Part shown: positions 1 to 11,769 of the stretch, piece after piece | Numbering within the stretch: the first letter of the stretch is position 1 | Layout: the number at the start of each line of letters is the position of its first letter | Origin: a virus | Lineage: Duplodnaviria > Heunggongvirae > Uroviricota > Caudoviricetes | IMG/VR virus record: IMGVR_UViG_2693429700_000006 | Direction: 5' to 3' (one strand) | DNA length: 11,769 bases | The notes under the pieces: generated by a model | Seen by the model: the letters and a program-made list of their open reading frames with translations, nothing else | Database searches by the model: none | What the model was told of the DNA's origin: nothing | Made by a program: the position numbers and the translations under genes

Positions 1-124
1 GGGAAGGCTGGGCCATACTCCTCCGGCAGAAGCAGAAAAAGCTTATTATGCTTCCATCGGAAACGATGATCTGGCAGCCTGAGTTCACAGATAAAACACT
101 CTCCAGGAAACCCGGGGCGGTTCA
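1..124 (+). mobile_element. Right terminus of an IS3-family insertion sequence (IS629-like): 3' end of the orfB transposase reading frame (2..82, ...AEAEKAYYASIGNDDLAA-stop) plus terminal inverted repeat ending ...CCAGGAAACCCGGGGCGGTTCA at 124
   Basis: Reverse complement of 99..124 (TGAACCGCCCCGGGTTTCCTGGAGAG) is a near-identical inverted copy of 11637..11662 (TGAACCGCCCCGGAAATCCTGGAGAC). TGA...TCA termini are typical of the IS3 family. The plus-strand frame ending at 80..82 reads like a transposase C-terminus. The element extends beyond the window start. Confidence 0.75.
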
Positions 125-543
125 GGTTTTGGCGTGTATTCTGGAACAGGTTTCCCTTTTTTTCTGCATGCTTCTGCCCTGAGTCTCCAGTTTTCCTCAT
201 GACGCCGGTTCGTCATTTTCTGCATTGCTGAATAAATTTTTGATTCAGTAATGTCTCTTAGTTGCATTCCTGCGAAATGTTGAAGCCAGAATCCGATCCG
301 GCTTTTGTCATCGTCCAGTGATTTTTTATGTGCTTTCTCTTCAAGCCACCTGACACACGCTTCCTCGAACGTTATATCAGGTATTTCACCAAGTTTGCTG
401 ACCCGCCATGCTTCAGCCTTTAGCTTGTCATGGAGTTCTGTCGCCTGCCTTTTGTCCTTTGTTCCAAGAGACTGTTTAAATCTTTTACCGTTCGGCAATG
501 TGAAACTGGCGTACCATATTTCACCTCTGCGGAAGAGTGACAT
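85..543 (-). pseudogene. Tyrosine recombinase (phage integrase) N-terminal fragment, truncated by the IS insertion at 124/125; only about 139 native codons remain and the last 13 codons plus stop are IS-derived
   Basis: N-terminus [34 protein letters not shown]... resembles the N-terminal arm-binding domain of Rac-type lambdoid integrases, which are normally about 400 aa. The reading frame runs into the IS terminal repeat and stops at 85..87. The xis-int overlap arrangement is conserved. Confidence 0.8.
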
Positions 544-770
544 TTTCTTTCCTCTGTTATGCCATCACCCGCGCTCACCTGGACAGTATGCAGCGGAGAC
601 TGAAGAGCCGCAATGCAGGCTTGTCGTGTTGTGAGGTAAGGAGATTTATTCTTAGTGGGATCTTTGCGTGTTGCCTGAAGACGCCCTGTGCGTATCCAGT
701 TAATGGCAGTCGGTCTGGATATCTTGAGAAAATGACAGGCCTCATCGAGAGTGAGGCTGTATGGCTCCAT
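420..770 (-). CDS. Excisionase / recombination directionality factor (HTH_17-like DNA-binding protein), 116 aa from the internal Met ([31 protein letters not shown]...)
   Basis: The HTH motif is typical of Xis/AlpA-type excisionases. The ATG at 768..770 overlaps the TAA of the upstream gene as TAATG, and AAGAGGTG lies 6 nt upstream. The 3' end overlaps the int start as in lambda xis-int. The longer ORF starting at 854 is rejected. Confidence 0.7.
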
Positions 771-1075
771 TATTTCACCTCTTGCTGTGACATTGTTGAA
801 AAATGGATACCAGCTCGTTGCTGCCAGACGATCCAACCGAGAGTCATATCCCATGCCATGTATTCGTTATCGCCGTTTTTTGCTCTCCGACGATCTACTA
901 AGTCACCGAAACGCTTTTCCATGAATAATTCATAAGCTTCGCGTTCATCTGGTTCTACTTCCAGAGATAGGAGTGCGATTTCATAAGCACGGCGCTCAAT
1001 ATCGTCTCGCACGTCAAGGCTGCTGATACGCTCTTTAATTTCTTTAATCAGTTCTTTGTCGGTAAAAGTGGTCAT
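770..1075 (-). CDS. yfdT: Small acidic hypothetical phage protein, 101 aa (YfdT-like)
   Basis: Intact ORF, translationally coupled to neighbours by TAATG overlaps at both ends. Size and position in the P-Q-R-S-T order match the CPS-53 yfdPQRST cluster of E. coli K-12 as recalled (101 aa). Confidence 0.55.
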   Translation of the reverse strand: MTTFTDKELIKEIKERISSLDVRDDIERRAYEIALLSLEVEPDEREAYELFMEKRFGDLVDRRRAKNGDNEYMAWDMTLGWIVWQQRAGIHFSTMSQQEVK

Positions 1076-1437
1076 TATGCTCCAGCCTCCGGTGCTTTTG
1101 GCATTACTGCCCAGTGAGTGATATTGACGTTTTCAAGGTCCCCAACCTGAAATGTCCACTGCCATTCTCCGGTTTCTTTTTGTCCCCAGGTGTACCAGAG
1201 AGAACGCCAACCAATTAGCCAGCCTTCTCCGTTAGCATCGAATAACAAAACACTTTCATTTGCTGGTGGCAGTTCAGTTGACACTGGTATTACTTTGTTT
1301 TCCTGTGCTGCACATTTAGCTTCAAGCGCATCGAATTTACGCACCAGGTATTCAGCATCTGTTTCATTTACTTTCAGATCTCGCGGTACACATCTCCCAC
1401 GAAGAAACCCTTCCATTTCGAAAACATTCATGCGCAT
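1075..1437 (-). CDS. yfdS: Hypothetical phage protein, 120 aa, Trp-rich C-terminal half (YfdS-like, possibly DUF551)
   Basis: Intact ORF with its start overlapping the stop of the upstream HD-domain gene. Length and order match K-12 YfdS (120 aa) as recalled. Confidence 0.55.
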   Translation of the reverse strand: MRMNVFEMEGFLRGRCVPRDLKVNETDAEYLVRKFDALEAKCAAQENKVIPVSTELPPANESVLLFDANGEGWLIGWRSLWYTWGQKETGEWQWTFQVGDLENVNITHWAVMPKAPEAGA

Positions 1438-1964
1438 TTGCGTAACTCCGATAACTCGTTAAAGCGTTCCATAAACATCCCGTAGGCATGGCCCGGTGCC
1501 AGTGGAATCACGTTGAACATCTCTGTTGCCGGGATACCTTCCAGTACAGGCCAGAAAGAGCCATCATCAAGCCCGAGATCGCGGCGTTCGGTTGCCAGCA
1601 TGATGAGATCGGCATATTTCACGGGCGTACTCATAACTGGGGGTAACCCGTATTTCTCACGGATTACGGCGTCTATTTTTTCTTCCATTTGTTTATAGTC
1701 AGGAAGAAGGCGTTTCAGTGGTGCGGGAATGTCCTGGCAATACGCTTCTGTTGCATCATGCATTAACGCTTCAAAAGCAAATTCCTGCGGCACCAACTGG
1801 CTGCAAAGAACCGCATGTTGGGCGACGCTGTAGAAGTGCGAAAGATGACCGGCAAAGCGACAGATATTTGAAAGGGAAACCGCGATATCGTTAATATCGA
1901 TGTCGTCTTTATTTATCCTGTCATAATAAAAATGCTTCCCGGAAAAAGTTTTAATAAATGACAT
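1428..1964 (-). CDS. yfdR: HD-domain metal-dependent phosphohydrolase (YfbR-like 5'-deoxynucleotidase fold), 178 aa from the ATG at 1962..1964
   Basis: H...HD signature (FAGHLSHFYSVAQHAV ... LMHDATEAY). GGAG lies 7 nt upstream of the internal ATG, giving 178 aa, the recalled length of K-12 YfdR. The ORF-track GTG start at 1991 is less likely. Confidence 0.7.
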   Translation of the reverse strand: MSFIKTFSGKHFYYDRINKDDIDINDIAVSLSNICRFAGHLSHFYSVAQHAVLCSQLVPQEFAFEALMHDATEAYCQDIPAPLKRLLPDYKQMEEKIDAVIREKYGLPPVMSTPVKYADLIMLATERRDLGLDDGSFWPVLEGIPATEMFNVIPLAPGHAYGMFMERFNELSELRKCA

Positions 1965-2091
1965 TTTGTTCTCCACGTATATGCGCTGCACCGCGCTGAA
2001 TTTTGGTTAAAGAAAACCCTCGCCATCAGGCGATTATTGAGTTAATTACGTTTCTATAAATGCCCCCGCAGGGGCATTTGCAGTAATGAAA

Positions 2092-2916
2092 TCAGGCGGT
2101 GAAAGTACCAATAAAGGTTTCTACTTTGCTGTCTTTGAATTTTTCAACAAGCAGATTACGAAATTCGTTAGCCATTTCTTCCTGTACTGCTTCCAGCTGA
2201 ATAATGCGCAGAACCAGTACAGGGCGATCACCAGTGATAATGCTGAGGCGTAATTTAAACGGACGTTCTTTCAGGCCTTCAAACGGAACGCATTTAAACT
2301 CAAATGCTACTGGCATAATGTCTTTAGTTTTCGCTTCGACAGACTCCATCAGAGAGCGTTTGCCGCTGAAGTCATTGTCTTCAAAATCAGCGGTCTGGTT
2401 TGCTTCAATCGTGATTTTACGGACCGCCGCAGCCGCTTTTGTTGCCTGAATGGCGTCACCATTAGCATCAAAGCCCACAAGGTAGTCGGCCCAGTCTTCA
2501 ATCCATTCTGCCAGTGACTTCTGGGAGTTACGCTCGCCGTTAACAGACAACAGGGCAGAGAACGGTGCTGTCTTTTTCAGTTTGAGAGTGGCGGTGTTAT
2601 CTGCGTGACCTGGTTCATCAATAGTACCCAGGTTAAGCACACTGACGGCTCGCATATTATCAGCATCGATAAAGCAGCGGGTGCTTTCATCTGCAAGATC
2701 TTTAGAATAACGGGTAAAGTCATCGATGCTGGCAGTGGAAAGCGCACCACGGAAACGGAAGCGATTTAAATTAAATTTTTCCAGATCATGAATGCGGAAA
2801 TTCTCAGGCAATGCCACAGCATCGGCACCAATCTTACTGATAATTTCATTAACACCCTGAGCAGAAATAAGGGCATGGATTTGATTAATTTCGGTTGCGT
2901 CTAAGTTCTGAGACAT
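2092..2916 (-). CDS. yfdQ: YfdQ-like protein (DUF2303 family), 274 aa
   Basis: Intact 274-aa ORF with GAGGA 5-6 nt upstream of the ATG. Length and position match K-12 CPS-53 YfdQ as recalled. No catalytic motif recognised. Confidence 0.65.
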
Positions 2917-2981
2917 AATAAGTCCTCACTATATAAAGATATTCAGTGATGAGATAAATAATCAGTTAATTAAGAACGATA

Positions 2982-3344
2982 TTAATGACCTGCTGCGCGG
3001 AGTTTTCCGTCAGGCTCACCGGCAAGAGTCAGTAATTGTCCCTGGTCTTCCTGCAGAATAGTCAGGCGACCACCGCGATTGACATACATCGGTGTTTCGG
3101 TGGTGTCTTCTTCGGAAATTTTCCCGCGGTTAGTCGGGCGAACATATGAGAGTTTGTGTTTGATTTTCACACGGTTCTCATCAAATGGTTCGATTTCCAG
3201 GTTGAGCGAGACCTTACCTTTGGTTTTCGTGTTCATCACACCGGAAGCGACTTCACTGAGAACTGCGCCGATTTTGGTTTCAAATACGCCGCCGTCCAGC
3301 TCCCCGATAAATGCCTGCACATCAGTACTGCGTTCGCTAGCCAT
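2982..3344 (-). CDS. yfdP: YfdP-like hypothetical protein, 120 aa from the internal ATG (MASERSTDVQAFIGELDGG...)
   Basis: GAGGAG lies 8 nt upstream of the ATG at 3342..3344, giving 120 aa, the recalled K-12 YfdP length. The frame stays open upstream to 3530 but that extension has no RBS and overlaps structured leader sequence. Confidence 0.55.
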   Translation of the reverse strand: MASERSTDVQAFIGELDGGVFETKIGAVLSEVASGVMNTKTKGKVSLNLEIEPFDENRVKIKHKLSYVRPTNRGKISEEDTTETPMYVNRGGRLTILQEDQGQLLTLAGEPDGKLRAAGH

Positions 3345-3965
3345 TTTGCTGCTCCTCATCATATCGACCCTGCAAGGTCGGTTAGTTTCTCCACAAAACA
3401 GAGAAGAACACCTGCGGTGGCAGCCGCCCGGATGGATTGGGTTATGAGCCCGTCGTCCGGTGATGCTCTTCTCTGTTTTGTAAAAAGAGCGGTACCAGCC
3501 GGAAGCAAGTGTACAAACTGGTACCGCCAAAGCAGTGGCTGTTGTGGTGACCGGTGCTGATCTCCGGCTTGCGGTTATTTCAGACTCTCACGGGCGTTTA
3601 ATTGCCCCGCCGAACAGCTCTTTTCCGCAATAGCTGCAATGTCTTTCGCGCATCAGTCTGCGCATTCACCACAACGCTGAGAGCACTTAGCCAGTTACGG
3701 CACCACACTTTGTCGCGGTTCCATAAATGCCCTCATCGTTGCACCCTGGTCTCTTCCCAGGCGTCAAACCGAATCGCCACGCTGGTTAGGCGTCTTATCA
3801 GCATCATCATTGACTTGCACATTCCGGCTACCTGGTTTGTTTGCTCGAGCAAGGAGTGGATTGTCCCCTTTAACGTCACCAGACCGCTAACGACGCATGT
3901 GCCATACGCCGTGTTACAACCAAATTTTGTTTTAATCTTGCCTGTGTTATGTTTCTTTTAGATAC

Positions 3966-3993
3966 ATTGTGTGTCTCATGGATACATTGTCAA
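3966..3993 (-). promoter_or_regulatory. Candidate leftward early promoter (pL-like): -35 TTGACA (plus 3988..3993), 16-nt spacer, -10 CACAAT (plus 3966..3971), overlapped by two 10-bp direct repeats GATACATTGT (3961..3970 and 3981..3990)
   Basis: Read directly from the minus strand: TTGACAATGTATCcatgagacacACAATGTATC. It sits immediately downstream of the repressor terminator and upstream of the leftward operon. Confidence 0.4.
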
Positions 3994-4020
3994 GTATAAA
4001 AAAACCTGCCGAAGCAGGTT
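3994..4020 (-). terminator. Rho-independent terminator of the repressor gene
   Basis: Minus strand reads AACCTGC-ttcg-GCAGGTT followed by TTTTTTT, starting 13 nt after the repressor TAA stop. Confidence 0.6.
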
Positions 4021-4032
4021 CATAAATATTGA

Positions 4033-4707
4033 TTAGGCCTTTATTGTGTATCTTCTTGGTTTTCCCGAGAAAATCACTGTACCAATTATAGAGCAATTAC
4101 CGTTAATCTTAATGTAAGGCTCAGGCCAGTTTGGGTTTAATGCTTTGAGATAACGCTGTGTTCCATCTTCTATCAATCGCTTGAAGGTGGTTTCGCCTGT
4201 ATCGTGCATCAATGCAATAACGTCGTCACCGTGGCAGGCAGGGACTTCGGGATCAACAAAAATCATGTCTCCAGGGCGGTACTCATCAATCATTGAATCA
4301 CCAATCACCCGCAAGATATAAGTCATTTCGCCACAGGGTACAGGGCAGGGATACGTTTCTGCTGTGCTCAAATCAACCTCAGAATAGCCAACTTCTTTCC
4401 ATGCTCCGGCCTGTACCCATGATATGACAGGGACTAACGTTATTTGTTTGTTAGTGATTGAAACATCAGGTTTTTTTGTGATGTTCGTTGTCTGGTGTTC
4501 TTGATCAAGCCATCCGACAGGCAGGTCGAAACATTTTTCGATGTGCCGTGCCATGCTGTCACCGATATTTTTAGTAGCGCCATCCCCCATAAACCTGCTG
4601 GTCTGGGTTGGCTCGCGATCAATCATGGTGGCAAAGGATGAATTTCCGCCAACACCATCTCTCAGTTTTCTGGCGTTAGACCGCCGGATGTCATGGATTG
4701 TTTTCAT
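4033..4707 (-). CDS. CI-like prophage repressor, LexA/S24 peptidase family (N-terminal HTH, C-terminal autocleavage domain), 224 aa
   Basis: C-terminal S24 signature with catalytic Ser in VIGDSMIDEY and a downstream Lys (TFKRL). Divergent from a Cro-like gene with operator palindromes between them. There is no good SD, consistent with a leaderless pRM-type transcript. Confidence 0.85.
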   Translation of the reverse strand: MKTIHDIRRSNARKLRDGVGGNSSFATMIDREPTQTSRFMGDGATKNIGDSMARHIEKCFDLPVGWLDQEHQTTNITKKPDVSITNKQITLVPVISWVQAGAWKEVGYSEVDLSTAETYPCPVPCGEMTYILRVIGDSMIDEYRPGDMIFVDPEVPACHGDDVIALMHDTGETTFKRLIEDGTQRYLKALNPNWPEPYIKINGNCSIIGTVIFSGKPRRYTIKA

Positions 4708-4723
4708 AACGAAATTAAAACCT

Positions 4724-4742
4724 TTGTACCGATAAGGTACAA
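4724..4742. promoter_or_regulatory. Operator-like palindrome TTGTACC-gataa-GGTACAA in the cI/cro intergenic region; a second TACC-gta-GGTA element lies at 4779..4789
   Basis: Perfect 7-bp inverted arms with a 5-bp spacer. The second site shares the half-sites but with a 3-bp spacer and overlaps the predicted pR start region. Confidence 0.5.
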
Positions 4743-4747
4743 GTATC

Positions 4748-4775
4748 TTGAGGGTTCATTTCAATCATGTAATAT
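4748..4775 (+). promoter_or_regulatory. Candidate pR-like promoter for the cro-like gene: -35 TTGAGG (4748..4753), 16-nt spacer, -10 TAATAT (4770..4775)
   Basis: Read from sequence; flanked by the two operator-like elements. Not unique, alternative hexamers exist. Confidence 0.35.
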
Positions 4776-4797
4776 GTATACCGTAGGTACATATTGT

Positions 4798-4998
4798 ATG
4801 AAAGCGTACTGGGACTCTTTAACCAAAGAACAGCAGGGCGAGTTGGCCGGAAAAGTTGGCTCAACACCTGGCTACTTACGGCTGGTTTTCAATGGTTATA
4901 AAAAAGCCAGTTTTGTGCTGGCTAAAAAACTTGAGCAATGCACGTCAGGTGCAATTACGAAATCTGACTTAAGACCGGATATCTATCCGAAAGATTAA
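4798..4998 (+). CDS. Cro-like HTH regulator (YdaS-like), 66 aa (MKAYWDSLTKEQQGELAGKVGSTPGYLRLVFNGYKK...)
   Basis: Small HTH protein divergent from the repressor, with about 90 bp of operator-containing spacer. C-terminus ...RPDIYP resembles the YdaS/Cro-like family as recalled. The ORF-track start at 4693 would overlap the repressor start and the promoter, so it is rejected. Confidence 0.7.
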   Translation: MKAYWDSLTKEQQGELAGKVGSTPGYLRLVFNGYKKASFVLAKKLEQCTSGAITKSDLRPDIYPKD

Positions 4999-5029
4999 CA
5001 GAACACCTTCAATTTTTAACCACAGAACG

Positions 5030-5593
5030 ATGAGGCTAACCGTGGGTAAGCATCACTGGAAAGTAGAAAAACAGCCTGAGTGGTACGTGAAAGCTGTCAG
5101 AAAAACTATCGCAGCGTTGCCGGGTGGTTACGCTGAAGCAGCTGACTGGCTGGATGTAACAGAGAACGCATTATTTAACCGCCTTCGTGCCTATGGCGAT
5201 CAGATTTTCCCGCTGGGATGGGCAATGGTTTTACAGCGCGCGGCTGGCACTCACTACATTGCGGATGCTGTCGCACAGTCTGCTGGTGGGGTGTTCGTAT
5301 CGCTTCCTGAAATTGAGGAAGTAGAGAACGCCGATATAAACCAGCGCCTGCTGGAAGTCATTGAACAGATCGGCAGTTATTCAAAACAGATTCGTTCAGC
5401 AATTGAAGACGGTGTAGTGGAACCGAATGAGAAGACAGCAATTAACGACGAGCTGTACCTCTCAATTTCGAAGCTGCAGGAGCATGCAGCACTGGTCTAC
5501 AAAATTTTTTGCATTTCAGAAAGTAATGACGCCCGCGAGTGTGCAGCTCCGGGCGCCGTGGCGTGTCGTGACTGTGGAGAAACTAACGCATGA
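5030..5593 (+). CDS. Putative CII-like / YdaT-like lysis-lysogeny regulator, 187 aa
   Basis: Placed immediately downstream of the cro-like gene as in cro-cII and ydaS-ydaT pairs. Family assignment is from context and weak recollection only. An alternative GTG start at 5042 with GAGG upstream is possible. Confidence 0.5.
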
Positions 5594-5768
5594 ACAGTTT
5601 AACAACACACTACCGTCGCTCGCAACTGATTGCGCTTCCTGTACCGGGTGGAAAAGCGAAGGTGGAGTATTGCTATGCAGTAAATGTACCAGGTGACAGG
5701 GAAATTGTAACCCACAGCTTTGCAGAGTGGGCTGTGGGTGATTTCAACCGGCAGAAGGAGACAGTCCT

Positions 5769-5948
5769 TTGCGACAAGTTAACCGCTGGTTCAAAGATCA
5801 CTACGGAGTGCCCGTCAGAGTCATTCGTTGGGAGCCGGAAACACAACGGGTTATCTACCTCCGCGAAGGCTATGAGCATGAGTGCTTCAGCCCGCTCGAA
5901 CAGTTTCGTCGTAAATTCAGGGAAGTAGAGGTCGGTCATGAGCACTAA
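5769..5948 (+). CDS. Small ORF (59 aa, TTG start) hidden below the 60-aa ORF-track cutoff; alternatively the C-terminal half of a frameshifted gene starting at 5590
   Basis: AGGAG at 5755..5759 lies 9 nt before the TTG. The translation looks protein-like ([59 protein letters not shown]). Its stop overlaps the start of the next gene as ATGAGCACTAA. Confidence 0.35.
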
Positions 5949-6276
5949 ATTAACCGGCTATGTATGGGATGGTTGCGCTGCATCAGGCATGAAATTATCC
6001 AGCGTGGCAATTATGGCCCGCCTGGCTGATTTCAGTAATGACGAAGGTGTGTGCTGGCCATCAATTGAAACCATTGCCCGTCAGATTGGCGCGGGGATGA
6101 GTACCGTCAGAACGGCTATCGCACGGCTGGAAGCAGAAGGCTGGTTAACGCGTAAGGCGCGTCGCCAGGGTAACCGCAATGCGTCGAATGTTTATCAGCT
6201 TAACGTTGCGAAGCTTCAGGCAGCGGCATTTTTTCAACTGTCAGATTCTGACCCGTCAAAATTTCTTACCTGCTGA
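5938..6276 (+). CDS. Winged-helix (HTH_36-type) DNA-binding protein resembling the N-terminal domain of phage replication initiators, 112 aa; probably truncated
   Basis: Signature ...WPSIETIARQIGAGMSTVRTAIARLEAEGWL... is typical of the HTH_36 family. Only 112 aa, followed by a 290 bp region with no intact ORF. Confidence 0.6.
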   Translation: MSTKLTGYVWDGCAASGMKLSSVAIMARLADFSNDEGVCWPSIETIARQIGAGMSTVRTAIARLEAEGWLTRKARRQGNRNASNVYQLNVAKLQAAAFFQLSDSDPSKFLTC

Positions 6277-6568
6277 CAAGTGGGTAACGCCACGCATGAT
6301 GACGAGAACTACCGGAGTAAGCGAAGCCAGGTGCCAGTTAATACTGACTCAGTTAGTTCTGGCGGGTCTGGCGAAGGATAACGGCGGGTACGGGAATAAA
6401 TTCAGACGCTGCCAGTAATGGCGGTTTCCTGCTGTGAAAATGGGCGGCTGGTGGGTGTTGGTAGCACCTGCCAGCCATTCGCTCATGCTTACTGGTCACA
6501 AGCGAACCACGGCCCACTGCTTTAGCGCAAAAGCAGAGTGAGCCTACCAGAGTTACGCTTACTGATCC

Positions 6569-7621
6569 ATGAAAAATACTGTAAAAATAAACAGTATTGA
6601 TTTAATCAACGCTGATTGCCTGCATTTTATTCAGTCCCTGCCTGATGATTCCATTGACCTGATTGTTACCGATCCGCCTTACTTCAAGGTGAAACCTAAC
6701 GGTTGGGACAATCAGTGGAAAGGGGACGAAGATTACCTTAAGTGGCTGGACCACTGTCTGGCCCAGTTCTGGCGGGTGTTAAAACCTGCCGGAAGCCTTT
6801 ACCTGTTCTGTGGGCATCGCCTGGCATCTGATATTGAGATCATGATGCGTGAACGTTTCAACGTGCTTAACCATATCATCTGGGCGAAGCCGTCCGGACG
6901 TTGGAATGGGTGTAATAAAGAAAGTCTGCGCGCATATTTTCCTGCCACAGAGCGCGTTCTGTTTGCTGAACATTACCAGGGGCCATATCGCGGCAAAAGT
7001 GACGGCTATGCAGCAAAAGAAAGGGAACTCAAACAGCACATAATGGCACCGCTGATATCGTATTTCAGGGATGCTCGTGCCGAACTGGGTATAACGGCAA
7101 AACAAATTGCCGAAGCCACAGGTAAGAAAAATATGGTTTCCCACTGGTTTGGTGCCAGTCAGTGGCAGTTGCCGAATGAGGCTGACTATCGGAAGTTACA
7201 GGCACTGTTTTCCCGTATAGCGGCAGAGAAGTTTCAGGAACAACAACTGGAACAACCACACCACCAGCTGGTGGCATCTTATGATTCACTGAATCGCAAA
7301 TATTCTGAATTGCTGGATGAGTTTAAATCTCTCCGGCGCTATTTCTCCGTATCAGTCTCCGTGCCTTATACCGATGTCTGGATGCATAAACCCGTTCAGT
7401 TCTACCCGGGTAAACATCCGTGTGAGAAACCGGCGGATATGCTCAGGCAAATAATCAATGCCAGTAGTCGACCTGGTGATCTGGTTGCTGATTTTTTTAT
7501 GGGATCCGGTTCCACAATAAAAGCAGCAATGGCGCTGGGGCGTCGGGCCTTAGGTGTTGAGCTTGAGTCAGAGCGGTTTAACCAGACAGTGAAAGAGATA
7601 AACGAGCTGGTGGGGAAATAA
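6569..7621 (+). CDS. Orphan DNA N6-adenine (or N4-cytosine) methyltransferase, beta class, 350 aa
   Basis: Motif IV DPPY at residues 35..38 (IVTDPPYF) and motif I FxGxG near the C-terminus (DFFMGSGST). This IV-then-I order defines the beta class. No restriction endonuclease gene is adjacent. Confidence 0.85.
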
Positions 7622-7627
7622 TCTGGT

Positions 7628-11769: not shown

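Follow-up and report, generated by a model that had tools for sequence, protein, structure and literature searches.

What is the function of five leftward genes that a lambda-like prophage carries where canonical exo, bet, gam, and kil genes might be expected? The question arises from a stretch of viral DNA of 11,769 nucleotides (the window), in which the five genes lie on the minus strand between positions 770 and 3344. To judge by sequence similarity, this region is the known yfdP-yfdQ-yfdR-yfdS-yfdT early-left cluster of a lambda-like prophage of the SfV/CPS-53 type. The genes are already named in RefSeq, an overexpression phenotype has been in print since 2016, and a Chi-rich architecture that lacks a Rec module and carries yfdR, yfdQ, and yfdP was described in 2025. 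What the present analysis adds is that conservation lies in the YfdP-YfdQ pair, with the HD gene optional.

Identity of the cluster and state of the prophage

The yfdP-Q-R-S-T-like identity proposed in the initial annotation is right: all five minus-strand open reading frames (ORFs) have orthologues in Escherichia coli K-12 prophage CPS-53 (KpLE1), with full-length amino acid identities of 99.2% (YfdP), 98.2% (YfdQ), 97.8% (YfdR), 95.8% (YfdS), and 96.0% (YfdT), and the DNA is 99.9% identical to the annotated yfdT, yfdS, yfdR, yfdQ, and yfdP of E. coli A0 34/86. The cluster was found in 3438 of 5426 complete E. coli genomes (about two-thirds) and is also carried by phages SfV, SfIV, cdtI, mEp460, and Ayreon. 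CPS-53 has the same five genes, order, and overlaps, and the K-12 phenotype and the binding of YfdR to DnaA should transfer to the window. It differs in having lost the region upstream of yfdP (the match breaks off 19 nt short of the start codon) and in carrying torI, whereas the window has an SfV-type xis, a CI-like repressor, a promoter region, and a leader. Also close is the orf28-orf32 region of Shigella phage SfV, which, as in SfIV, cdtI, mEp460, Ayreon, and Stx2c phages, shares 97%–98% DNA identity with the window across xis, yfdT to yfdP, cI, and cro. There the same operon belongs to functional temperate phages, whereas the window prophage is defective; the SfV leader is also longer, with an additional terminator and orf33 (98 aa; phrog_3195, of no known function), and the window leader is another mosaic.

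The prophage is a defective remnant truncated by insertion sequences (Table 1). Positions 1–124 have no match in the intact relative L001, and NZ_CP148401 has an annotated IS1203-family transposase at the homologous junction; a mechanical ORF in the int region (85–543) extends into the insertion sequence. The terminus at the far end of the window is the mirror image of this one, and the same terL junction carries, in L094, the annotation "terminase ... missing C-terminus," with an IS1203-family transposase next to it. The prophage had been described as less decayed than its K-12 counterpart. That holds insofar as, unlike K-12, it still has a repressor, a promoter region, and a leader of its own, but both int and terL are cut, and, compared with the intact relative, some 5.5 kb of replication/nin genes has been lost at about 6262–6433.

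Table 1. Features of the window
Feature	Coordinates	Strand	Description
IS629/IS1203-type right end (IS3 family)	1–124	+	Inverted repeat ...CCGGGGCGGTTCA; interrupts int
int' (tyrosine integrase, 5' third)	125–498	−	Cut by IS; match to L001 PGAP integrase reaches 498 and stops at 125
Excisionase (xis)	420–770	−	117 aa; HTH_17 (Pfam); phrog_2907, E = 1.1e-50; PGAP CDS in relative L001
yfdT	770–1075	−	101 aa; variable accessory gene; phrog_660 (function unknown)
yfdS	1075–1437	−	120 aa; C-terminal DUF551; variable accessory gene; phrog_583
yfdR	1428–1964	−	178 aa; HD-domain phosphohydrolase annotated 5'-deoxynucleotidase; K-12 orthologue binds DnaA
yfdQ-yfdR intergenic	1965–2091	−	GC-rich hairpin just past yfdQ stop; second, weak terminator-like hairpin
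yfdQ	2092–2916	−	274 aa; DUF2303; acidic (pI 5.0)
yfdP	2982–3344	−	120 aa; invariant upstream partner of yfdQ
Leader	3345–3965	−	About 620 nt; untranslated, strongly structured, mosaic among relatives
pL-like sigma-70 promoter candidate	3966–3993	−	TTGACA-16-CACAAT; promoter scan; Ayreon promoter at same position
Repressor-gene intrinsic terminator	4002–4021	−	8-bp stem, then T run; annotated terminator in Ayreon and SfV
CI-like LexA-family (peptidase S24) repressor	4033–4707	−	Peptidase_S24, E = 1.5e-26; ymfK/LexA-family annotation; cI in SfV
IS629/IS1203-type left end	11637–11769	+	Inverted repeat and orfA start; truncates large terminase gene (terL)

Organization of the operon

The operon runs from the CI-like repressor gene through its terminator, the pL-like promoter, and the leader of about 620 nt to yfdP, yfdQ, a hairpin, and then yfdR-yfdS-yfdT-xis-int'. 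It shares position and direction with the lambda pL operon (N, Ea10, ral, sieB, kil, cIII, gam, bet, exo, xis, int), being repressor-controlled, leftward, and ended by xis-int. It differs from lambda in that the window has no recognized N-like antiterminator, Red, Gam, or kil, and in that the repressor gene is co-directional with yfdPQRST, lies immediately upstream, and has its own terminator.

Both hexamers of the promoter candidate overlap a 10-bp direct repeat, GATACATTGT (3961–3970 and 3981–3990). Promoter-like sites are no commoner in the window than in shuffled sequence (6 found, 7.0 expected), and the call rests on position: 3993–3966 is the only positionally sensible site and may serve as a pL-like promoter. 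No operator common to the pL-like and cI-cro regions was found, and no internal promoter stood out within the cluster in the promoter scan. Placing the cluster directly under a pL-like promoter, as had been suggested, is imprecise: the structured leader places the candidate site some 620 nt upstream of yfdP. The leader holds no annotated or recognizable gene; its 3345–3700 portion folds with z = −5.14, and a 25-nt inverted repeat pairs 3393–3417 with 3457–3481. It diverges from SfV over 3529–3936 and from Ayreon over 3549–3660.

Tight coupling of all five genes had been claimed, and it is found in the distal part of the operon. The one-base TAATG overlaps are present at 1075 (yfdS/yfdT) and at 770, where the start of xis overlaps the stop of yfdT, and yfdR shares 10 nt (ATGCGCATGA) with yfdS. 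It does not extend to yfdP and yfdQ, which are 65 nt apart on the same strand, or to yfdQ and yfdR, which are separated by 127 nt. The RNA of this second gap folds at −40.3 kcal/mol (z = −3.65) and contains a terminator-like site at 2033–2020; a terminator is annotated in Ayreon at the position equivalent to the yfdQ-yfdR hairpin. The start of yfdR is an ATG following GGAG, the mechanical ORF beginning at a GTG at 1991.

This arrangement, P-Q-R-S-T on one strand with R, S, and T overlapping and xis/int following, is the commonest layout among 83 E. coli-type viral contigs, in which P-Q-R is constant and S/T variable; yfdT is missing from many such loci. YfdS matches DUF551 at 22.2 bits against a Pfam cut-off of 22 and has no relative in the PDB, and YfdT, without a Pfam or PDB match, has no defined domain.

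The YfdP-YfdQ pair and its companions

YfdQ matches DUF2303 (PF10065) with 309.4 bits (gathering cut-off 26.6) over profile positions 2–269 of 269, and its family comprises about 1800 clusters at 50% identity. YfdP was encoded directly upstream of it at every assessable locus (187 of 187) and in all 32 YfdQ clusters at ≤80% identity, which were drawn from phages of Escherichia, Salmonella, Vibrio, Pseudomonas, Halomonas, Xanthomonas, and Acinetobacter. The phages that carry the pair infect many Gammaproteobacteria and include both temperate and probably virulent ones. The HD gene is optional, with one present downstream in 11 of these 32 clusters. An ERF/RecT, YqaJ, DEDD exonuclease, or SSB gene occurs within 5 kb in 15 clusters, and complete modules of a single-strand annealing protein (SSAP) with an exonuclease stand alongside the pair in 7; no locus in this sample had both an HD gene and an SSAP gene. 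In Vibrio phages the pair is flanked by YqaJ exonuclease and SSB genes, in TL-2011c it adjoins RecT-Exo-SSB, and in Xanthomonas CP2 it is near ERF/YqaJ/SSB. At Pseudomonas-type loci the HD gene is directly 3' of a DEDD exonuclease gene. The five genes do not form a module in the sense of a single evolutionary unit: YfdP-YfdQ is invariant, YfdR is facultative outside enterobacterial phages, and YfdS and YfdT vary even among E. coli phages. The operon is a composite of the invariant pair, a facultative HD phosphohydrolase, and exchangeable DUF551-type genes.

YfdP comprises a long helix, a beta-meander of three strands, and a C-terminal tail that is conserved but of low confidence. No fold relative of YfdQ was found in the PDB libraries searched, which were without entry 9o7m, and neither YfdQ nor YfdP resembled Rad52-like, RecA-like, Gp2.5, or Gam folds. 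By sequence, the sole PDB relative of YfdQ is that entry, "YfdQ Protein" from a Xanthomonas CP2-like phage, which is unpublished (no publication was found). It belongs to the same family (E = 8e-44 over residues 14–273), both proteins having 274 aa, but the relationship is distant and the phage group has another lifestyle; the entry consists of 36 identical chains, none of them YfdP-like. Nothing in structure or sequence linked YfdP or YfdQ to a known biochemical activity.

Replication, recombination, and nucleotides as possible targets

The effect on replication initiation mentioned in the initial annotation is documented (Noguchi and Katayama 2016; PMC4776307). In K-12, multicopy yfdQ and yfdR together with yfdS or yfdT inhibit DnaA-dependent initiation at oriC, yfdP being dispensable for the phenotype; purified YfdR binds domain I of DnaA (Phe46), competes moderately with DiaA and DnaB, and by itself failed to block initiation in vitro. 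[quoted passage not shown] Since the proteins are 96%–99% identical, these replication data apply directly to the window genes. The suggested host-takeover role is thus the reading best anchored in experiment, but its basis is multicopy and overexpression data, with no replication phenotype on deletion. Separately, deletion of yfdQ in K-12 abolished the plaque-like demarcation produced by a T1-like phage, and a plasmid restored it (preprint 10.1101/413146).

Between the repressor gene and int, no exo/bet/gam/kil-type gene was found among the ORFs or by Pfam and PHROGs searches, and none of the five proteins matched a recombination family in Pfam, PHROGs, or NCBIfam profile searches. The cluster had been said to stand in place of exo/bet/gam; this is correct for its position but not for its function, given that YfdP-YfdQ adjoins complete Rec modules in TL-2011c, Vibrio, and Xanthomonas phages. 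The window contains 8 Chi sites (GCTGGTGG) in 11.8 kb, 7 of them on the plus strand; shuffled sequences averaged 0.35 and never exceeded 3. A recent study explained the absence of a Rec module by reliance on host RecBCD and Chi, in a Chi-rich class that carries yfdR/Q/P homologues (PMC12315714, 2025). By the criterion of four or more Chi sites in one orientation (Table 1 of PMC12315714), the window fits the LLS functional type, with which it shares the lack of exo/bet/gam, yfdR/yfdQ/yfdP behind the repressor, and dense one-way Chi, although it is a partial genome and a remnant, whose growth RecBCD can no longer aid. ST64B YfdQ is only about 57% identical to the window YfdQ.

We favor, with moderate confidence, an early-left (pL) operon of a lambdoid phage that is silent until induction and then slows host initiation, with YfdP-YfdQ acting on the replication/recombination machinery and recombination proceeding via RecBCD and Chi. 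In its native setting the operon would be silent in the lysogen, and cleavage of the S24 repressor (SOS) or infection would turn it on. Its products would then slow initiation on the host chromosome, possibly freeing DnaB for a phage O-like initiator, and YfdR may additionally dephosphorylate (d)NMPs. YfdQ, as a large homo-oligomer and with YfdP, would act on the phage or host replication/recombination machinery without being a recombinase, and recombination would be outsourced to host RecBCD at the many phage Chi sites. Phages far from E. coli that carry the pair need not target an E. coli-type DnaA. More tentatively, YfdP-YfdQ could be a new phage complex for DNA transactions or for targeting the host replisome, with the DnaA/oriC effect one manifestation and the HD enzyme or SSAP/YqaJ interchangeable companions. 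The sharper question for experimentalists is the role of this pair, linked across distant phages and present in about two-thirds of E. coli genomes.

We consider it unlikely that the operon instead serves nucleotide metabolism or anti-defense, with YfdR acting soon after infection to remove dNMPs or an immune signal or precursor derived from nucleotides, like T5 Dmp, and its neighbors as passengers. As had been noted, the HD domain is the sole recognizable catalytic domain in the cluster (Pfam, PHROGs, NCBIfam, PADLOC). YfdR belongs to phrog_318, "deoxyribonucleoside 5' monophosphate phosphatase" (E = 2.7e-110), and carries the PGAP name "5'-deoxynucleotidase." It aligns with Atu1052 (PDB 2gz4; E = 3e-14) through the AQH, HDA, and AD motifs, with the metal-binding residues H50, H69-D70, and D119 (plus E73 and D78) intact; these residues are kept in Pseudomonas-type homologues too, where the preceding DEDD exonuclease would yield dNMPs. 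T5 Dmp, a deoxynucleoside-5'-monophosphatase, is a demonstrated anti-Kongming factor that destroys dAMP; YfdR resembles it in annotated activity class (conversion of dNMP to deoxynucleoside) and in being expressed early. However, YfdR has no detectable homology to Dmp (best BLASTP E = 3.5); the active-site mutant described for Dmp is D22A, in contrast to the HD domain of YfdR. [quoted passage not shown] 2008, as cited in a later paper). A PADLOC scan gave no hits. Anti-Kongming Dmp is mostly accompanied by a phage dNMP kinase, and none was noticed among the window ORFs scanned, most of the genome being missing. Finally, this explanation does not account for the need for yfdQ and yfdS or yfdT in the sole known phenotype.

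Equally improbable is that YfdP-YfdQ is an unrecognized single-strand annealing or mediator pair replacing Red/Erf/RecT in phages without a Rec module. The missing module in the window, the neighbors of the pair in the Vibrio phages, TL-2011c, and CP2, the large homo-oligomer formed by YfdQ, as by annealing proteins, the weak MMS/H2O2 sensitivity of the K-12 yfdQ deletion, and the separation of HD from SSAP loci would all suit it. But because complete SSAP and exonuclease modules co-occur with the pair in 7 of the 32 clusters, it is no substitute for them. Moreover, phage LLS carries the pair yet is Chi-rich and grows better with RecBCD, which indicates host-mediated recombination, and phage ArgO145 led to the same view, that the pair is no Rec substitute (PMC12315714).

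That the genes are domesticated, aiding the lysogen at low expression under oxidative, acid, or replication stress apart from the phage cycle, is still less likely: their frequency among E. coli genomes, their survival in remnants such as CPS-53 and the window copy, the H2O2 sensitivity of the deletions, and the hydroxyurea resistance speak for it, but this frequency may merely mirror the commonness of SfV-like prophages, the intact repressor gene and terminator ahead of a cluster with no prominent internal promoter imply low expression in the lysogen, and conservation in functional and probably virulent phages indicates a phage-cycle function. The window copy keeps its native repressor and leader; for function under natural expression, intact SfV, mEp460, and Ayreon are the better material.

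Identity and Composition of the yfd Cluster

The window holds the immunity and early region of a lambdoid prophage (see table), and its leftward genes were rightly named yfdP, Q, R, S, and T in the initial annotation, because the five encoded proteins are 99.2%, 98.2%, 97.8%, 95.8%, and 96.0% identical, respectively, to those of prophage CPS-53 of E. coli K-12. The cluster is real and already known, and several statements made in its support are corrected here. Over a stretch of 3.1 kb the DNA shares 99.9% identity with a prophage integrated at thrW in E. coli A0 34/86, whose PGAP annotation gives the genes as yfdT, "phage protein," yfdR (5'-deoxynucleotidase), yfdQ, and yfdP. This stretch is matched in 3,438 of 5,426 complete E. 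coli genomes (at least 80% of it in 1,726), and 96–98% matches occur in the functional phages SfV, SfIV, cdtI, mEp460, and Ayreon and in Stx2c-converting phages.

Positions of features in the window
Feature	Position (nt)	Strand	Remark
IS629/IS1203-type IS terminus	1-124		right end of the element
Integrase gene		minus	5' part only; left of excisionase gene
Excisionase gene	420-770	minus	
yfdT	770-1075	minus	
yfdS	1075-1437	minus	
yfdR	1428-1964	minus	
yfdQ–yfdR gap	1965-2091		two hairpins
yfdQ	2092-2916	minus	
yfdP	2982-3344	minus	
Leader	3345-3965	minus	
Inverted repeat, 25 nt	3393-3417, 3457-3481		in leader
Perfect repeat, 10 nt	3489-3498, 3518-3527		in leader
Direct repeat GATACATTGT, 10 bp	3961-3970, 3981-3990		overlaps both hexamers
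Sigma-70-like site	3993-3966	minus	TTGACA-16-CACAAT; putative promoter
Intrinsic terminator	4021-4002	minus	after repressor gene
CI-like repressor gene	4033-4707	minus	LexA family (peptidase S24)
Chi sites	1262, 5282, 6447, 7267, 7606, 9015, 11190	plus	
Chi site	7261	minus	
IS629/IS1203-type IS terminus	11637-11769		left end of the element, with orfA start

Profile searches bore out the statement that the HD domain of YfdR is the only recognizable catalytic domain among the five proteins. YfdR matches phrog_318 (E = 2.7e-110), aligns with PDB entry 2gz4 across its H, HD, and D motifs (E = 3e-14), and scores 25.0 bits against the Pfam YfbR-like family, slightly below the cut-off of 25.9. YfdQ belongs to DUF2303 (E = 2.5e-92) and YfdS has a borderline DUF551 domain, while the Pfam copy used places neither YfdP nor YfdT in a family; YfdP is assigned to the newer PF27127 in precomputed data. 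A similarity between YfdS and YfdT, sought as an explanation of their genetic redundancy, amounted to a weak Trp-rich match (E = 0.34).

The five genes had been described as tightly coupled. This holds for the distal part of the cluster, where the sequence confirms the TAATG overlaps at yfdS/yfdT and yfdT/xis and where yfdR and yfdS overlap by 10 nt, but not for the proximal part, where gaps of 65 nt and 127 nt follow yfdP and yfdQ. The second gap contains a strong GC-rich hairpin directly 3' of the yfdQ stop codon (AAAUGCCCCUGCGGGGGCAUUU) and a weaker terminator-like hairpin before yfdR (z = -3.65 for the gap), and the annotation of phage Ayreon has a terminator at the equivalent place. The hairpins may attenuate transcription, leaving YfdP and YfdQ in excess over YfdR, YfdS, and YfdT, an excess that would accord with the very large oligomer formed by YfdQ. 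A weak match to a known RNA at 1921-2100 (E = 0.45) is probably due to chance.

A Conserved Pair: YfdP and YfdQ

When phage genomes were searched with tblastn, 184 records proved to contain YfdQ homologues; they belong to phages of Escherichia, Salmonella, Vibrio, Xanthomonas, Pseudomonas, Halomonas, Thalassomonas, and Acinetobacter. Nine distant phages have a gene of 114–140 amino acids immediately upstream, and all nine match the YfdP profile (E = 4e-69 to 2e-20). When loci from phage genomes and viral contigs were pooled (189 in total), YfdP was directly upstream on the same strand in 187; in the two exceptions YfdQ is at a contig edge. The adjacency holds in every one of the 32 clusters formed by YfdQ at 80% identity (22 clusters at 70% and 14 at 60%). 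A first scan of viral contigs with a YfdQ alignment gave only loci 99% identical, and one with the Acinetobacter homologue gave none.

Other neighbors vary much more among the 32 clusters: an S24 repressor upstream on the same strand in 16, an HD YfdR-like gene downstream within 2 kb in 11, a DEDD exonuclease in nine, a YqaJ exonuclease in seven, ERF or RecT in seven, and SSB in four. The order is typically ERF-YqaJ-(DEDD)-YfdP-YfdQ-(SSB) in Vibrio phages, RecT-Exo-SSB-YfdP-YfdQ in TL-2011c, and repressor...YfdP-YfdQ-x-(DEDD)-HD-methyltransferase in Pseudomonas-type phages, in which a DEDD exonuclease followed directly by the HD gene is a recurring pair. The 11 HD loci and the seven ERF/RecT loci do not overlap, in a sample of 32 that is small and phylogenetically uneven. 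Among 83 E. coli-type loci, yfdP, yfdQ, and yfdR are constant and yfdS and yfdT variable. What had been presented as a single five-gene module is therefore composite: one pair that never varies, an enzyme that often accompanies it, and DUF551-type genes that can be exchanged.

This strictly conserved, structurally orphan pair is the thread most worth following. As the initial annotation had proposed, both proteins were examined by profile and by structure; YfdQ falls in DUF2303 and YfdP in PF27127, and their AF2 models (pLDDT 80 for YfdQ, 79 for YfdP) have no convincing structural relatives. By sequence, YfdQ has one PDB match, 9o7m ("YfdQ Protein"), comprising 36 identical chains from a Xanthomonas CP2-like phage; the PDB holds no YfdP-like chain. 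No publication behind 9o7m was found, and a paper in Nature (2026) on large rings of phage proteins (RAZR), considered as its source, concerns an Erf-like Gp77 and portal proteins rather than YfdQ. YfdQ is acidic (pI about 5), and its family of 1,795 clusters at 50% identity consists entirely of stand-alone proteins of about 270 amino acids, with the invariant residues H104 and R166 and several nearly invariant Arg, Asp, and Glu residues. Because a Halomonas phage annotates both proteins as DUF2303, YfdP was compared with YfdQ as a possible diverged piece or paralogue, and this was rejected (hhalign probability 0.1%). The most conserved part of YfdP, residues about 70–105 (window 3030-3135; PT.RGK.SEEDTTETPMYV.RGGKLT), is where prediction confidence falls, and it resembles a tail for binding a partner more than a folded core.

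Possible Roles of the Early-Left Operon

The study behind the initial annotation's account of yfdQRST is that of Noguchi and Katayama (2016; PMC4776307). Multicopy yfdQ and yfdR with either yfdS or yfdT suppress the over-initiation of hda-185 and inhibit initiation in the wild type; yfdP is dispensable for the effect, and deletion of yfdQRST has no replication phenotype (PMC4776307). Purified YfdR binds DnaA via Phe46 and competes moderately with DiaA and DnaB, but on its own it fails to block initiation in vitro (PMC4776307). We give roughly even chances to the reading that the genes form an early-left operon, induced by SOS or infection, whose only demonstrated activity is the inhibition of DnaA-dependent initiation, with YfdR binding DnaA domain I and YfdQ and YfdS or YfdT required in vivo. 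On this reading the operon would be silent in the lysogen, initiation would be inhibited at natural levels of expression, and the phage would benefit, for example by the freeing of DnaB for its O-like initiator; YfdP and YfdQ would form a complex acting on the DNA-replication or recombination machinery.

A nucleotide-directed or anti-defense role centered on the HD enzyme seems to us unlikely. It has a precedent in T5 Dmp, a dNMP phosphatase that serves as an anti-defense factor, but Dmp, sought as a homologue that would imply an anti-Kongming role, is not homologous to YfdR. [quoted passage not shown]

Equally doubtful is a cryptic recombinase. Homologues of yfdR, yfdQ, and yfdP occur in the early-left operons of lambdoid phages that have no Rec module and are rich in co-oriented Chi sites, for which reliance on host RecBCD has been proposed; the authors think it improbable that the yfd genes encode hidden recombinases, since the cluster is also found together with a full Rec module (PMC12315714). 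The window fits this class: its 11.8 kb contain eight Chi sites (GCTGGTGG), where shuffled sequence gives an expectation of 0.35, and seven of the eight lie on the plus strand. The Rec-less, yfd-bearing architecture is thus already published, and the published explanation for the missing Red genes does not involve the yfd genes. Two of the Chi sites overlap head-to-head at 7261-7274, inside a methyltransferase gene.

The multicopy genes also raise hydroxyurea resistance (PMC4776307); that they are domesticated stress-tolerance genes is the least probable reading.

The Control Region and the State of the Prophage

The sigma-70-like site lies immediately 3' of the repressor terminator, at the place where the Ayreon annotation has a promoter. 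Its assignment as a pL-like promoter is positional, because consensus matches are no commoner than in shuffled sequence and no operator motif shared with the cI-cro region was found: the 10-mer is absent from cI-cro, and the cI-cro palindrome TACAnnnTGTA is absent from the pL-like site. The leader, of about 620 nt, is strongly structured (z = -5.14 for the fold of 3345-3700), contains no recognizable open reading frame and no Rfam family, and shows mosaic variation among SfV, Ayreon, and the window copy. An N-like antiterminator was not recognized in it; orf33, at this place in SfV, belongs to a PHROG of unknown function. The leader might act in antitermination or in processing. The earlier description of the genes as directly under pL is loose given this leader, but this copy does retain its repressor, promoter region, and leader, unlike K-12, in which homology ends 19 nt upstream of yfdP.

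Two phages that are only distantly related, SfV (4380-4595, 39.5 bits) and ST64B (3727-3845, 35.1 bits), have matches to STnc100 below the Rfam gathering score of 47 in the leader, immediately before their yfdP homologue. These matches suggest that this sRNA candidate belongs to the early-left leader; the window's leader has no match. In SfV (7232-7420) and ST64B (1117-1305), isrK and C4 antisense RNA genes also score above gathering thresholds within "immunity region" genes to the right of the cII-like gene. No such matches occur in the window, which diverges from SfV at 5603.

The prophage had been called less decayed, yet it is a defective remnant. Relative to an intact relative, about 5.5 kb are absent at about 6262-6433, comprising the C-terminal two-thirds of the O-like initiator, RusA, KilA-N, DUF968, and the Q antiterminator. 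Both ends of the window are IS3-family termini in direct orientation, which truncate the integrase and large terminase genes; insertion sequences of this IS629/IS1203 type are typical of EHEC and Shigella-like backgrounds.

Follow-up and report, generated by a model that had tools for sequence, protein, structure and literature searches.

In the window, by which we mean the whole stretch of viral DNA that was analysed (11,769 nt), the interval 3345-3560 is the distal part of the untranslated PL (early-left) leader of a lambdoid prophage without N, belonging to the SfV, e14 or ST64B type. The cI (ymfK) terminator lies at 4021-4002. Just beyond it is a PL-type promoter overlapped by two ACAATGTATC operator repeats, and from this promoter the leader runs for about 610 nt without a gene. 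Read 5' to 3' on the minus strand, the interval holds the end of a tRNA-like module (module X), a GC-rich hairpin (T), a three-way-junction RNA (3WJ), a small hairpin (H3) and the ribosome-binding site of yfdP (Table 1). In this prophage yfdP is the first gene of the early-left operon, as judged from the RefSeq annotation of a 99.6% identical locus and a match to PHROG 204. When YfdP proteins were retrieved, there were, among the matches listed, identical E. coli copies only. An earlier note, made from the sequence alone, had described the interval as a structured leader of the leftward operon. That description is borne out by the fold, the conservation, the compensatory changes and the position, the leader of the PL operon being non-coding as well as conserved, and all of the sequence features named in the note were found where it had placed them.

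Table 1. Features of the early-left leader in the window
Feature	Position	Strand	Basis or remark
PL-type promoter (TTGACA, 16 nt, CACAAT)	3966..3993	-	promoter/terminator scan, sequence, Ayreon/SfV/A0 34/86 annotation
H2, second long P1-type hairpin, CAACGAUGAGGGCA...UGCUCUCAGCGUUG	3672..3741	-	regex scan, folds
Module X, tRNA-like cloverleaf	3541..3675	-	fold, covariation
T, GC-rich hairpin, arms GGCGGUACCAG... / ...CUGGUACCGC	3487..3528	-	folds; covarying stems
U tract directly after T (U5 in the window, U5-U7 in homologues)	3482..3486	-	
3WJ, three-way-junction RNA, 103 nt	3385..3487	-	folds, RNAalifold, covariance model R1
P1, 25 bp, contains the 13-bp repeat	3486-3462 with 3412-3388	-	folds
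P2	3460-3428	-	folds
P2 tip, GGG-CUCAUAA-CCC (GGGCUCAUAACCC)	3439..3451	-	identical to the tRNA-fMet anticodon stem-loop
P3	3427-3414	-	length and sequence vary among homologues
H3, small hairpin, CGACC-UUGCAG-GGUCG	3366..3381	-	just upstream of the ribosome-binding site
Shine-Dalgarno GAGGAG (3357-3352) and yfdP CDS (ATG at 3344, 120 aa)	2982..3357	-	RefSeq, PHROG 204

The interval contains a perfect 13-nt inverted repeat at 3395-3407 / 3467-3479, as first noted; by calculation, a perfect 13-mer repeat is expected by chance about 3e-4 times in 216 bp. The repeat extends to 25 nt per arm (3393-3417 / 3457-3481), the arms being 84% complementary as DNA and forming 25 consecutive pairs in minus-strand RNA when G-U pairs are counted. 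Minus-strand RNA of the segment 3560-3330 folds at -93.4 kcal/mol, versus -67.3 +/- 4.5 kcal/mol for dinucleotide shuffles (z = -5.75), and none of the 200 shuffles was equally stable. Conservation was examined by RNAalifold and pair counts in 26 distinct homologous sequences from about 12 enterobacterial genera. The repeat arms are kept in these homologues, with compensatory changes at 8 pairs of the 3WJ, and 98.3% of the 858 cells of the alignment are paired; slid controls gave 36-53%. In percentage paired, compensatory-cell count and covariation score, each of 500 shuffles fell short of the real alignment. P1 consists of 25 continuous pairs in the window and of 19-21 pairs with one or two 1x1 mismatches elsewhere; in the 26-sequence consensus it has 19 pairs and two 1x1 mismatches and is maintained by covariation. 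The size of the 3WJ ranges from 103 to 131 nt. The invariance of P2 is in part an artefact of retrieval, because the search patterns used to find the homologues lie inside P2. The G-U pairs and the covariance model (R1) agree in favouring the minus strand, and R1 scored 112.6 bits on the minus strand versus 38.6 bits on the plus strand.

Several other readings of the repeat were considered and set aside. The earlier note had remarked that the 3' arm ends in a U-run. This run is no more than UUUU within a helix, and in most homologues the 3' arm reads GUUGUGU; hence it is not a terminator tail, and the long inverted repeat was rejected as a terminator for want of a conserved U tail. A further closing helix, P0 (UAGUUU/AAACUA), in which the sequence flanking T on its 5' side would pair with that flanking P1 on its 3' side, was also rejected, as the 3' flank varies without compensation. 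R1 and a regex scan gave one copy of the 3WJ per phage and no further one, on the rightward side or anywhere else, and within the window the P2 loop has no trans target besides the element itself. Rfam 15 gave no family match in the whole window at gathering thresholds and only chance-level matches at E <= 10 in 3200-4150. ARAGORN found no tRNA in the window and Rfam no tRNA or tmRNA match to E <= 10; by these tools the 3WJ is not a tRNA-model cloverleaf.

Upstream of the 3WJ, the two GGTACC hexamers pointed out in the earlier note (3491..3496 and 3520..3525) are confirmed, and they lie inside a perfect 10-nt inverted repeat, 3489-3498 / 3518-3527, which forms the stem of T. The suggestion that the hexamers echo the operator half-site did not hold up. 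The same GGTACC stem occurs beside unrelated operators, as in phiNP, and elsewhere other pairing sequences replace GGTACC. In the window T has a dG of -20.8 kcal/mol, a loop of about 15 nt and a stem of 10-13 bp, followed by UC and U5. Nearly all copies have T; at least seven different stem sequences occur, all of which pair, with dG values of -13 to -33 kcal/mol and with U5-7. T thus has the sequence form of an intrinsic terminator, that is, a GC-rich stem-loop and then a U tract on the transcribed strand, and the LLS version of T was the top terminator-like site in a terminator scan. The simple scan does not flag the window's own T, because a loop of about 15 nt is longer than the scan allows; given the long loop, the presence of only five U residues and the absence of a flag in the scan, termination at the window's T may be weak. 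A rough score of the d'Aubenton-Carafa type was sub-threshold for T and was not relied on. In the fold of read-through RNA, the U tract pairs with GGAGA at the base of P1. We regard T as a terminator-like element for which, on the predicted folds, a role as an attenuator is plausible.

The same letters had been given another meaning, namely that of a boxA like those of nut sites and rrn antiterminators. The string in question, CGCTCTTTTTACAA, is indeed present at 3492-3479 on the minus strand, but its identity as boxA is unsupported. The boxA consensus of gamma-proteobacteria is GYTCTTTAANA (PMC5725501). GYTCTT is kept in 2 of 29 sequence variants and the full consensus is matched by none of the 29; the window's string, GCTCTTTTTAC, has TT where the consensus requires AA, and close relatives differ at this place, SfV having GUCCUUUUU and e14 GCCCUUUUU. 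The boxA-like letters are the 3' shoulder of T plus the U tract, i.e., parts of a covarying hairpin. In a nut-like site, boxA (CGCUCUUUUUACAA) would recruit NusB/NusE and the next hairpin would be a boxB for an N-like factor, or would serve Nus-factor antitermination. The string does resemble rrn boxA, a hairpin does follow it, and its first seven bases, CGCUCUU, equal the boxA of λ, lying as in λ in the PL leader ahead of a hairpin. Unlike in λ, however, the heptamer is unconserved and belongs to a terminator-like stem and tail, and no boxB-type pentaloop hairpin was found at the right spacing. In its place is the 25-bp long-range helix, inside which, in read-through RNA, the tract itself is base-paired. 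Nor was there a second R1 site on the rightward side as a partner, and ORF and family searches found no N-like gene in the window, in agreement with the earlier note. The boxA/nut site was rejected for lack of conservation among the 29 variants. The nut reading is on sequence grounds largely refuted by this absence, an N/boxA-type antiterminator is not plausible for this element, and we give a nut-like function next to no credence.

T and the 3WJ form a cassette that is always found between the cI/PL region and the first early-left gene, whatever that gene may be: a yfdP-like gene, the gene for a 311-aa protein starting MKLPKFRS, xisE in e14, or others. A count over 5426 complete E. coli genomes gave 2775 with the cassette, K-12 among them (in e14, beneath "ymfH"), and the cassette is also found in Shigella, Salmonella, Klebsiella, Citrobacter, Enterobacter and other genera. 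Annotations either miss it or place doubtful ORFs over it, K-12 ymfH being an example. Its two parts are separable. Four variants without T (L016, L091, L119 and L068) carry the 3WJ without a terminator of either form, in L016 and L119 close behind a promoter-like region, and Hafnia phage yong2, found by tblastn on phage records, has neither T nor the 3WJ, so that the 3WJ is dispensable in at least one phage.

What lies immediately upstream of T is related to tRNA. Module X has an acceptor-like stem of 9-10 bp (GUUGUGGUGA/UCACCACAAC). The 5' strand of that stem is followed after 3 nt by a D-arm-like hairpin; central hairpins come next, and a T-arm-like hairpin (about 3569-3551) directly adjoins the 3' strand. 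ARAGORN did not call module X a tRNA. A GUUGUG/CACAAC stem closes the module in 68 of 70 distinct variants, its T-arm-like stems covary, and the module of variant L129 has canonical D and T arms. T is directly downstream of module X; tRNA genes usually have a terminator after them. In yong2 the slot of module X is occupied by a real tRNA-Gly, which is preceded by a P1-like hairpin of 21 bp and which replaces module X, T and the 3WJ between PL and H3. A different kind of processing signal can therefore fill the slot. P1-type hairpins are themselves a recurrent part of these leaders. The one upstream of module X in the window, H2, has a basal stem of about 17 bp with one mismatch, and a regex scan of both strands at 11 loci found one to three such hairpins per leader and confined them to the leaders, stems of 17-22 bp with the P1 arm consensus recurring only there. 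At the other end of the leader, the stem of H3 covaries among homologues (GGCGG/CCGCC, GGCUG/CAGCC, GCGCCU/AGGCGC) with the loop retaining xGxCAG.

These data bear on whether the region might instead be coding, through a 182-aa extension of YfdP, plus-strand ORFs such as 3156-3560 or the 'ymfH' of e14, or might be the decayed relic of a tRNA gene without present function. ORFs do occur on both strands and are annotated in some records, tRNA-derived pieces are plentiful in these leaders, and yong2 does without the element. The 182-aa yfdP frame, which the earlier note had held out as the alternative, is not kept open: in-frame stops occur 1-5 codons before the ATG in roughly half of the homologues. 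Judged from these sequences, the 120-aa start of YfdP is the right one. Furthermore, the substitutions preserve base pairing in the RNA by compensation, G-U pairs being confined to the minus strand, and the persistence of the fold in about 12 genera, and in E. coli in 51% of the genomes, speaks for selection. We consider a coding or relic origin very unlikely.

The tip of P2 is an exact copy of a piece of a known RNA. It sits at the end of a predicted hairpin, and its 13 nt are identical, 13 of 13, to positions 29-41 of E. coli initiator tRNA-fMet. It includes the three G-C pairs that mark the initiator tRNA, U33, the CAU anticodon, A37 and A38; as in an anticodon arm, the loop has 7 nt with U33 and a purine at 37. 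The tRNA-fMet reference sequence was found at 100% identity in 5426 of 5426 genomes, at metZWV and also at metY. The CAU anticodon is retained in 227 of 231 copies of the element.

An RNA of this kind could be a decoy or sponge for a factor that recognises tRNA-fMet, e.g., a PIN toxin of the VapC/MvpT type, and so an anti-defence RNA protecting translation initiation early in infection or induction. VapC/MvpT-type PIN toxins cut tRNA-fMet between A38 and C39. Consistent with a decoy are the match to the anticodon stem-loop with its three initiator G-C pairs, the retention of CAU, the neighbouring modules, which are tRNA-like or are real tRNAs and T-loop hairpins, and the synthesis of the RNA from an immediate-early promoter, PL. 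The VapC proteins of Shigella and Salmonella cleave the tRNA-fMet anticodon stem-loop (PMC4105405), and these two genera are the hosts of two phages that bear the element, SfV and ST64B. Against a decoy is the position of the element downstream of T, which would make it scarcer than such a role requires. In the mimic, mismatches replace the two base pairs that come next below GGG/CCC in the tRNA stem, the CAU loop is missing from the e14 copy, and the search pattern makes the tip look more conserved than it is. We therefore think a decoy function unlikely.

The 3WJ could also act in cis on translation. In such a scheme, the anticodon arm would dock in the 30S P site or pair with an AUGAG start region, holding or blocking the ribosome, or else the pyrimidine-rich 3' arm of an opened P1 would mask the Shine-Dalgarno sequence. 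In most homologues the operon's first start codon follows the element after 11-42 nt (plus H3), the loop sequence (G)CUCAUA complements the UAUGAGC or AUGAGU with which most yfdP-like genes start, and CUUCUC in the P1 3' arm complements GAGGAG. The complementarity, though, is just 4-7 nt and is weak where the first gene is not yfdP-like and in the window (AUGGC), no covariation was seen between the loop and the start region, and about 100 nt separate the loop from the AUG. No bacterial leader is known to us to carry a P-site mimic. Control in cis of this sort seems quite improbable. The thrS operator is the nearest known likeness, as a leader hairpin that reproduces the anticodon stem-loop of a specific tRNA; the E. 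coli thrS operator mimics tRNA-Thr, binds ThrRS and so autoregulates its own gene. Unlike thrS, the 3WJ mimics initiator tRNA, and the genes downstream of it vary and are unrelated to translation. Phages likewise carry tRNAs or tRNA-like RNAs in their early regions.

In the absence of an N-like gene in the window, the 3WJ might be a processive antiterminator of the HK022 put or Bacillus EAR kind, one that binds RNA polymerase, promotes read-through of early-left terminators and replaces N. For N-less lambdoid phages a put-like mechanism has been no more than guessed at (PMC12315714). HK022 is likewise a lambdoid phage without N, and its putL and putR sites are, like the 3WJ, structured RNAs of the early leaders that act in cis. 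Further in keeping with such a role, the element is independent of the gene downstream, in at least two variants (L016 and L119) it follows the promoter closely, as putL does, and a terminator-like hairpin, annotated in Ayreon, follows yfdQ. The put RNA measures about 70 nt, comprises two local stem-loops and a triplex, and is present in one copy per early operon (PMC9378689). The 3WJ, at 103-131 nt, has no architectural likeness to it. The 25-bp long-range helix that closes the 3WJ would fold late, unlike put's local hairpins, and the single copy per phage leaves the rightward side without one. Homology to put was rejected because blastn-short found no similarity of the 3WJ to put and R1 no match in HK022. 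Moreover, the strongest terminator, T, is upstream of the 3WJ, which therefore cannot act on it, and the LLS early-left operon has no further strong terminator. Two promoter-proximal segments of the leaders with put-like bases were also examined. A module of SfV, e14 and ST64B ('modA') contains CGAAC(A)GGC and GGAUGA, which are found in that order in putL and putR too, but it cannot form the put architecture (A-AA-B-A'-...-B'-stem II). A hairpin in the window, ACGGCGUAUGGCACAUGCGUCGU, shares CGGCG/CGUCG with putL stem I, but a Klebsiella homologue keeps the hairpin by compensation while losing the putL-like bases, and there is no stem II. We take both resemblances, with low confidence, to be coincidental. 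That the 3WJ is an antiterminator is improbable in our judgement.

The reading that we prefer, with a probability of about 0.4, is that T attenuates transcription from PL, that read-through RNA folds the 3WJ, and that RNase III cuts P1, freeing the tRNA-mimic domain and parting the leader from the yfdP mRNA. T would be a leaky intrinsic terminator behind a tRNA-like RNA, and most PL transcripts would end there. Those that read through would fold the 3WJ, the 25-bp basal helix of which would also absorb the U tract. E. coli RNase III cleaves regular double-stranded RNA of about 20 bp or more. P1 has the length of such a substrate (about two turns, at least 20 bp of regular double-stranded RNA) and is predicted to be one; as more than two turns of nearly perfect double-stranded RNA, it would be cut by RNase III. 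Cleavage would free the apical domain, with its mimic of the initiator-tRNA anticodon arm, as a small RNA and would part the long structured leader from the yfdP-yfdQ-yfdR mRNA, leaving the latter with H3 near its 5' end and its Shine-Dalgarno sequence free. By termination at T and cleavage of P1, the cassette would set the level and the fate of the early-left mRNA.

Working models for this scheme are the host metY-rimP-nusA-infB operon and the RNase III hairpin of the λ N leader. The leader of the metY operon is built alike, with a promoter, a tRNA (here tRNA-like), one or more Rho-independent terminators as attenuator, a long hairpin and then protein genes. The metY hairpin is cut by RNase III, whereby the tRNA is freed and mRNA decay begins; Regnier and Grunberg-Manago are said to have found in 1989 that RNase III cleavage in the metY-nusA leader does both. 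Initiator tRNA figures in the two systems, metY being a gene for tRNA-fMet and the 3WJ copying the anticodon arm of that tRNA. There is no sequence similarity between the metY-rimP leader and the 3WJ leader, so the parallel is one of architecture only. Unlike metY, module X is not a functional tRNA by ARAGORN or Rfam, and the long hairpin here is a three-way junction bearing a tRNA mimic, whose cleavage is a prediction. In λ, an RNase III hairpin lies between nutL and the start of N. It resembles the 3WJ in being about 100 nt long and in immediately preceding the ribosome-binding site with which the first PL gene is translated. Unlike this phage, λ has nutL (boxA and boxB) and N, and the two leaders show no sequence similarity. 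The λ N-leader hairpin is not known to have a tRNA-like tip.

An RNase III site by itself would leave the exact match of the P2 tip to the anticodon arm of initiator tRNA unexplained. It is conceivable, if rather doubtful, that the leaders are arrays of tRNA-mimicking modules (the cloverleaf-like module, T-loop hairpins and the 3WJ) and that the excised 3WJ acts by mimicry, as a decoy for nucleases such as VapC-type toxins or for other factors directed at tRNA-fMet, or as a P-site mimic governing initiation on early-left mRNA. The prophage sRNAs AgvB, AsxR and Pas are encoded in the late region. No published description of the 3WJ RNA was found in the literature searched. For N-less phages, the control of early-left expression now has concrete, testable parts, namely a terminator in the leader, a long helix of the RNase III-substrate kind and a defined structured RNA. 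The presence of an initiator-tRNA arm beside tRNA-like modules points to mimicry in phage early transcripts, with a possible bearing on the control of translation or on defence and counter-defence around tRNA-targeting toxins. If the reading of the leaders as mimicry arrays is true, they would constitute a novel class of phage RNA that half of all E. coli genomes carry.

The lambdoid prophage in the window belongs to the SfV / e14 / ST64B / mEp460 type and is defective. Over positions 2900-4800 it shares 99.6% identity with an E. coli A0 34/86 prophage, in which ymfK (a cI-like repressor of the LexA family), ymfT (cro-like), yfdP and yfdQ are annotated, and 96-98% with phages Ayreon, 2H10, cdtI, SfV and SfIV and the Stx2c phages. 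The rightward side, with cro, CII-like and truncated O-like genes, a methylase and lysis genes, indicates that the prophage is degraded; the methylase and lysis block directly follows the O-like fragment, and the absence of the replication, nin and Q regions makes the prophage defective. A strong terminator-like site between the methylase and holin genes coincides in part with the beginning of the longest ORF for the holin. ST64B, phiNP, LLS, Eeyore, SfV, e14, a Klebsiella phage and Mixta prophages share the same leftward layout of a repressor, a gene-free gap of 160-1000 nt and an early-left gene in first place, and they carry unrelated repressors and operators. Directly after the yfdQ stop lies a hairpin with a poor U tail. 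The Ayreon annotation has it as a terminator, and it may attenuate the early-left operon from within.

Features of the prophage and its early-left (PL) leader, with T-loop hairpins of two related leaders; positions are those of the window unless a phage is named
Feature	Position	Strand	Remarks
cI	4707-4033	minus	
cI terminator	4021-4002	minus	
PL-type promoter	3993-3966	minus	two ACAATGTATC operator repeats
Leader	PL to yfdP	minus	~610 nt, no credible gene
Second P1-like hairpin	3741-3672	minus	arms CAACGAUGAGGGCA / UGCUCUCAGCGUUG
X	3675-3541	minus	135-nt tRNA-like cloverleaf (predicted fold), just 5' of T
T	3528-3487	minus	hairpin GGCGGUACCAG...CUGGUACCGC, -20.8 kcal/mol
U tract after T	3486-3482	minus	UC + U5 follow T
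3WJ	3487-3385	minus	fold
P1	3486-3462 with 3412-3388	minus	contains the 13-bp repeat
P2	3460-3428	minus	irregular hairpin
P3	3427-3414	minus	short hairpin
H3	3381-3366	minus	followed by GAGGAG and the yfdP ATG
yfdP	ATG 3344	minus	then yfdQ, yfdR, further genes
Post-yfdQ hairpin	2048-2087	minus	AAAUGCCCCUGCGGGGGCAUUU
O-like replication protein fragment	5938-6276	plus	112 aa
DNA methylase, holin, DUF1327, lysozyme, Rz	6569-9594	plus	
Terminator-like site	7628-7644	plus	GGCCACGUCAAGUGGCC + UUUUUAUUU
T-loop hairpins, Klebsiella phage Kp4866-6	2893-2909, 2836-2852	minus	
T-loop hairpin, phiNP	2813-2829	minus	

The leader ahead of yfdP contains RNA folds that are under selection, among them a terminator-like GC hairpin (T) and a 103-nt three-way-junction RNA (3WJ) with helices P1, P2 and P3. 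The earlier note had described a structured leader here with a perfect 13-bp inverted repeat, and all of its sequence strings lie exactly where it placed them. The repeat is real and longer than reported, with arms of 25 nt that form 25 consecutive pairs in the minus-strand RNA when G-U pairs are counted; the U tract pairs with GGAGA at the base of P1. Folding of 3560-3330 far exceeded that of shuffled versions (z = -5.75). In distant blastn searches of phage records, the 3WJ alone was found at 83-85% identity in ST64B, 118970_sal3, F1055, the Klebsiella phage and Citrobacter phiNP. A pattern derived from P2 gave 26 further genuine copies, from Citrobacter, Enterobacter, Kosakonia, Mixta, Atlantibacter, Buttiauxella, Leclercia, Pseudescherichia, Pseudocitrobacter, Erwinia and Klebsiella, along with two chance matches in unrelated GC-rich DNA. 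The same kind of pattern was present in at least 120 viral contigs, and all 80 of those searched with the model had one full-length 3WJ each. Because the search patterns sit inside P2, the near-invariance of P2 among these copies is partly by construction. The T+3WJ cassette was found, mostly unannotated, in 2775 of 5426 complete E. coli genomes, in up to five copies per genome.

The repeat arms are conserved as a fold maintained by compensatory changes. RNAalifold gave the same Y-shaped fold for 26 distinct 3WJ sequences, and 98.3% of the alignment cells were paired, versus 93.2 +/- 0.5% in shuffled and 36-53% in slid controls. Eight pairs had changed on both sides; for example, one P1 pair is G-C in 14 sequences and C-G in 12, three P1 pairs change from A-U to G-C, and P2 shows G-C, A-U and G-U. 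None of 500 shuffles came up to the alignment in percentage of paired cells, number of compensatory cells or covariation score. R1, a covariance model built from the 26-sequence alignment, scored the window at 112.6 bits on its minus strand versus 38.6 on its plus strand, and this difference, together with the G-U pairs, assigns the 3WJ to the minus strand. R1 matched neither the rightward side of the loci nor HK022. That the 3WJ is a put- or EAR-like antiterminator is possible but finds no positive support: R1 found exactly one 3WJ per locus, there is no similarity to put, and T sits upstream of the 3WJ. The substitution pattern in the 3WJ region fits RNA pairing, and the 182-aa yfdP frame considered in the earlier note, open in the window, in about half of the homologues ends at a stop that precedes the ATG by 1-5 codons; given this pattern and these stops, the plus-strand ORFs and the e14 'ymfH' are doubtful as genes. 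In K-12 e14 the annotated ymfH (2002-2313, minus) spans T and the 3WJ (R1 match 2031-2133, 88.6 bits) and is probably no protein gene.

T was found in nearly all 3WJ copies. Its stem takes at least seven sequences, all of which pair (GGCGGUACC, GUCGGCGUC, GGCGGUUAUCC, UGCCCAYC, GCGGCGUC, GCGGCAUC and CUGGCGG...CCGCCAG), with a loop of 3 to ~45 nt and a dG of -13 to -33 kcal/mol; 5-7 consecutive U follow, beginning 0-2 nt past the stem. In phage LLS, T was the best terminator-like site on its strand in a terminator scan; the window T, with a loop longer than the scan allows and a short U run, may be leaky. The segment previously read as boxA (3492-3479) consists of the last T stem bases, the U tract and the first P1 bases. 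The boxA consensus GYTCTTTAANA (PMC5725501) was matched by 0 of 29 tract variants and GYTCTT was kept by two, including the abundant E. coli type, which is the window's own; N/boxA antitermination was therefore rejected. The window indeed has no N-like gene, as had been noted. The two GGTACC hexamers, earlier taken to echo an operator half-site, form the centre of a second perfect inverted repeat of 10 nt, and an operator relationship was rejected because in phiNP this stem accompanies unrelated operators, and in other phages different stems take its place. Long-loop versions of T (ST64B, ~2610-2680, minus; loci L012, L020, L023 and L032) hold a Shine-Dalgarno-like GGAGGAAG, itself paired with CUUCC, with an AUG or GUG ~8 nt on. 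The resulting short ORF (MFCRGTALFT* in L023) crosses the T 3' arm and U tract and may be a leader peptide through which termination is coupled to translation; the window T lacks it, and its start is not kept in the Klebsiella phage. At least two loci (L016, Mixta tenebrionis, 1409-1735; L119) have the 3WJ close behind a promoter-like region, with neither T nor a tRNA-like module, from which we infer that the 3WJ works without them.

The module upstream of T, X, has an acceptor-like closing stem of 9-10 bp (GUUGUGGUGA/UCACCACAAC), a D-arm-like hairpin 3 nt past the 5' strand, central hairpins, and a T-arm-like hairpin abutting the 3' strand. The closing stem was in the minimum-energy fold of 68 of 70 distinct variants, and the stems at the T-arm position covary (GGUGG/CCACC, CCGGG/CCCGG, GCCGG/CCGGU, GCGGC/GCCGC). 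Neither ARAGORN nor Rfam called X a tRNA. In one IMG/VR contig (L129, minus ~4371-4387 and the surrounding 130 nt) both the D arm, GUAGCUCAAUUGGUUAGAG, and the T arm, CCGGG-UUCGAGU-CCCGG, of X are canonical; this X also contains a large insert and is likewise not called. In Hafnia phage yong2, ARAGORN found in the PL leader (2370-2443, plus) a tRNA-Gly(CCC) whose position 33 is, unusually, G; the order there is a 21-bp P1-like hairpin (2292-2378), the tRNA, GUGUGGAGUAAAU, H3 and the yfdP ribosome-binding site, GUGUGGAGUAAAU being the only remnant of T and the 3WJ. Other leaders have T-loop hairpins, a 5-6 bp stem with UUCGAUU or UUCAAUU, in the apical domain of a long hairpin; Kp4866-6 has two close together. 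With X tRNA-like, a real tRNA in yong2 and T-loop hairpins elsewhere, T occupies the site of a terminator behind a tRNA gene. Each leader has one to three long P1-like hairpins (arms CAAC-nn-GAGAGCA ... UGCUCUC-nn-GUUG, basal stems 17-22 bp), and the rest of the examined loci has none; in some leaders these hairpins are preceded by a GC hairpin and U5 of their own. The 3' arm of the second one in the window overlaps the 5' strand of X, so the two may compete. A promoter-proximal element, ACAGGCAGGACGCCCACGAAGUAGCC...GGAUGAUUCG, conserved in the first ~70 nt after PL in SfV, e14, ST64B, phiNP and Eeyore and absent from the window, shares CGAAC(A)GGC and GGAUGA with HK022 putL and putR and misfits put architecture.

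The P2 tip, GGG-CUCAUAA-CCC (3451-3439), matches positions 29-41 of the E. coli initiator tRNA at all 13 nt: three consecutive G-C pairs, which set initiator tRNA apart, and a loop with U33, the anticodon CAU, A37 and A38. Verification of the tRNA sequence gave 100% identity across all 5426 genomes and at both the metZWV cluster and metY, the latter annotated 'tRNA-initiator Met(CAU)'. By our own estimate, a 13-mer match exactly on a hairpin tip is unlikely by chance (~1e-4 to 1e-5). Among 231 copies, in counts subject to the bias of the P2-pattern search, this tip occurs in 199 and CUCAUUC or CUCAUUA in 26, while three are of the e14 type, UUAAUAA, in which the CAU loop is lost. The whole 3WJ drew no tRNA call from ARAGORN or Rfam.

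We favor a mechanism in which part of PL transcription would stop at T, behind the tRNA-like RNA, and read-through RNA would fold into the 3WJ. P1, a nearly perfect duplex of 25 bp, would be an RNase III substrate, and its cleavage would release the tRNA-mimic domain and detach the leader from the yfdP mRNA. Precedents are the metY-rimP-nusA-infB leader, although the window leader has no sequence similarity to the metY leader, and the RNase III hairpin of the λ N leader. Attenuation at T with RNase III cleavage leaves the initiator anticodon arm unexplained, however. One reading of that arm is that the 3WJ is a decoy for factors targeting tRNA-fMet, for example VapC of Shigella and Salmonella, which cuts exactly the stem-loop copied in the P2 tip, between A38 and C39 (PMC4105405); another is a P-site or start-codon interaction in cis.

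No Rfam family matched the leader element, and no description of T+3WJ was found in the literature searched, where the sole relevant remark is a guess that phage LLS might use a put-like mechanism (PMC12315714). In sum, we place T+3WJ with known kinds of element, phage cassettes for leader processing and attenuation on the one hand and tRNA mimicry on the other, with a real chance that its tRNA-mimic aspect is something new.

Follow-up and report, generated by a model that had tools for sequence, protein, structure and literature searches.

Out-of-frame overlap of ymfM and a DUF4222 gene in the early operon of an Escherichia coli lambdoid prophage

The interval 5590-5948 of the prophage DNA analysed here very probably carries two genuine, co-directional small genes, ymfM and a DUF4222 gene, situated between ymfL and an O-like replication gene (coordinates refer to the window, the whole stretch of 11,769 nucleotides that was analysed). 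The two genes form an out-of-frame overprinted pair, and selection is observed on both frames of the DNA that they share. Its targets differ along the pair: residues are selected in the N-terminal core of YmfM and in the DUF4222 protein, and in the tail of YmfM only the absence of stop codons is selected, the sequence of the tail itself being unconstrained, with no residue conservation and maintenance of the frame only. The initial annotation of this interval, made from the sequence alone, had offered four readings, namely the pseudogene of one ancestral gene of about 119 codons, a sequencing error, a programmed frameshift or a genuine 59-aa gene. The last was borne out by a full-length PF13973 match, a PGAP CDS, purifying selection and a conserved start; the other three did not withstand the comparisons described below.

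The window covers the immunity and early-right (PR-type) operon region of a lambdoid E. coli prophage whose relatives include e14 and Shigella phage SfII, with the gene order ymfK, ymfT, ymfL, two small ORFs and an O-like HTH replication gene. ymfK (4033-4707, minus strand) encodes a LexA/S24-type repressor, and the cro-like ymfT lies between ymfK and ymfL. ymfL (5030..5593, plus strand) encodes a CII-like regulator, which matches Pfam Phage_CP76 (E = 5.5e-14) and NCBIfam phage_reg_YmfL (167 bits, cut-off 90), in agreement with its PGAP annotation. The O-like gene (5938..6276, plus strand; HTH_36, E = 7e-12) is shortened here to 112 aa by a mapped deletion, an intact relative being 313 aa long, and in the closest genome it is flagged as "incomplete; missing C-terminus". 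The prophage in the window is not e14 itself; it is a distinct, separately degraded relative. Of 5426 complete E. coli genomes, 2606 carry a 401-nt stretch of this DNA; it is found at 100% identity in at least nine complete E. coli genomes and at 99% identity or more in 677 records. A sequence that is identical in so many genomes does not reflect a read or assembly error, which disposes of the sequencing error proposed initially.

ymfM (gene A, 5590..5928, plus strand) encodes 112 aa and corresponds to K-12 b1148, the "cell division inhibitor YmfM" (SfiC). The window's protein is identical to K-12 YmfM at 110 of 112 residues, matches phrog_1170 over its full length (1-112/112, E = 1.7e-70) and occupies the same operon position, the synteny in K-12 being ymfK-ymfT-ymfL-ymfM-O. 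Its ATG at 5590 overlaps the TGA of ymfL as ATGA (5590-5593), as had been recognized from the sequence, and the frame that was then described as low-complexity after about 60 codons indeed turns Ser/Thr-rich and low in complexity past about residue 58. The initial annotation was silent on the fact that this frame stays free of stops for 112 codons, from 5590 until the TAG at 5926-5928, and ends 10 nt before the next ATG. The part of ymfM under amino-acid-level selection is its N-terminal core (5590..5768, plus strand; about 58 aa, MNSLTT...AEWAVGDF), in which 23 columns are invariant among homologs 61-100% identical to the window over the core. A library-wide profile search placed 111 representatives in the core family, in two length classes (58-70 and 108-125 aa) along with various read-through ORFs. 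Many lineages have an A protein of 59-70 aa that consists of the core alone, and frameshifted 63-aa variants of ymfM occur within E. coli, so that some contexts at least can do without the tail. The AlphaFold2 (AF2) model of the 112-aa protein, built on a 17-sequence alignment, was uninformative (pLDDT 44), and the tail is probably disordered, as read from its composition. A PDB sequence search with the A-core profile gave nothing significant, and neither YmfM nor the DUF4222 protein was matched in NCBIfam, which holds no YmfM model, or in PADLOC.

The second gene (gene B, 5769..5948, plus strand) encodes 59 aa from a TTG start and is annotated by PGAP as WP_001250272.1. Its frame is open from 5742 to the TAA at 5946-5948 and is the +2 frame of ymfM, and ymfM thus reads gene B's +1 frame; the gene shares 160 nt with ymfM and 11 nt with the gene that follows. 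The initial description of a second frame at 5742..5948 with an RBS, a TTG at 5769 and an overlap with the next ATG was accurate, as was the length given for the whole span (359 nt, 2 modulo 3). Both small ORFs end within 10 nt of the ATG at 5938 of the replication gene, the ymfM stop lying 10 nt upstream and the DUF4222 stop 8 nt downstream of it in the window; the start region of the replication gene (5926..5940, plus strand) comprises the ymfM TAG (5926-5928), a GAGG Shine-Dalgarno (SD) motif and this ATG.

The translated 5742-5948 frame matches PF13973 over the entire profile (1-53/53; 69.8 bits against a cut-off of 27, E = 1.4e-19). DUF4222 homologs, which also constitute phrog_1343, are mostly stand-alone proteins of 59-70 aa, a range into which the window's 59 aa fits, with start and SD at the edge of the domain. 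The SD of the gene (5755..5760, plus strand; AAGGAG) lies 8 nt upstream of TTG 5769, and in most groups of relatives the aligned SD is of GGAG or GGAGG type, 7-8 nt upstream of the start of gene B. The start column itself is ATG in the Klebsiella type, the Phytobacter type and Morganella, TTG in the E. coli type and GTG in a further group (L171-L183), and in all five lineages it is preceded by an SD. Judged by these sequence features, the DUF4222 gene starts independently at its own conserved SD and start codon. A small hairpin can be drawn around the SD and start of gene B, but the folding is no better than that of shuffled sequences (z -1.0) and we do not count it as evidence. The AF2 model of the DUF4222 protein (pLDDT 83.8) is a small beta-barrel, and a Tudor/SH3-like fold is predicted; its last strand comprises residues 51-53, and residues 57-59 have pLDDT <50. 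A PDB sequence search with the gene B profile gave nothing significant.

For the comparison of substitutions in the two frames, related loci were taken from species-representative genomes and IMG/VR with only the first 57-61 residues of YmfM as query, so that the tail played no role in the choice of loci; the scan of species-representative genomes gave seven loci, and the wider diversity came from the IMG/VR scans. The E. coli type was represented by 52 distinct sequences, in which each of the 18 polymorphisms at 5619-5763 was synonymous in the ymfM frame, a result biased by the choice of this set for an identical N-terminus. Within the overlap (5769-5927), 23 variants were synonymous in the B frame only, five in the A frame only and five in neither. 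Scored as piN/piS, the overlap gave 0.04 (E. coli type) and 0.10 (Klebsiella type) in the DUF4222 frame and 5.4 and 3.6, respectively, in the frame of the ymfM tail; the ymfM core gave 0.25 in the Klebsiella type, the E. coli type being the biased set in this case. This switch in piN/piS indicates that the ymfM core and DUF4222 are conserved and that the sequence of the tail is not. The selected frame changes over from ymfM to DUF4222 at about 5765-5783. Between the E. coli and Klebsiella types, DUF4222 showed pS 0.74 (saturated) and pN 0.08, and pS in the ymfM core was 0.41.

The dual-coding overlap (5769..5928, plus strand) holds residues 61-112 of YmfM, the Ser/Thr-rich tail, in the +1 frame of DUF4222. 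Where A reads on into B, the junction codon is TGC (Cys) and not TGA, and the A protein is then 112-117 aa long. The openness of the +1 frame was scored on DUF4222 genes sampled by a B-based scan that was blind to the other frames; 145 distinct DUF4222 core sequences were grouped into 22 clusters at 75% identity, and the first 47 core codons were scored. No stop was present in the +1 frame of 19 of the 22 cluster representatives, as compared with 2.2 expected; the +2 frame was open in none of them, with one to six stops each. In the null model the amino acids of B were fixed and synonymous codons were drawn from long ORFs of the same loci, which gave each cluster a chance of 0.006-0.21 of an open +1 frame; in 46 such long ORFs, 12% of 53-codon windows had an open +1 frame. 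Third-base identity between cluster representatives (0.367 vs 0.271 for random) was near saturation, and the clusters are thus close to, though not fully, independent, so that the Poisson-binomial P = 5e-18 obtained if they are taken as independent is optimistic; by a rough estimate, P would still be very small with about eight effective lineages.

Individual codons show how the frame is kept open. Two invariant Val codons (core columns 15 and 25) precede a codon that begins with A or G, and a purine as their third base would create a +1 stop; 21 of 21 representatives have a pyrimidine at each, C and T in about equal numbers, whereas purines make up 45% at other 4-fold sites. Other sites of possible stops likewise avoid stop-creating codons. 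The lineages with a closed +1 frame (the Morganella type, L263/L269/L275 and L300) have GTG followed by A at the Val sites and carry three to four stops. Within groups, no stop-creating variant was seen where 0.44 and 2.25 were expected, numbers too low for this polymorphism test to have power because the stop-creating changes are all transversions; the case for frame maintenance therefore rests on the between-cluster comparisons. The identity of the tails between clusters was slightly above that under the synonymous-resampling null (0.317 vs 0.264), and the tails contained more S and T and less V, I, F and W than this null predicts. Selection for a hydrophilic, disordered extension could account for this composition, as could a preference of B for C-ending codons.

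The two-frame layout is old and widespread, recurring in more than 2000 E. coli genomes and in diverged relatives, and the outgroups display several other arrangements. In Morganella (L009) the upstream gene encodes 63 aa and ends in a TGA that shares an ATGA with the start codon of the DUF4222 gene. In one locus (L300) the genes run cI, cro, cII, A (61 aa), B (62 aa) and O, and the stop of A directly adjoins the start of B in TAAATG. The DUF4222 gene stands without an overlapping upstream ORF there and in three further loci (L263, L269 and L275); two others, Atlantibacter (L007) and Entomohabitans (L008), retain the A core but have lost most of B.

These arrangements bear on the idea that a 1-nt frameshift split an ancestral gene of about 119 codons, leaving a pseudogene or a product of sequencing error. 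The span of 359 nt, being 2 modulo 3, is what this would give, and a few proteins of 102-119 aa do fuse the core in frame to DUF4222 (P0030, P0053, P0060 and P0065). However, these fusions have four different junctions, have one to 14 members each and come from raw-read assemblies, and PF13973 was present in only five of 92 matches of the ymfM protein search, namely the four fusions and an unrelated chimera (P0090). The sequence is also identical across many complete genomes, the two-frame layout survives in diverged homologs with saturation at the synonymous sites of B, the start codon of DUF4222 proteins, which are 59-70 aa long, lies at the domain edge, A and B are separate genes in the outgroups, and purifying selection persists on both parts, all of which makes a broken ancestral gene extremely improbable. 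The frameshifted pseudogene of a single gene was accordingly rejected as a candidate, since its homologs are not contiguous proteins and the diverged loci are two-frame or two-gene. The initial annotation had named as contrary evidence a failure of the two segments ever to occur as one protein, together with the lack of a conserved counterpart of the 5590 frame; the segments are in fact essentially never one protein, and the 5590 frame does have a conserved counterpart, ymfM itself. A programmed -1 frameshift near 5742-5770, joining the ymfM core to DUF4222 in a fusion of about 119 aa, would be in keeping with the -1 relation of frame 1 to frame 3, with a B frame that is open from 5742, upstream of the TTG, and with the absence of the B-frame stop at 5739 from some variants. 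Yet no X XXY YYZ heptamer is present in the ymfM frame over 5590-5930 and no homopolymer of 4 nt or more in 5700-5800; the junction sequence is not conserved and differs between groups, several of which have B-frame stops just upstream of the B start; B has its own SD and TTG, ATG or GTG start; and the RNA fold is not significant (z -1.0), with no Rfam family matched anywhere in the window. We regard a programmed frameshift, too, as very improbable.

A different view would have only DUF4222 and an upstream gene of about 60 aa as functional, with the 52-codon tail of ymfM an accidental read-through. It accommodates the tail piN/piS above 1 and lack of amino-acid constraint, the pS of B that is not lowered by the overlap (0.74 as compared with 0.41 in the A core), the existence of core-only A proteins and tail-less variants, and the non-significant within-group polymorphism test. 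Against it stand the +1 frame open in 19 of 22 diverged clusters where 2.2 were expected and the pyrimidine-only Val columns, in which T and C are about equally frequent and third bases have turned over without ever a purine; moreover, stops occur wherever A does not read in, and chance read-through ought to decay at saturating divergence. An accidental tail is therefore unlikely. The converse would keep the 112-aa ymfM as the sole real gene and dismiss the DUF4222 frame as a spurious ORF or Pfam artefact. It agrees with the K-12, SfII and PhiR49_1 records, which list just the 112-aa ORF, but an overwhelming majority of the substitutions in the overlap leave the DUF4222 protein unchanged, the DUF4222 frame has a conserved start and SD and a confident fold, and the family exists without an overlapping upstream ORF. 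We give it next to no probability; as a candidate, the spurious ORF was refuted by the frame-specific substitutions and piN/piS. The minus-strand ORF at 5673..5945 (90 aa), which is in codon register with DUF4222, was also weighed as the coding gene of the overlap. Its frame is open in 20 of 22 clusters against 12.5 expected, and in 19 of 19 against 14.6 expected given an open +1 frame, and one GenBank record (MK416017.1) annotates it. However, its first codon positions are the saturated third positions of B, so that its protein is unconserved; its ends and its stop-to-stop length (60-158 codons) vary; it has no family match; its openness needs merely the avoidance by B of the rare codons TTA, CTA and TCA; and its transcription would oppose the operon. 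Its openness exceeds expectation weakly, and we judge it a shadow ORF and not a gene, the chance of its being the coding gene appearing negligible.

With two overprinted genes as the preferred reading, ymfM would consist of a conserved core of about 58 aa followed by about 52 codons that run in B's +1 frame as a Ser/Thr-rich tail, and DUF4222 would initiate on its own SD and TTG inside ymfM. DUF4222 would be the older, residue-constrained frame, the ymfM tail having most likely arisen by overprinting. In the ancestral or an alternative state, A would end at the start of B (ATGA); a change of the junction from TGA to TGC would let A read on, and the extension would then be maintained open. We infer that ribosomes starting at ymfM must be able to cross B to the start of the replication gene. 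The frame might be kept open for translational coupling or anti-polarity in favour of the downstream gene, or YmfM might need a hydrophilic C-terminal extension of any sequence, and we consider these two reasons about equally likely. Neither reason explains two loci (L233 and L256) in which the +1 frame has remained free of stops although A, read there in a different frame, ends at the start of B.

The overlap also affects how published work on ymfM is read. Expression of ymfM DNA is reported to abolish the FtsZ ring and to make cells filamentous, and SfiC has been attributed to this DNA (Ansari et al., bioRxiv 10.1101/2020.11.19.390815); in that study the ymfM "open reading frame" was put in pBAD24, ymfM was also deleted, and an e14 CI-like repressor, presumably YmfK, was suggested as the likely controller. 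Burke et al. (PMC3614548) described a filamentous clone, D1-8E, that spans ymfL(142-185)-ymfM-ymfN(1-92). A clone of the ymfM ORF holds the SD, the TTG and 53 of the 59 codons of gene B, only the last six codons being missing, and this 53-codon portion makes up nearly all of the modelled DUF4222 fold. The genomic clone of Burke et al. contains the whole DUF4222 gene, and deletion of ymfM removes DUF4222 entirely. Since clones and deletions of ymfM also carry or remove DUF4222, the active product, be it the long A protein, the A core or B, is ambiguous, and we flag this confound in the work that names ymfM as the long-sought sfiC. Single-base changes that disrupt one product and leave the other unaltered were identified in silico: C5772A ends YmfM after residue 60 and keeps the DUF4222 residue (CGA to AGA), and C5775T turns Q3 of DUF4222 into a stop and keeps the YmfM residue (GAC to GAT). 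T5769C, G5757A and G5760A, likewise silent for YmfM, would weaken the start and SD of gene B. Such frame-separating changes can tell the effects of ymfM and DUF4222 apart. Tentatively, and with more doubt than confidence, we suggest that SfiC activity may need or reside in the DUF4222 barrel and, separately, that the stop-free tail may be a translational device and not a domain. If so, ribosomes that enter at ymfM would be carried through DUF4222 as far as the replication gene's start codon, or would gate DUF4222 initiation, and selection would be acting on the openness of an ORF and not on its product.

Existing annotations of this DNA conflict. K-12 MG1655 lists ymfM only, although the 59-aa DUF4222 ORF is intact inside its e14 copy (b1148), which has the same ymfM ORF and operon position as the window; PGAP-annotated genomes list DUF4222 only, the closest of them with WP_001250272.1 at exactly 5769..5948; the SfII and PhiR49_1 records give the 112-aa ORF only; and Klebsiella phage MK416017.1 has the antisense ORF instead. 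On the present evidence both sense-strand genes are real, which resolves the conflict across thousands of enterobacterial genomes. Our searches of the literature found no description of a conserved long overlap between DUF4222 and an upstream ORF, the papers that name DUF4222 not concerning it in the parts that were accessible, nothing joining ymfM to the term "overlapping gene", and no ribosome-profiling or proteomics data for either product. Both genes are individually known; the conserved overlap with selection on openness only, and the SfiC ambiguity, appear to be undescribed. The pair thus offers a natural example of overprinting in which one frame is kept residue by residue and the other is kept merely open, and since sister lineages show the non-overlapping state, it should be useful for the study of the origin of overlapping genes and of selection on openness.

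Each gene has a known counterpart. The literature on K-12 ymfM treats it as a single gene, whereas here two genes occupy the same DNA; the DUF4222 product matches PF13973 (phrog_1343) in full and has an identical protein accession at these coordinates, in a family with no described function. Several small prophage inhibitors of FtsZ or division are on record, among them lambda Kil, Rac KilR, Qin DicB and T7 Gp0.4 (10.1101/2020.11.19.390815). Like these, the pair would yield early prophage products of about 60-110 aa, and expressed ymfM DNA blocks Z-ring formation; no sequence or family relation to any of the four was found. Programmed -1 frameshift pairs of the lambda G/GT type are known from tailed phages. 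The present genes resemble these in that a short stretch of phage DNA holds two frames offset by -1, but differ in that there is no slippery heptamer, the second gene has an independent, conserved start and the locus is not in the tail module. Overprinted phage genes include the MS2 lysis gene, phiX174 E and the Rz/Rz1 spanins of phage lambda, in which Rz1 is embedded in the +1 frame of Rz. We know of no functional partnership between the ymfM and DUF4222 products. As with Rz/Rz1, the two are co-directional genes of a lambdoid phage in different frames, and the inner gene has its own SD and start. In contrast to that pair, the inner DUF4222 gene runs 20 nt beyond ymfM and is thus overlapped and not fully embedded, and the overlapped part of the outer gene is held to no amino-acid constraint, only to the absence of stops.

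The ymfM core and the DUF4222 gene (59 aa) that overlaps the ymfM tail can become uncoupled in nature. Relatives from Atlantibacter (L007, 2001-2230) and Entomohabitans (L008, 2001-2240) have lost most of DUF4222, of which all that remains is a C-terminal remnant adjoining the start of the replication gene. Both retain the ymfM core (75-78 aa), and the two genes are therefore separable. In two other DUF4222 lineages, L233 (~985-1175) and L256 (~985-1180), the ymfM-like gene stops at the start of DUF4222 in a different frame, and the +1 frame of DUF4222, which the ymfM tail reads in the window, is nonetheless free of stops; in L233 this frame has an ATG of its own at its start (58 aa). Such a layout could reflect either a recent rearrangement or independent translation of the 'tail' ORF.

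At its 3' end, ymfM is separated from the O-like HTH replication gene, with which it shares a reading frame, only by TAG and three codons (5926-5940). Assorted ORFs reading through into varied downstream DNA account for five database 'proteins' that carry the ymfM N-terminus (P0223, P0227, P0228, P0230 and P0257; 124-387 aa). On the opposite strand of DUF4222, an antisense ORF (window 5673-5945, minus strand; L298 467-754) is annotated as a CDS in the Klebsiella phage record MK416017.1, and databases thus give the same DNA three mutually exclusive annotations. An open antisense in-register frame is slightly commoner than expected (P 0.003 after conditioning).

Inspection of the DUF4222 start revealed a CCUUU, just before and into the TTG codon, able to pair with the Shine-Dalgarno AAGGAG in a 6-bp hairpin (5755-5771). 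This predicted pairing would mask the initiation site unless opened; the 91 nt around the Shine-Dalgarno and start fold no more stably than shuffled copies (z -1.0), and conservation of the pairing in other groups is not obvious.

Downstream, the O-like gene (within 5938-6632) is shortened to 112 aa and is flagged incomplete in the annotation of the closest genome. Compared with the intact relative L001, the window matches up to 6262 and again from 6433, skipping ~5.5 kb that comprises the remainder of the O-like gene, PerC/yfdN, a LexA-family gene, RusA, KilA-N, DUF968, antiterminator Q and an NYN gene, so that the prophage lacks the module for its replication and late regulation. Also truncated is the ORF for the terminase large subunit (11047-11685, in the region 11047-11769). 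About 50 nt further along, the closest genome has the start of an IS3-family (IS1203-like) transposase whose gene contains a programmed frameshift, which is a further sign of prophage degradation.

Follow-up and report, generated by a model that had tools for sequence, protein, structure and literature searches.

An intact M.EcoGII-family adenine methyltransferase gene in a decayed prophage, with a position probably derived from deletion

Introduction

The closest described relatives of the gene examined here are M.EcoGI and M.EcoGII, which are carried by prophages of E. coli O104:H4 C227-11 (Murray et al. 2018, PMC5778455). Both enzymes methylate any adenine, whatever the sequence context; both are unexpressed in the lysogen, and their constitutive expression damages the cell (PMC5778455). 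The M.EcoGII gene is prophage-borne, and very similar copies occur in enterobacterial phages (PMC5778455). Members of this family combine a helical, HTH-containing target-recognition domain with a long charged interdomain linker, and the site-specific M.PflMI has a similar fold from which the charged linker is missing (PMC11551740). Sources label the M.EcoGII family "site-specific DNA-methyltransferase" by default. The chromosomal beta-class adenine methyltransferases YhdJ and CcrM share the Pfam family, catalytic fold and motifs with the enzyme considered here but differ from it in having other target-recognition regions and site-specific recognition.

A second group of systems shares a genomic slot with this methylase rather than a function. 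In lambdoid phages, Stx and other "moron" cargo lies between Q/pR' and the lysis genes, the same slot that the methylase occupies. The likeness probably extends to control, with expression only after Q-mediated antitermination coupling the cargo to lytic growth. The difference is that the methylase is no toxin but a DNA-modifying enzyme serving the phage itself.

We analyzed a gene of this kind in a viral sequence of 11,769 nt (IMG/VR record IMGVR_UViG_2693429700_000006), referred to below as the window; coordinates are window positions, and all features located by them lie on the + strand, except the deletion junction, which is given without strand. A first-pass annotation had described the gene as an orphan methyltransferase forming an insertion immediately before the lysis cassette, where Q and late-promoter sequence normally sit. 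We assign a probability of roughly 0.88 to the reading that it is an intact M.EcoGII-family beta-class AdoMet-dependent N6-adenine methyltransferase in a prophage remnant, with a position derived from deletion; within that reading, membership in the family, the intact motifs, the gene's conserved place in relatives, the deletion junction and the boundaries formed by IS elements are established. The methylase itself is already known, as many E. coli genomes and phages carry an annotated copy that is identical or nearly so, and it adds nothing new to a family whose biochemistry is published and in use as a tool. The new lead from our analysis, and one that could matter, is a structured leader motif immediately upstream of the gene.

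Identity of the methylase gene

The methylase gene (6569-7621) appears in the open reading frame list as an intact frame of 350 aa plus stop codon with an ATG start. The Pfam profile N6_N4_Mtase (PF01555) matches residues 29-341 at E = 2.2e-42, covering profile positions 1-220 of 221 with 145.9 bits against a cut-off of 26.7. PHROG 67 matches at 2.2e-102, and the annotation of NZ_CP148401 carries the protein as DNA-methyltransferase WP_000799656.1. Motif order is that of the beta class, with catalytic motif IV, DPPY (residues 35-38, codons 6671-6682), N-terminal to AdoMet-binding motif I, FMGSG (an FxGxG motif; residues 310-314, codons 7496-7510), and the target-recognition region between them. 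These results bear out the earlier description of a phage-borne, beta-class orphan amino-methyltransferase with DPPY near one end and FxGxG near the other, about 270 residues apart; the exact separation is 271 residues. Inactivating substitutions in related copies had been raised as a concern, and both motifs turn out to be invariant: DPPY, F310, G312, S313 and G314 are unchanged in 31 relatives (alignment A1) and in a further alignment, A4, of 14 relatives down to 48% identity.

Comparison with characterized enzymes places the protein in the M.EcoGII family. It is identical to M.EcoGII at 281/349 residues (81%) over the full length and to the active ancestral variant Anc291 at 309/348 (89%), values that are approximate since both reference sequences were machine-read from the PDF of Table S1 of PMC11551740 and contain a few reading errors. 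Like M.EcoGII and M.EcoGI, it shows the beta-class motif order, a length of 349-350 aa and, probably, a helical target-recognition domain with charged linker, and it is prophage-borne and lacks a restriction partner. It differs from M.EcoGII in 19% of residues (23% in the target-recognition domain) and in sitting in a deleted remnant that has no Q. Scores against equivalog models for YhdJ (NF008572; 109.7 bits in two separate stretches, cut-off 292) and CcrM (NF050803; 68.1 bits, cut-off 830) fall far below threshold. A scan of IMG/VR for relatives returned near-identical copies only and so added no diversity.

The absence of an adjacent restriction partner, also remarked upon previously, holds on closer inspection. 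A winged helix-turn-helix (wHTH) gene remnant and a replication pseudogene lie upstream and a holin gene downstream, and Pfam, PHROG and RefSeq annotation reveal no restriction endonuclease gene adjoining the methylase, so the locus does not qualify as a type II restriction-modification system.

Genomic position and a deletion upstream of the methylase

The slot just upstream of lysis genes or stx is the usual position of this family in the phages we examined. The gene order in mEp460 is Q, two small genes, methylase, holin, and in SfV it is Q, terminator, orf47, orf48 (the methylase), terminator, then S, R and Rz. In phiP27 and the Stx2a phage EH2246, Q is followed by a small gene, the methylase, tRNA genes and stx, so that these two share the late-operon place after Q, as annotated, but differ in that tRNA genes and stx, not the holin gene directly, come after the methylase. 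Thus an annotated Q stands upstream of the methylase in four lambdoid phages (SfV, mEp460, phiP27 and EH2246). In Yersinia phage P840 and the N15-like phage YDC107_1, the methylase is again followed by lysis genes. The gene therefore occupies the same place in SfV, mEp460, phiP27, EH2246, P840 and YDC107_1 as it does here, and the earlier description of it as inserted upstream of the lysis cassette does not fit this pattern.

The resemblance to intact phages is close. The methylase is 99.7% identical in amino acid sequence to that of phage cdtI, and its gene is ~98% identical in DNA sequence to the mEp460 gene and ~97% to SfV orf48. The window matches cdtI, mEp460, Ayreon and SfV at 97-99% DNA identity from the 3' part of the wHTH gene through leader and methylase to the terminator, and in mEp460, cdtI and Ayreon the match extends over all or most of the holin gene. 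Upstream of this stretch, these four complete phages have Q, the nin region and an entire replication gene, in contrast to the window, which is without ~5-6 kb of these sequences. The methylases of phiP27 (L24), EH2246 and Stx2c phages are more distant (81-85% amino acid identity) and are preceded by the same small gene and leader; the Stx2c record is unannotated. This small wHTH gene immediately precedes the methylase in 59 loci. In intact temperate Enterobacterales phages, the module consists of a small wHTH gene, a terminator, the structured leader, the methylase and a second terminator; in the cases where we inspected annotation or sequence, it is placed just upstream of lysis genes or stx and, in lambdoid phages, downstream of the Q antiterminator.

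What sets the window apart is a junction at 6261-6262, with 2 nt of microhomology (AT), between a left arm of O-gene and iteron-like sequence and a right arm from the interior of the wHTH gene. Matches to the left arm in thousands of E. coli prophages end at 6262-6264, and homology to methylase-bearing phages on the right begins at 6261. Among 5,426 complete E. coli genomes a single one has the junction, as does one IMG/VR contig. On the left, an O-like replication initiator gene (5938-6276) is authentic in sequence up to 6262, amounting to ~108 of 313 codons; Pfam HTH_36 and PHROG 11896/391 match its N-terminal part only, RefSeq records it as a pseudogene missing the C-terminus, and the ATCC 11775 prophage has an intact 313-aa homologue. 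On the right, a 3' remnant of the wHTH gene (6261-6418; 52 codons plus stop) is recognized by tblastn and by PHROG 331 at 2.4e-15. Residues 16-67 of mEp460 gp52 match window 6260-6415 at 98% in tblastn, and gp52, SfV orf47 and phiP27 L23 (all PHROG 331) are the counterparts that normally precede the methylase. The remnant has lost its own start codon and now forms the tail of a chimeric 79-aa ORF (6179-6418).

These features point to a deletion of ~5-6 kb that brought the initial third of the O-like gene up against the interior of the wHTH gene, a size estimated from mEp460, SfV and the ATCC 11775 prophage, none of which is the direct ancestor. From the junction point to the holin gene, the ATCC 11775 prophage carries the O-like gene, yfdN, a Dam-like methylase, RusA, KilA-N, DUF968 and Q; the sequences lost in the window include ori, the nin region with its Dam-like methylase, Q and pR'. 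No Q gene was found anywhere in the window by ORF list, Pfam, PHROG or RefSeq annotation. The first-pass annotation noted a position where Q normally sits. The methylase stands there because the deletion removed Q and pR', a cause that could not be read from the letters alone, and a place upstream of the lysis genes is normal in its relatives. The apparently unusual position is best understood as the scar of a deletion within a prophage remnant that has insertion sequences at both ends.

The module has nonetheless moved over longer times: terminators flank it, and lambdoid phages, N15-like phages and Vibrio phage VHML, whose backbones are unrelated, all carry it. It is therefore mobile on an evolutionary scale.

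Expression and role

The window in its entirety is what remains of a decayed prophage, with IS sequence at either end. The right end of IS1203 (IS3 family) at 1-129 truncates the integrase gene and is 99.2% identical to 15924-16051 of the RefSeq-annotated sequence L002, and the left end at 11638-11769 (start approximate), placed by alignment to L002, truncates the terminase large-subunit gene. That alignment is unbroken to L002 14870; in L002 the last position of the terminase pseudogene is 14738, and the coding sequence of the IS1203 transposase begins at 14792. Scans of the window for tRNAs and Rfam families found nothing.

In intact relatives, the module would be silent in the lysogen and, judging from gene order, probably made late in lytic growth under the control of Q. 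Synthesis at that stage would leave progeny phage DNA heavily methylated and able to evade many host restriction systems. Protection of phage DNA from restriction, one of two roles suggested at first pass, remains the most likely one. The other, epigenetic action in lysogens, is improbable given that M.EcoGI and M.EcoGII are unexpressed there and harmful when expressed constitutively (PMC5778455). A literature search combining M.EcoGII with mitomycin, prophage induction or late genes gave nothing on expression timing, and a comparative paper on pR' does not mention methylases.

Whether the copy in the window is expressed at all is a separate matter, and we regard it as almost an even question whether it is dead cargo, that is, a reading frame intact only through the recency of the deletion, never expressed and without function for host or phage. 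Q, pR' and ori are gone, along with the greater part of the replication gene, IS1203 cuts both integrase and terminase, the upstream wHTH gene has no start codon, and the junction is limited to one lineage. Yet the ORF, leader and terminator show no damage and match their counterparts from viable phages at 98-99% identity, and the repressor-like ymfK gene is intact. Furthermore, from the early-promoter region to the methylase, a consensus scan of the + strand gave a single weak, in-gene terminator-like match (4868-4885), so that transcription could conceivably run through from the early operon once the repressor is lost. As a result of the deletion the methylase lies in the early right operon, and, as a weaker possibility than the RNA proposed below for the leader, SOS-triggered loss of repressor might induce it without Q. 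Lack of expression would be compatible with our main reading, as it bears on expression and not on the identity of the gene.

Sequence specificity and structure

Methylome sequencing had been suggested as a way to find the target motif of the enzyme. Membership in the M.EcoGII family (81% identity to M.EcoGII and 89% to Anc291), for which methylation in any context is published (PMC5778455), means instead that a methylome without any motif is to be expected, and the expectation of a discoverable target is corrected accordingly. On the basis of homology, we infer that the protein encoded at 6569-7621 probably methylates adenine non-specifically. It may have some sequence preference, since 19% of positions differ from M.EcoGII and 23% do so within the target-recognition domain.

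A stronger version of this idea, in which the enzyme is a sequence-specific orphan with its own motif that shields against one restriction system or acts as an epigenetic regulator in the lysogen, strikes us as improbable. Site-specific enzymes of similar fold do exist in the wider family, such as M.PflMI (PMC11551740), the target-recognition region is less conserved than the N-terminal catalytic half (77% versus 89% identity to M.EcoGII), and "site-specific DNA-methyltransferase" is the default label across sources. Against this, the 81-89% identity to enzymes proven to be non-specific runs the full length of the protein and includes the charged linker, precisely the element that site-specific M.PflMI lacks (PMC11551740), and a regulatory role in the lysogen is at odds with M.EcoGI and M.EcoGII being off there and harmful if constitutive (PMC5778455).

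The long stretch between the two catalytic motifs had been read as a longer linker than in compact relatives, possibly a target-recognition insertion. The length is real, at 271 residues, but it contains no new insertion: relying mainly on the published model (PMC11551740), we take it to be the helical HTH target-recognition domain and charged linker of the family. The catalytic Rossmann domain would accordingly be split, with DPPY in its N-terminal half, FxGxG in its C-terminal half, and the helical HTH-containing domain and charged linker between the halves. An AlphaFold model agrees in predicting an all-helical central region at residues ~146-255 (7004-7333; target-recognition domain and linker), with helices at 146-173, 177-184, 190-194, 204-223 and 231-255. 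The model is of moderate confidence (mean pLDDT 67.6, only ~50-80 in the central region) and was built from an alignment that was shallow, with no sequence below 76% identity, and we draw no new conclusions about the target-recognition domain from it. The central region is 77% identical to that of M.EcoGII. Every Foldseek match in the PDB at E <= 0.001 is a DNA N6-adenine or N4-cytosine methyltransferase of the same fold, a list comprising M.BceJIV, MboIIA, TTHA0409, CcrM, RsrI, HpyAVI, PvuII and type III Mod subunits, the first five being the best (E = 5e-12 to 5e-10).

As for how this enzyme came to its place, insertion of the methylase as a mobile moron at that exact spot in the prophage, rather than placement by deletion, would accord with the terminators on both sides of the module and with its presence in lambdoid, N15-like and VHML backbones, but is very improbable given that the wHTH and replication genes are both cut at one point with the 2-nt microhomology that is a deletion signature and that relatives of the right arm carry Q and other genes upstream.

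A structured leader upstream of the methylase

Immediately before the methylase ATG is a conserved leader of ~126 nt (6441-6566; alignments A3, A5 and A6). Its predicted helices are P1 (6441-6445/6512-6516), P2 (6446-6457/6465-6476), P3 (6478-6486/6498-6506), P4 (6517-6523/6530-6536) and P5 (6546-6550/6562-6566). Pair counts in the alignments show these helices to be conserved and covarying, and RNAalifold independently predicts P1 and P2. With a covariance model of the leader, 69 of the 91 sources searched yield a single match at each locus, and the rest of the 573,707 nt yields none. The same motif fronts loci of the M.EcoGII type, whose methylases are 93-95% identical to M.EcoGII. The leader is without a Shine-Dalgarno sequence, and a GATC that is near-invariant (at least 90% of aligned sequences) ends 2 nt 5' of the ATG. 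The predicted loop of P4 is palindromic, and P5 ends 2-3 nt before the start codon.

At gathering thresholds, no family in Rfam 15 matches the leader in a search of the whole window, and at E values up to 10 the sole match is a chance one on the opposite strand (E = 4.6). Strings of the leader sequence had no match in a literature search. We tentatively propose, with somewhat less than an even chance of being right, that the leader is an undescribed structured cis-regulatory RNA in which P1-P3 form a three-way junction followed by hairpins P4 and P5. The alternative that the hairpins are DNA palindromes for a dimeric protein is disfavoured, as the many G-U pairs in P2 fit only an RNA of the + strand, though P4 alone could still be an operator. 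No convincing sigma-70 promoter was detected ahead of the methylase (two weak matches against 3.8 expected by chance), and reading the conserved TGTGAAAAT as an extended -10 element was rejected because spacing and hexamer are inconsistent across loci.

The leader is of interest because it is conserved and covarying and fronts a methylase that lysogens keep silent and whose over-expression slows growth. Its action could be to gate the translation, or the fate of the transcript, of an enzyme that is toxic when constitutive, and so could explain how the methylase stays off until late in infection. Its ligand could be the enzyme, the product of the small wHTH gene just upstream, or a metabolite, for which SAM and SAH are candidates. 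If regulatory, the leader would offer a tractable case of RNA-level control over a phage anti-restriction gene.

Terminator and lysis cassette

Directly after the methylase stop codon, a terminator scan located an intrinsic terminator at 7628-7654 (GGCCAC-GTCAA-GTGGCC followed by TTTTTATTT) with an RNA fold z of -3.2. A rho-independent terminator is annotated at the same place in SfV and is also listed under the Ayreon match. The lysis cassette then begins with a P21-type holin of 71 aa (7689-7904) that has the dual-start motif MKSM, matches Pfam Phage_holin_2_1 at 7.6e-34 and is annotated as essD in RefSeq. The remainder of the cassette (7909-9594), defined by Pfam, PHROGs 7 and 13 and the RefSeq annotation of L002, comprises a DUF1327/YdfR gene (7909-8253; Pfam DUF1327), a lysozyme gene (8597-9130; Phage_lysozyme) and Rz (9127-9594; Phage_lysis) with an embedded Rz1-like ORF. 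A longer, GTG-started version of the holin ORF, beginning at 7626, would take in the terminator hairpin.

The methyltransferase is an intact member of the M.EcoGII family

The gene reported in the first-pass annotation was recovered as a plus-strand ORF at 6569..7621 in the ORF list, with an ATG start and a product of 350 aa, DPPY at residues 35-38, FMGSG at 310-314, 271 residues in between, and lysis genes downstream. Pfam N6_N4_Mtase (PF01555) covers residues 29-341 (E = 2.2e-42) and PHROG 67 ("DNA methyltransferase") also matches (E = 2.2e-102). Scores against the NCBIfam models of YhdJ and CcrM fall far under their cut-offs, and the protein is therefore neither of these enzymes. It is identical at 281 of 349 positions (81%) to M.EcoGII, the non-specific adenine methyltransferase of an E. 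coli prophage, and at 309 of 348 (89%) to Anc291, in both cases with no large gaps, when compared with the sequences in Table S1 of PMC11551740 as machine-read text containing a few errors. Anc291 is a reconstructed ancestor that was active in experiments on both DNA and RNA (PMC11551740). The N-terminal catalytic half is the closest to M.EcoGII (89% identity), with lower values for the target-recognition domain (77%) and the C-terminal half (75%). M.EcoGII is itself a 349-aa beta-class enzyme encoded on a prophage and silent in the lysogen, and copies described as "very similar" occur in phages of enterobacteria (PMC5778455); the gene studied here fits it in length, class, prophage location, and phage copies.

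Neither the catalytic nor the cofactor motif varies among 31 relatives or among 14 sequences with identities as low as 48%, a set that includes ORF17 of Vibrio phage VHML; inactivating substitutions in related copies, which the first-pass annotation had named as grounds for doubt, did not appear. By sequence, then, the gene is shown to encode an intact M.EcoGII-family enzyme. Its closeness to non-specific enzymes does not support the expectation of a specific target motif, nor does the silence of M.EcoGII in the lysogen favor the suggested epigenetic role there.

The linker between the two motifs, described as longer than in compact relatives, is predicted to contain a long helical stretch, which is probably a feature of the M.EcoGII family rather than peculiar to this gene. 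An AlphaFold model of moderate confidence (mean pLDDT 67.6, from a shallow input alignment) has residues 146-255 as all-helical, and every PDB neighbor at E <= 0.001 is a DNA N6-adenine or N4-cytosine methyltransferase with this fold. The predicted helical region agrees with the published M.EcoGII model, in which a four-helix-bundle HTH target-recognition domain lies at 160-237 and a long charged linker is thought to confer non-specific binding (PMC11551740).

The methyltransferase is already known, as identical proteins are present in RefSeq annotation and the records of several sequenced phages list near-identical genes. DNA identity is 98-99% to mEp460, cdtI, Ayreon, and PhiR40_1, 96.7% to SfV (orf48), and ~89% to Stx2c phages; the cdtI "putative DNA methylase" shares 99.7% aa identity, and the enzymes of Stx2c phages, phiP27, and the Stx2a phage EH2246 share 81-85%. 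In a large protein collection, 2,958 relatives score E <= 1e-20, the best 120 of which are nearly all ~350 aa and spread across Enterobacterales, and the 99%-identity cluster has 4,060 member sequences. The family's founding member is biochemically characterized and available commercially as a reagent. The methyltransferase finding as originally stated is of low interest.

A deletion accounts for the placement of the gene

The position of the gene had been regarded as unusual, occupying the place of Q and the late promoter. Comparison with intact phages instead indicates that the gene sits in the usual slot of its family and that Q was lost by a lineage-specific deletion. In mEp460 the order is Q, a hypothetical gene, the small winged-helix (wHTH) gene gp52, methyltransferase, and holin; in SfV it is Q, a terminator, orf47, orf48 (the methyltransferase), a second terminator, and S R Rz; and in phiP27 and EH2246 it is Q, small gene, methyltransferase, tRNAs, and stx, with phiP27 alone carrying a GIY-YIG nuclease gene between Q and the small gene. 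Lysis genes come directly after the methyltransferase in Yersinia phage P840 and in YDC107_1, an N15-like phage. The family's normal home is therefore just upstream of lysis or stx genes and, in the four lambdoid phages (mEp460, SfV, phiP27, EH2246), also downstream of Q. The methyltransferase module is flanked by terminators and occupies a late-operon slot in intact phages; a strong intrinsic terminator, annotated in SfV, follows the methyltransferase stop codon at 7628-7654. Many 933W-like Stx2a phages retain just a 35-codon C-terminal fragment (residues 316-350, 66% identity; e.g. NC_019442.1 23941-24045), which suggests repeated loss of the module from the Q-stx region.

No Q gene was found anywhere in the window by ORF list, profile searches, or RefSeq annotation. 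Homology to methyltransferase-carrying phages starts abruptly at 6261. Left of this point the sequence is shared with thousands of E. coli prophages, in the 5' portion of their O-like replication gene; this match stops at 6262-6264, and both the alignment and the raw sequence reveal a 2-nt microhomology, AT, at 6261-6262. The junction joins iteron-like repeats within the replication gene (6243-6262, CTGACCCGTCAAAAT...), the presumed phage origin, to the interior of the small wHTH gene. With the left breakpoint in these repeats, the remnant has lost its presumed replication origin as well as Q. RefSeq labels the replication gene a pseudogene without its C-terminus. The wHTH remnant (6261-6418) has lost its start codon and first 15 codons, and what is left of it makes up the 3' end of a chimeric ORF of 79 aa (6179-6418).

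From the junction point to the holin, the intact left-arm prophage of E. coli ATCC 11775 carries a 313-aa O-like gene, yfdN, a Dam-like methylase, a LexA-like gene, RusA, KilA-N, DUF968, and Q. Judged against relatives, ~5-6 kb, including ori, Q, and the late promoter pR', has been lost from the window. Among 5,426 complete genomes of E. coli the junction occurs in just one, that of a chicken isolate (NZ_CP148401), and it occurs in just one IMG/VR contig (11,738 nt, 99.98% identical to window 1-11738). A deletion confined to one lineage, in a prophage undergoing decay, explains where the methyltransferase lies in the window. The deleted stretch is also home, in intact relatives, to a second, Dam-like N6-adenine methylase of the nin region (13260-13913 in locus L003 and 1071-1724 in locus L001), which mEp460 oddly annotates as a PAPS reductase.

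A conserved, probably structured leader precedes the methyltransferase gene

The 150 nt between the wHTH gene and the methyltransferase ATG are conserved among phages whose methyltransferases are just 48-85% identical, including Yersinia P840, the N15-like YDC107_1, and Vibrio phage VHML, and the hairpin stems in this leader vary in sequence while pairing is kept. A five-helix, RNA-like motif lies on the plus strand at 6441-6566, with counterparts in relatives (L001 6169-6314, L005 2997-3142, L004 3360-3506, L010 2321-2465) and in 60+ other loci. Its helices, in a structure written by hand, are P1 (6441-6445/6512-6516), P2 (6446-6457/6465-6476), P3 (6478-6486/6498-6506), P4 (6517-6523/6530-6536), and P5 (6546-6550/6562-6566).

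We sampled 80 genome loci from ~35 Enterobacterales genera and aligned the 57 distinct leaders with MAFFT. In this alignment 79.3% of cells pair, while sliding the 3' partners gives no more than 47.6%, and both sides change in 18 pairs, compared with 12.8 ± 1.5 after shuffling, a value reached in 0 of 500 shuffles. Realignment to a fitted model, which leans towards the structure, raises the double changes to 29 of 38 pairs (15.0 ± 1.7 shuffled), distributed as 12/12 in P2, 7/9 in P3, and 5/7 in P4; P1 is nearly invariant and P5 hardly covaries. RNAalifold, unaided, predicts P1 and P2, with compensatory changes in 14 of 15 predicted pairs, and P2 contains numerous G-U pairs, consistent with a plus-strand RNA.

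A covariance model built from the MAFFT alignment and run over 573,707 nt from 91 sources returned exactly one match per source in 69, all on the plus strand and abutting the methyltransferase gene, and none away from it. The model did not find the motif in the ATCC 11775 prophage, which itself lacks this methyltransferase, or in the Photorhabdus, Xenorhabdus, Pantoea, and Erwinia endophytica loci. M.EcoGII-type loci, with enzymes 93-95% identical to M.EcoGII, share the same leader. A gap of 2-3 nt separates P5 from the start codon, and Enterobacterales leaders have no Shine-Dalgarno sequence before it, whereas the VHML leader has AGGAAG inserted at this point. At least 90% of aligned leaders carry a nearly invariant GATC whose end lies 2 nt ahead of the ATG. 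No Rfam 15 family matches the leader, and its sequence strings were not found in the searchable literature. The leader is probably a structured cis-regulatory RNA; it lifts the overall interest modestly and is the part worth follow-up.

The wHTH protein (PHROG 331, ~65 aa; intact copies at L001 5955-6158, L005 2793-2987, and L004 3153-3350) could be a controller-like regulator of the methyltransferase. Its gene lies directly 5' of the methyltransferase in 59 loci, among them Photorhabdus and Xenorhabdus loci without a detectable leader.

Proposed working of the enzyme

By analogy with published properties of the family (PMC5778455), the enzyme would methylate adenines without sequence preference and, given the harm done by constitutive expression, would be silent in the lysogen. 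It would be produced late in lytic growth and so protect packaged DNA from many restriction systems (PMC5778455), and in this general form the earlier idea of phage self-protection seems right. That no restriction partner adjoins the gene also held, with no neighboring nuclease gene in the ORF list, Pfam and PHROG profiles, or RefSeq annotation. The remnant still has an intact repressor-like gene, ymfK, and an intact early operon that comprises ymfT, ymfL, and the genes following them, and a consensus scan of the plus strand from the early operon to the methyltransferase gave a single weak, in-gene terminator-like match (4868-4885). Read-through into the methyltransferase after repressor loss is therefore possible.

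Window boundaries and lysis genes

The window begins with the last 129 nt of one IS1203 (IS3-family) copy (1-129), which cuts an integrase (ORF 85-543, minus strand), and ends with the first ~130 nt of an IS1203 copy in the same orientation (~11638-11769), which cuts the terminase large subunit (11047 onwards). With IS1203 ends on both sides, the window has the look of a prophage remnant assembled from short reads, as a contig broken at IS repeats.

Downstream of the methyltransferase are a P21-type holin (7689-7904), DUF1327/YdfR, lysozyme, and Rz. In some phage records, mEp460 among them, the annotated holin begins at a GTG further upstream (92 aa, window 7626-7904), an extension that would contain the terminator hairpin 7628-7644. 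A more plausible product is the 71-aa form from ATG 7689, which has the dual-start motif MKSM that is typical of P21 S. The hydrophobic N-terminus of the lysozyme (8597-9130) suggests a signal-anchor-release endolysin partnered with a P21-type pinholin. Nested within Rz, in a different frame, is an ORF for an Rz1-like lipoprotein (…LIMVVGCSS…) at 9302-9553. Between the YdfR and lysozyme genes, a 90-aa minus-strand ORF (8219-8491), labeled hypothetical protein in RefSeq, matches PHROG 2411 (unknown function) at 5e-52.
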